NCBI GenBank assembly: GCA_964016885.1
Contig: OZ024754.1
Span: forward strand, 30,194,001-30,258,000
Direction: 5' to 3'
DNA: 64,000 nucleotides
Origin: Eledone cirrhosa
Lineage: Eukaryota
Made by a program: the position numbers and the translations under genes
The notes under the pieces: generated by a model
Told to the model about the DNA's origin: nothing
What the model saw: the letters and a program-made list of their open reading frames with translations, nothing else
Databases searched by the model: none
Part shown: positions 1-64,000 of the stretch, piece by piece
Numbering within the stretch: the first letter of the stretch is position 1
Layout of the letters: the number at the start of each line of letters is the position of its first letter

Positions 1-274
1 GTGCTTTTGGAGAGGAAAAAAACATTATATTCAGCAGACAAATATCACCAAGAAATGTTGGTAGGGAAATCTTTCAAAAAGCCGCGATTGAAAGCGATAA
101 AATATCTTTTGTCCTTTATTCATACGAAAAACAGGTCTCATAATTAATACTGTGTTTCTAAATAGTGTTGTTACGGCATAGGAAGTTACGAATATACTGA
201 TATATAATGTATATTGTGTGTGTGTATATATATATATGTGTATATGTGTGTGTGGGTGTGTGTGTGTGTGTAGG

Positions 275-442
<168 letters not shown>

Positions 443-684
443 ATATATATATATACATATATATATAAGCATATCTATATATATTTATATATAATGTATA
501 TATATATATGTGTTTTATAACAACCTCTGTTGTATTAACGAATGCTTTAAGTAGAATACAATTGAAAGTATACATGCTATACATATAATGTGTGTGTAAA
601 TATAATTGTGCTGGTCTTTGTATGTGTATGAATATGTGTATGTGTATGTGTTTCTATATGTATTACTATTAATATATGTATATG

Positions 685-772
<88 letters not shown>

Positions 773-773
773 G

Positions 774-839
<66 letters not shown>

Positions 840-841
840 GA

Positions 842-885
<44 letters not shown>

Positions 886-1490
886 TCCGTTTTCCAAACA
901 TCCCCAGATTGGAAAGGTGTTAATGCTAGCTAATAAAATGATATACAGAATACAAACAGTAAAGTGCGTAAAAAGGATTTATCGGCTTTTCAGGGCTACG
1001 TGGCCTTTTATCTCGTAAAGATTAAACAGATATACAAGGATCATAAGATGAAGTTAAAACACTATCTTTACCTTGCTAATCTAAGTGGTCGTATATTTCA
1101 TGCAGGGATAAATAGATAGATATATGAGGCTAGAAGGGATCCACCAGGTTTCTAAATACCTAAGACATGCCGTATTTCTAGTAAAATCCATTTAAGGTGG
1201 AATTGCTATTGATTATTTTCCTTTAATAACGAAATCTAGGAAGCTAATGTTGTTTGTTAGCTTCTGATATGATGTTTACTATCGAGAGTTAAATCGTATG
1301 CGAGGAATAATAAACCCTGAAAACATTGCATCATGGAGGGGTACTATATTTGTTTCACTAAATTATCCCTGAGAAAACGGTCGAGCATCTACAAGAAATT
1401 TGAAACAATCTTTTCCCTTACCATCTTTCTATAACACAATCAATCGTTTTAATCTCGTGATCCGTGAGTTTATCTAAGACTGCATGTACG

Positions 1491-2450
1491 AATAATAATT
1501 GTTTCTACTTTTGGCACAAGACCATCAAATACCCAGTACATTACTGGTACTTTATTTTATCGACCCCGTAAGGATGAAAGGCAAAGTTAACCTCGACGGG
1601 ATTTCAACTCAGACGATAAAGGGCCGTAACTCATAATAATTGTTTCTACTTTTGGCACAAGGCCAGCAATTACTCAGTATATTACTGGTACTTTAGTTTA
1701 TCGACCCCGTAAGGATGAAAGACAAAGTTAACCTAGGCGGGATTTGAACTCAGACGATAAAGGGCCGTAACTCATAATAATTGTTTCTACTTTTGGCACA
1801 AGGCCAGCAATTACTCAGTGTATTACTGGTACTTTATTTTATTGGCGCCGTAAGGATGAAAGGCAAAGTTAACCTCGGCGGGATTTGAACTCAGATCATA
1901 AAGGGAAGTAACTCTATGCTTCAAAGCATGGCGTCCGAACCTTACTGATACTGCCAATCCACCGCCCTCATAACCGTAACTCATAATAATTGTTTCTACT
2001 TTTGGCACAAGACCATCAAATACCCAGTGTATTACTGGTACTTTATTTTATCGACCCCGTAAGGATGAAAGGCAAAGTTAACCTCGGCGGGATTTGAACT
2101 CAGACCATAAAGGGACGTAACTGCCAATCCATAATAATTGTTTCTACTTTTGGCACAAGGCCAGCAATTATCCAGTGCATTACTGGTACTTTATTTTATC
2201 TACCCCGTAAGGATGAAAGGCAAAGTTAACCTCGGCTTCCATAATAATGATTTCTAATTAGGCACACAACCAACAATTTGTGGAGAATGGAAAGTGTTTA
2301 AGTCGTCTCCAGTACGTGACTGGTCCTTTATTTTTTCAACCTCAGAAGGATGAAATGCAAAGGTGACCTCAGCGGTATTTGAACACAGAATATGTAGGGC
2401 CGTAACTAACTGGTGTAATGCACTCTAATGATTCAGTCAATCCATCACTC
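1491..2450 (-). repeat. Head-to-tail array of six tRNA-derived SINE units
   Basis: Unit starts (GTTTCTAC) at 1501, 1642, 1783, 1992, 2140 and ~2249. Minus strand reads B-box GAGTTCAAATC plus core TTTCATCCTTACGGGGTCGATAAAATAAAGTACCAG. Confidence 0.85.
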
Positions 2451-2558
2451 TTTCCTGTACGAATAATAATATTAATTATAATTATTATATTCGACAGTGG
2501 CACCTTCTAAGTTCACACACACATGTGTGTGTGTGTAAATATATATAAATGCGTGTAT

Positions 2559-2692
<134 letters not shown>

Positions 2693-2721
2693 AAATCTGT
2701 GTAATCCTTGGTACAGTTAGG

Positions 2722-2920
2722 TATATTAAGACAGGGGGGAAGAAAAAATGGCTTCACTTGTGCTTTCAACAAATTTATTTTCTTCACAAAATCCAAAAAG
2801 AATTTTTCTTAAAAAAAAAATTATTTTATAAATTAAGTTGTTGGTTGTTGGTTAGGTCTTAGGAGTTCTTGGTTAACGTAGGAGGTATTGTTTCGTTTAA
2901 TGTATGTATGTATATGTATG

Positions 2921-2978
<58 letters not shown>

Positions 2979-2984
2979 AGTGTG

Positions 2985-3021
<37 letters not shown>

Positions 3022-3811
3022 ATGTGTATATGTGTGTGTGTATATATATTTATATATATACCCATGTGGAGGTATGAGTACATATTCGTGTGTGTACGTA
3101 TGTGTATGTGTGTTTTTATATGTGTCTCTATATGTTTTTGTGTATGTATTTGTACATGGGTGTGTGATTGATGGTGTGTGCCTATATATTCCTACATATG
3201 TCCGTGTGTGTATGTACATATATGCGCACATATGTGTGTGTTGAACAAAGGACTAACTTTGGGATGGACGTAGAAAAATTCTTCAGGAAAAAAAGAAAAA
3301 AATAATTATTCACAAACTTGACAGGTGCGATTTGCCTGTGACCATTCTCAACACAAAAGCAATGCTAAAAGCTTTTTCCCCTGAATAAAGGAATTTTTCG
3401 AGAATGACCGGGGCAGGCCGCACTTGCTACATTTCTCCCCACCCAACCCTACTCACCGTCTCAACTCATTACTGCTATGAACACTTTTTCAACACACTTA
3501 CACCCATGCACTTATTAAAGGGGGAGAAAAGAAACCCCCACCACACCACAGACATGTTAAATCCCTATATATAGAACAACACACCACATACACATCAGTT
3601 TGACAAGCGCACCTCAGCGTGAAAGATCTTTCTAAAAACGAAACAATACCTCCTACGTTAACCAAGAACTCCTAAGACCTAACCAACAACCAACAACTTA
3701 ATTTATAAAATAATTTTTTTTTAAGAAAAATTCTTTTTGGATTTTGTGAAGAAAATAAATTTGTTGAAAGCACAAGTGAAGCCATTTTTTCTTCCCCCCT
3801 GTCTTAATATA
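2722..3811. repeat. ~175-bp near-perfect inverted repeats (2722-2898 / 3636-3811)
   Basis: Arms are visible reverse complements. The ORF track shows [31 protein letters not shown] on both strands. Confidence 0.92.
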
Positions 3812-3964
3812 TATATATATATATATATAACGAAGGAAATGTGGTAAGGAACCAGGTGGACCATAACGCACCAAAGTACTCAATACTTAGGGTAGTAGAG
3901 TGGGTAATAGGAACAAGTAAGACCCCGAGGGCTGAGGGAACCAGCCGTCGGGGTCTTACTTGTT

Positions 3965-4008
<44 letters not shown>

Positions 4009-4207
4009 AATGTATGTATGTATAGTATATTTGGCAATATACTGTATGTTTAATTAAAAACATTTAGAAGACCATTCGCTATGAGTTTTAAAGTAGTGAC
4101 TATGTCACTTATGTTAGTGTGTGTTGTGTCAAGAGTTTCCATAGACTAGATAAAGGAAAAAGACCGCTTTATGTTATGTACAGAGCTATGCTATATTATT
4201 ATATATA

Positions 4208-4398
4208 CGGTGGATTGGCAGTATTGGTAGAGGGCCGGACGCCATGCTTTGACGCATAGAGTTACGGCCCTTGCCATTCTGAGTTCAAATCCCTCCGAGG
4301 TTAACTTTGCCCTTCATCCTTATGGGGTCGATAAAATAAAGTACCAGTAATACACTGGGTAATTGTTGGCCTTGTGCCAAAAGTAGAAACAATTATTA
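4208..4398 (+). mobile_element. tRNA-derived SINE, same family as the array
   Basis: A-box-like GGTGGATTGGCAG, B-box GAGTTCAAATC, conserved core, ATTATT tail. Related copies at 21915-22130, 40085-40225 and 57040-57190 (minus strand). Confidence 0.8.
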
Positions 4399-4784
4399 TA
4401 TATATACATTTTCAACACAGTTGCATGTTACGTAAGGTTTCAAAGCTTACTCTAACGATTTTGAAACGATCTTAATAACTCAGCTAAGCCTGCAATAGAA
4501 TTTTTTCTGATACCACAGTATCAATGTGCAGCGAATTAACAGTGGTTAGAACGTCAGATAGAATGCTTTGCAGTATATGTTCCGGCTCTCTCCGCTAGGA
4601 ATACAAATCTGCCGAGATTAACTTTGCCTGTTATCCTTCGATGGAGATTTAAAAATATACCATTCTAGTATTGATGTCGATTCTTCTTCTATATCTCTTT
4701 CTCACTTCCTCCCTATCACACACACTCTCTCTCTGTCTGTCTCTCTCTCTCTCACTCCCTCTCTCTCTCCCTCCCTCTCTCTCC

Positions 4785-4818
<34 letters not shown>

Positions 4819-4911
4819 CCTTCTCTGGAAGAAATCCCCTGTGTTCCAACCTAAAAAAGAACTTGGCTCCGCCAGGTCTAAAGTGCCGAACACCATCAGA
4901 GCTACGAGTTA

Positions 4912-4986
<75 letters not shown>

Positions 4987-5826
4987 TAAGATGTTGCAAA
5001 TTAATACCGGTGTGAATTCAATCATGGAACTGTCTGTTGATTGTCTCTGTTCCTACCTCCATTAAAATTATTCTATAAATTATCAGCCACACTATTTGCC
5101 AATTCTTATGGTTTTCCTTTTTTTATTTTTTATTTTTTATTTTTGTCTTTGGGGTTTTTTTTTAAACCAGATTCGTTCTCTGAAGAATTGTCTTTTCTTC
5201 CATAGCAAGTTGTTGGTGTTAATAGTAAAGACATAAAGATAAACAGACAAAATGAACGAATCAACCATAATTAGATGACAATTCCTCTCTGAAATAACCA
5301 AACCGTGAAATTAATTTAGCGTTTATATAATAAATTTTCGATCGCTGTTCTCCGCGACTGTGCCTCCGCCATTTTGTCCGCAAGGTGTAGTTGCGATACA
5401 CCCCCTAAAACTGACTTGTACAGCCTGCTGCCTCCTCCTTTTCCTCTCCCTCCTTTTCCCTTACTTTCTCTATTTCACTTTTTAATTTCTTTCTTTTTCT
5501 ATGTTTTTTATATGTAAACATAAAACTCAATTGAAATTTGGTGAATAAACGGAAATAATAGATTAATCATTTTGTATCTTTTGTTTACCGATTTTTGTTT
5601 GTTTGTTTTTTGCTTTTTTTCGTGTGTTTATTTCGTTGTAGGGTGGAGTGGGGGCATTTTTTCTGTTCGTTTTCAATAATAATTTCAAAACTGTTCTTTA
5701 TGTCTGTGTTCTGTTTTATTCTTTGACAGATATCAAGTCGGTTGTTACATATGTGTTTGTGTATAATCAAACTACACAGTACTATGAAGAAATATATTAG
5801 TTTAACGCTTGAATTAATTGGGAAAA

Positions 5827-5865
5827 GGTCTTAAAGTTTCGGACACCAGTCCTTCATCGGGAGAT
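5827..5865 (-). ncRNA. Minimal hammerhead-like motif, core mutated
   Basis: Minus strand TCTC-CCGATGA-A-GGAC TGGT GTCC-GAAA-CTTTA-AGAC. CUGA core changed to CCGA. Confidence 0.45.
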
Positions 5866-6927
5866 AGCATGAGAAATAAAAGATGAAATAGAAAGACAGA
5901 GAAGGCGTATTCAGTCAGCCATTTTGAAGAGATGTATATATATATATACATTGTGTATATACTTGTGTATCTAAGTTTTTCAATACAAATACTAACACAC
6001 CCATACATATGTGTACGAATGTGTGTATGTGTGTGTATATGTGCGTGTGTGTGTCTGTTATATTGAAAGCACGGTTATGCTTCAATTTGATCAATTTTAT
6101 TAAGAATTCTTCGTATTTCCATACTATATACCCTGGTTATATTAAAAATCTCATGAAACGAATCATAACATGCATTGCTGAAACAGAAAAAAAACTCTTC
6201 GTTAACAGGCAACCACAGCCGGGTAAACTATAGAATGTACTGCAAATGATCAATATAATACATGCATTTCAATATAAACATGAAACTGGTGAAGTTCATT
6301 ATCAAAATTGCAGCATTGCTCACACAAGCACGACATTTTACCGTCGGTTAATCATGCACTTGCAATAAGAAACCATCGCAACACGTTCTCATGCAAAAGA
6401 AAACTAGATATGACAGCATTAGTTGATAACGCTGTTAAAACTGTATATAGAATTCCCCGCAAAATAAGGTGAATATCTGATGACAGAATATAAACCGAAA
6501 CTTAACACTCAGATACAGCATACGGGAAATCAATTATAATAACAGCCATATTTCAACCTTTGAGAAATTTTTAATCAAGTGTCCATGATTTCCTACCAAT
6601 CCAAGGATTCTTTACGACTACTGCTAAGTACATGAACAATACGCCAGCCATTGGTTTGATTATACTGGTTCTGAAAATGAGACTGAAGATTTCGAAACGT
6701 CAATACACATGGTTTTAGCAATGCTAAAGTTCCAAACTAAGCACAAAGAACTAATGAAAAAATACGAAAAACCCTTAATAAAAAAATTATCAATCTGGCA
6801 CCCTCTTAGATTTTTCTGGAGGAATACTACCTTTGTCTGGATCCTAAGTTTTTCTATCCATTTTATTAACTTCTTGGTCACACAACAAAGAGCACCTATC
6901 ACTATTGGTATGACCTCACATTATTAA

Positions 6928-7308
6928 GTGGATTGGCAGTATCAGTAGACGGTCTGACGCCATGCTTTGCAGCAAAGAGTAACGGCCCTGTATGGTCTGA
7001 GTTCAAATCCCGCCGAGATTAACTTTGCTTTTCATCCTTACGGGGTCGATAAAAAAGTACCAGTAATGTAATTGCTGGCCTTGTGCCAAAAATAGAAACA
7101 ATTATTAGAGCGTCGGTCACCATGCTTCATGGCAGAGAGTTATGCCCCTTTAAGTTCTAAGTTCAAATCCCACCAAGGTTAGCTTTACCTTTCATCCTTA
7201 CGGGTTCGATAAAATAAAGTACCAGTAATATACTGGGGTCGATTTAATCAACTTTCCCTTCCCCTTCAAATTGCTGGCCTTGTGCCTATAGTAGAAACAA
7301 TTATTATT
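6928..7308 (+). mobile_element. Two tandem SINE copies followed by a (GTT)n expansion to ~7625
   Basis: Same SINE core occurs twice. The ATT tail grades into a GTT microsatellite. Confidence 0.8.
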
Positions 7309-7768
7309 GTTGTTGTTGTTGATGTAATTGTTGAGGTTGTTGTTGTTGTATATGTAATCGTTGTTGTTGTTATTGTTGTTGTTGTTGTAATTGTTGTGGT
7401 TGTTGTTGTTTATGTAATCGTTGTTGATGTAATTGTTGTTGTAATTGCTGTTGTTGTTATTGTTGTTGTTGTTGTAATTGTTGTTATTGTTGTTGTAATT
7501 GTTGTTGTTGTTGTTGTTGTTGTAATTGTTGTTGTTGTTATTGTTGTTGTTGTAATTGTTGTTGTTGTAATTGTTGTTGTTGTTGTAATTGTTGTTGTTG
7601 TTGTTGTTGTTGTTGTGGCTGTTGTTTTGTCAACATATCACTTCCATATTTTTCTATAATCTGGTACCATAAAGTCTACTGTCCCCTCTAACAGATTCAT
7701 TATCAAAGATGGACGAGACATGCTTGCTGCTGCTGCTGCTATCCGCACACAAACACACACAGAAAACT

Positions 7769-7829
<61 letters not shown>

Positions 7830-8499
7830 ATATATATATGTGTGTGTTTGTGTCAGTATGTATGTCTGTATGTATGCATGTGTGCGCATGTGTATATGTG
7901 TATGTATATGCATGTATGCATGTGTGTATGCATGTCTGCATATATATATATATATATATGTGTGTGGGTGTGTGGGTGGGGGGGGGGGGGGGGGTAGACG
8001 AAAGAGAACACGATATAGTTTAGCCACTGACGAATGGCGTGAAGCTCGACAGTTAGATTGAACTCTCATTCTACATCGCATAAGTTATTGTCATTTGATC
8101 TGCTCTGCATATCAATATTTCATTGTTCATTTTTCATTTTCTTTCTCAACTCAAATAATTCTACCCCCCCCCCCCCCCCCCCGTCATTTTCTTTCTTTTT
8201 ACTTTCTTTTCTTTTTTCTGTAGCCATTCAAATGGTCTTTCATTTTTTTTTTTTTTTTCATGTGAACATTTAACATCTCATCTCATGTCAGATGATGAAA
8301 CGAACGAAGAAGTCCTATTGATTTGATTGACGTGTCATGGTGCTCTGTTGTTGCTTCACTGGTGATGGGGGAAAAGTTTTCAAAATCAAAAATCGTGTGG
8401 TTTGGGATGTAACTTTGGAAATATTTTTACAATAAATTTCGTATCACCTTCTATTTATTCAAACCCTACTTTAACTGATATGCTTACACGTATCTGTTT

Positions 8500-10410
<1,911 letters not shown>

Positions 10411-10531
10411 TTGGTGCATTGTGATAGAAAGAGGTGGGTGTTGTAGTTTGATTGAAGTACTGTGTAAAGTTTAGAACTAGTGTGTTATTTGAAGGTTGCC
10501 ACAATGCCAATAGAACAGTAATCGTTTTAGT

Positions 10532-10572
10532 GATCCTTATATTTCGGGATAAAATCCCTTCATCAAAAGAAT
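10532..10572 (-). ncRNA. Minimal hammerhead-like motif, core mutated
   Basis: Minus strand TTCTT-TTGATGA-A-GGGA TTTTA TCCC-GAAA-TATA-AGGAT. Confidence 0.4.
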
Positions 10573-11499
10573 AATTGAGTAAACTAATTGTAGGGTATTT
10601 AGTGTCTCTTTTACGCTGCTATTTATTTATGTTTTTCTATATTTCTATATTTTTTTGTTGTGTATATTTTCCAATCACAGTTCATCCTCTTAATAAACAT
10701 CGTTGTAACATCCTTATATATTTGTTATATTATATCTGACTGTCACCGCTATTGAACTCTTTCTTCCATTAATAAACAATCACTTTAAAGCTATTAAACC
10801 CTCCACATATTCCTCTTTCTTCCTTCCGTTCATAATCAGATCTATTATACTACAACGCATACACAAAATTTTTGCCTTCCATAAAGAAACGTTCACTTCA
10901 AAACCTATTTCTAATTAACGTATCGTTGTAAAGGCTTAAAGTTCAACTTTTAGATTCTAAAAATTAATGAATAATATTTATTCCTTCATTCTTTTTGTTT
11001 TCATTCTTTCTCTCTCGAGCTAAAACGCATTGATTTCTTGGAGAAGAAAATGTATTCCATGCACTCAATTTTATTTTCTTTCATCCAAGTTTATGAGTGT
11101 GTTTTGTAGTACACAGTTTGAATAATGAATACAATGATGAATAAAGAGAGCAGTTTAGCGGGAAGATTAAAGTTTGGTTTTTCATTTAAGTTCTTAGCTT
11201 CCAAAATCCATTAAATGCTGAGTTTTTAACAACAAGAATTTGTTATGTGACTCACGGTTGAAAAGATCCGCGTTAGCAAGAATATGTATAATGGACGCAA
11301 GAATGGTTATGCGGTTAAGAAGTTGGCTTTGCAAACATGTAGTTCTATATGGAATCCCATTGCGTAGAACCTTGCGCAAATAACTTCTAGTATAGCCATT
11401 GTTTTAAAACATCTTATGAGTGGTATTTGGTCGGCAGAACTTAAATGAGAGCCCGTTGTATATACGTGCGGGTGTGTGTGTGTGTGTGTGTGCTATATG

Positions 11500-12868
11500 A
11501 TCGATTCTTGAGGTGGCCTGGTCGGGAATCGGCCTCCAGGTCAACTCGGCCAAGTCGGAGGTGGTGAATGTCAGCCTCGATGCTGCGAGCTTTGCAGCCT
11601 CCGTCTTGGACGTGCGGTCCATTCTCCGCCAGGTTCAGGTGACCCCCAAAGAGGATGTCCTCATCCTCGGGTCACCGATTCACCCGCCGGCCATCCGCAC
11701 CACCATCAGGTCCAGGCTTCAACAGCTCCAGACTCTCACGAGCTGACTGGGCTTGATTGAAGGCTACCCAGCTCTCTTTCTGCTGAGGAACTGCTTCGCC
11801 ATGCCGAAGCTCCTGTATACACTACGCAGCGCTCCGTGCTACACCCAGACATCTCTCCTCGATGACCTCGATACTTGTATCCGAGCAGCAGCCGAGGAGA
11901 TATGCAGCGTCATTTTTGACGACATAGGGTGGCAACAGGCCATTTTACCTGTTAGGTATGGCGGCCTTGGCCTCCGGTCCCCGATCTCACTAGCTTTGCC
12001 GGCGTATCTTTCGTCGGTAACCTCGTGCTGCGTCCTCGTCAGCAGGGTTCTTCAAAACACAACAGAACCCTCTGTGTTCAGAGAACGTGGGACCGGCTGT
12101 GACTTAGCCCAGTAGACGTCCCTCCTCCTTCTCCCCTTGTTGACGTCAAGTCCCCCCAACGCACTTGGGATGCCATCCAGTGCAGCCTGGCCTCGGACAG
12201 GCTCACGCGCCAGCTCGACCAGCACCACCTTGCTTGTTTTCGTGCGGCCTCCAAACCCCATGGTGGTGCCTAGCTCCATGCCCTGTCCCCCTCCTCCACT
12301 GGCACTAGACAACTATAGCCTGCGCATCGGCGTTTCCCTGAGGCTCGGCCTCCGGATCTGCCAGCCACACCAATGTCGCTGTGGTTCCACCGTGGACTCT
12401 TTCGGCCTCCATCCGCTTTCCTGTCGCCACAGTGCCGGCCGCATTCCACGCCATGCTGCCCTCAACGAGGTCATTAAGCATGGCTTGGACGCTGCAGGCT
12501 TCCCTTCCCAGCTCGAGCCGGTGGGGATGGATCGAGGGGACGGCAAAAGGCCAGATGGCATGACCATCTTGCCGTTCCGCAGTGGCAAACCTCTCGTCTG
12601 GGATGCCACTTGCACCGACACTTTCTGCAGCCACAACCTGGTGCAGTGTGCGACTGACCTAGGTTCTGCTGCACGTCGGGCTGAGGGGGCCAAACTTCTC
12701 AAATACCGGTCGCTCTCCGACAGGTTTGCGGTCGTTCCCCCTGGCAGTGGAGACTTCTGGTGTCCTCGGCCCCAGGGCTACCTCCTTACTCACCACCATA
12801 GGCGCTGAGCTGGCCAGCCGCAGGTGTGAGCCCCACGAGTTGGAATGGCTTTTCCAGCGCGTCTCCCG
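11500..12868 (+). mobile_element. Non-LTR retrotransposon fragment with restriction-like endonuclease, CRE-clade-like, disrupted
   Basis: RT thumb motif WQQAILPVRYGGLGLRS, Zn knuckle CRC...HPLSC, RHAALN, and RPDG...WDAT PD-(D/E)xK nuclease. Has stops and frameshifts. Markedly GC-rich relative to flanks. Confidence 0.88.
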
Positions 12869-12869
12869 A

Positions 12870-13018
12870 AATAAACGAAAGATATAACTTTATAACATCG
12901 CTATTTATTTCATTATATATATTTCGGAAATGCAAAAGTTTATGTTAAACACAATTTTTTGCATCCCCAAAATATATATAATGAAATAAATAGTGATGTT
13001 ATAAAGTTATCGTTTATT
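12870..13018. mobile_element. Palindromic foldback/MITE-like element abutting the CRE LINE fragment
   Basis: ATAACTTTATAACATCGCTATTTATTTCATTATATATATTT pairs with AAATATATATAATGAAATAAATAGTGATGTTATAAAGTTAT. Confidence 0.75.
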
Positions 13019-13191
13019 ACTATTATTATCATAATACTCCAGATAAGTTTTACAGTCGAGTGCTTCGTATCTGTTATGAACATAACTCAGTTGATTACAT
13101 ATCAACGAAGTCTTTAACTCATTATATATATATATAACATAAAACAATATGGCGTAGGACAGGACAAAGGAGAGACACAAAATAAAACCTA

Positions 13192-13234
13192 GTCACTGAA
13201 GAGGTCATAGAAGGTGTGACGAAAGTGCTTTGAC
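13192..13234 (+). ncRNA. Minimal type I hammerhead-like motif
   Basis: GTCA-CTGAAGA-G-GTCAT..GTGAC-GAAA-GTGC-TT-TGAC. 4-bp stem I, 1-nt core insertion, rudimentary stem III. Confidence 0.55.
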
Positions 13235-13292
13235 AATTAATAAACAACCTTCCGGTTATCAAATCAACCAACCAACCGGTAATTTATGATAA

Positions 13293-13371
<79 letters not shown>

Positions 13372-13375
<4 letters not shown>

Positions 13376-13770
13376 ATATAATTGAATATACAAGAGAGAT
13401 AAACACAAATATAAGCATACATGTGTTTGAATTGTAAAAGACCAAGTTCACTAGGGAGAAAAAAAAATACTAACTATAACAATATGGTGGAAGGATTACT
13501 AATTTTTACACCTACTGAAGAGCAGAAAGTTGGTGATTCCTTCGCTTAATAATTTGCGAAACAGCTCCTATAGCTGTCTAGGTGTTTCGGGCAGTTGCCC
13601 AATATAGGTTTGTTCTTCTTTTTCTTGATTTATTACTTTAAATTAAGTCTGGCAAACCATATTGTTATAGTTAGTATTTTGTTCACCCTAGTGAACTTGG
13701 TCTCTTACAATTCGAACACATGTATGTTTATATTTGTGTTTATCTCTCTTGTATATTCAATTATATTACA
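13372..13770. repeat. ~115-bp inverted repeats (13372-13488 / 13656-13770) enclosing the hammerhead
   Basis: TGTAATATAATTGAATATACAAGAGAG...AATATGGT is the reverse complement of ACCATATT...CAATTATATTACA with few mismatches. Confidence 0.9.
13508..13585 (+). ncRNA. Type I hammerhead ribozyme, canonical core
   Basis: Stem I ACACCTA/TAGGTGT, CTGAAGA, stem II GCAGA/TTTGC, GAA, stem III ACAGCT/AGCTGT, GTC triplet. Predicted cleavage after C13578. Confidence 0.85.
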
Positions 13771-13911
13771 CGGCTAAGAAAAACTTCTTTCTTGGAGCTA
13801 TTTAATTGTAAGAGACTATTTTGAGTTTCTAACACAATATCTGGTATATATATGTATATATATACATAAAAAGTTATTGATCTCTGTCCCTGGTTTCCCT
13901 TATATCATGTA

Positions 13912-14740
13912 TACGAGCTGTGTCAGAAAAGAATCAGGCCTGGGGTCGCAAAAAAAAGAATATTTCAAATCAAAAGTACAACCTACAAGTTTTCCTCTTC
14001 GAAATAATTCCCCTCGAGTTTAATGCACTTTCCCATTCTTCTCCGCCACGCCTCCAAACATTCCTGGAAGGTTTCTTCGCAGCTCCATTGTCACGGCCCA
14101 CTTGATGGCTTCAACGTCCGGAAAACGGGTCCCCTTGACTCAGTACCGATGATGTCACTCCCCAACAAGTCAGGTTCGGTTTCGAGACGCCCGAAGATGA
14201 CCTGACACACCTGCATGTACTTCTCCTTGTGGACATCGTTCAGCACCTTCGACACCATCTTCGCGCAGATCTTCTACATGCTCAAATCTTCGGCGATAAT
14301 CTTCCTAATGCTGTCGTGGTTCACGCCCGGCTTACTTGCGATCAGTCGAACAGTCAGCCGACGATCACAATGCACCACCTACCTGACGCGCTCAACACTG
14401 GCTTCCGTCCTGCTCGTTGAAGGCCTTCCGCTCCTGAGGTCGTCTTCCACATCCTCGCGTCCCTCTTTGAACCTTGTGTGCCACTCGAAAACCCGTGAAC
14501 ATGACATCGTCTCATCTCCGTGCACTTGCTGTAGTATTCCGAGTGCTTCTGACGGAGTTTTCCCCAGTCGGACCAGAAACTTCAGGCTGGTTCGTTGTTC
14601 TGTACTCGTCGTTCGACGGCCTAAAATTGAGGAATTGTTTACAAAAGCACTTGAAGAAACATACAATGGCTGCAGAGAGTTGAGATCGCAGTTATATGCT
14701 CCTCGGATATTATGTCACACGATGACGCAACCCGCTAATC
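13912..14740 (-). mobile_element. Mariner transposon remnant, internally deleted
   Basis: EQRTSLKFLVRLGKTPSEALGILQQVHGDETMSCSRVFEWHTRFKEGREDVEDDLRSGRPSTS (mariner HTH and GRP linker). TA-CGAG... TIR-like end at 13912. Confidence 0.85.
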
Positions 14741-14828
14741 CTTACCCCACTCATTCGCATCTCATATTTATGGATGCCTCTGTGTGTACACACACAGGCA
14801 TCCATAAATATGTATATGTGCGAGTACG

Positions 14829-14907
<79 letters not shown>

Positions 14908-15445
14908 TGTCTGTGTGTGTGTGCGTACTCGCACATATACATATATGTGAGTGTGTATGCGTGGGTGTGTGTGTATATACAAATATATATATATTTACGT
15001 GTGTGTGTCTGAATTATTTTGTTTTTGAAAAGTAGCAGATGAATCGAAAGAGATTCCAAGTCCGTTGAAACAAAAGCCCTGAAATGTCCTCGTATTGCTT
15101 TAAAAAGAATTACTTAATACAGGGGAAATCACTCTTGATTGCAGACAGTTTTAATTCTGTTTTACCAACCAGCGTTACTTCCCTTGTAAATAGCGTCGGC
15201 AATTTAATTATTGAATTTTACCTGATTTATTATATTTCTGACGTCGCTCGCTGCAGAACAGTTTCTGAAAGGGGAATTCGTTCGAAATGTACAGATATTT
15301 TGGTTTTTCGCGTTGATGTTCACCGATATTCTCTCTCCATCTCGCGCACGCGTATATACATGATTCCCCTTTCAGTAGCTGTTATGCACCGACCAATAAA
15401 CGATCCTTTTTCCATCGTGATGCCAGAAATACAATAAATCGGACA

Positions 15446-15484
<39 letters not shown>

Positions 15485-15858
15485 CAGTGTACGTCGGCAT
15501 TCACGGTCTCGGCGTTCGCGGACCCGGTTATTCGGTGAATTTTCCTTAGAACCTAACTAATCATTATTCGTGGAAACCACCGCATATTCGCGGAATTGTA
15601 AATATCTTCCGCGATTTTATTATGGCCTTTTTCCTGGCAATATATATTTTTCACGCTAAATTATTAATAACAGTATACCGTATTTTCCGGCGTATTGAAC
15701 ACCACTTCACATAAGAGGCTCCCTCTTTTTTTATTATATTTTACGTTATATTTTGACGTTTATAGTCGGTTTTATGGACCACGTCCAATATTCGTAGTTT
15801 TTCACTCTTCGTGGTTTTTTCTACGAACGTAACCCCCGCGAATAACGGGGGACAACTG
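15485..15858. mobile_element. Tigger/pogo-like MITE
   Basis: TA-CAGT...ATTC(A/G)CGG termini ending ACTG-TA. Confidence 0.6.
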
Positions 15859-15879
15859 TATATTTATATAGGTGTATGT

Positions 15880-16400
15880 GTATGGTCGGAATTGATTTTC
15901 GGATATATTCTGCTTCAAATGTATGTTATCTCTTTCTCTTAATTTCGAGTATATTTTTTTGACCGGCCACCTTCCTGGTGGCAAGGTTGTAAAAGAAAAG
16001 AAATTGTCATCCCTTGAATCGCAAGAATGTTTTGCAAATTTTGAAGGTGCCAGCTATCGCAGCCATTTGTAGACTATGAATTAGGGAGCTGCGCTCTTTG
16101 TCCGCAAATCCAAGTTCAGTCATACTTTGGATACTGGATTTGTAAACTCCTCATCAATGATGAAGATGTCCTCCTTCTGTATTTTTCTGAAAACGTTTAC
16201 TATGTATGTATGTTATCTCTTTCTCTTAATTTCGAGTATATTCTTTTTTGACCGGCCACCTTCCTGGTATATATATAACCCGTAGCTCCAATAATGATGG
16301 GTATGAAGCTAAAGGTGTATCTTGGATACTGGATTTGTAAACTCCTCATCAATGGTCCGTAGATGTCCTCCTTCTCCTGTATTTTTCTGACAACGTTTAC
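15880..16400 (-). mobile_element. 3' end of an RLE-type LINE (R4/Dong-like) with local duplication
   Basis: EKEDIYGPLMRSLQIQYPRYTFSFIPIIIGATGYI and LQMAAIAGTFKICKTFLRF. A similar IPIVIGALCCVTKKL fragment lies at ~6810-6915. Confidence 0.6.
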
Positions 16401-17158
16401 ATGTATGTATGTATGTATGTACACATGTTGGTGCTACTGGTAACATGTATTCCAGTACAACTTGACTCATGGTCGGGTCGTTGGCGACTAAACTGGCAAC
16501 CACACCAAGGTTTCTTGGTGAGGAGGGTGACTTTGGACATCCTGCAGGACTAAAAACAAAACCTATCAAAGGGCAAAGGAGCTCTTAAGAGTCAATAGCC
16601 ATCCAAAATCACCGGGAGAGATGACCCCTTAGCCTTTGTCAAGGCAGAATTCTAGGAGAAGGAAAACTCTGATATAACACCTGCAACCCTGATGGTATCC
16701 AATGATGTTGACTTGTTCTTCTTTTTGGTAAATATCATCTTGGTTAAGAGAGTGGGACTGGCTTTGTGTAGTGCCTTTGCTCACTATAAAAGCTTCACGG
16801 CACAGGCATTGCTTTATATCTGGAGATCTCTCTGCACTTGTCGTCACATGGTACTGTGTGTCAATAATTGTCACAAGTGTAGTGTTTGTACCAGAGTTTT
16901 CAAGTCGCTGGCTGGACTAAAAAGTCACACTCGTTCAGCGCATCGGTAGGGGTTCTCCTACATGGATATAAAGTAGTGGCCGTACTCGAAAACGAGTTGG
17001 CAGCCACCACCATGTACACATGTATACATGTATGTATGGATGTATATAGAGGCAAACTGACCATACACATCCTTTACGCCGAATCTTTTTTTTTTCTTTT
17101 CGTTTCTTCTTCATCTCACTCCTGTATCTTTTTATTCCTTCTTTTATTTCTCATTTTA

Positions 17159-17194
17159 TCTTCTGATGAAGGATAACGGCCGAAATGTTAAGAC
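17159..17194 (+). ncRNA. Minimal hammerhead-like motif, degenerate
   Basis: TCTT-CTGATGA-A-GG..CC-GAAA-TGTT-AAGA. Upstream flank is similar to the copy at 5827-5865. Confidence 0.45.
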
Positions 17195-17334
17195 TCTTTT
17201 CTTACTACATCAAACTTTAAACTGATATAATCTCCATTGCACTGTACTGTATACTTTGTTCTCTTTCCGTTTCCTTTTTTGTCATACATACATATCTAAA
17301 TATACGCACGCACACGGACACACACATATATACA

Positions 17335-17954
17335 TATATATATAAAACTGAAATTGTCTGTGTGCGACCTCATTTTTGCATAGTCTATACAAATCCACAT
17401 TTCTACTCCGATTGGCTTCAAACTTGCATTTATATATTCCTTGTGGTCTAAAGATATTAAGTGCAGCTTTTAGTTTTCAATTTTCTGTTTTTAAAGGGGT
17501 GTTAGGCGCCGGTTATCTCTCTCTTTCTCTTAGTCTGTCTTTTTAGTTAGATTCGTAGCTATAACGTCACACTCTTATAATATCTGTCTGTATGTTTGGT
17601 TGTCTGCATTACGACATTATGACAAAAATTGTTCTCATTGCTGACGTATTACCTTCGCTATTTTCCGTTCATTGCCAGGGAACGTCTTCACGAAACAAAG
17701 TATCGTCTTCTTGTTTTCCTTCGGTTGCAACGTTTTTCGAAATATTTACTTCTGCGTTCACAGATTGATTGTTTTAGTTTCAGAAGATCCCGTTAGGGGT
17801 GAGAGCAGCGATTCTTTGCTTAAACTTTAATCTGTTATGTTAATATATATATAGTAATAATAATAAATTTGAAGACTAAAATCCAAAGAGGGCTCGATAA
17901 GGATAAATATATATCAAATGAAAGCAGCGATTCTTTGCTTAAACTTTAATGTTA

Positions 17955-18042
<88 letters not shown>

Positions 18043-18950
18043 TATATTCGTGTACAGATAATTTTTCATACACAAAAATAAAATATAAACAAACTTATTT
18101 ATTTCACGAAAGCACAGACGGCTTATCGTCATTGTTACTGCCGATATGCCACCCAAAAAGTCCCACTACTTTTGTCACAAGGCTAGCAATTACATAGTCA
18201 ACGGTTCGGAAATCACATGAATTACTGACGAGTTTACTCCTTACTCTACCAGTTAGTCTTAGTGTACTTCGTCCTGCTTTTAGGTCATGCCTCGAAGGAA
18301 GAGATACTCCATTGGCCGAAATACTGCGAAAGCGGCAAGAAAAAGATCGAGGCGGGCAAACGAATCGTCAGTGGAATCTGCTATTCGACGGTCGCAAGAT
18401 GCTGTCACCAGAAGAGCACTTGAAACAGACAACCAACGAACCATTCGCCGAACCGTGTCAGCTTTGCAATGTCTATCAACAAATCCCAGTGTCAGACCCT
18501 AGCTGTTTCTGGTCTTCTTTTGGAAGAGTCCTCTTTTTCACACAGGCAACTAAACGCTGGCTGCTCAAGAGTGGGAAGCAAGACAAATCTCTTTGCATAT
18601 GCCCGACACGGAAGAACAAGGAACATTGTGTACAAGGAGGTGCTACAATCATTGTTTAAGTAGACGAGGCAGAAGGGGATATACACGATTGGCTGAAGGA
18701 CGAGACTGTGTTAGTAGTACGACCAACGGCTGCTATCACACCAACAGCAGCAAAAACAACAACAAAAAAGAGAGGGAACGCAATTACATGCTTTTGAAAA
18801 ATCTTAATGGAAAATTATTTGCCTAAGCACAAAATGTAGACACCATCCCCAGGCCGAGGTATTCCGAACTTCTCCGTACTGTTTCAGAAAGAGGGATAAA
18901 CATGCCAATCTATGTTTAGAAGCCCAAGCAACGTCGGGCCATTCTGCTAG
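17335..18950 (+). mobile_element. Non-autonomous Helitron (internal deletion of RepHel)
   Basis: RepHel-like N-terminus MPRRKR...GR at 18287 joined to a PIF1 helicase C-terminus (FAMSINKSQCQTL...FSHRQL...CSRVG...TRNIVYKEVL). 3' GCCC...GGGC hairpin followed by CTAG|T at 18947-18950. 5' end approximate. Confidence 0.85.
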
Positions 18951-19974
18951 TATATATATATATATAAACTCCATCTGGTCTTGTGAAAGTGCATGCATTG
19001 AGAGGTCTGACTATATTTGAGAAAAAATAACTCTCTGATTGATATTTTTGGTACTCCTTGGTTGTTGAGTAGACTTAAACGTGTTTTGGAGTGTTATTTC
19101 TAGCGTCATTAAAAGCTTGTCATATTGTCATGACATATAAAGATATATAGATTCATTTAGTAGTTGAATGACGAACTCTATTGGGCATACCATGATGGTT
19201 CGACAACGATATGGTCTGTACGCTACCTATTCAATATTTTCTATATATCCAAATAATTTCTCCCTGAAGACGGAATATTGTGTTAATTTAATGACGGAAT
19301 ATTGTGTTAATTTAATGACATAATTAGTATTCTTTCTTGATTCCAGAAACTGTAGTTTGGGTCCTTATATAGAGTGAAACTGACTTATTTTACTTTGTCT
19401 GACTATATTAGAGACCATATTATATGCAAATGACTATCACCTTAGATGTACCGTGTGCTGAAGAAAATGGCGTTTCGCGTTCTGTATAAAGAAAATATTC
19501 ATTCTAAGGGAAATAACTTTCTTGTGCAAACATTTTATTTCAATTTAATTCTTCAGGGTTATTTCCCTTTGAAATGACCAACAATAATCAAACCCATATA
19601 TATATATACACAAAACTACATTTTAAACGAAACTATGAGAAATGTATATATAAATCAATTTTCGACATTTATTGAAACAATTAAACATATTCACGTATTT
19701 CTCCGTAAACTGCGAAAGATGAACAGCTTTGTGTTGAGAACTTTATCAGAAGCTATTTATATCCTTCACAATCCGCAATGTTACGTAATCAAAAACCTAT
19801 CAGATTTGGGAGAACAAAAAAGCTGGAGCCTTCTAATTTGCATTTTACTACTTAACATAGATGTTAATCCAATTATATATTAAATTGTGCACAAAACAGC
19901 TAGATTATACAACTTCATATCTGCACACTAACAGTTCATCTTTAGTGGTTCACATTAACTAACTGAATTTAGTA

Positions 19975-20290
19975 CTAGTAAGAGTATATGTTAACATTGA
20001 GTGACTGTATTTGGTCCTATTACCAGTATCTGTACACATTGACTGACAGTTTTTAGTCCTAGTACCAGTATCTGTACACATTGACTGACAGTATGTGGTC
20101 CTAGTACCAGTATATGTTCACACTGACTAACTGTATTTGGTCCTAATACCAGTATCTGTTAACATTGACCGACAGTATTTGGTCCTAGTACCAGGATCTG
20201 TTCATCTTTAGTTGTTCACATTAACTTTTTAGTCCTAGTACCAGTAACGGTTAACATTGACTGACAGTACTAGTTCTGGTATCTGTTCCT
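19975..20290. repeat. ~39-bp minisatellite
   Basis: GTCCTAGTACCAGTATCTGTACACATTGACTGACAGTAT-like units. Confidence 0.85.
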
Positions 20291-21019
20291 CATTAGGTAT
20301 TCTTTATTTTGTACTATTATCAATTATTTTAAATAACTGTTTCTACTTTAGGCACAAGGCCAGCAATTACCCAGTGCATTACTGGTACTTTATTTTATCG
20401 ACCCCGTAAGGATGAAAAGCAAAGTCAACCTCGGCTTAAATAACAATGCATGACAAGATGTGCGTGTGTGTGTGCATGGTTGCATGCAATAAAGCAACTG
20501 ACAAACGTCAACTGCAAAATTAATGGCAATATGTTTTATTGAGCCAAAAAAAAAAAAAAAAAAAAAAAAACGGATTTTATTTGAAAACTGTCGATATATG
20601 AAGTGCCATGGAAGAACAGGAGTCGATGGGGCTGTTGACATCTACAGGTTTAACAGAACATGAAATAAAGCAATTTAACAAGTTTCTTTTTCACTCAAGA
20701 TATCTTCCTCTTCAATTACATTGTGAAATGGCTTCATTTATAATACAGCTTTGAGTTGAGGTGGTCAGCTGGAACCTTTTGGCAACATCTGCATGAAGTT
20801 TGGCACTTCAAAGAAACAAAACGAACGAATGAAAGAACTTAACAGCCTTTCATTGGGTGATTTATGCCGTTAGTGTTAGTCACTATATACATATATGTAT
20901 ATATATACTTATACATACATATCATATATAATATAAATATACAATAAGTATATATACATACATATATGTATTTATATATATATCATCATCATCATATATA
21001 TATATACTTATTGTATATA

Positions 21020-21089
21020 CAGGGTGTCCCAAAACAATGTATACACACTTCAACATCATTCTATGTATATAGATTTTTGGGACAACCTG
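21020..21089. mobile_element. 70-bp Tc1/mariner-type MITE
   Basis: TA-CAGGGTGTCCCAAAA...TTTTGGGACAACCTG-TA. Confidence 0.7.
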
Positions 21090-21256
21090 TATATATATAT
21101 ATAGGTTGTTCCAATATATATAGAAAGAGACATACTATATATATATATCGTATATAAATATATAAAGAGAATATACATATTTATTATATGCATGCACACA
21201 CAAAATTCATTCTAAAAGTTTTCAACGAGAGGCCAAGCCACTTCAAGTCGAAGCAG

Positions 21257-21262
21257 TTTATT
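21257..21262 (-). terminator. Candidate polyadenylation signal for the distal-exon isoform (~4 kb 3'UTR)
   Basis: AATAAA at the end of a U-rich, mostly repeat-poor stretch. Another AATAAA at 20535-20540. Confidence 0.35.
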
Positions 21263-21559
21263 AACTCCAAGTCACCAGCACCACAATACACAGTACAGTA
21301 CAATGAACAAGACAACCAGCAAATTCAAATAAAAAGAATTAGCTATTCATTGAAAAAGTTGTTTTCAACTGGGGTCTTTTGCTTAGTTATTTTTTTTTAT
21401 TTTCTTCCTAAAACATTGTGAAACTTCCAAAAGATCCTGGCCCATAGACAACATTAACTTACTTTCTGTTCTCTAAGTTTTCTTTTTCTTTAAAAAAAAA
21501 AAGTTAAAAATTATAATCTGTAATGAGTCAATTTATACTGTTTTTTTTCTTTATGGGGT

Positions 21560-21850
21560 AACGTTTAAAGTCTTTTTCGAGCCCGGAGGCTGATCAAGCC
21601 CATGCATGTCCCACTTTCCGTGGGATTAAGCAACTGAGAGTACAAGACTCCCCCGCTGTACAGGACACCAGCCAATTGCAGGGGTAAACCCCCAGCTACT
21701 GCTGGTACTCATTTTTAGCTGAGTATGCAGGAGCAATGTGAAATGAAGTGATTTGTTCAAGAACGCAACACACAACCAAGTCCAGGAATCGAACCCATGA
21801 CAATATGTTCCTAAGTCCAACACCCTTACCACTAGGCCATGCACCTTCAC
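21560..21850 (-). mobile_element. Second tRNA-derived SINE family (CORE/V-like body) inside the putative distal 3'UTR
   Basis: Minus strand TGGCCTAGTGGTAAGGGTG..GGTTCGATTCC..TTCTTGAACAAATCACTTCATTTCAC. Copies at 33510-33745, 38660-38765, 46180-46520 (+), 55470-55615, 55890-56155 and 63820-64000. Confidence 0.75.
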
Positions 21851-24800
21851 CCTTCACCTCTTTATGGGGTATGGATATAACAGTAAAGCAAGAACATTAT
21901 TATCACTATTGATAATTCTTTCTAGCATTGGTACAAAGCCAACAATTTGGGGCAAGGGGGAAAGCTTACTATATCAACCCCAGTACCTGACTGGTACTTT
22001 TTTTAAATCGACCCTGGAAGGATGGGCAGAGGTGACTTCAACCGGATTTGAACTCGGACTATAAGAGCCAGAAAAATACTGCTAAGCATTATTCCGATGC
22101 TCTGACAACTCTGCAAATCTATTGCCCTTTTATTACTATTAATAACTATTATTAATCTTTGATTAAGAAAGGAAATACTAACAAACAAAAATTTACAAAA
22201 TTAAAAAATTAAACGGAATTTTTCTTTTTCTCTAGATATATTCATAATACAATATTATGAAACTAAGAAAGAGGGAAATGAAAACAATATGAGAATGGTT
22301 AGATAGAAAGCAAAAATAAATATGAAAAGGATACCAAGTTTGAATTATCCTTCATTATTTGGTTAAATGTTGCAGTTAAAAAAATACTATTTTTTATATT
22401 TTTTATTTTGTTTTTAATTTTGAAAAGGAAAGGAAAAAAAAAAGCCCAAATTGACAATTTTATAATTTTAAAATAATTAACCGGGAGGTTTTAACAAATT
22501 GCGAGAGAGATTTCAAAATTGTACAGAAGCTGTAAAACAGTTTTTTTTTTTTTTATTTAAAGTCAAACTGGCATGTTTCTGACATTGCTTAAATGGTGAC
22601 ATTAAACCAGTAATTAAAAAAAAAAAAAAAGAAGTATTGAGACTGTTTAAGGCACCAACATCCAAAGTGATTGGTATCCAGCAGCTGTGTACCATAGCAT
22701 TTGTGATGGAGCAAAACACCTACCTTAGTTAACAAGTACGTGTCATTCAAGTAGATTTGTTTGGTTTTTTTGTTTAAACTTGTGGTACAAATGGAAGTTG
22801 TTTTAACAGAAAAAGGAAAGGAAAGGATAAAAAGGTTGCATTTAACTGAAAACAAATCTGTATTCTATAATGAACAACTTTGCCACATAAAGGGATAGGA
22901 TGTCAGGAATACATTTTAAAAATTTACTATAACTTTAATAATATACTTTAGGTTAGTTTTCAAAATATAACCTTCATGAGGAACAGGACTTTTAAACGTG
23001 CATATATATATATATATATATACATATATCAACTGACTTCATTAAAATTTAGAATGAACCACTTTGGAAGTGGTATATCATACCACTTAAATGGCAAGAT
23101 AAATAAACACAGCTATATATCATACAAAGTCATTTTCTAGGATTTGAATAATTCGCTTAACCCATTTTAATTTTTTTTTTTAAATCTACCCTTCCTTGTT
23201 ACCACAGTTGAAATCTTATTTGAACTAAGTGTAATGAAATGGTATTAGGAAAATATGATTCACAAGACATTGTTGGAAAATGTATCACATAATGTATAGA
23301 AAGTGGAAATAAATTTAAAAAAAAAAAAAAGAAAAACATGTTCACGTCATCTAATTTGGAAAATAAAATATTTTTGTAGCTATATCTCTCTAAATGTTGG
23401 TTGCCACTGGACTCTTTCATGATCGAATTTCTGAAATATACTCTATTTCAATTAATTAATGAAGAATTTTGAGGAATCTACTATAATTACTATTTCCATT
23501 ATTAAAATAGTAACTTAACATATGATTCTTATATAAAATCCTAATGGAAGGTCTTAATTTAAATAGAAACCCTTTAAGTTGGGTGGTTTAGTTTCATAGA
23601 GTCAGAGCCAGTTTTGGCTGTGTTGGTATCAAATGAGTTTACTCATTTGAGGAAAATTATAGAAACTTAAAACACACCTTTTTAATCAAATAAGAACCTT
23701 TATTAGATTTTCTTCAACTACATATTTTGTTTAATGCTCAAAAAGAAAATGTCACTGAAGAATTCTGTACACGTGGCATACAGGAACGAGAAAATATATA
23801 TTTGGAACAGTTTTAAAAACACAACCTATTTGGAACATCTTTAATTCTTTAGTTCCTGCAATGCTTATTATTCTTGCTGATCATTAAAAAAGCAAATGTA
23901 AGGCTTTTTTTTTTTAAATAATTGTTTGTTGATAATGTCTTAAATGATTAGATATTTAGAAAGAAAAATAAGACTTAATATGAGAAACTGTTATACTGAC
24001 ATAAGTTTATTTCATAAAAAAAAATTATATTAGGACCAGTCAGATGTAGTATCAGACAAAAATAAAAATAATAAAAAAAAAATCCTGTTATAACTGAAAA
24101 AGCAGCCAGTCTTTATACAATAAACTAAAAAAAAAATGCATTCATATCTATTTATTAGGGTTAATGATAGATTGTTAAAGGTAGAGATAACTAAAGTAAA
24201 AGTCATAAGATAATCTGCCAAATTCTCTTCACCATATCTTTTACAACTGACAGCTGAACCTGAAAGACTTTGATGTAGATATAAAGCTGTCCAAACAAAG
24301 GTAACACCATTCCAGATAGCTACCCAGAAGAAAACGTTTTGTTGTTGTTTTTTTTAAATCCATTCATCCATACAGTTACGGCAGAAAGCAGGTATGTGGT
24401 TTTAAAATAATGATTTGTTTGGTCTCTGTATCTAGTAATAATGCAGTTGACAGATACCTGAAGACAGCTAGAGAGAGATATGAGCAGTAAGGCGGCAGAA
24501 AATATAGTCTAACTTAGAAAAATAAAGACTTCAATGTTGGAAGATATACCAAGATATACCAGCACACAATTTAGCTACAATGGTCAATGTACTTTATATA
24601 TCATCTCTGCAATATTTTAATGGCAGAGATTCAGTTGAGTTTTGTTTTGTTTGTTTGTTTGTTTGTATTTAAATTTACTTTTTGTTACAATAAGTAAAAA
24701 AAATAAAATACTGGCATAATAATAATAATACAAACAATTTAAACTAGAACCAATGGCAAATGAAATTTAAAAAAAATATTTTCAAAATAAAAATGTAATG

Positions 24801-25336
24801 CAAACAGGAATGAATACCAGCATAAGAGTAAGAAAAGTGTTCATGAATGCATATTAAAAAAGGCTGTCAGTTGAGCATGGTGCCAATAGCAACATGAACA
24901 ACTTGGTTTTATGTATCTACACACATTCAAACACAATCAAAACCAGCCACACACAAACATACATACCTATCTTTTAGTTCACGTGTCCATACAAACTCTT
25001 GGTTTTTAAATTTTCAATTTTAAATATAATTTCATATTTCATATATATATATTTTTCTTTTTATTATAGAATTTTATCATCTCGTTCAAACTGACTTGCC
25101 AAAAAAATCAGTGAATGCAATTGATTATTGGGTTAGGTAAGATTATATCTGCAGAAGGTGGACTAAGTTTGTGAACATCGGAGAAAGCAGCAAGTTATTT
25201 TTTTTTTTTTTAACAAAAAGCATTTAAAAAAAAAAAAAAGTTTTTCCTTTTCTTTGTTGTAAGTTGGATACATAAGTGGGGAGAGGGAAGGAAAAAAATT
25301 TTGGAAAAGAATGAGAAAAATTGATGCGAGTCCCAA

Positions 25337-25759
25337 TTACAACATGGTACAGGCTCCTTTCTTCTTCTTCTTTACTTGAAGGGCTGCCCGAGTAGCTGTT
25401 TCAAACACTTCTCTCACGCCATCTTTGGTCTTAGCAGAACATTCTAAATAACTATAGGCATTGATCTTCTCCGCCATGGCACGACCATCTTCAGGTCGGA
25501 CTGGTTCCTGCTTCATCTTCATAAGTTCTCTCTTTGTATTTTCATCATTTCGTAGATCTTTCTTATTGCCAACCAAAATGATAGGAACGTTGGGACAGAA
25601 ATGTTTCACTTCGGGGGTCCACTTCTCGGGTATATTTTCCAAACTGTCTGGACTATCAATAGAAAAGCACATAAGAATCACATCTGTGTCAGGGTAAGAC
25701 AAAGGTCGTAACCTATCATAATCTTCCTGTCCAGCAGTATCCCAGAGAGCCAATTCAAC
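25337..25759 (-). CDS. RhoA: RhoA distal alternative terminal exon (aa 53-192, ends [11 protein letters not shown])
   Basis: Acceptor TTTTTCTTTTCTCTAG|GTT in phase 0. Same 423-nt length as the proximal exon, with intact motifs and CaaX. Sequence recalls Aplysia rho ([31 protein letters not shown]). Confidence 0.95.
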
Positions 25760-27480
25760 CTAGAGAAAAGAAAAATACAAATTAATTATTTCGAAAATAA
25801 ATTGATAAAATTATTATAGAAATATTGAACAAATTTGAAATCTATTTACTTTTCTTATGAAAAGCTGCTACAATGATTACATTATACAAATTAAACAATC
25901 AAATAAATTGAGTAAATTATCCTTGATTGCAACAGTCATACAACAGATGCAAGGTTCAATTCTTGCAGGTCACTGGCCACATTTTTACCAACTTCAAGGG
26001 TAATTTACCCGATTTATTCAACTATTTTATCGTTCATATATGTATTATGGCAGCTTTTCATATGAAAAGCAAATAGATTTCAAATTTTTTAAATAGATAT
26101 TGGGGGGGGGGGGGGCTATGTTACAATATAAAATGTTAAAGGTCTCAGTTACATAAAACAGCTTCTGAGGATTTACTTGTAATCTTTTTCTTTCAAAAAA
26201 AAAATAAATAAATAAATAAAAAAAAAAAGGAAAAAGAAAATCGGTTGAGGGAACAAAAAAGATCAACCTTTTCTTTCCATACGTAACCGTCCCTGGTTCC
26301 ACAATATTAAGCTGTTTATAATTATCTAAAACCATTCCATCACAATCCCATGTAAGAACCTTTAAGTTATCCAAATACCAACTAGTTTATTGAGAAAGTA
26401 ATAATTGTTTCTACTTTAGGCACAAGGCCAGCAATTACTGGTACTTTATTTTATCGACCCCATAAGGATGAAAGTAATAATAAACTTGTCCAAGATGTGG
26501 ATTATTTTCAAAATCATTTGAAAATTTATAAACTGTTTTTCATTAGCAATATGAAAAATGAAATGCTTAAAATGTTATACAAGGTCTCTAGCATTAAGTT
26601 TCCACTAATGTTACAATGCATTTTATTTTACATTTATTTTAAAATTCCTTAATACATCTGATACCTAACTGGTTGGAATCACCCCTGGTTAGTTCTAAAA
26701 TACTAAGCTGTTTGCATACATGAATCGAGTTTCAAGGAAGTTTTTAAATGCCTTGTGACAATATAATTTTAAATGATGAGAAGCCCAAACAATGCACTCA
26801 AGGAATGAAACAAGTGTTTTATTCAAAGCTTTGTCTTAAAAGATCCATACCAGTGAATTGCTATAAGATCTTAGAGTGGTTAACTGATGAAGGCCTTTTA
26901 AGACAAAGTTTTGAATAAAACAAGTTTTACTTTATATGCATTTAAGTGTTTATATTTATATAAAAACATTGAGTTATGTTCCAAACATCAGTTTCGCAAA
27001 AGTTATATTACTAATTTCCATCAAATTATAAAGTGATTTGAAAACTATCAGCAGTCTTTCAATAGATTTAAGAGAAGGGTTAAGCCAACATGGTGAATAA
27101 GTTGGTTCTTTCCCAACTTTATTTCCTAATCTAACCTTGAGACTAAAATAAAATTCAAGTCAGTTGATGTTTTATATTATAAACAAGTGTAAAGTTAGTA
27201 ACAAGAAAGTATAATTTAGTATCAGATTTAGTGGTCTAGTAGTATTACCCTTCGTTCACAAATGAAAGGTACCTAATTGAAGCCCAGTTGGGGATCATGT
27301 ACACACCCAACCATATGAAACATCAGAGTTGGAGATCAAATTGACTGGAAATATCAAAATGTAGTGCTTGGTGCTAGGAAGGGCTTCCAACCATAGAAAT
27401 GTCACAAGTGGACAAAGGTCTCATCAGATATACAATCCCCCTGGTGCTGATGCCATGATCAAATGCACACAAAACACAAT

Positions 27481-27690
27481 TTAACCCTTACATTTACATT
27501 ATATATACTATATTTTCATGATAAATGCTTTACCTTACATAATTATCTCAATATCAAAGCTGAGATTTTGATATTTATTTTGAGAAAAATACCTTAACAT
27601 AAGTATGACCGACCAGTTACAGCCAATTTGAACAGAAAAAAGTGAGAGAATTCTGACCAGATATGGCCAGTTTAAATGCTAAAGGGTTAA
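27481..27690 (+). mobile_element. piggyBac-like MITE (TTAA TSD, CCCTT...AAGGG)
   Basis: TTAA-CCCTT...AAAGGG-TTAA. Other copies at 29099-29285 (inverted), 45961-46135, 59211-59415 and 63086-63312. Confidence 0.8.
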
Positions 27691-29304
27691 GGAAGGGCAT
27701 CCATCCATAAAAACCATCCCAAAATGTAAAATAGTCATGGTCCTCTGACCTGTCAAGGGAGGCCTGTAGCTCAAATTATGTACTACAAGGTCTGTAACAG
27801 ACCATCCAACCAGTGCCAACATCAAAATGCAGATATAAAATGATATTGACTATAAATACCTAAATGTTTCATATCTAAAGATGAGTATTATTACAATCTT
27901 AACTTAGCTTTTAAATAGAATTAATTCAGTTTCTAAATGTCAACTAAACATCAATGATTAGTTTACTTATACATTTGGAATTATTTTAAAATGAGTAGCA
28001 AGACAAAGGTTCTCTTTGAAAGTACAAAAATAATGACTACTCATTTAATATGGGGAAAGGGTTATATTAATTTTGTTTAGACTAAGGAAACTAGGACTAA
28101 CTTATAAACTTAGCATTATTTCTACCACTATTACCATCCCACACTTTGGTGACAGACCATGGGGTGGAACAGATAAAAGTGTATGTTTCAAACACACTGC
28201 TCATGTTAAAGTTCCATACTAACAACCACCATGTAACTTTCACTCTTTATTCCTCTATTTGGTTCTCTATTACACCTCACTCTTCATTCCTCTCCCTGCT
28301 TGGGACAAGAGAACCTGATAACCTAACGTAGTAAAGATTATGCCTGTATGTGCTTCAGCCATGATAAAATGTGCCTTATATACTCAATAGAGGCACAAAA
28401 CCTGCAAAAATATCCAAGCAAAATGTGCTTAAACTAATCAAGGGGAGCAGTAACTCCAAATAAGTACTCAGTAACAATACATACAAAAAGGGGATGGGGT
28501 CAATTAACGGATCACAAGGAAACTGCTTCTATTGCCAATACTACTTGCTGGTTATAACTCCTGACAGAAACATCACAATAATTGCAAAATGGTAGTGCTG
28601 GTGCCATAACAAAATGTGCCCAGGATACTTTAACATGGAAGTGGTGGTGTCACAAAATGTACCCATTACACCTTGTAAAGTGGTTGGCAGTGGGAAGGCC
28701 ATCCAGCCAGAAACCTTGCCTAAATGGAACCAGCAAGACATGGTCATCTGATTTTTCAGTCTCAGTCCACACAACCCATCCAACCAATCCCAGCATGAAA
28801 AGCAGGCATAAAATTATACATTAGTCCTGAAATCTAGTTTAAAAGATAAGGAAAGCTAACACCCTCTTGTTATACATTAAAACTTAAGAGGGCAACATCA
28901 TTGATGTATTGTACAAATCAGTAAACCATGTTTAGACTGGTAATGCTGGGTAGAGAATGCAGCAAAATACCTGAAATCTCTAATTGGCATAAAACCTGTG
29001 TATATTCAGTTTAGTATACGTGCACTGTATCCCCTGTATCTTGAAAGAGGCAACTAAGAGTTGGCACGAGGAGGGCATCGAGCTGTAAAAACGTTGCTTT
29101 AACCCTTTAGCATTTAAACTATCCATATCGGGCCAGGATTATCACCTCTTTCTGGCCACTCATACTTATGTTTAAGGTATTGTTCTCAAATCATTAAAAT
29201 CTCATAGATTCAATATTATGCGAGGTAAAACCATTACCACGAAAATACAATAATAAATAGAGTAATGCAAACACTGAAGGGTTAAAAGGACCCTCCAGAT
29301 GTAC

Positions 29305-29339
<35 letters not shown>

Positions 29340-30441
29340 CATGGTGCCTGCAAAGCTTACACCAGGTTCAGCAGAAAAATGGCATTAAAATAATTGCGAC
29401 TACAGAATTTGAGTGAAAATAGTAAGTCATAGCTAAAATATCACTACTCTCTTCAAATTAACATTGTATGTATTCCAAATAGAATTTATGAGCAATACAT
29501 GGAACTTGCCCAGTCTTGTCTCAGACCACAAGGATTAAGCCAGTAGACAAAATATTTAAAACAAATATATTTTATCACTGCTAGTCAAAATAATTTGTAG
29601 GCGTATTTATTAGGCTATTTTGTATACTGTATGTTATGGTCAATGAATAAATTACCAGTCCAAGGAGGTGGACTGGCAGAATTGTTTGAAAATCAGATGG
29701 GATACCTTGTGGTATTTGTTCCAAATGTGTTGACAGTCGATCGACAAGATCCAAGAACTCATTCGCTTAAGTGGGATAGAGATCGTCAAATCGGACCATG
29801 GAAACAATGTTTCTGTTGGTCTTTTCAGTTGCTAATACTATCTGCCAGTAGCAAGTCCAGTAAAGGGCCTTGCTCAAGGACCGGGAATTGAAATTACAAC
29901 CTCACAATTCTCTAACCACTCAGCCACGCACCTTCACTCCAAATGTATGTTCACTTTAAATTCTGCCTGTCACCAGAAAAAAATCGTGGCCATGTTAGGT
30001 CAGAGCCCCATCATTAAAAACGCCCCTTGATAAAGATGGAAAATACAAAAATATTTGGGATCATTAAAAGTTGCTAAAGTAACATATTGTCCTCATATTA
30101 CTTCACCGTTCTTTATCCTATTTATTATCTTGGCATTGTTACCAAACATGAATTGTCAGGCTTTCAAATAAAACTTGTTTCTTATAATTGTACCTCCTAC
30201 CATTAAAACACCCTTGAGAACTATGTAACCCTACACAAGGACAGCTAATCAATAGTTTAAGACATGAAATTATCACAGCAACAATTCTAAAAAGCTGAAA
30301 TAAAGTATTTCAATTAAGACAAAATTGAGGACAAAAATAGCCAAAAATTAAAAAAAAAATTATAAACCAATTTTGATTAGTGAAGAGGTGAATGATGGAT
30401 GAATTAAGTGAAAAAACAAACATTAAATATCAGCCAAAATC

Positions 30442-30447
30442 TTTATT
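30442..30447 (-). terminator. Candidate polyadenylation signal for the proximal-exon isoform (~2 kb 3'UTR)
   Basis: AATAAA followed ~20 nt later by a GU/U-rich element (TGTTTGTTTTTT). Alternative AATAAA hexamers at 30541, 31784 and 31890. Confidence 0.45.
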
Positions 30448-32439
30448 TGGAGCACATGATACAGGAATTCTTAGAATCTTATCTACATTATAAGAATATA
30501 ATAAACATGAAAATAACAGATGGGAATGTGTCGCACAAGTTTTATTATTTCAATGCTGGAATATGAAACTAATCAAACATTTGGCCATTTAACTAACACT
30601 ATCACAGTAATAACATGCAACATTCTAGATATTTCTTTAAGTTAACCTAAATTTAAATAAAATAATGAATTAACTCTATGTCCTGTACCACATGAAACAG
30701 CATTAGCAATATATTAAGTACAAAACAGCAATGACTGCATCACATTACAAATTTATGTTACTCTATCGCAATTCTTCACAATGATCTGTCCACTAGAAAA
30801 GATACTATAAAGATTTGAATTTACAAACCCTTCTAGATATTTTCAGCTTAATAACTAGACTTAAAAATTAAGGAACCAACCTGCCGTTAATACGGATACG
30901 TTTGAGATTAAACCTAAAATAGGCCATTTATTAGTGTTAACTTCTAACTTTAATGCAAGAGTTATCCAGACAAAAGTTTATAAGAAACTTAAATAGTTGC
31001 CGTTTTATTTATATATATATATATACATACACACACACAAAGTGGCATCTAAAGTACTAAGCATAGTAAGCAGTACACCCCACCCAACAAAAAATACTAT
31101 ATATATACTATCAATCATTTCAAGAATTCGTAACACCACGACTGGCATACATAGAAGGAAGACAGAATCATGAACTTCATTCTAAAATTCTGCAGAATAT
31201 TACAATCCAAAAAGTACCATTACCAGCAGCTATATTAGATAAAGACTGGCTTCTCTTTAATTGGCGCTAAGTAGAAAATCTTATATAATTTCATAAAGTA
31301 CTAAACGCATTTCTGTCGAAAGAACTGTCCAATATATATTGCAGAAGGAACAGCATGACTAATTACCAACTACGTATTGCAAGAGCATTATTACTAATAT
31401 AAATATATATACACACACATTTATGCAAATTATACACGAGTATGTATGTATTTATATATGTATTGTATTATGACCAATGTTTCAGATTTAAAGCACGAGT
31501 GCATGAGAGTTTTTCAACCAATGTTTAAGGTCTAAATTGCATGTGTGAGTGTGTGTGTGTATATATATATGTATATATATATATATACACACACACATAT
31601 TTATTTCAAGTTAAATCACAGTTAAAAACTGTTTTCAGCTCCCCAACCAGCCATAATTAGCCAATGAAAGAGTTAAAGAGCAAATCTAGAGAAAAAAAAA
31701 ACATTTAAAAAAATGCCCAATTCTATCACAACTTAGAACTGATTCATTATTATTATATATATATATATATATATATATATTAGTTTATTCAACAGTCGAA
31801 AACGTCAATTTTTTCCCCACAGAAATCAAGCAATGCGGCAAAGACCAGTGTGTATGTTATTTCATGTTATATAAAAAGGTTATACAAAGTTTATTTAATC
31901 ATTTTATCCAGCAGAATTTCTCAATGCCTGATCATAACGTTCCAACCTTAGCACTATTATAATTATTATAATGTTTAAACAAAGCTGAAAAATATAGTAC
32001 CAGCAATACATATATATATATATTGAAATATGTTCAGTTTGAGCTCTGCTGCTCACTTTTCCTCAGATTAAAAACAAGACAAAATGCAACCAAATAATGG
32101 TTGTTCCAATTTAATTCACCATAATAAAATGAGGGCTGGTAGTTTTTTTAGTTTTTTTTTTTTTAAGTAGCCAATTTATATAGCAACATGTTTTTAGTTT
32201 AACGAGAGGAGTAAATGGAACAGTTGCAGTTATGGAAAGCCATCTTTCAATAGGTAGAAAAATCTGCAAATGTCTTATTGGCCAGAATCTCAAGTCATTG
32301 CAGTTATGAAGAAACCATTTCTCGGGGACACAGTTGGACAATATTATTTCAATGAACAACTGTGAAAATGCCAAGAGAAACATAGAAACAGAATATATCA
32401 TCATCTTTCAGCACGGACTATAAAAATATGACCACCTTT

Positions 32440-32862
32440 TCAAAATAAGATACATCTTCCTCGTTTCTTCTTTTTCACTTGTAAAGCTGCTTTAGTTGCC
32501 GTTTCAAACACCTCTCTAACCCCCTCTTTAGTCTTCGCTGAACATTCTAAATATGAGAAAGCACCAATTTTTTCAGACATTGCTTTGCCATCATCAGCTT
32601 TGACCGGTTCCTGTTTCATCTTAGCCAATTCCCGTCTTGTAGTATCATCGTTGCGCAGATCTTTCTTGTTTCCGACTAAAATAATGGGAACATTGGGACA
32701 AAAATGCTTCACTTCTGGTGTCCACTTCTCTGGAATATTCTCTAAGCTGTCAGGACTATCAATAGAGAAACACATTAATATAACATCTGTATCGGGGTAG
32801 GAGAGAGGTCGTAATCTATCATAATCTTCTTGACCTGCAGTATCCCATAAAGCCAATTCCAC
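32440..32862 (-). CDS. RhoA: RhoA proximal alternative terminal exon (aa 53-192, ends [11 protein letters not shown])
   Basis: Acceptor (T)n AATTTCAG|GTG in phase 0. Open frame [19 protein letters not shown]...GNKKD...ECSAK...CILF-stop with intact G3/G4/G5 motifs and CaaX box. Confidence 0.95.
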
Positions 32863-33128
32863 CTGAAATTAAAAAAAAAAAAATAAATAAATAAATAAAG
32901 TTTATTTTATTTTTCAAAATACAGGCATTAAAATTTCACAATACTTTGTTAGTTAATAGCAAAACATTGAAAACATGTTAGTTAACAAATCCAGTGCCAC
33001 ACTGATACGTAATTTTATAAATATTGAGATTTCATCAATAAGCATCTATTTAAGATCAGCTTTACTATATTGCAGGCAAAGTTAAAGCAGTAAAAGAATT
33101 TAATAAACTGATAACTTATTGACAATTG

Positions 33129-33191
<63 letters not shown>

Positions 33192-36100
33192 GTTACAACA
33201 ATGACATATCCAGGTACTTAAGTTTCATTGGGTTATACACTCCAACTCATTCAGCATGTTATATATATATATATTATATATATTATTGATGATGATGATG
33301 ATGATAATGATAATGGGTTGCTCTGATAGTAATCTTTAATACCAGTGACCATGGAAGGAGCAGCTGAAAATATTCCCTTTTGATAGCAACATAGAAATTA
33401 GATTATATTTCAATCAATCTAGGGGAGTGATGTAAAATGAGGAGTCAAATCTCCAATTAAATATATTTAAATTACTTTAATTTTTTTATTTTTACAAAAT
33501 TGGTAAAGTGTTTCAGTCTCGAGGGGTTTCATCACACCAAAGCTAACCCAAGTTTTATTGGTGTAAAAACCAGAGACTAGATGGCTCCCCACTAAGCTGC
33601 AGATGGCACTCATTTTCCCCAGCTGAGTTAACTGGAGCAATGTGAAATAAAGCGTCTTGCTTAATGGACACAATGTGCTGCCTTGCTCCGTCCAAAAATC
33701 AAACTCTTACAACCAAGAGTCCGACACTAAGCTACAGGCTTTCACAATAATGCACCATTCCTTTACAAATTTAATAAAATCAAAAATATAAAATTTGCAA
33801 TTAGCTAACATTTTGAATTGAAAATTACCATTATCAGCTATGAACACCTTTCCATAGCCAACAGAATACAGGGAAAGTCAGTAAAAATTATACTTAATAT
33901 TTCTAAATGTTTACTTCAAGAATTGATGAACAAATTGAATCAACATAAGATAAAGAGGAGACAGGTCCTGTCAAGGACCCGATTACCTCTAGTGTTGGCA
34001 ACAAATGTACTCAGTACACACTAGGAAATTGGCTAGCATTAGGACGGGTGTCTACCCATAGAAACCATGCCAATTTCCTAGATCATTTTTCTGTGACTTA
34101 GGTAAACAGAAATATGTAGTGCTGATTATTAAAACTAATAAAACACTTCAATACAAAGATTTGACAAATGTTTTACAATTTTGTATTTAAAATGAAAACA
34201 AAAAACTTTCAGTTACAATATTTTTATATTAAAAAAACATTTTAGAGGAAAAAAAAAAGATTTTAAATATCAAAACAATTCAGAAAGTTTTAATTTATAT
34301 TAAACAAACCAATTCAACACAGGGTAGAGAGGACCCTGTCATCTTGAGTAAATGACAACCTCTTACATTGGTACCATGATGGAATGCACCCAAATATAGG
34401 GAGAAGACTTCAATCTGACAGAATGCGACTTCTAACACTGGTGCCACAAAAGACATCCAGTAGATACCATGCCAAAATATAGAACATGAGCAGGATATGG
34501 TTATATGGCCATGTTTTGTCACAGATCATGACAACCTGTCCAAACATGCCAATTTAGAAAAAAAAAAAAAAAGACAAAATGGTGAATCCAATTTAAAAAG
34601 TTATATGCCTAGACAAATCCACTAGAGACAACTTGATAAAAGAAATTTTTAGAATATTAAATATCAAAATATAGAATTAAGTTGATATATAAGTTCTGAC
34701 GACCATTATTTTACCGGGGTCTTGGAACGAAAATCCAATTTTGTAATCAACTTTTAGAAAAACACAAGACAAAAAGGTTTATAGAAATATCTAGAATTAT
34801 ATTTCCAATCCATGACAATTCAGTTCTCTGAATCTAAAAACATTTCTAATAAAAACATCCAAATCTTGAATTAACGTACGTACAAATATACCACAGACAT
34901 GTCTACTATTAATGTAATTCTCAAACCAAATCAGTGCGCCGTGACAAGACTGGACTTTACAGGTATAATCCATACAGTTCATACCTAATTTCACTCACAA
35001 GGCTTGGGTCAATCCAAGACCTCATTTTGAAACGGAGTTACTATGTCAAACCAGTAAAAATAATACATACTTAACAGCAGAATATTCTTTTAACATATCT
35101 AACAGTTGTAAAATAGCATATTTACGATAACTGCATATCAGATAAGAACTGCTTACTACAGCCATTTACATATCTTCATAAATATGTAGGAACCTAAAAA
35201 ATGGGTTGATATTGACAAATTGACCTTTAATTTGTCAAAGACAATGATAGACCAGATTCTAAGAAAGAAGATTAACAATTTTAAATATTAGAATATACTA
35301 TTACAAATCACACCTATGTTGATTTAGCTGACCTGCATCACAGGTTTGAGTTTTAACAATAGGAACAGCAGCAACAGAAATTAAGCATCTTGTGTGCCTT
35401 TAATTTAAATTCTGCACCTTATCAGTTCAGCCATAATCCATAAAATTGTTATAAGCCATTTTAAAAGTTCTGAGATTGGGTATTTACATGTATTTCAAAT
35501 ATAAAGAGAGCACATGTATTTATGAAGATAAAGAAACCTCTATTGAGGGAAGGCTGCCAGAAAGTTACAATTTGTTGAAGGAAAACTACAGCTCTATTGA
35601 GTACAAATATTTTATAGATTCTAATATTTGAACAATGGCAAATGGGTAGAAAGAAGCATTAGAGAAACTTCTTATACTACCAGGGTAAATTGTGCCTTTC
35701 ATCCTTCCAGTATCAAATTACCTGTCCAGGGCAGTGGGCTGGCAAATTTGTTAGAACTGTTCTGGCTCAAATCCAGAGAGGTTGACTAAATTCATCAATT
35801 GGTTTAACACCACCACCTGGTCCTTAGGTACTTTTTGCAACATCCAGATGATTGGTGGGTGGTGAGAAAGATTACCTTCTTTCTCACCACCCACCAATCA
35901 GAGTACCATAATAAATGAAGTACATTTTAATACTATTATTTCAACTTAAAAAGATTCAAATAGACTTTAGAATAGTACAATATGAGCTACATATTAAAAA
36001 TTAAATTCTCTGAAGGAACAGTGCTTAAGGCACAGAACAGTAGATAAAAACTCACTACACAATAGAACTAGACAAAATCTCAAGTCCCAAGACAGATCTC

Positions 36101-39100
36101 TGAAAGCCAAGCGGACTAAGCTAAAACATATGCAATGAATTGAAATTCAACCAATAAGTCGAGTCAAATAATCTAGTATGTACTGGATACACTCATAAGC
36201 TGAGAACTATGACAAAGAAAGAAAATAGTAAAATGGATAGCGAAGAAAGTGCTGAAAAGAGCCAATCCACCTTGTGGGACCATCTCCATCCTAATCACAG
36301 TTAGTAGGGAAGTGCTCAGGATACCAAATGTTTCCACTACTATAAATTTAGCTATGAACTTATCAAGAGGGAATGGTACATACATAGGTATGCAATTTTC
36401 AGCTTGACCTTCAATGGAGCCTAGGTCTAACTAATCTCAACAGGTTGTTAGGGAAAGTATCACAGGTTGGATCTCTGATGACAGGATTATCTTGTATTGG
36501 AAAGATTATGTTGTCTGACCAACAAGACTGATATGGAAAATGAGCTTTATAGTCTAAAAAGACCATATATCAAACTGCTAAGGAGGATTATAATTTTAAA
36601 TACATTTATGTACTGGACAATTTATAAATTGTAAAACTGATTCATGGTAGTTGAAAAACTATTAAAATTTACTTTACATCAATATTTAACTTTTCAAATT
36701 CAGTTCTTTTGCCCTATAAATTATTTATATTTTTTAAATCATGTGAAAAGCGATACAATAACCCTGTATATTGTAAGTAATTAATAGAGCATCCAGCCAT
36801 GATGTGAGCCCATCATGGAGCCTGCAAGGTTAATCCTTGCTTGTTGCTACATATGAAAATTGAAACCATATTCCAAATGAAGTTCTTTAAAAAAGTGATT
36901 ATGGTGCAATATCTAATCCTAAGTAACATGGGTTTGTGTTTTTTTTTTTTTATTATTTAAAACATCTAAAATCCCCTTCCAATGAAAGGATAAATCAGGA
37001 TCAAATGGGGAAACTATGTTACTATAAAATACTGATTAGTGAAATTGGAATCCATATAACTAGTTAATAGGTTAATTCATAATATTCAAAAATAATCTAC
37101 CTTGTTTCTTCTAGAACAGCCAGGGCATACCTGAGATATACGATGAGGTGATGTTTATTAGAACACTATTTAGCTAGTCATAGAAATATCCAGAAAATCT
37201 TAATATTTCACTGGTTAAATAAGGACTAAACCAAGGGTTTACAAATTAAACTTTCCCTTAGCTTGCACCAATATAAGTTTAGCTGGCCTTCTATGGGGTG
37301 GCATCACATAGGGTTTGCAGTGTTTTAAAGATAGGGACAATCCTATCAAGAGTGCCTTGCTCAACACCACACCTGATCGAAAAATCAGACCTACAACTTC
37401 AAGATCATGAGTCAAACAACCTAACCACTAGGTCTCTTGCCTTTTCATAGCTGCAGTTGAACACTTCCTTACGAAATCCAGAGATTTCTATAAATATCCT
37501 TTCAAAACTTACTCTAAACTATACTTCATCTAAATCACTGATAAAGGAACTAATATACAAAATTTAAAAAAAAGCCTTAAACTACTTCATATAAAACTAC
37601 CTGAAACTATCCATGGATATACAATTCAGAGCCGATTGGTTTAAACCGTTTTTATTTATAAACTTTCCAGCATATTTTTGTTGGAACCCTTATGTACCAA
37701 CCAAAAAAGTTCTGTCCAAATTCTTGATTTTCTAAATCATTTGGAAATCTTTTATTAGAAATCAATTTTATAGAGCCTTTAAGTTATGTATCAAAGATCA
37801 GCTCAAGTTATATTGCAAAATCTACCTAAATTCTTAGTTACTTGAAAATCATAGGCAATGTTTTCCATTAGAAATATGGTAATGAAAGGATTAAAATACT
37901 GAAAATGAGCTTGAATTTAAACTGACTTTCATAATTTATAACATTATTGAAATAGTAAACATCAAATTTTAGATCAAATTTCAGTTCCAGCCTTGTAGCA
38001 CTGGATTTTTGAATAGATTCATAACTGCAAACATTTCATTGATTTGTAACATCAATAAAACAAAGTAACAAAACCATGCTAGCAATTTCTATAAACATGC
38101 AACAGTTTTTGTTTTTTTTTTAGTAGTGATTGGATAATCAACCAATCGTGCAAATATGAAACAAAAATTTATACTTCACAAAAGACTTGAGATGAGGCAC
38201 AACGTATTAGACAAGAAAACTCAAATTCATTTTAAATAAACCAAAATTGAAACGTGGTGAAACAAAAAAGTGTGAATATAAATAAACGTTTATAAGTGAT
38301 AAATATATCCGCTACTACAAATTATACTGTAGAGAATACCAGGGAGAAATATTTGATATTGATTTAATCAATGTCATTTTCTCAACCTATTAGTATACTA
38401 CAAACCTATTAGTATACTACAATAAGTTATGTTATGACCATGAAATATCTAAGAATCATTACATTAAGTTTCAGATATACCTAAAACTTCAGGATCATTA
38501 AAAAAAAAAAAAAAAACCTGCCATGTTTTTGCTGCAAGTTTACCTGGCCTGCTACAGAATATCTGATTCGAGTGTTTTAATGATAGAGGCATTATGTTAC
38601 AGTTCATAGCTATGTAGGTTTAGCTGACCTCCGAGGTTATATGTTGTAGGTCCCTTTAATGAAAAACATGAAATGAAGCATCTTGCTCAAGAACAATGCT
38701 CCAAGTCTGGGAATCAAACCCACAACATGATTGTGAAACCAACCTAACCACTAGGCCATGTGCCATGCTGTGTGTAATATTTAGATATTGTCATAGTGTT
38801 CAGTTTTTAAAGTAATAGATATGGCAAAATTAAGTAAATTATAACCTAGACCCGTGTACGATATATTTATCTACAATGATTGTAGTTTCATGAATGTATT
38901 AAGATGTCACTAGTTACCTCAACCCTTGAAAGAGCACTAAATACATGTACTTGAAATCAATATCATCAGGATACTGAGGGTAGTTGTCATAGTTTAAAAT
39001 ACATGATTGTTTAGTCTGAACTATGTTAGTGCTATCACTAAATTTAGCATTGCTTATCTAAAAAGGATTGACCAATGATAAAATTGACAGCAAATAATAT

Positions 39101-40976
39101 TATAGAGGTGAACTATAGACAATATTTGTGAAAGTTTTAATGGATTTACATAAGATTTTAAAGTGGCTATGACTCATTATTTTGATAAAAATACTGAATA
39201 AGCCAACTATGTGGTTATAAAAATATTAACTGATTTACAAACACAAACATGTAATTCCAACAAAACCAACTTTAGTATCAAACTGTCAAATTATGTTAAT
39301 TGAATTCAAAATATCAAAATTAAACAAAAGAGGGTCTGAATTAATGTAGTTTGTAAATTTAAAAGAGCTTGTGTGATTAGGTGACAACATTACTAACATT
39401 TAGTAGTTTTTATCAATGATAATATTAGGCTGACAAACCATCAGTTTCCTCAGAACGGTGTTAATGTATCAACTTATGTGGTTATTCTTTTACTTGATCC
39501 AGTCCATGCAGGGACAGACTGCAAAGGTTTAGGAAATGACTTGTATACAAGGCATACCTCATTACTTTCAAATATAAAAACAGATTCATTAACTACTTAA
39601 GAACGAAGTCGTATTTCACGTTACAAGTGTCACCAGTCCCATATTTCAAAATCAAACGCTATAAAATATTCACTAAGGGAGAAAGACTGACACACCACAG
39701 TAGTAAGCCAGTTATATCTGCTCCACAGTACATCTAACCTAAAGGTGTCAGGTACTCTATAATCTACTGATACCAGCTACATCTGCTTCAAAAAGTTACA
39801 ATATCACCAACTGTCTAAAATTTAATCTAAGTGTGTATTACAAATGTATCCTATTATTACTGAGATGGTAGTCATGCAACAAGGTCTGATTGACTAAGTC
39901 CAGCCTATGAAGAATGTATGTATGGACCCTAACTATTGAGGGAGTCGTAGGGGTGCCATATTGACCTAGGGCATTTTTTATACTTGGCAGAGCCCATCTC
40001 CTCCCCAGGTCTGAATACAGCAGATTTCTTCCAGAGAAGGAGAGAGAGTTAGAGTGAGAAAGGAAATGAGAAAAAGATATAGAAGAATCGACTGCAGTAC
40101 TAGACAGGTGTTTCTTTTTCAACCTTAAATGGATGAAAGGCAAAGTTGACCTCGGCAGGATTTTAACTCAGAATACTGAAAAGCATTCTATCCAACGTTT
40201 TAACAACTGCCAATTCACTACTTCCATATAAAGAATAGTTCAGTAGAAAAAGCAGAAAAAAAAAGGTCATGATGGAATGGACCCGTAAAGTCTTCATGAC
40301 AACCTAAGTCTTGGCTTGCAGCAGAGAGAGAATGGATGTGGTAAACTGCTCTCTACTGCAATACCCTCACGAGCCTAGAAGTAAAGACATTTACAACCCA
40401 AGTCCTTGCTTGCAAAGATATGTGGAGTCAAGTGGTACACTGCTTGACTCTGCAGTGTCACAGGATCAGTAATAGTAACACTGTATCAAATATGTTAAGG
40501 AAGGAAAAAGTTAACCTAGATACAACTTGTACAGAATTAAAACTATTTTTGCTTAATGTTATCTTGCCAACTTGAAATATATATTTTTCAACAAGCTTCA
40601 CTCAGTTCCATTAAAAAAAAATTTTCACTGAGAAGACTGGAAGAATATGCCCAAGAAACCACACCTTAACCAGTCAAAATTAAAACATCTTCAGTGATGA
40701 TTATATATACATCTGCTTCAATAACCAGGCGTAATTTGATCTTTCCACTCATTAACAGCAGTACCTAAATTTGACACACATGCACCTACTTTTCAATTCT
40801 AACCTTCCTTGACCCCCAAAACCTACAATAAAATCTATGAACCATCCCAGAAAAATCAATGAAAATAACTACCTATTCATTTTCTCTAGAGGTATCAAGT
40901 TCACAATTGAAATTCAATCTGAACCATGTTTCCCTGATATTATACACTGCTTGAGAGCCCAAACTATACCACCTCA

Positions 40977-41108
40977 CTGCTTGAAAGCCCAAACTTGACT
41001 GCTTGAAAGCCCAAACTTGACTGCTTGAAAGCCCAAACTTGACTGCTTGAAAGCCCAAACTTGACTGCTTGAAAGCCCAAACTTGACTGCTTGAAAGCCC
41101 AAACTTGA
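40977..41108. repeat. 22-bp minisatellite x6 in the RhoA intron
   Basis: Six identical CTGCTTGAAAGCCCAAACTTGA units with degenerate flanking copies. Confidence 0.95.
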
Positions 41109-43908
41109 CTGTTTAAAACCCACATTAAATAAACTTTTCATTTCAATTAAAATACAAAAAAAAAAAAAAAAGTGTCCAAAACTTGAACCACTTGCATTTC
41201 AAACTTAATACCTCAATTGCTGTTTTAAGACACCCTTTGGAAATTTCTTCAAACATCTTAAAACCCAGAAAGTAAACCCTATTTATATCAAACCAGGCTT
41301 TGGTTGGTACAAGACTATTTTAAAGTGTTTGTTTAACTAAAAACTTTCCATCATAATTCAATATAAAATCCATTCAAGTTATATTTCAAACACCAGCTTA
41401 ATGGGGAAAGTATTACTAAATCCCTCAATTCTTATTTTAAAAATAGTTATTAGAAATATGGTAATGAAGGCATTAATATCACCAATAAAGTTATTTTAGG
41501 AAATCCTTTCAAATCGTTCGGAAAATTGAAACAATTACTAGAAAATTGTTTAAAAATGAAAGAAATGCAGCTGAAGCAGTTGAAAGAAGCAATAACCGTA
41601 ATGACAAAGTATTTCAAATACTAGCAAATAAATCAGGTGGCAGAGAAGGACACCATCCTTAGAAATGAAGCTTTTTTTTTAAAAATTAACTTTAGAAAGC
41701 ATTTAAAGCAACCGATTTTTGTACAAAATGTTAATCCTTTAAATACCAACCCACTATTAAATTGTCCAAGTTTAAAATTCCCTTATTACGTGACAGATTT
41801 CTCTAAAACTCATAATTCTTAATTATTTTGATAATTAAAACAAAGGGGGTATATTATTGTTAGATATATGGCTATAAGCTTAACCCCTACAAGTCTGTTC
41901 ACAATCCATATTAAGGAGTTATAAATTGATCTGAAAAATGTATAGGTTTCTGTCTAGTGACACTTGAATAACTCCTAGCTCACACCCAGATAGGTTTATC
42001 TGGCCTCCTACAAGTATTTAATGACAAGAGACCCAGTTCTATCATCTATGGGTCTGATCAAGAATGACCCACATCTCCCATTCTATGGAATTTACATATT
42101 TTACTGCCATATTGCAGTAATAAAGAAAAAATTTAATATCCTAAAAAATATATTCCAATTTTCTTAGCCAATAACTATATTCAGTTTTATTTTTAAAATA
42201 ACCTTCAATTAATATTTTAATTGTGTATTTGGTTTAGAACAGGTACATCATATCCCTGCATACTATAAAAGCTAACTAAAAGGGTTGGCACCAAATATTG
42301 CTTCAAACAGGGCCCTCATAAGTATGAAGTCTCATGGGACCCTTATGGCTATCCCTTGCTTTAGCAAGAAAGCTAGCTGCAACTGCAACCTTATAAAATT
42401 CTTGAATATCCATAATACAATATTTTTTTTTAGAGAATTCTAAATTAAAAAAGGATTTAGAAACCAAAAAGTTTCATTTCCATTTACCATTTCTTTAATA
42501 CTTTGTGTTTAGTTATAAATATTGAAACATCTAATTTTCTCAGACCAGCAATGTTAAAATTTAGCTAGTAAGAAGGAAAAAAAAAAAAAAAAAGCAAGGC
42601 TAGACTAGCCAAAACGCCACATTTCTCTACTCCACAACTTGGAATAATATAAGCAAGGCAGCATTACAGTGCTTGATATAGGAAACATGCATCACCCCTC
42701 CTTAACCAACTATTTTCAACATCACTAACAAACCTAAAATTCACTCAGCTCTAAAACACAAAATGTCTAAATAATTGCATGCAGCAGTTTAAATTTGTCA
42801 ATGTTTCTTACCTGGACATAACTGTAGCTTCACTTGGTTACCCACAGGTCACCTTAAACTTATTTCATCCCTAAGGTCGATCACGTTTGAAAATTCACCA
42901 CGTTGCAAAGAAGACTTTGCTCAGATAATATTATAAAAAGTGAAATAAAATGGTAAAATAAAATACCAAAATCACAACCGATTTCAAGTGAACCCTTTAG
43001 TCAATACCAGCCTAGGTATTCCTTCATTTTTTTTACCTTAGTGATGTTATATTAAACCATTATGAAAAGAAAATTCAATTTCATATTCCACTAAAATTAT
43101 TTTCAGTGGAGCAGAAAAACTTTCTTTTCAACAGTGAGCCAACACAGGGCACAAACAATAAGATACTCAATTTGTGTGGGGAAAAAAATAAATAAATAAA
43201 TAAATAAATAAACGCATAAAACATTGATTCAAAGTATGTGATGAAACAAAGCCTCAAATGACGATTGCACACATACTGAATGTATGTATAACTATAACAT
43301 CCAGTTATATATTCAGAATGGACAATGAAAACCACAGCACAGATTTCAAACAAATGAAAAAACAAAAAAAAACAAAAAAAAAAAAAAAAAAAACGATTTT
43401 GAAAATGTATGAATCAAATATCTATGTGGAATAGATATTTAAGAAACAAAACTTTGAGAAATGGAAGGGAGAATCCTCCACTTCAAAAGACCAACAGACA
43501 GTTCTTAACCAATTAGTGTGTGTATAATATATATATTATCTATATATAGTTTTAACTTGGAATTGAAATACAAATCCAGGTGTGTCCTAGTATAAGAATA
43601 TGAACAATGGACATTTGAATGGATAAACAACATATACACAGCAAAGACAACAATGAGACCAGAAGAAGCAACAATATGAAAAGATAAAAATACAATGGCA
43701 AGGAAAAAATTTTCACAAACCAATTATAAAACTTCAGGAGGAATAAGTAGCCCTGAACATGCCCCAAACATCATGGTATGGTTAGAGAAAGTACTTCTCA
43801 GCATATCTTTAACTATACCATAATTGATTGGAAGCAGTACCTTTACAAGCCAACAGTATAGTTGGTGTTGTGGTGATGATTGTATGACAATGAAGAGCTG
43901 AAAAACTA

Positions 43909-44136
<228 letters not shown>

Positions 44137-45421
44137 TTAAATTAATACATTTAATACTTAAGTTTAAAAAGTTACAGATTTTATAGTTAATGCAAATTAA
44201 AACTAGAAAATTTATATCTCAACTTTTCAAAAATAAAGTAAAATCACATGTTTATAGAATCTTTACTAAATTGTAAAAATTTGCAGTAAACTAAACATTT
44301 TTAATGTAATGCAGTCACAGTGCTGTTTAGTACTTTTCAAAAATGTCTTTCTAGTGTGGTTTCATGCAGTACATGGCTTTAAGAGTTAATATAAGTGTAG
44401 TGTGTCAGAGAGAAGACTGGGTAGGGATATGTGATGTGTATGAAAAGCAGTTGGATAAGAAAGTGAGTGGCAAGTAATCCATAGAAGGGGTCAACGAAAT
44501 GACATGGGAAGAATTAGTGAAAGCTGACCTCAGGAGTCTGAACCTCAAGTAAAACAAAAAACAAAACTTTGTTAGAATTGTTCAACCTACAGACATGGAA
44601 AAGATGTTTCCAAAATATCTTCTATAAAACAATTCAAAATTATAGAATTGTTTTATGACAAAATAGACCTATATTCCAAATATAGTCATTGTTTAACATC
44701 TATTTTCCTAGCATACATTGGTGAAACAGGTTGTCACATTATGAAACAAGTTAGATCAAGTGAGTCTTGCGTCAAGACCTGTTTTTGGTTTCATGTTCTT
44801 CCTAACAACCACATACGTTAGTCTTGCTTTTTTCCTGTCACCAAAACGACCACCTTAGAGTGGACTAGGTGGTTTTGTTATGACAGCAGCACTGTGAGAG
44901 CATGCTTTGATGGGCCATACAAGAGAGTCATCAGGTGTGGAAGTTGGGACTAAGGGGGAACAAGTATGCAAGATGGTCATGAACCAGTCACGCAAGGGAG
45001 ATCTAAGGTGGGATACATGGTGAATGCAGGGGTGGAGTGAACATTTCAATTTGGGAAAGTATGAGGAGAGGGAGAACATTGATACAGATTAGTGTCCTCT
45101 ACATGTTTGAGTCATCCTGTACACATGGAAAAAGCAGGTCTTCTGCAGCACAACATATCGCCAGAGATCTTATCTCCTTTGAGAGGTTTGTGTGTGTGAG
45201 GTCAGATTCTTACAAAACTATAAATCTAGAATATATTTAAAAGCTCATTCATCAACCTCAAACTAGTTATAAACCAGAAAAGGTGAAAACCAATGCTGGA
45301 TATGGAACAAACTTAACCTTTTCATTAGTATATTTTCAATGAAAGATACTGCCTATGATTTTCAATTTTTTTTTTTTTTATAAAAAAAAAAAAAATAAAT
45401 AAATAAATAAATAAATAAAAT

Positions 45422-45452
<31 letters not shown>

Positions 45453-47516
45453 AGAATCCGGAAGGATTTAGTAAAATAAATTTTTCGATAGATTGGTGTT
45501 TGAGATATGTAACGAAATGAGGTTTATGGCAGTTTGGTATCTTATCGATAAAATTCATAACTTTGGCAGCATTCTAAATATATATTTTGACTAAGATTTT
45601 CCTTTACCTTGACTAAGGCCAGTTTGGGATAATTTTAAAATTATAACTACTTCAAATAAGTTGAAATCTAAGGAAGGTCAACCCCAGAGAAATGACCTCA
45701 AGAATGAGTCATTGAATTGTGACAGTCATAGTATATATCTATATATATCTATATCTATATCTATATCTATATCTATATCGATATATATAGATATATATAG
45801 ATATATATAGATATATATAGATATATATAGATATATCTATATATATCTATATATATCTCTATATATATATCTAAGAATGGAATAGCATCACTCAAAACAA
45901 TATTACTAAAATATCTGCCATTTTGAAAATAATATCAAATTAAATCTTAGCAAAGTATTTTTAACCCTTTAGTATTTACATTACTCTATATTTACTATTA
46001 TATTTTCACAGTAAAGGCTTTACCTCGCATAATATCGAATCTATGAGATTCGTATTTATTTTCAGAACAATACCTTAACATCAGTATGAGCGACCAGTTA
46101 CAGCCAGTTTGAACAGCGAGAGAATTTTGGCCACAGAACTTAAGATTTTATCCCAGTCAGTTTGTGGTTGATTTTGTTTGGCTTAGTGGTTAGAGCATTG
46201 GCCTTGCAATCGAAAGGTTGTGAGTTCAATTCTCAGACCGAGTGATGTGTTGTTTCCTTGAGCAAGACACTATTTCACATTGCTCCGGTTTACTCAGCTG
46301 TAGAAATGAGATGATAGGGACTGGGGTCCATATACCACTGCAAAGTGGTCGTGGAGGTGCCACGGCAAAAAAAAAAAAAAAAAAAAAAAAAAGCACCCAG
46401 CACTCACTGTCAATGTTGGTGTTAGGAAGGGCATCCAGCTGTAGAAATCAAGCCAGAATCAGTTCCCGTTCCACCCTTTCAAGCAGGGAAAAGCGGACGT
46501 AAAATGAAATGATGATGATGAACCCTTTTAACATCCAACAGCATTACAAAATTGTTTTAAAGCATTTATAATTTATCTATAATTTCACTTAATCATTATG
46601 TTCTTAAAACACCAACATGACAAATTTATTAAATATCTCCAAATTCTTGATTATTTTCAAATCATATTCAGTGTATATTTAGAAATATGGGAATAATACA
46701 GTAAATGGAATTTTTTCAACTCCTATTACAAATAAAGTGAAAACTATTCAAAAGGAAACATTTTTAAGAATCGAAAGTTATGCAAAGCAGAAAGGATTTG
46801 TCGCTTGTGACAAAGAAAAAGTCGTGCACATTAAAATATATTCTGTCGTATAAGTCGCATCACCATAGTGGCTAAATTCCGTATAAAGTTACACCGCTAA
46901 CTACGACTTGGATACGGTTTATACTACAACACAAATCCTATACACTGGTGTATAAGTCGCGCCACCATTGTAGCTATAATATTCTTAGCCCTGGACTTGA
47001 CTTGAATATTATGTAGGTTTAGCATATAAGCAGCATGCTGTTTTTTTTACGTAGTATTTCCTGTGTGACATATACGGATAATTAAAACATTTACATGGAA
47101 ACAATTCAAACAAGGTTTTGTTTTAAACTAAGCGAGGCTTCATTTTTTTAATATAATTTTAATGGTCTTTGTTTCTCGATAAGGAGGAATTTGCCAGTCT
47201 TTGTTCTCCAAGAAATATAATAGAGAGTGTATGTGTTGTGTATAACTTCATTTTTTTTAAATATATCTAGATAAATATGAACATTCAGTTATCCTGTGTT
47301 ATTGTGCATATGTGTAGGAATGTGTGACTGCAATGTATGTAGATTGAGAAAATAGTAAAAATTCTCTCATGACAAACAATGGAGAGTGAGAGACTGATCA
47401 ACAAGTACAGCAACCAACACTAAGACAACTACCAAGATATTAATGAAGTCTGGGGTAAAACCGAGTGCTATTACAGTAAAAGGGATAAATTATTCACTAT
47501 CAATATGTTGCTATAT

Positions 47517-47578
<62 letters not shown>

Positions 47579-48350
47579 TGGCCATTCCTGTGATTTTCAG
47601 AGCAATATGGATGATGTCGACCTCAAGACAGCATCGCATCATTAAAATATTTGACACCGTAACATTTCGGAGGAAAACTGACCATTATACACAAAAGATA
47701 ATGAGAATATGTCAGCAAAGAAGACAACGATGAAAAAAATAGAGGCGACAATCAGTAATGGAAAAAAATAATCTTCCATTATTGAAGCAAGTCCCTACCC
47801 AGTCATTAATAGAGGTTAGAAATAGTTGCTATACCCCCAAAATCTCCCTGACCTTTAATAGAATAAAAATAAAAAAGACGAAAGGACATAAGCTAATGCA
47901 GTCGTAAATGGAATTGTCATGGTTGGGATGTTTTTAATCCTACATACAATCAGTAATGGTGAAAATACTTCCATTACTGAAGCAATGAGTGTCTTCTACC
48001 TAGTCACTAAACTAAACCCGATAGATATTTATTGATATACATAGAAAATCCAACTCAAATCCCACTATCCCATTTAAAAGGGAACGAAAGAACATTAGAT
48101 AGAATTGCCATGGTTGGAAACTATATTAGATCATATATATGTCTGCTGAAACAGTAATGACCTGACGACTCGTGGCTAAACAAATCTTCCATCATAATTG
48201 AACGTAAAATCCCCACCCCAGGTAGGATTGTTAAAACAATTTCTTGGACTGAAAAAACAGCATACATACACAAACGAAATGTTTATTAAATATTGTCAAA
48301 TATATATCTAAAACGATACTTAAATGGGGGATTCTTTAGAAAAAGGGTAA

Positions 48351-48397
<47 letters not shown>

Positions 48398-49922
48398 ACA
48401 CACACACGTGTGTATATATATAATTCACAATGTATATTTAATAGTGTAATTAGGGATTCTTGTAAATATATACATACGCTAAACATATATACACATACAT
48501 TGCATATGTATAAATATATATATGCATACACACAATACAGTCCAATGTACATTTAAAACTATAATTAAACGAGAGGGAACTACAGGATTCTAGTAAAAAT
48601 AGAGCAAGTATTGGGAAGAAACAGCAATAAGATAGGTTTTATATATATATATATGTGAGTAAAAAGAAGCGACCAGTTTTGGGTGGGGCACATTAAAGTA
48701 TGACGACAACCAGTTTTTGTAGGGCAATTTATTATTAACAGCAACACTGCCCCCACCATTTCCTCATTTATTAGTCACACACTACAGTAACATCAATTAT
48801 CTAATATTGATTAATAAACTAAACTAAATTATAACCACATGTCAACGAAGAAGGAAGAGACGTAAAGATCCTAGAGGACTAGAAATAGCAGCCAAATCTT
48901 CCGCTTAGTATGAACTACTGTACTATACATATATATCAACTATACTTTAATATACACTAATTAACCAAATTACAACCACATGCCAACGAGGAAGGGAGGG
49001 AATCTAGACATTAAGATCTTGCTAGAAATAGCAGCCAAATCATCACAAACTACTTTAATATGTATTTAAATTGAATTATAGCCACATGCCAACGAGGGCG
49101 TGAGACCCTAGACATGGTCGGCCTTTAAGAAATAGCAGCCCTATATTCCTTATATCTTAGGACTAGGCAACAAAAATAGAGTGTGTGTGTGTGTATAAAT
49201 GAGGGTGTGATATGTATATATACTCAAATATTCCGTCATTTTATAAAAAAATATATATATTAAGCGGAAATTGACAAGTAATTTTATTTTATGTTAGCCA
49301 AACTAAGGATTGATAGTTTCTATTTGTTCTTGCTAATGGTGTGGGTCATTGGTGGAACGACGACCACACTAAGTTATTTTTTTAGTTCCAACAACCGAAA
49401 ATAGAAGTTAAAGATGACATCCATAGCACAAATTAGATTAAATATGAGAGGATGATAGACGAAGAAGCGACAGATTTAGATTTTATTAAATCTTACTCAT
49501 TAAACTATAATATAACCGTATAGCTGTTAATTATAGAGGTTATGTAATTTTTGTTGTTGCTTATGAGAGAATTTCTGAAATAGGTTTAAAATGGTGGCAT
49601 AGAAAGCAAAGAGAAAACGGGAACGTTTAAATTACATTATAGAGTGCTTTGATATATATATAGAGGAACTACTATGGCTTATATGGTTGTTAGATTTGGC
49701 TAATGATATTTATTGTTTAAAATAATCCCCTGTATATATATGTATGTATGTAGAAAAGTAAAACAGTTATGTAAGTAGATATGTTGGAAATGGCATAGTA
49801 ATAAAAATTGGGCTGAAACCAAAATGGCGATCACAAACAGAAGCAACAGCAGCGCCTTCACTACGCTTTACTGTCTATCCCTTTCTCTCAATGAGATACA
49901 CACTATATATACAGTTTATTTT

Positions 49923-49953
<31 letters not shown>

Positions 49954-49972
49954 TTTAGGTTTGTTGGTTCAC

Positions 49973-50003
<31 letters not shown>

Positions 50004-50497
50004 CACGCATCTCACTAGCAAACAATCTGTATAGAGACGTCTCACACACACACACAGAGACAGACAGAGAGATAAGATATTAGCAAGCAGCACCTTCACT
50101 TTTTACTTTATCTTCCTCACACACGCAGAGACCTATATCAACGATATTAGAACATCTCAAATTATATATACACACACACACACACACATAGGTGTGTAAG
50201 TATATATACACACAGACCTATATAGAACACACGTACATACTAACATACACACCTACATATATAAAATTATATATCCGTTTCCACATTGTCTCACACCCAC
50301 ATACAAATATATACATACACATCTATGCGCATAAGCCATCCATAGCTTAAAATCTCATTTACTATAATTTCATCAATATTTATACTTTAATATAGATTTA
50401 AACACCATTTCCAATTTATTTAGAAGGCGCATATGTGCAATATAATTATCTATACATGCACAATATATATATACACACACACGCACTGAAGACATAC

Positions 50498-50622
50498 CTG
50501 TTTATTTTCAGTTAAAACCAGTTTTATTAGAAAACGAAATAAATGCTATAACGGATTATATACACACACACAAACGCTATATATATATATATATATATAT
50601 ATACCCAAATATATACACAAAT

Positions 50623-50687
<65 letters not shown>

Positions 50688-50696
50688 AACACACAC

Positions 50697-50729
<33 letters not shown>

Positions 50730-50830
50730 TATATATATAAATATATTTTGCAAACGGAAAAGCTAAGATGGAGGAGAGAATGACTGCTAGGAAGGACGGA
50801 ATAGAGCAAAGGTTAAAAAGACAGCATTTA
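50498..50830 (-). other. Candidate non-coding 5'UTR exon of RhoA
   Basis: The first coding exon is preceded by an acceptor, so an upstream exon must exist. A good donor (AAACAG|GTATGT) lies at 50498/50497, with a pyrimidine-rich minus-strand stretch near 50760-50800. The 5' boundary is a guess. Confidence 0.35.
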
Positions 50831-53800
50831 CTACTAGCCAAATATATACAGCTTTTGTATAATAATTAAAATAAGCAAAATAGTGGGATTTGAATAAAAA
50901 TAAATTAAAACTGATGGAATCAGAAGATTGTAAAATACTCGTCTGAAAAATGCTACGTGAACATTTAAAAGATACAGCTCACGAGTTTAATTAATGAAAT
51001 GTGTAAAATACGTAAAGGTACCTTGACATAATTGCTATAACATTTCTTAGTTACTAACTATATTTTATAGTGACCAAAATATTTCAATTATTTTTCTATC
51101 GTTTTAGTTGAATAAAGGCCTACTGAAGTTAGTTCCATGTTATATTTGTAGCCCATTTTTATACTAAAATTTTTTTTTTTTTTTTTTTTACTGTAAAATA
51201 TGCAAAGTACCCTATTTAACAGTTAACTTATTTCTCGCAAAATGACAAAAAAAAAAAAAAAAAAAAAAAAAAAACGGGTTTTTTATTTATTTAACGTAGT
51301 ACTAAGTTAATAGGCTAGAAATAGCCGAAATATCCCTCAAATTATACATTGTTAAACGTAAAAATAAAACATGGAAAGACACCTTGGATAATGAAATTAT
51401 GCTAGAAATAGCAGCAAAGTGTCCCTCAAATTATATATACTGCCTTAAAAGAATTAAAAAGGACATCTTGGCTAATGTAGTTCTAGATAGTTTAAATATT
51501 AAACGGAATGGTCACAACTAGAATGTTTTAAATAATCACAGGTCTGTCTTCTGCGAGAACAGACTTGGGGCTAAATTCTTCACTTGGAGCTTCTAATGCT
51601 TGAAATACCAGCCAGATCTCCCTCAAATCAAACTCTTGCTGCTTAAAAATGAATACATTAGATAATGTAGTCCCAAATACACAGAAATAAAAGAGCAGCA
51701 CATTAGGTATAATCTACTCCTAGATACACGACTAATAAGATAAAAAAAATAAAAAAAAAACGGGATGGTCAGAAGTAAAGATCATCTAAGGTTTTATACC
51801 GACTTCGGATGAGGAGGGAGAAAGCTTTATCTCATTCAAATATAAAAGATTAAATTAATTTAATACGTATATAATTAAAAATCAAAGCAAATAATTAAAT
51901 GAATGATAATATAAATACGAACGAGAAAAAGGCCGCCTGTCAAATAAAATTACAACCGAACCGGATTTAAATTTAAACAAGTTTCTTTAAACTTTTAAAA
52001 CCAAAACCTCTTTTGATTACATTTCATTTTATTAGTGCTTTTTCTTTAAATTAAAATTCACAAATTTATTTAAAAGATAAAAACAAAGTATAAGTTATAA
52101 TGAAGTTTGGGGGATCACTATATTTTTTTTATAATTTTTCTTCTTTTTGACCTGGTTTAGCAGGAAAGATATTTAGAGAAGGAAACATTTTCATTTCATC
52201 TCATCTTGGTTCTTCTTCATGAAAGTTAAATTTGTATATGGGTAGGCCATATATATAGTATAGAAGAGGGTGAAAGCAGAATTAAGATGCAATAATCCCC
52301 TTTACTTTTAAAGTTTACAAGAACAAATAAAGCCACACAAAATATATAAAAATACGGCTTAATTAAGCACCGACATTTTAGCATGAAATAATAATTATAA
52401 AGCAGATTATAGAAATTAAGGAGATAGAGAATATATATATATATACAATATAAACAGTTCAGAATATGTGTACGCGGGTGTATGTATGTGTATATATATA
52501 TTTATATATAATACCATGAGAGAAGCAATATGGCTAAATATTTGGGGAGAAGGGTGGGGTGTTAATAATGATCAGAAGGAAGTATTATTGTTATTAGTGA
52601 GAGAGAGAAAGAGAGAGAAATCGATGGTAATTAAGATATTTTTACTTACTTAAGTATATAAAGTAGGTTTAAGTTTTACAATGACAGGCGAACAGCTCAC
52701 CCCGTACAACAACAACCTTACTATCGCTGCTGCTGCTACTACTTGCTTATAGAGTAGTGGTGATGGTGAGAGTAGTTACAGCAGTACTATAGAGTGTGAC
52801 CAGATAAATGGTGGTGGCAGGGATGTACTTATAGCAGTGGGAGTAGTAGTGGCAGTAGTATATTATAGAGACAATGACCAGATGGACTAAGGTGGTGGCA
52901 GTGATGATGTTTGGGGGGGGGGGGTAGTAGTAGTTGTAGTAGTGTTATGACTGGTGAAGATGGGAGTAGATAATGTAGTGGGAGAGGAGAACGACAGAGG
53001 GAGAGGAGGCGGCGGTGATAACGTGTAACCGCGTTATGACTGTGTGAAGGGGTAGTGCATAGTATGTTAGTCGTGATAATAGTATTGGTAGTAGTAGTAG
53101 TAGTAGTAGTGGTGGTAATGGTAATAGTATTGGTAGTAGCAATGAAAGTGAAGGTAGTAGTGGTAGTTGATATTATGGTCGTGGTAGCTAAGTGGAAATG
53201 AGAGTATTAGTGGTAGTAGATATTACAGTGGTGGAAGTGAAGGCAGTAGTAATAGTAGATATTATGGTGGTGGTAGCTGTGAAAGTGAGGGTAGTAGTGG
53301 TAGTAATGTTGTTGTCTCACTTGCAATTATTATAAATGGTGGCTGTGCAGCTTCCAGAGAAAATGCGAATTATTGAACGTGTAAGCAGTACCTAGCGCCA
53401 CACGGATCAACGATGAGGTGGAAGTGATAACAAAAAAATGGTTCTAATATATTATGGATTGAATAATGGAGGTATTTTATTAATATATATACACTGAAGA
53501 AAAAGATTTTAAAAAAAAAAGGCTTCCAAAGTTATCTGTGAGAACGACCACACCTCAATTTAATAAAGAGAGGATGAGGGGGATACTAGAGAGACATCGT
53601 AAAGGAAGAAAAAGATGGGAAGTAAAGAGAGAAATAGATAAAAAGTATAAAGCTGTGAGAGAGAGAGTGTGTGTAATGCGTAGGGAGGGTGAAAGAATTG
53701 ATGGAACAGCGGGCACTGACGTAGTTGATGAAGGATCATGGTTAACAGCAGCAGCAGCAGCAGTTACAATTGCTATTTCTGTGAGTTCTTCCTCTCACAG

Positions 53801-54229
53801 TCAACCATCTCATCATCTCACGCCACTTCTAAGCGCTCTTCCTCTTCTTCATAGCACTTGGCACACTATTTTATTTATTTTGTTAGTTAGTCAGCAAAGA
53901 ATATAGTCATTGTTTAAATTTGACCCACCACACATCGTTTTTATTTATTTATTTTTTTTTTTACCATAATACGTTTGTCACAGACGAAAAGTAAACATTT
54001 TTTTTTTTTTTAATGAGATTATTCGGCCTGTTTCCTTCGAACTTAAAATACTAAACTAAAATCTTCATCTTTACCAACCATCATCTTTAAATGTTTGCTT
54101 GGTGAAGGTTAAGATAACCGCAATGAATGAACAGAGAAAAGGGAAGGACTGAATACTGTTGTTTTGCCCCAGAACTAGAAGTGATTTCTAACAGTAAATA
54201 TCGCCTTTTTAGGGCTAAAAATATATTGT

Positions 54230-54265
<36 letters not shown>

Positions 54266-57200
54266 GGGAGAGAGTAGATTAAAGGCAGAACGATCGTTTA
54301 ATCAACAGCTAATGGGATGGGGGTGGCGTCCCAACAGACTTAACTATACATATTGTCACTTCATTGTCTCAGACAGAAAATAACTATGCACTGCATGTTG
54401 TTGTTGATGATGATTTATTTGAGACGGTAGGGTGTGAATTAAATGATGAGATTTAGCTGTTGTTTCTTGCAGGTCTAAAGACCAGGGTAGAGAATTTCCT
54501 AATCCAGTTGCAGATGGCAAAGACCATCATCCAAGCTGACGGCTTCAATGGACATGTTAGACAACAGCAGGATGGCTACACAGAAAAAACACTGGTTATG
54601 GTTATGGTTCAAGAAATTAAGAGGGAACAAGGCTCCCAGAAATCTGTGATGCAATGAACTATTTGCAACACTTAGAAGAAACCGGCCAGTCACCTGATCA
54701 CCTACTAATCAAGTGAACACAAACCAGATTGACTTTCCTTAGAAAATGGGATAGGCAGATAATTGTGAATACAGTGGAACCTGGGTTCATGAACGCCTCG
54801 TATACAAACAAATCAGTTTGTGAACAATTTTTCCTAACATAAAACGTCTCAGTTCCGTGAACGATGTCTTGAGTAACAAACATGCAAGCCAGCAACAACA
54901 GTTGGCAACAAGCTGGCAGTATCAGTGGGAAAGTGTCACCTGCTGTGTAGTAAGTTACTATGGTGATATCTCTGTCTTTCATACAGTCTGTCTCACTGTA
55001 TTTCTCTCTCAACATTTCATATGGAAAAACAGTTTCCGTTTTAGGTTTGATATTAAAGCCAAGAGACAGGCATGGAAACTTGGGGACAGCAAAGATCAGT
55101 ACCAGAGAGCTAAAAGAAGACAGGTAGATATACATAGTATGCAAAGAAGCTAAGAGAAAAACTGTATAAGAGGAATCAGATGTAGTGTGCAGAAGAGAAG
55201 ATTTTGCTGGTATAGACATGTGATGTATATGGATGATTGTTGAGTGAAGAAATGTCAAGAACTCCCAATGGAAGGAAGCTGCAGTAGAGGGAGAATAAGA
55301 AAGACTTGGGCAATGGTTATGAGAGTAGATCTCAAATCACTGAAGCTCACAATGATGACAATAAGTGGAGTAATGCTGTGCTGGCATAGACCCATCCAAC
55401 CTATGCAAGCTTGGAAATGCGGGTGTAAAAAAACGATAATGATATGACATCCTGGGGAAAGGCAAAGACCAATGCAACTTGACACCACTTTGTCCAAGTG
55501 AATACACTGAAACAAAGGGAAATAAAGTGTCTTGCTCAAGGACACAACATGCCACTTGGTTCAGGAATTAAACTTGCAACCTTACAATTGTATGCCCAAT
55601 ACCCTAGCCACTAGGGAAACTACAGACTGAATATTGGAAGGAAGAAAATAAATGCTAATTAAATTTAGTTTAGTGGTTAGAGTGTCTCAGGAAAGAATCG
55701 CTGGACAGATTGTATGGGCAAAACCAACCAGCAGGAGACCCAGGGGTAGATCCCGAGTAACATCCATGAGCTTATCTAGTCTTGCTTAGGGATCCAGTTG
55801 GAGATGATTGCTTTTGAGAGGACCTGCTGGAAGGAGTGTTTCAGGACTCTGCCCCCACAACCGTCTCAGGAATAAGTAGGTGAAGAAGAGTCCAGAGGCT
55901 CATCAGACCAGTTCTTATCCCAGTTTCCGTGGTGTGAAGTAACTGAGACTACAAGACTTCGCCTGGACCAGACGCTAGTCCATCGCAGGGTTAAACCTCC
56001 AGCTTTTACTGGTATTCATTTTCAGCTGTGTATAATGAAGCAACGCGAAATGAAGTGTTTTGCTCAAGAACACAGCACACAACCCAGTCCAGGAATTGAA
56101 ACCATAACATGATCATAAGTCCAACATGCTTACTACTAGGCCACATACCTCCACTCTTTAAGAGTAAGAGCTTAGTTAAACATAAAATATTACTAGAAAT
56201 CACCTAAACTACATCAAGAGCATCTCCATAGCTTATTGTTATTGTTTGCTTGTTCCTGAGTAACTGAAAATGAGCACCAGCAATAGCTGCGAGTTTAAGC
56301 CTGTGATGGACTAGCGTCTTGTCCAGGGAAAGTCCTGTACTCTCAGTAGCTTCACGCTATGAAACTAGGATAAGCACCAGCCTGATACAATTATAAATCC
56401 TGTATTGAGAAAGTTCACATACCTAAAAAAGCTGTCATCTTACGGATAATTGGAAAGCAAGGTGTGGATGAATCTTCCATTGTACCTGATAGATCCTCAG
56501 CTACAATGATGAGCACTCAATTGTTCCATCTAACTCATGAATTAACATGTAAGTTAAATGGTCGAGTATTCCACAGGCACATGTACCCTTAATGGAATTA
56601 CCAAGCCTAATCACTGTTACACAATATGTGATAAGGATGAATCTTCAAATTACAGGTAAAATCCATTTGACAGGCTTCCACATTTTCTGTTTACCCACCT
56701 TCCCTCTCAAAGCTGTGGGATCAAATATGGAAATTCATGATTAAAAAGCAATATATATCATATAGAGAGGTATAGCAAGGTGAAGAAAAACAGTAATTTG
56801 TGGTGCCAACATAAAGTGAACTAGATGATAGCAAGAGATATGGAGGAGTCAGATGGTTCATGTGAAGTACTAAATAGGATGTGTGTATGTGGTTCCGTAA
56901 CTCGATAGAACCGTAGGGGCGCCGTATTGACATACAGTGTTTCTTGGGCATTTTAAGCCAGGCAGAGCCCATTCCTCTCCAGGCCTGAGTACAGCAGATT
57001 TCTTCCAGTGAAAGATAGAAAGTGAGAGGGGAAACGAGGAAGAATCAACCCCAGTACTACTATGGTACTTTTTTATCAACCTCGAAAGGTTGAAAGGCAA
57101 AATTGACCTCGGTAGGATTTGAATTCAGAGAGCAGAGAACTGGAACGACATTCTATCCAACATTCTAATGACTGCCAATTCGCCGCCATATATATCATAT

Positions 57201-58224
57201 AGAGAGGTATTAAAAGCAAGGTGAAGAAAAACAGTAAATTTGTGGTACCAAATAAACTGAACTAGATAACAGCAAGAGATCATGGATGAGGCAGATGTTT
57301 CATGGGAAGTACTAAATAGGATGAAAGACAGAATAAACATCAGTGGAAAAAAACTGCAAGGCCTTTCATCATAAGTCTGATCAGGGGTAATCTTGGGTTT
57401 AACAACAATCAATGTAGCACAGTATAGACACTTTATGTGAATAAATGCTATATGTATATAGTGGCTATGATAAGTAACACAAATTGTAAAGAGAAGTTAC
57501 ATCAAAAAGAGAAACTCCATCAATAACCAAAGTACAGTGCAAGCCCCAGGAAGACTTTCAACCTAGTTCTAAGTGTGAGATAAGATTGTGTGCTATCACC
57601 ACTGTTTTTTACCATGTATGTGGTTAAAATTACCAGACACTAACTAAGATACAAAGGCCCTAAATGATGAACAAAGCATCCTGAATGTCAACAAGAAAGA
57701 ACTACAAAGATATACAGAAAGCTTGAACAACAGTTGTGAAAACTATTGAATGAAAATCAACAGAGGGTAAACAGTAATGATGTCAGTAGTATGTACTTCT
57801 AAACAACTGAATGTCCAAGCAAACCACAGAGTTCACATATTTGGGGAACACCTTTGATGAGGATAGGAAGATATAGAAACTAATGTGCAGTTCAGAAGAC
57901 AAATTCAGTCATATAGCACATCTTTGGTGATGATAGGAATATGGAGAGAGCAATAGATACTCTAGTCCAGCCTGGAAGATAGTCAGCCATCATATCTTTG
58001 GTGGACAAAGAAATACCATATATACTCAGATATAAGTCAAGGAATATGTGACCACAAAATCAATGGTAAAATGGGAGGTTGGCTTATATACACCATCTAA
58101 ACAATGTGTTGATTAGCTGTCTCGGTTTATAAATGAGGTTTGGATTTTCGTCTATTTCTCAGACATAAAATAGAGGGGTTGGCTTATATTTGAGTATATA
58201 TGATAGATACTGGAGTCCAATTCA

Positions 58225-58900
58225 GTACAGAGTCAGTTATCACATGAATAGTATTGACCCATAAGCTCTGAGAAAAAAAGTGAGGGGCATGACAGCTCTC
58301 TCATTGCTCGTGCTTCCCAGAACCATTTCAGTTGCTGAAAACTTTGTGTGTATGACCGTTGTAATGTCTTCAGAGTTTCTCCATAACAATCTGTCATTCC
58401 TTCAGTTGACCTTTTTGTCCTGATCAAAGTTTTTTTTTATCAGTGAAAAACCAAAGCATTCCAAGCTCTTCATGTTTCAACTTACTCAACAAGTGCTTTG
58501 CTTGGATCAGATGGTAATCTTTTGCATTTGCAGACTTGAATTAGCCACTCTGTTACATATGACTTGTATCAAAGATCCTCATGAACAATTCTTCCGATAG
58601 TGTGCCTTAAAACCTTGAGCTCCTTAGCAATGGTGCTAATTGATTTTCTGGGGTTCTTATCAATAATTTTCTGTCCTTTTCATACAAATGTGGGTGTTCT
58701 GATGGTATTAGGACCCTTAGCAGGTATTTTACATTTGGCTAGAATCCCTGTCTGCAGTTTCCAGCTCTTAGCAGACTTTGACAACAAACGACCGTGCAAC
58801 TTTCAGGAAGCAAGCAATCTCTAAATCACTGTGATCTACCTTTAAGGCAATTATTGCAGCATGTCTTTTCATTTGCTGAGTTAGCTTAATGTCTGTCATC
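58225..58900 (-). mobile_element. Degenerate Tc1/mariner transposase (maT/DD37D-like)
   Basis: Hand translation KIIDKNPRKSISTIAKELKVLRHTIGRIVHEDL*YKSYV, followed by broken frames. Confidence 0.6.
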
Positions 58901-59639
58901 ATTTATCTGAAAAGAAATGATTATCAGAACAAGTCAGAAAAAAGTTAGAGCTATTAGATGTGTCCTCAAAGAACTGATTAGCTCTGTAGTTATGTATGTA
59001 ACTGTGTATCTTTTAAATATCCAAGGATTTCCTGGGACGAAAAGCACCTCCTGAAAAATCTAAAATAGTTAAAAACAGGCTAGGACCTCACAAGAGAAAT
59101 TCTATCAGGTACACCATGTTTATTGATTGTTTTTATGCAGTTTTTATGTATTGATTCAACTTCATGTGCTTTAAACATATATTTCCTTGAAGAGTCAACT
59201 TTATGTGCTTTAACCCTTTAACATTTACATTACTCTATATTTACTATTATATTTTCACGGTAAAGGCTTAACCTCACATAATATCGAATCTATGAGATTT
59301 TGATATTATTTATTTTGAGAACAACACCTTAACATCAGTATGAGCAGCCGGTTAGAGCCAGTTTGAGCAGAAAGAGGTGAGAGAATTCTGGATACGGCCA
59401 GTTTAAATGCTAAGCATATTTCCTTGAAGAGTTTATATTCTGTGAGTTGTGTGGTTAAAAAGTTTTCTTTGCAATCATGCGGTTTTGGCAAGTTTATATA
59501 TTTCAGCCTTAAGTTGACCAATCAATACCTTGTGAGTGAAATGGGGAGACAGGAACTATACAAAGCTCATCGTGTGTTACTAGAACTGATGTTTGTTTAT
59601 GTCCCTGATAAAAAAAAAAGAAGACTTTAAGACCAGCTG

Positions 59640-60520
59640 TCCATGGGAACTTCTCCATGCAGATGATCTGGTCCTTATAGCCAAATCCATAAAAGAACTA
59701 GAAAATAAGTTCTGACTATAGAAACAGAATTTAGAATCAAATGGTCTGAGTAAACTGCAGTAGCCAAAACTAGAGTGCTAGTGAATAGGAGAGAAGATAG
59801 GACCGTGATTCCTTCAGGGAAGTGGCCTTGCTCAATATGTAGACAGTAGGCATAAACTCCAAACAATGTACACAATGTAAATCTTAGGTACATAAGAGAT
59901 GTAGTGGGAGAACAGGTAGACTAACAGGAAGGGAAGACTTTGTATGTAGAAGATATACAGGGGTATTCAAGAAGAAGAGTGCCAGTGATATAAACCTTTT
60001 CAAGCCACAGGAAGGGTTCATAGAAGTCATTGATAGCTATCAAGGTGCCTTAATTAGCAGTGAGCATAATAGCTAGAATAAGGATAGAATGGAAAAAGAG
60101 CTACTCCCACTGTTGACCACAAAAGGACGACTATATGATGCCTGTGGGTGCAATTCTGCATGGTAGTGAAACATGGGTTGTGACTGCAGAGGACATGTGT
60201 AGAGAGAAATGTTGGATGTGCAATGTAAGCATGAGAGAAAGGTAGAGCTTGGACGAGTTGAGGGAGAAGCTGGGTTTAAGAGGAATCCGAGGTGGTGTGC
60301 ATGAGAAAAGACTATTGATATGGACATGTGATGAACATAGATGATGATGCTGGGTGAAGTGCCAGGAAATCTCAGTGGAAGGAAGCCGCAGTAGAGGTAG
60401 ACCAAGAAAGACCTGGGCACGAGGTAGACCAAGAAAGACCTGGGCACATGCCATGAAAGCTGACCTCAAATCACTGAGGCTCACATAAGAGATTACGAAG
60501 GAATACGATGAGTGGTGAGA
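59640..60520 (+). mobile_element. RTE-clade LINE 3' fragment, degenerate
   Basis: KTRVLV...SGKWPCSICR, HGSETW-like and GSRSRGRPRKTW segments, ATG-repeat tail. Related fragments at 44390-44550, 55020-55450 and 55690-55880. Confidence 0.75.
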
Positions 60521-60954
60521 AATGGACGTAAAAACGATGATGATGAGGATGATAATTTATTTGTTATAGACCTGACCCAGAATATTCTAAATATGTGAGA
60601 GAATGACAACCTTGTAATGCTGCCTGTTCTGATAATTTCCATCTTGAATGATTTCTGGCTTCAATAAACCATTTATTGATGTTGTTATACATTTCTATAT
60701 TTAACATCAAACAGAAGAAATATGGAGTAAAGAGGACTCTTTAGTCTGGCCAATCTTTCTAGCACTAGTGACAAGAAAAATCCACCCAGTACACCCTGTA
60801 AAGTGGTTTATGTTATAAGAGCCTCCAGCTGTTAGAAATCATAACAAATATGGAACATATGAGCAAGGTGAAGTCCCTCCAGCCTGTCCATCTTGGACTG
60901 TTGCAACCCATCCAGTCTATGCCAGCATAGAAAATATACATATATTGATATATA

Positions 60955-61151
60955 CGAGGTTTGGCTGAAGAGTTCATAGGCTCACCAAGATACTCTCATG
61001 GAATGACCATGTGAGGTTTATTTTTCAACATAGTCCCTAGAAAGAAACAATGTGGTTATTAATAAGAAGAGTTGAAATTAAGGCATGCAAGACTTCACAG
61101 CCCTAGCATCAACCCTTTGTAGTCACCTATGAACTTTTCAGCCCACCCGTG
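60955..61151. mobile_element. Mariner-type MITE
   Basis: TA-flanked TIRs GGCTGAAGAGTTCATAGG / CCTATGAACTTTTCAGCC. Confidence 0.65.
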
Positions 61152-61499
61152 TATGTGTATGCTTATAATATTGGCTTCTGCACAAATCCTGTCTATGAAA
61201 TTTCACTGACAAGCCATTGGTGAAACCAAGACTACAGTAGCAGACACTTGTTCAACATGCCATGCAGTGTGACTAAACCTGAAAATACATGGCATCAATG
61301 TGAACCCCTTAACCATACAGCTATACCCACACCTATATATATAATCATCGTCAGTGTTGTTTTAATGACTGCTTCCCATGCTAGCAATGGTTGAATGGGT
61401 CTACATAGACCATGTCAGTACTGAAGCTGGACTACTAACCTCCCAGGCTGGCTATGGGTCTGTTATCTGTTTGCTATTATACAATAAACATGGTGGCTA

Positions 61500-62460
61500 C
61501 TATCAAGACTATATAGGTTTTATATACAAGAAACATGTTAGGTACTAAATATATTATATATACAAGAAGTATGTTGGATACCATATAGACAAAAAAAATG
61601 TTGCATATAATATAGACATTATACACAAGAAAAAGGTTGGGTTCTATATAGACATTATACACAAGAAATATGTTGGGTGCTATATAAATGATGTACACAA
61701 GAAACATACTGGATGTTATACACAAGAATTATGTTGAGTACTATATAGACAATATACACAAGGTATGAGTTCAGTATATTATGCATAATGTGGTTAGTAT
61801 ATGGCTATAGCGTGTGGTTAGTATATGGCTATAGAATGTGGTTAGTATATGGCTATAGAATGTGGTTAGTATATGGCTATAGAATGTGGTTAGTATATGG
61901 CTATAGAATGTGGTTAGTATATGGCTATAGAATATGTCTATAGGACAAATCCAACAAGACAGATGGCTATAAGAAATATCTAACAAGACTGATATAGTAT
62001 ATGTCTATCAGATATAGTCAACAGGTCAGCTATAGTATATGTCTATCAGATATATTCAACAGGACAGCTATAGTATATGCCTATCAGATATAGTCAACAG
62101 GTCAGCTATAGTATATGTCTATCAGATATAGTAAACAAGTCATCTATAGTATATGTCTATCAGATATAGTCAACAGGTCAGCTATAGGTTATGGCTATGA
62201 GATATATTCAAAAGCAGCGGTCGCCAACCTTTCGGACCTCACAAACCACTAAATTTATAATTTTAAATCCCGTAGACCACTAATATGAATTTTTTTAAAT
62301 ACATTTAAATTTTTCTGCAGACCACCAAAATTTTCTCTCGGACCACCGGTTGGCGACTGCTGATCAAAAGGACAGCTATAGAATACGCCTATCAAATATA
62401 GTCATCAGAACAGCTATAGATTATGACTATCAGATATAGTGAACAGGACATCCATGGATT
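61500..62460. repeat. Compound minisatellite block (~36-bp, 24-bp and 38-bp units)
   Basis: AATGTGGTTAGTATATGGCTATAG x~6 (61787-61930), then CAGCTATAGTATATGTCTATCAGATATAGTCAACAGGT units. Confidence 0.85.
62215..62362. mobile_element. hAT (Charlie-like) MITE
   Basis: CAGCGGTCGCCAACC / GGTTGGCGACTGCTG TIRs. 8-bp TSD TTCAAAAG / ATCAAAAG (7/8 match). Confidence 0.8.
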
Positions 62461-64000
62461 ATGTCCAGCAAGAGAATGTGGCCACTCAAGGTCAGATTTG
62501 AGTGAGAAACTATATTTTGGCAGAAATGACCAAGTGTGAAAGTATCATCAATAGAAATAACAAGGATATGACTCAATGTTAAACATAAAAGAAAGTAATA
62601 CGCTCTTCAAGATAGAAGTTATGTTATGTTTTAACTCAACTGAAGTAGCTAGAGAAAACACTTGATAAAACCTAGTCATGCAAACACAGAGTACTTAACC
62701 TGATGTAGTAGTAGTGGTGTGGGGGGGGGGGGGGGGGGGTTGTGGTGGTGGTGGTAGTAGTAGTAGTAATAGTGGTGAAGGTGGCTGTAGTAGTAGTAGC
62801 AGTGGTTGTGGTAGTAGTAGTAGTAGTGGTGGTGTTGGTAGTAGTAGTTGTAGCAGCAACAGTGGTGATGGTAGCTGTGGTAGTAATAGTAGTAGCAACA
62901 GCTATGACACCCAATCAAGCCATATAGACAGAGTAAGTAAAGTACACTGCTGCTGCTCTGAGAGTAGAATGTGATTGCTGTAACATCTCTTTGAAATCCT
63001 CTTCTTTAGGTCAACTGAAATGTTTTTGATCTTTCAAACCCTTTTATTGTCGCATTTCTAATGTAATACACAATATTTCAATTGTTTAACCCTTTAGCAT
63101 TTACATTATTCTATAATTCCTATTGTATTTTCACAGTAAAGGCTTTACCTTACATAATTATCTCACATAATATCGAATATATGAGATTTCGATGTTATTT
63201 ATTTTGAGAACAATACCTTAGTGTAGGTATGAACGATCAGTTACAGCTGGTTTGAACAGAAATAGGTGAGAGTTTTGGCCGGATACGGCCAGTTTAAATA
63301 CTAAGGGGTTAACTCTTTCATTTCCACCTTTCGAATGTAATATACTGTATTTGTGGTGAGTGGAGATGCTGTGCTGAAGAGGATCCCCACCCCAACTCAT
63401 GCAAGTATGGAAAAACAATGATGATGTTGTTGACCATATTTCAATGAAATACACTGTATATGAAGAAACTAACCCATGCATGCCAAGGGAAAAGTATAAA
63501 CCATACAGCTTGGAACCAGTGTTATCACAATTCATATATACATTACTAGCAGAGTAGCCCATCATCTGTATCAGTGGGCTGCTCAACATTACCAGGCTGA
63601 GACCAATCACATCGGTTGTCAGGTCAAGAGTGCTTAAACTGTACAGCCAAAAGATCAACTTGTGGTGTGAGAAGGTTATGCCTAGAAGGAAATTTGGCTA
63701 GTAAGAGAAGCAGAGGTTGGCAACCAAATTTTATGGACTGGACTCGACTTTTGCTCTTTAAACTCTGCTATTGGTGATTGAACTTTGTGGGGAAAAATAT
63801 TCTATGTTGATGTGCAGTCTGCAACTGGCAGAGTTAGCGTCAAGAAAGAGAGCCCATCATTGTCGGACAATTTCCACCACAGAATACCTTTCTTTCATTT
63901 TTCTTTTTATTTCATGTCAGACCATGTCTCCCACGCCACAAGATGATTTCTATGGAAAGTGGACTGGAGCAACATGAAATAAAGTGTTTTGTTGAAGGAC

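Follow-up and report, generated by a model that had tools for sequence, protein, structure and literature searches.

A type I hammerhead with a candidate leader helix in a foldback insertion, probably of Penelope-like origin, from an octopus-like genome

Introduction

Penelope-like elements (PLEs) leave insertions of a recognizable form, in which an inverted, 5'-truncated copy stands at the 5' end and a tail of 30-40 bp is present at one end only, and several PLE clades are biased towards (TA)n targets (PMC8557442); the same form, together with palindromes at the 5' ends of the pseudo-LTRs, was described in PMC3846280. In vitro, both target strands are cut and extended by a PLE, and the tail corresponds to the stretch between two internal start sites of reverse transcription (PMC11167929). 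In Octopus vulgaris, PLEs account for 6.83% of the genome and comprise 190 families (PMC13282606 supplement). Helix III of the metazoan PLE hammerheads is minimal, or short and palindromic, large versions being confined to fungi and protists (PMC4209133), and the Naiads were published as being without canonical hammerheads, their ends carrying the label HHR_half_core (PMC8557442 Files S1 and S5). Naiads are characterized by an N-terminal GIY-YIG domain, a CxC linker and a C-terminal RT.

For about 40% of hammerheads a helix that connects stems I and II is predicted, and such helices accelerate cleavage (PMC3088659); breaking such a helix stops a permuted ribozyme (PMC10085705), and one of the permuted orders, type-CSG, was reported from two metagenome sequences (PMC10085705). 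The sequence analyzed was a 64-kb stretch of animal DNA rich in repeats (hereafter, the window), in which a first-pass annotation had proposed a self-cleaving element of about 400 bp bounded by a foldback.

Results

Genomic setting

The host is octopus-like: an Octopus bimaculoides protein matched a Rho GTPase exon at 32443-32868 (minus strand) with 99% identity, the 119 further listed matches to this exon not exceeding 92%. Rho GTPase exons were located on the minus strand at 25340-25759, 32443-32868 and 43909-44136; the second exon is present twice in the window (77% DNA identity), which points to exon duplication or to mutually exclusive use.

The hammerhead insertion is flanked by the decayed 3' part of a retroelement-like ORF (11747-12867) and by a mariner remnant. 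The ORF, frameshifted along 11501-12867 (plus strand), had 117 homologues with identities of up to 70%, which were mostly unnamed, none bearing a useful name, and gave no Pfam matches; it may be CRE-like, with a restriction-type endonuclease. The mariner remnant is a decayed transposase at 13990-14714 (minus strand), with an HTH_48 domain at 14382-14714 (E = 1.6e-05). Immediately 3' of the upstream retroelement ORF lies a palindrome (12884-13010) whose 63-bp arms (89%) are separated by 1 nt and which may represent a MITE or a further hairpin stub; matches of microRNA families to 12883-13012 were rejected, being below the Rfam gathering score and caused by the DNA palindrome.

Other repeats were observed farther away. 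An inverted repeat at 26815-26922 (78%) may be a PLE stub cut off within its own hammerhead: its spacer terminates with a CUGAUGA box (about 26884), for which no GAAA partner was found. The 177-bp inverted pair 2722-2898 and 3636-3811 (99.4% identical), which adjoins (TA)n tracts and encloses unrelated sequence, is a young inverted structure. A tRNA-like head at 46172-46244 (plus strand; 31.7 bits, marginally above the Rfam threshold) and its adjoining repeat, which occurs several times in the window, are probably a SINE.

The hammerhead at 13508-13585

A complete type I hammerhead was found on the plus strand at 13508-13585, with every stem and box in the place that the first-pass annotation had given it. 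Stem I, the open one, pairs 13508-13514 with 13579-13585 (7/7 Watson-Crick pairs); the core CUGAAGA occupies 13515-13521; stem II (13522-13526 with 13553-13557) has four Watson-Crick pairs, one G-U pair and a 26-nt loop; the GAAA box lies at 13558-13561; and stem III (13561-13566 with 13572-13577; 6/6 pairs) is a closed hairpin with a 5-nt loop, followed by a GUC site with a predicted cut after C13578. All of the core positions (C3-A9, G12-A15, U16 and H17) were present, together with the three stems. As modelled, a closed 6-bp stem III means that the ribozyme should not need a dimer, in agreement with the monomer-capable form proposed earlier.

The 96-nt piece 13500-13595 was predicted to fold as a hammerhead (stem probabilities 0.94, 0.90 and 0.95); its fold energy was unremarkable (z = -1.14; 24/200 shuffles as good), and that of a 131-nt piece was better than in all 200 shuffles. 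Strict hammerheads with these stem lengths occurred in none of 1,500 locally resampled 64-kb windows, against one in the real window, the stem-length thresholds having been taken from the observed motifs themselves. A type I motif descriptor run over the window yielded two matches, 13508-13585 and a minimal motif at 13192-13234. One candidate of permuted, type II order at 3286 (minus strand), spread over 165 nt of AT-rich sequence, was taken as chance. The Rfam check recommended with the first-pass annotation came out negative: the hammerhead models had no match in the window at gathering score, and none of the 22 matches obtained at E up to 10 for the region of the motif (12800-14000) was to a hammerhead. 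A possible cause is the long loop II.

A comparison set of 82 animal PLE type I hammerheads was assembled from PMC4209133 Fig. S3 (n = 56) and the Hydra-clade rows of PMC8557442 File S2 (n = 26). The ribozyme shares with these rows the type I order, intact CUGAnGA and GAAA boxes and the G-C pair that closes stem II, and its stem III starts and ends like those of several Hydra-clade motifs. In contrast, stem III has 6 bp and a non-palindromic 5-nt loop here, whereas in the 82 rows of these supplements it does not exceed 4 bp and the loops are short and mostly palindromic; loop II has 26 nt here and at most 10 nt there; and only the present motif has a 16-bp leader helix, named P0 (see below), and no unpaired base after the core. 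The Hydra-1_oBim hammerhead row (PMC8557442 File S2) did not match by eye, and neither did the element resemble by eye the 3' ends of Naiad_Obim, Ovul, Omin and Esco. Motif searches of the PMC8557442 supplement yielded no element match and were weak, as the positive control was missed too. No sequence match to a published PLE consensus was found by eye, in keeping with the earlier suggestion that the family does not correspond to a described one. A description of a cephalopod hammerhead of this form was not found in the literature searched, whose scope left out most subscription papers as well as Repbase and Dfam.

Architecture and extent of the insertion

The hammerhead lies, as annotated, in the 167-nt spacer of a long foldback with arms at 13372-13488 and 13656-13770 (110/117 columns identical, 94%), which differ by five substitutions and one 2-nt gap. 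The inverted repeat is a property of this one insertion and not of the family ends, given that other copies invert elsewhere and that the family sequence continues for 75 bp past the right arm only; the reading of the foldback as the boundary of a 400-bp element was therefore abandoned. The true extent of the insertion is 13372-13845. It begins with the left arm (13372-13488, minus strand), a tailless, inverted and 5'-truncated copy of 13656-13770 that abuts a (TA)n tract (13293-13371), the presumed insertion target, which is shared with an upstream stub. There follows a 357-bp sense copy of the 3' end of the repeat (13489-13845, plus strand), composed of ribozyme, spacer, right arm and tail; the right arm (13656-13770, plus strand) ends at a putative proximal priming site at about 13766-13770, and the one-sided 75-bp tail (13771-13845, plus strand), which has no counterpart on the left, ends at a putative distal priming site. 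A short (TA)n tract with one G (13845-13864) closes the insertion on the right, so that the adjoining (TA)n run noted earlier is real but not one-sided. A similar interrupted (TA)n was found at 13295-13314, and from their sequence the two tracts are possibly a slipped target duplication. The exact 3' end is blurred, 13840-13874 having been skipped as a repeat in read mapping. The right-side (TA)n, the 75-bp tail, the P0 leader helix and the hammerhead at 13192-13234 were all absent from the first-pass annotation.

The five substitutions between the arms correspond to about 2% per arm, or roughly 6 million years under the calibration quoted in PMC13282606, and the copy is probably dead at its own locus. 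No tandem copy of the element was found in the window, the tail showed no ORF start (the arm end lacks an ATG, and each of the three frames has stops), and none of the 148 open frames scanned, from 234 listed in the window, matched an RT or GIY-YIG family.

The element was inserted in the (TA)n tract at the 3' end of a separate short stub of 155 bp (13138-13292, plus strand), which lies between two (TA)n tracts that served to place its bounds and ends in a small AC-rich hairpin. The stub contains the minimal hammerhead 13192-13234 (core at 13196), with a 4-bp stem I, a 6-bp stem II, a near-palindromic stem III of 2 bp and an unpaired base after the core; it had no Rfam match, and motifs of such minimal stem lengths occurred 13 times in the 1,500 resampled windows. 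The stub is likely another PLE family.

The repeat family in reads and contigs

Sequences with 80% likeness to a reference (13455-13960) were recovered from two contig sets of one sample of organism A, possibly the source of the window (X1, 1,936 contigs; X2, 1,934 contigs), from RAD raw reads of another sample of organism A (X5, 2,247 reads), and from contigs of organism B (X4), where the six contigs were too few for covariation. The whole stretch 13489-13845 stood at repeat-level depth in X1, X2 and X5, which, together with the PLE-type architecture, bears out the earlier view of a repeated, retroelement-like sequence in the Penelope orbit.

Depth was flat (370-883) over 13489-13573 in X1 and X2. 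Summed depth in X1 was 370-586 over the ribozyme and then rose through 1,337, 3,608 and 15,224 to as much as 76,669 before the arm end, falling after 13760 from 76,669 to 35,266; it peaked at 190,045 in the tail (13812-13828; up to 220,712 in the X2 tail) and past 13863, where the loose ends indicate other repeats, it was 386-1,866. Summed depth cannot be read as a number of copies, and its peaks arise in part from segments that diverged subfamilies have retained. The deepest segment of the family, 13795-13828, sits in the tail and is 2.5 times deeper than the arm end; it may be a conserved cis-signal that diverged subfamilies share, or may reflect very short insertions.

Reference-like sequence was read in the loose ends at 13619, 13666, 13704 and 13786, in line with diverged subfamilies. 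X1 and X2 (a single sample) each had 17 contigs whose loose ends behind 13766 read (AT)n, and the left arm likewise meets (TA)n, at the position matching 13770. Five of the 11 listed joints switch strand at other points within the element, two of them shared by X1 and X2 (13586-13680 and 13694-13778), two seen in X1 (13669-13750 and 13719-13807) and one in X2 (13728-13771). Four joints at 13457-13462 were dropped as artefacts of the left-arm piece in the reference, and the remaining two were skips (13486-13710 and 13740-13812). A go-back joint from the 3' end to the start was not present among the 11 listed, although units longer than the reference, which has no family sequence upstream of 13489, would escape this count. 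Pile-ups of X5 read ends at 13551, 13641, 13759 and 13762 all fell on AATT sites and were discarded as restriction ends of the RAD library; these sites also lowered the X5 depth over the ribozyme.

A pattern scan of metagenome contigs with two core-flanking pieces returned three matches, all of them due to chance. One fell in a LINE-type RT frame and the other two in copies of a single unrelated gene, so that all were coding, and BLAST showed no likeness between them and 12801-14000. A 21-mer of the tail had one match in genome contigs, with no likeness outside the 21-mer, and none in viral contigs.

Variation of the ribozyme was read from 40 of 136 variant rows, among which three positions of the ribozyme varied, 13519, 13565 and 13573. 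The sole core change listed, at 13519 (10/12 X5 reads), falls on the free N7 position, and the other two positions are the partners of one stem III pair, changed respectively in 19/31 and 22/31 X5 reads, in 7 and 12 contigs of X1, and in 8 and 10 contigs of X2. At least 10 X5 reads carry U-A for C-G at this pair if the same reads span both positions (the data being unphased). The change at 13573 is the commoner (73% of depth in X1, versus 45% for 13565), so that some copies carry a mismatch. No variants within P0 were present among the 40 rows. One of the six organism B contigs begins at 13579, the first base past the predicted cut, and 13586 is the site of an inversion joint; both are no more than hints.

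Leader helix P0

The leader strand 13490-13505 can pair with 13527-13543 in loop II (both on the plus strand) to form a helix, P0, of 16 bp with one bulge, in which all three non-Watson-Crick pairs are G-U. The duplex energy (-16.9 kcal/mol) was equalled by one of 20,000 shuffles and by none of 2,885 nearby windows; in the palindrome-rich window as a whole, 77 of 15,581 positions of the same geometry were as good. Leader depth was about 60% of ribozyme depth in X1 and X2, indicating that the leader is present in other copies too, and the sense copy begins where P0 has its outer end. A further helix, lying outside the ribozyme (13490-13496 with 13612-13618), competes with P0 and was not treated as a family trait, since 3-nt deletions at 13615-13616 remove its bases in many copies.

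When the leader was included, nested folding of 13489-13595 gave stems I and II a probability of 0.00, and of 13489-13655 probabilities of 0.48 and 0.46. The best nested fold of 13489-13595 (-27.8 kcal/mol) is without stems I and II, and the best nested hammerhead fold reached -23.3 kcal/mol. In a rough sum, the pseudoknotted form that combines P0 with the hammerhead came out ahead by 8.4 kcal/mol before any pseudoknot penalty. Such penalties are about as large, so energy does not decide. As a pseudoknot, P0 would begin exactly where stems I and II stop, and the 9-nt linker 13544-13552 is, by our own estimate, about long enough to span it. The piece 13500-13595, named earlier for an in vitro cleavage test, is without most of the leader strand and cuts P0 in half, so that its transcript is not representative of the natural fold.

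On these models, we lean slightly towards P0 as a pseudoknot clamp, which would form first during transcription, would then hold stems I and II side by side, and would replace the usual loop-loop contact of hammerheads. A role as an off-state element is possible but clearly less likely, and a palindrome made by chance or at the junction is improbable. A Watson-Crick helix between the sides of stems I and II likewise characterizes the helix-joined hammerheads of PMC3088659 and the type-SGC and type-CSG forms of PMC10085705, with 5-6 bp in the tested examples that PMC3088659 presents, versus 16 bp predicted here; the present motif differs from them in its ordinary type I order and in belonging to an animal retroelement.

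Naiad 3' ends and permuted hammerheads

The core boxes are 36 nt apart, within the 35-50-nt range of the Naiad HHR_half_core motifs and beyond both the 7-17-nt descriptor of PMC8557442 and the Rfam models, so that motifs of this kind are missed. This spacing prompted an inspection by eye of 11 Naiad 3' ends from among the 54 (one of them, Hcon, identified by file order). Five of the 11, Naiad_Parc, Naiad-3_Nbra, Naiad_Hcon, Naiad_Hpol and Naiad_Smim (PMC8557442 File S5), could be read by eye as complete type-CSG hammerheads, in which the core is followed by the cleavage block and then by GAAA. On this reading their stems measure 4-6 bp (stem I), 4-5 bp (stem II) and 6-12 bp (stem III), and a P0-like helix of 9-16 bp occupies the position that P0 has in the present element. 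In the 3_Dst end only the P0-like helix around the core was seen by eye, the Obim and Ovul ends hint at a type-SGC arrangement whose stem II is weak, and nothing clear was seen in Esco, Omin and Mmer.

By eye, the Naiad ends share with the element a helix of 9-16 bp that runs from the stem I leader to just after the stem II strand, and (TA)n targets in cephalopods are common to both. The five Naiads differ in being permuted, with the cleavage block in loop II, whereas the element has the type I order and a closed stem III. No paper linking Naiads to permuted hammerheads was found in the literature searched.

Discussion

The ribozyme design is uncommon, whereas the type of insertion is already known. 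We consider 13372-13845 to be, with fair probability, the truncated 3' (pseudo-LTR) end of a longer endonuclease-bearing PLE. With published elements of this kind it shares the head-to-head inverted and truncated copy, the one-sided tail, the (TA)n target, a hammerhead placed some hundreds of bases before the 3' end, and the variable truncation. The inverted 5'-truncated copy has a variable junction, and (TA)n stands on both flanks, as for Neptune, Hydra and Naiad targets. By analogy with the in vitro PLE system, a GIY-YIG endonuclease would have nicked the (TA)n tract on both strands, and the element RNA would have been reverse transcribed from two start points separated by 75 nt. Synthesis from the distal one (13845) would have yielded a 357-nt cDNA ending at 13489, where the ribozyme domain has its outer limit, and synthesis from the proximal one (about 13770) a 117-nt cDNA. 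The head-to-head joining of the two cDNAs would have produced a foldback that has a one-sided tail and carries the hammerhead in its loop. A firm assignment is opposed by the 75-bp tail, which is twice the described length of 30-40 bp and deeper than the arm, unlike what a simple optional tail would predict, and by the lack of any RT or GIY-YIG match among the 148 open frames scanned. The hammerhead is part of the parent RNA.

One alternative concerns the ribozyme only and overlaps the explanations of the parent element. Within a PLE-type insertion the hammerhead may be silent, P0 and competing pairings holding a non-ribozyme fold unless a protein remodels it, as the best nested fold of 13489-13595, without stems I and II, would predict; the hammerhead of the anole Poseidon element cleaves only with protein, and is dispensable for insertion in vitro (PMC11167929). 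However, nested folding is unable to score a pseudoknot, for which the 9-nt linker appears just sufficient, and a P0-like helix of unrelated sequence stands beside intact stems in the five Naiad consensi read by eye. We regard a silent hammerhead as possible, but on the unlikely side.

Doubtful, to a similar or slightly greater degree, is a parent that was not a longer PLE but a short non-coding RNA of at least about 360 nt, retrozyme- or SINE-like and using PLE proteins. The sense copy would then be complete, with 13489 as the natural 5' end; the insertion mechanism would be identical, and only the parent would differ. This is the first-pass proposal with its ends redrawn. The flat depth from 13489 to 13573 in X1 and X2, the start of the copy exactly at the outer end of P0 and the 148 scanned open frames without an RT or GIY-YIG match all fit such an RNA, and animal retrozymes are hammerhead repeats of 170-400 nt (PMC7229834) that have been argued to derive from PLE pseudo-LTRs (bioRxiv 10.64898/2026.07.22.740005). 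With the non-LTR retrozymes of these two sources the element has in common a non-coding, AT-rich sequence on the 350-400-nt scale, a type I hammerhead, a mollusc host and a probable PLE link. Retrozymes are defined, however, as tandem repeats with a hammerhead in each unit; the window holds a single copy with an inversion and a tail rather than a tandem array, the 11 listed joints include no go-back joint, and the strong 3' depth gradient and the many inversion points fit truncation of a longer template.

A MITE that had 117-bp terminal repeats, used a TA target and captured a hammerhead would account for the long inverted arms, the TA context and the mariner remnant 220 bp away, and MITEs are active in O. 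vulgaris (PMC13282606); but fixed inverted repeats marking both ends were not found, the family sequence running 75 bp past one arm, other copies inverting elsewhere and depth being strongly 3'-biased, so that this very improbable reading is already largely refuted by the read mapping. A chance hammerhead-like string in repeat DNA, which the missing Rfam match and the ordinary energy of the 96-nt fold might suggest, is scarcely credible given its absence from 1,500 resampled windows, the variation at N7 and on both sides of one stem III pair, and the location near the 3' end of a PLE-type insertion.

Under the favoured PLE reading, the insertion is ordinary PLE debris and is not to be counted as a new 400-bp element. 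Its interest lies in the ribozyme: most animal PLE hammerheads are crippled as monomers and hard to assay, whereas the predicted closed stem III and long leader helix offer a construct that should cleave alone. It is possible, though less likely than not, that this abundant octopus PLE-type family carries a self-sufficient type I hammerhead clamped by P0, and that the clamp is common to a hidden set of PLEs that includes the candidate type-CSG Naiads. The type-CSG hammerheads of Naiads, if confirmed, would correct a published defining trait of the clade. If this wider reading is true, animal retroelements would be the main natural home of type-CSG, and one lineage of elements would connect the type I and the permuted forms through the same helix.

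What the first reader, a model, noticed from the sequence alone, without database searches (positions are those of the whole stretch)
25337..32862. Ancient duplication under strong purifying selection, with all amino-acid change in the C-terminal third
By hand alignment, aa 53-124 (72 codons, switch II to NKKD) are identical in protein, yet roughly half of those codons (~35) differ synonymously. All 18 replacements fall in aa 125-192: insert helix (ENTKRELM vs DTTRRELA), alpha4 region ([15 protein letters not shown] vs [15 protein letters not shown]) and tail. This argues against a haplotype/assembly duplicate or a pseudo-exon. It implies both exons have long been translated, keeping the same switch surfaces but different insert and membrane-facing surfaces.
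Basis: partly seen in the sequence, partly recalled or inferred. Interest (0 to 1): 0.75.

Follow-up and report, generated by a model that had tools for sequence, protein, structure and literature searches.

The report
One RhoA gene, two alternative back-halves
The single RhoA gene of this animal (likely an octopus) carries two copies of the exon for the last three-quarters of the protein and uses either one; oysters and scallops share this layout, which likely dates back over 500 million years and likely yields two RhoA proteins with identical on/off switches but different partner- and membrane-binding surfaces.

Summary
The counts are exact: residues 53-124 are identical, 35 of 72 codons differ silently, and all 18 replacements lie in 125-192. 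The clustering is ordinary, since human RhoA is identical over 53-124 too. The gene layout is the finding. One exon 1 serves two duplicated last exons, A and B. RNA-like contigs join exon 1 to B, and A to B through a donor 4 nt after A's stop; A also has its own 3' UTR. So A is a stop-carrying cassette: included gives protein A, skipped gives B. The same upstream/downstream pair appears in database models of 16 genera (molluscs, an annelid, a nemertean) and lies unannotated in published oyster and scallop genes. B is conserved across phyla; A drifts about twice as fast. Separate duplications per class are rejected (AU p=0.007); a single origin is allowed, not proven. It works like KRAS4A/4B or CDC42 but swaps 140 of 192 residues. 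Six literature searches found no description. Function is untested.

The parts
43915..44084 (-). Shared coding exon 1 of RhoA/Rho1 (acceptor AG 44086-44085; ATG at 44070; aa 1-52, P-loop and switch I; donor GT at 43914-43913)
   Evidence: only full-length exon-1 match in the genome and in the window
32436..32862 (-). Upstream last exon A: aa 53-192, tail [11 protein letters not shown], stop TGA 32442-32440, then 4 nt to a splice donor
   Evidence: covered by RNA-like contigs in X14, X1, X5, X10
32430..32435 (-). Splice donor (AAAG|GTGGTC) 4 nt after A's stop, spliced to B's acceptor
   Evidence: joint 25759/32436 with GT..AG ends in 4 of 7 runs laid (X14, X1, X2, X10; 3 studies), none listed in DNA-like X11; short side 26 letters
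31045..32439 (-). Own 3' UTR of exon A (read-through form); end not shown, AATAAA candidates at 31009, 30932, 30546, 30447
   Evidence: contigs of X14 (31045-31534, 31792-32463), X1 and X5 continue past the donor; signals; the end is inferred
25337..25759 (-). Downstream last exon B: aa 53-192, tail [11 protein letters not shown], stop TAA
   Evidence: joint exon 1 to B (43915/25759) in 2 of 4 runs (X14, X5)
24394..25336 (-). 3' UTR of exon B (as far as contigs reach)
   Evidence: X14 contig 24394-25185, X10 pieces

Best explanation
This is a RhoA gene with one first coding exon and two duplicated last exons; including the upstream copy A (which carries its own stop) would give protein A and skipping it protein B, a choice likely inherited from one duplication in a lophotrochozoan ancestor and likely used to make two Rho proteins with the same switch regions but different partner and membrane surfaces. 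SHOWN: one exon 1, two intact copies, near-saturated silent sites, and joints exon1-B and A-B plus A's own UTR in RNA-like contigs. SHOWN in part: exon1-A (database isoforms of Octopus and Mytilus; that joint was not among the rows displayed for this species). INFERRED: no mutual-exclusion device is needed, because A's stop silences B when both are spliced in, and the junction 4 nt after the stop would escape junction-triggered decay (50-nt rule, recalled). INFERRED: B keeps a constrained insert-helix/alpha4 surface (K128, M132, R140, R145 in 16 of 16 genera), while A drifts and mostly adds a basic residue before the CAAX cysteine; both would be geranylgeranylated (recalled rule) and would differ in effector or regulator preference and membrane affinity. 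My odds: layout 0.95, single old origin 0.7, functional divergence 0.55.
For: One full exon-1 match and two exon-2 matches in the 3.0-Gb genome. Joints at exact GT..AG sites; the A-B joint links A's end to B's start, so copy similarity cannot make it. X11 has flat depth and no such joint. Database isoforms exon1+A: P0048/P0287 (O. bimaculoides), P0242 (Mytilus). 18 of 58 hits of the longer search are mollusc, annelid or nemertean models built as exon1+upstream+downstream. In 16 of 16 genera the downstream copy is closer to other genera's downstream copies than to its own upstream copy; mean differences D-D 5.9, U-U 13.4, and D-D < U-U in 118 of 120 pairs. AU test: per-species duplications p=3e-7, per-class p=0.007, single duplication p=0.29. 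Published oyster and scallop gene sequences hold the upstream copy unannotated in an intron behind one exon 1 (PMC4669188 supplement, read by eye). Basic residue before the CAAX Cys in 7 of 8 upstream tails (7 of 9 with the scallop tail; four of the eight assigned by similarity) and 1 of 19 downstream tails. Insert helix is aa 124-136 (PMC8305018) and sets effector specificity in Cdc42-FMNL2 (PMC4432619); two schistosome Rho1 proteins differing at 7 residues bind different partners (PMC8670706).
Against: All joints have short sides of 26-30 letters, under the tool's 31-letter mark, and come from contigs of runs whose RNA nature is a guess. The tree is mostly unresolved (34 of 54 inner branches open); upstream copies need 9 changes and are one clade in 0% of 200 bootstrap trees. 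A cephalopod-only duplication is not rejected (p=0.07; p=0.45), nor is the window's own pair as a clade (p=0.24). Slow evolution alone can pull the downstream copies together. Fused models also arise from tandem whole genes (P0293, P0312, P0314 show two P-loops; insects, corals, fish and a starfish give the same 320-aa shape), so for the annelid, nemertean, chiton and gastropods a shared exon 1 is not checked on DNA. 8 of 10 intron-bearing metagenome loci have a B-type exon right behind exon 1 with no A copy (taxa not determined). Net charge of 123-154 is equal in 13 of 16 pairs. No protein, localisation or tissue data.
Confidence: 0.7

Rival explanations
1. The two exons exist mainly to give RhoA two different 3' UTRs (stability, localisation, dosage); the proteins are functionally equivalent and A's differences are tolerated drift at variable sites.
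For: A's variable sites are the family's variable sites; upstream copies share almost no diagnostic residue across phyla; both copies have long UTRs partly conserved in relatives, and A can borrow B's UTR.
Against: Alternative UTRs need no duplicated coding exon. B keeps M132, K128, R140, R145 in 16 of 16 genera while M132 occurs in 0 of 18 outgroup proteins and 1 of 16 A copies; the tails differ consistently.
Confidence: 0.3
2. The exon was duplicated several times independently (for example once in cephalopods), or some database cases are tandem whole genes; the shared look comes from B staying near the ancestral sequence.
For: Cephalopod-only clade not rejected; upstream copies not one clade in the free tree; scallops have a third, B-like exon, so re-duplication happens; fused models also come from tandem genes.
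Against: Per-class and per-species duplications rejected, though gene conversion would favour them; same order (variable upstream, conserved downstream) in 16 of 16 genera; M132 looks derived, not ancestral.
Confidence: 0.25
3. Assembly or haplotype duplicate, or a dead pseudo-exon.
For: None beyond the tandem position.
Against: 76% nucleotide identity with saturated silent sites, no flank similarity; DNA-like run X11 covers both copies; both copies in RNA-like contigs of other species with almost only silent changes.
Confidence: 0.01
4. The real product is a ~320-aa tandem-GTPase protein (exon1 + truncated A + B in frame), as many database models have it.
For: 18 of 58 hits have this shape; a GT lies at the Q180|V181 boundary of A.
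Against: The only A-B joint listed in the reads lies after the stop (lists were cut to the best supported); the models cut A at different places (after aa 114, 166, 169, 180 or later), as forced open frames would.
Confidence: 0.04

Closest known systems
KRAS4A/4B
   Same: Two homologous last exons in one small-GTPase gene give two C-termini and were kept for over 450 million years (PMC9882654, passages). That exon 4B stays as UTR behind 4A's stop is recalled; the paper calls the choice mutually exclusive.
   Different: KRAS swaps only the end of the G domain and the tail, with different lipidation, and 4A came from NRAS; here 140 of 192 residues are swapped, the copy is from the same gene, and neither tail has a palmitoylation cysteine.
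CDC42 alternative last exons
   Same: Rho-family gene with two membrane-targeting tails; named as the only other human case like KRAS among 167 genes.
   Different: Short tail exons with different lipid anchors (recalled); RhoA was not among the nine human genes listed.
Vertebrate RhoA/RhoB/RhoC paralogues; schistosome SmRho1.1/1.2
   Same: Near-identical switch regions with differences in the C-terminal part; the SmRho1 pair, 7 residues apart, binds different partners (PMC8670706, sections 24, 27, 28).
   Different: Those are separate genes with their own exon 1 (the SmRho1 pair differs at residue 33); here one promoter region and exon 1 are shared and the choice is by splicing.
RefSeq/GenBank 'ras-like GTP-binding protein RHO' models of molluscs, including Aplysia Rho (P01122)
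   Same: Both isoforms are present in automatic annotation (O. bimaculoides X3/X4, Mytilus X1/X2); Aplysia Rho is the B type.
   Different: Often fused into ~320-aa models; the bivalve Rho survey (PMC4669188) lists one product per gene, leaves the upstream exon in an intron, and takes different exons as the Rho of two scallops.

Membership tests
RhoA/Rho1 subfamily | G1-G5 boxes and RhoA-type switch regions | tested here: met
   exon 1 plus either copy; best PDB matches are RhoA, E=1e-77, identical over 53-124; small-GTPase model TIGR00231 above cut-off
RhoA/Rho1 subfamily | Rho insert (aa 124-136) | tested here: met
   aligned without gaps to human RhoA; limits from PMC8305018
RhoA/Rho1 subfamily | Polybasic tail and CAAX box | tested here: met
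   [11 protein letters not shown] and [11 protein letters not shown]
RhoA/Rho1 subfamily | GTP binding, prenylation, effector activation | not testable with these tools
   needs bench work
Tandem-duplicated alternative last exons | Homologous exons in tandem sharing upstream exons | tested here: met
   one exon 1, two copies, same phase-0 acceptor
Tandem-duplicated alternative last exons | Each copy spliced to the shared exon | tested here: inconclusive
   exon1-B joint listed; exon1-A not among displayed rows, supported by database isoforms P0048, P0287, P0242
Strict mutually exclusive exons | The two exons never occur in one mRNA | tested here: not met
   A-B joint in 4 of 7 runs laid
KRAS4A/CDC42-type tail switch | Isoforms differ in lipid anchor (palmitoylation site gained or lost) | tested here: not met
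   no second cysteine in either tail; works like these switches in layout only
Tandem paralogous genes | Each copy has its own exon 1 | tested here: not met

The most novel reading that the evidence does not exclude
A single exon duplication at the base of the lophotrochozoans gave molluscs, annelids, nemerteans and brachiopods a splice switch that does within one gene what vertebrates did with RhoA/B/C paralogues: a frozen B isoform with a clade-specific insert/alpha4 surface for a dedicated partner and a flexible, more basic A isoform, multiplied by an optional cysteine-bearing N-terminal exon, and hidden for years in fused annotations.
Probability: 0.4. Interest if true: 0.75.

Novelty: new variant of a known kind. 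Interest (0 to 1): 0.58.

Why it matters
RhoA drives cytokinesis, spiral cleavage and neurite retraction (recalled), and lophotrochozoans are treated as having one RhoA. If each makes two proteins kept apart for some 500 million years (age recalled for the split of these phyla), knockdowns, antibodies and expression counts in octopus, Aplysia, oyster and annelids have been pooling or missing an isoform, and many ~320-aa database entries are wrong. The pair is also a natural experiment: same switches, different insert helix, alpha4 and tail, so it can test what those surfaces do.

Tried and rejected
The C-terminal clustering as a special signal: rejected. Gene conversion as the cause of identity in 53-124 in this species: rejected (pS 0.75, longest run 14 nt). 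A second or decayed exon 1: none (best other window hit E=1.1 for protein, 0.32 for DNA). No RNA holder was on record in the run search; X14 is taken as RNA-like and X11 as DNA-like from exon-versus-intron depth, and X11 may be the source of the window. Contig depths were not used to rank isoforms. X9 showed neither joint among listed rows; X5 not the A-B joint. The metagenome scan gave no locus with both copies among the 42 loci printed of 80. The tree did not resolve the deep branches; for the AU tests I left out 17 long, redundant or unplaced rows and 18 (rotifer, Lingula, Argopecten, mite, nematodes, flatworm, near-copies). No structure was obtained, so helix faces rest on literature and recall. 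CgRho-2 of PMC4669188 was first suspected to be copy A; it is a separate divergent gene, so its expression data were not used. The schistosome pair is two genes, not this layout. Earlier-findings look-ups were empty. Literature searches without a description of this layout: (listings only); most subscription journals are not in the library, and bioRxiv supplements were closed.

Full report
Observation. Both stretches are copies of the last coding exon (aa 53-192) of a RhoA gene on the minus strand: A at 32862-32440, B at 25759-25337. Silent sites are near saturation in both halves (pS 0.75 and 0.73; longest identical run 14 nt) and the flanks share nothing. The copy is old and has not been homogenised here. 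The clustering, however, is the family's habit: human RhoA matches copy A at all of 53-124, and among 136 pairs of Rho proteins from other phyla only 15% of differences in 53-180 fall there, so 0 of 13 has P about 0.12.

Gene layout. Coding exon 1 (aa 1-52) lies at 44070-43915. It is the only full match of four hits in the 3.0-Gb genome, and only two of 17 hits match exon 2 over its length at high identity. The animal is likely an octopod: the tail half of A is 97% identical to Octopus bimaculoides. Seven runs were laid, all contigs. Exon 1 joins B in 2 of the 4 runs that spanned it (X14, X5). A joins B through a donor 4 nt after A's stop in 4 of 7 (X14, X1, X2, X10; three studies, three organisms); the DNA-like run X11 shows no such joint. 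Other contigs run on from A into its own UTR. All joints have GT..AG ends at the predicted sites, but short sides of 26-30 letters, and the runs' RNA nature is inferred. The exon1-A joint was not among the displayed rows; database isoforms carry it (P0048, P0287, P0242). Differences against relatives are silent at 21 of 21 listed sites in B and 6 of 7 in A (tables were cut). So three mRNAs are indicated: exon1-A-own UTR, exon1-A-B (B untranslated) and exon1-B. This is not strict mutual exclusion; A's stop decides.

Distribution and age. A search for longer proteins gave 58 hits, 18 of them mollusc, annelid or nemertean models built as exon 1 + upstream copy + downstream copy, plus a rotifer; octopus, cuttlefish and further mussel models came, and two Lingula isoforms. 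In 16 genera the downstream copy always resembles B: mean differences over aa 53-166 are 5.9 between downstream copies and 13.4 between upstream ones, smaller in 118 of 120 pairs. K128, M132, R140 and R145 are fixed in 16 of 16 downstream copies; M132 is in 1 of 16 upstream copies and 0 of 18 outgroup proteins. The published oyster gene holds the upstream copy in lower case at about 5125-5547, between one exon 1 and the annotated last exon; the scallop gene holds it at about 10913-11338, followed by another B-like exon (PMC4669188, supplement file 2, parts 40, 41, 56, 57, read by eye). The authors' main text (passages, sections 9 and 12) does not mention it. AU tests on 128 columns reject per-species (p=3e-7) and per-class duplications (p=0.007) and allow a single one (p=0.29; 0.11 as sisters).

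Against the single origin. The free tree leaves 34 of 54 inner branches open and does not group the upstream copies. A cephalopod-only duplication is not rejected. Fused models also come from tandem genes: three hits show two P-loops, and insects, corals, fish and a starfish give the same shape, so outside this genome, oyster and scallop the shared exon 1 rests on annotation. 8 of 10 intron-bearing metagenome loci have a B-type exon directly behind exon 1, so the layout is not universal among carriers of the B type; these may be losses or paralogues.

Mechanism. Shown: the layout and the joints. Inferred: a regulated choice between A's acceptor and B's, with the A-B form escaping junction-triggered decay because the junction is 4 nt after the stop (rule recalled). 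Inferred: both proteins share P-loop, switches and nucleotide pocket and differ at the insert helix (125-132; limits from PMC8305018, passages), at 140-154, where 141, 145, 148 and 152 have helical spacing (alpha4 assignment recalled), and in the tail. Upstream tails have K or R before the CAAX cysteine in 7 of 9 cases against 1 of 19 downstream (four upstream tails assigned by similarity). Precedents: insert residues set Cdc42-FMNL2 specificity (PMC4432619, passages); schistosome Rho1.1 and 1.2, seven residues apart, bind HDAC8 and a formin respectively (PMC8670706, abstract and sections 24, 27, 28, part of 30). I put functional divergence at 0.55; the main rival is that the two proteins are equivalent and the UTRs matter.

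Comparison. It works like KRAS4A/4B and CDC42 (PMC9882654, passages: the only two human small GTPases of 167 with two membrane-targeting tails by splicing) but swaps three-quarters of the protein and no lipid site. It is a RhoA by every sequence test, not a strict mutually exclusive pair and not two genes. Searches (listings only) found no description; older subscription papers on Rho evolution could not be searched, and automatic annotation already lists the isoforms.

Verdict.

Noticed in passing
G000:C14:30280839-30280875 (minus; L093), about 43 kb upstream of exon 1, outside the window: An upstream exon with its own ATG adds an in-frame N-terminal extension (MSRLLTCLRPTD...), identical to O. 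bimaculoides P0048. Short cysteine-bearing extensions also occur in mussel, scallop, chiton, nemertean and beetle Rho models (32 of 46 extensions contain Cys, some redundant or doubtful): a possible N-terminal acylation isoform.
   Followed up: partly
PMC4669188 supplement file 2 part 57, oyster CgRho-1 gene, about 5125 and 8385: By eye the first ~165 nt of the two copies are identical at DNA level and then diverge: gene conversion (or assembly collapse) in oyster, unlike this window and the scallop.
   Followed up: partly
P0229, P0235, P0309; PMC4669188 supplement (PyRho, CfRho): Scallops appear to have three alternative last exons; the paper lists a different one for each of two scallops.
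   Followed up: partly
L014, L016, L018, L020, L024, L026, L027, L029: B-type exon directly behind exon 1 with no upstream copy; L041 has exon 1 plus an A-type exon. Taxa not determined.
   Followed up: partly
P0299, P0313, P0316-P0323, P0326: ~320-aa fused Rho models in an adelgid, corals, a starfish, a wasp and fishes; likely tandem genes stitched by annotation, not checked on DNA.
   Followed up: no
window 26399-26474 and 40111-40174; also 27620-27692, 29097-29195: Short high-copy interspersed repeats inside the introns, with very high contig depth.
   Followed up: no
window 29360-30645: One X14 contig at about ten times intron depth lies beyond A's main UTR: possibly a longer UTR form.
   Followed up: no
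G000:C14:44943018-44943380 and C21, C22, C3 hits: Other Rho-family genes at 35-84% identity over partial stretches; none is a second RhoA.
   Followed up: no
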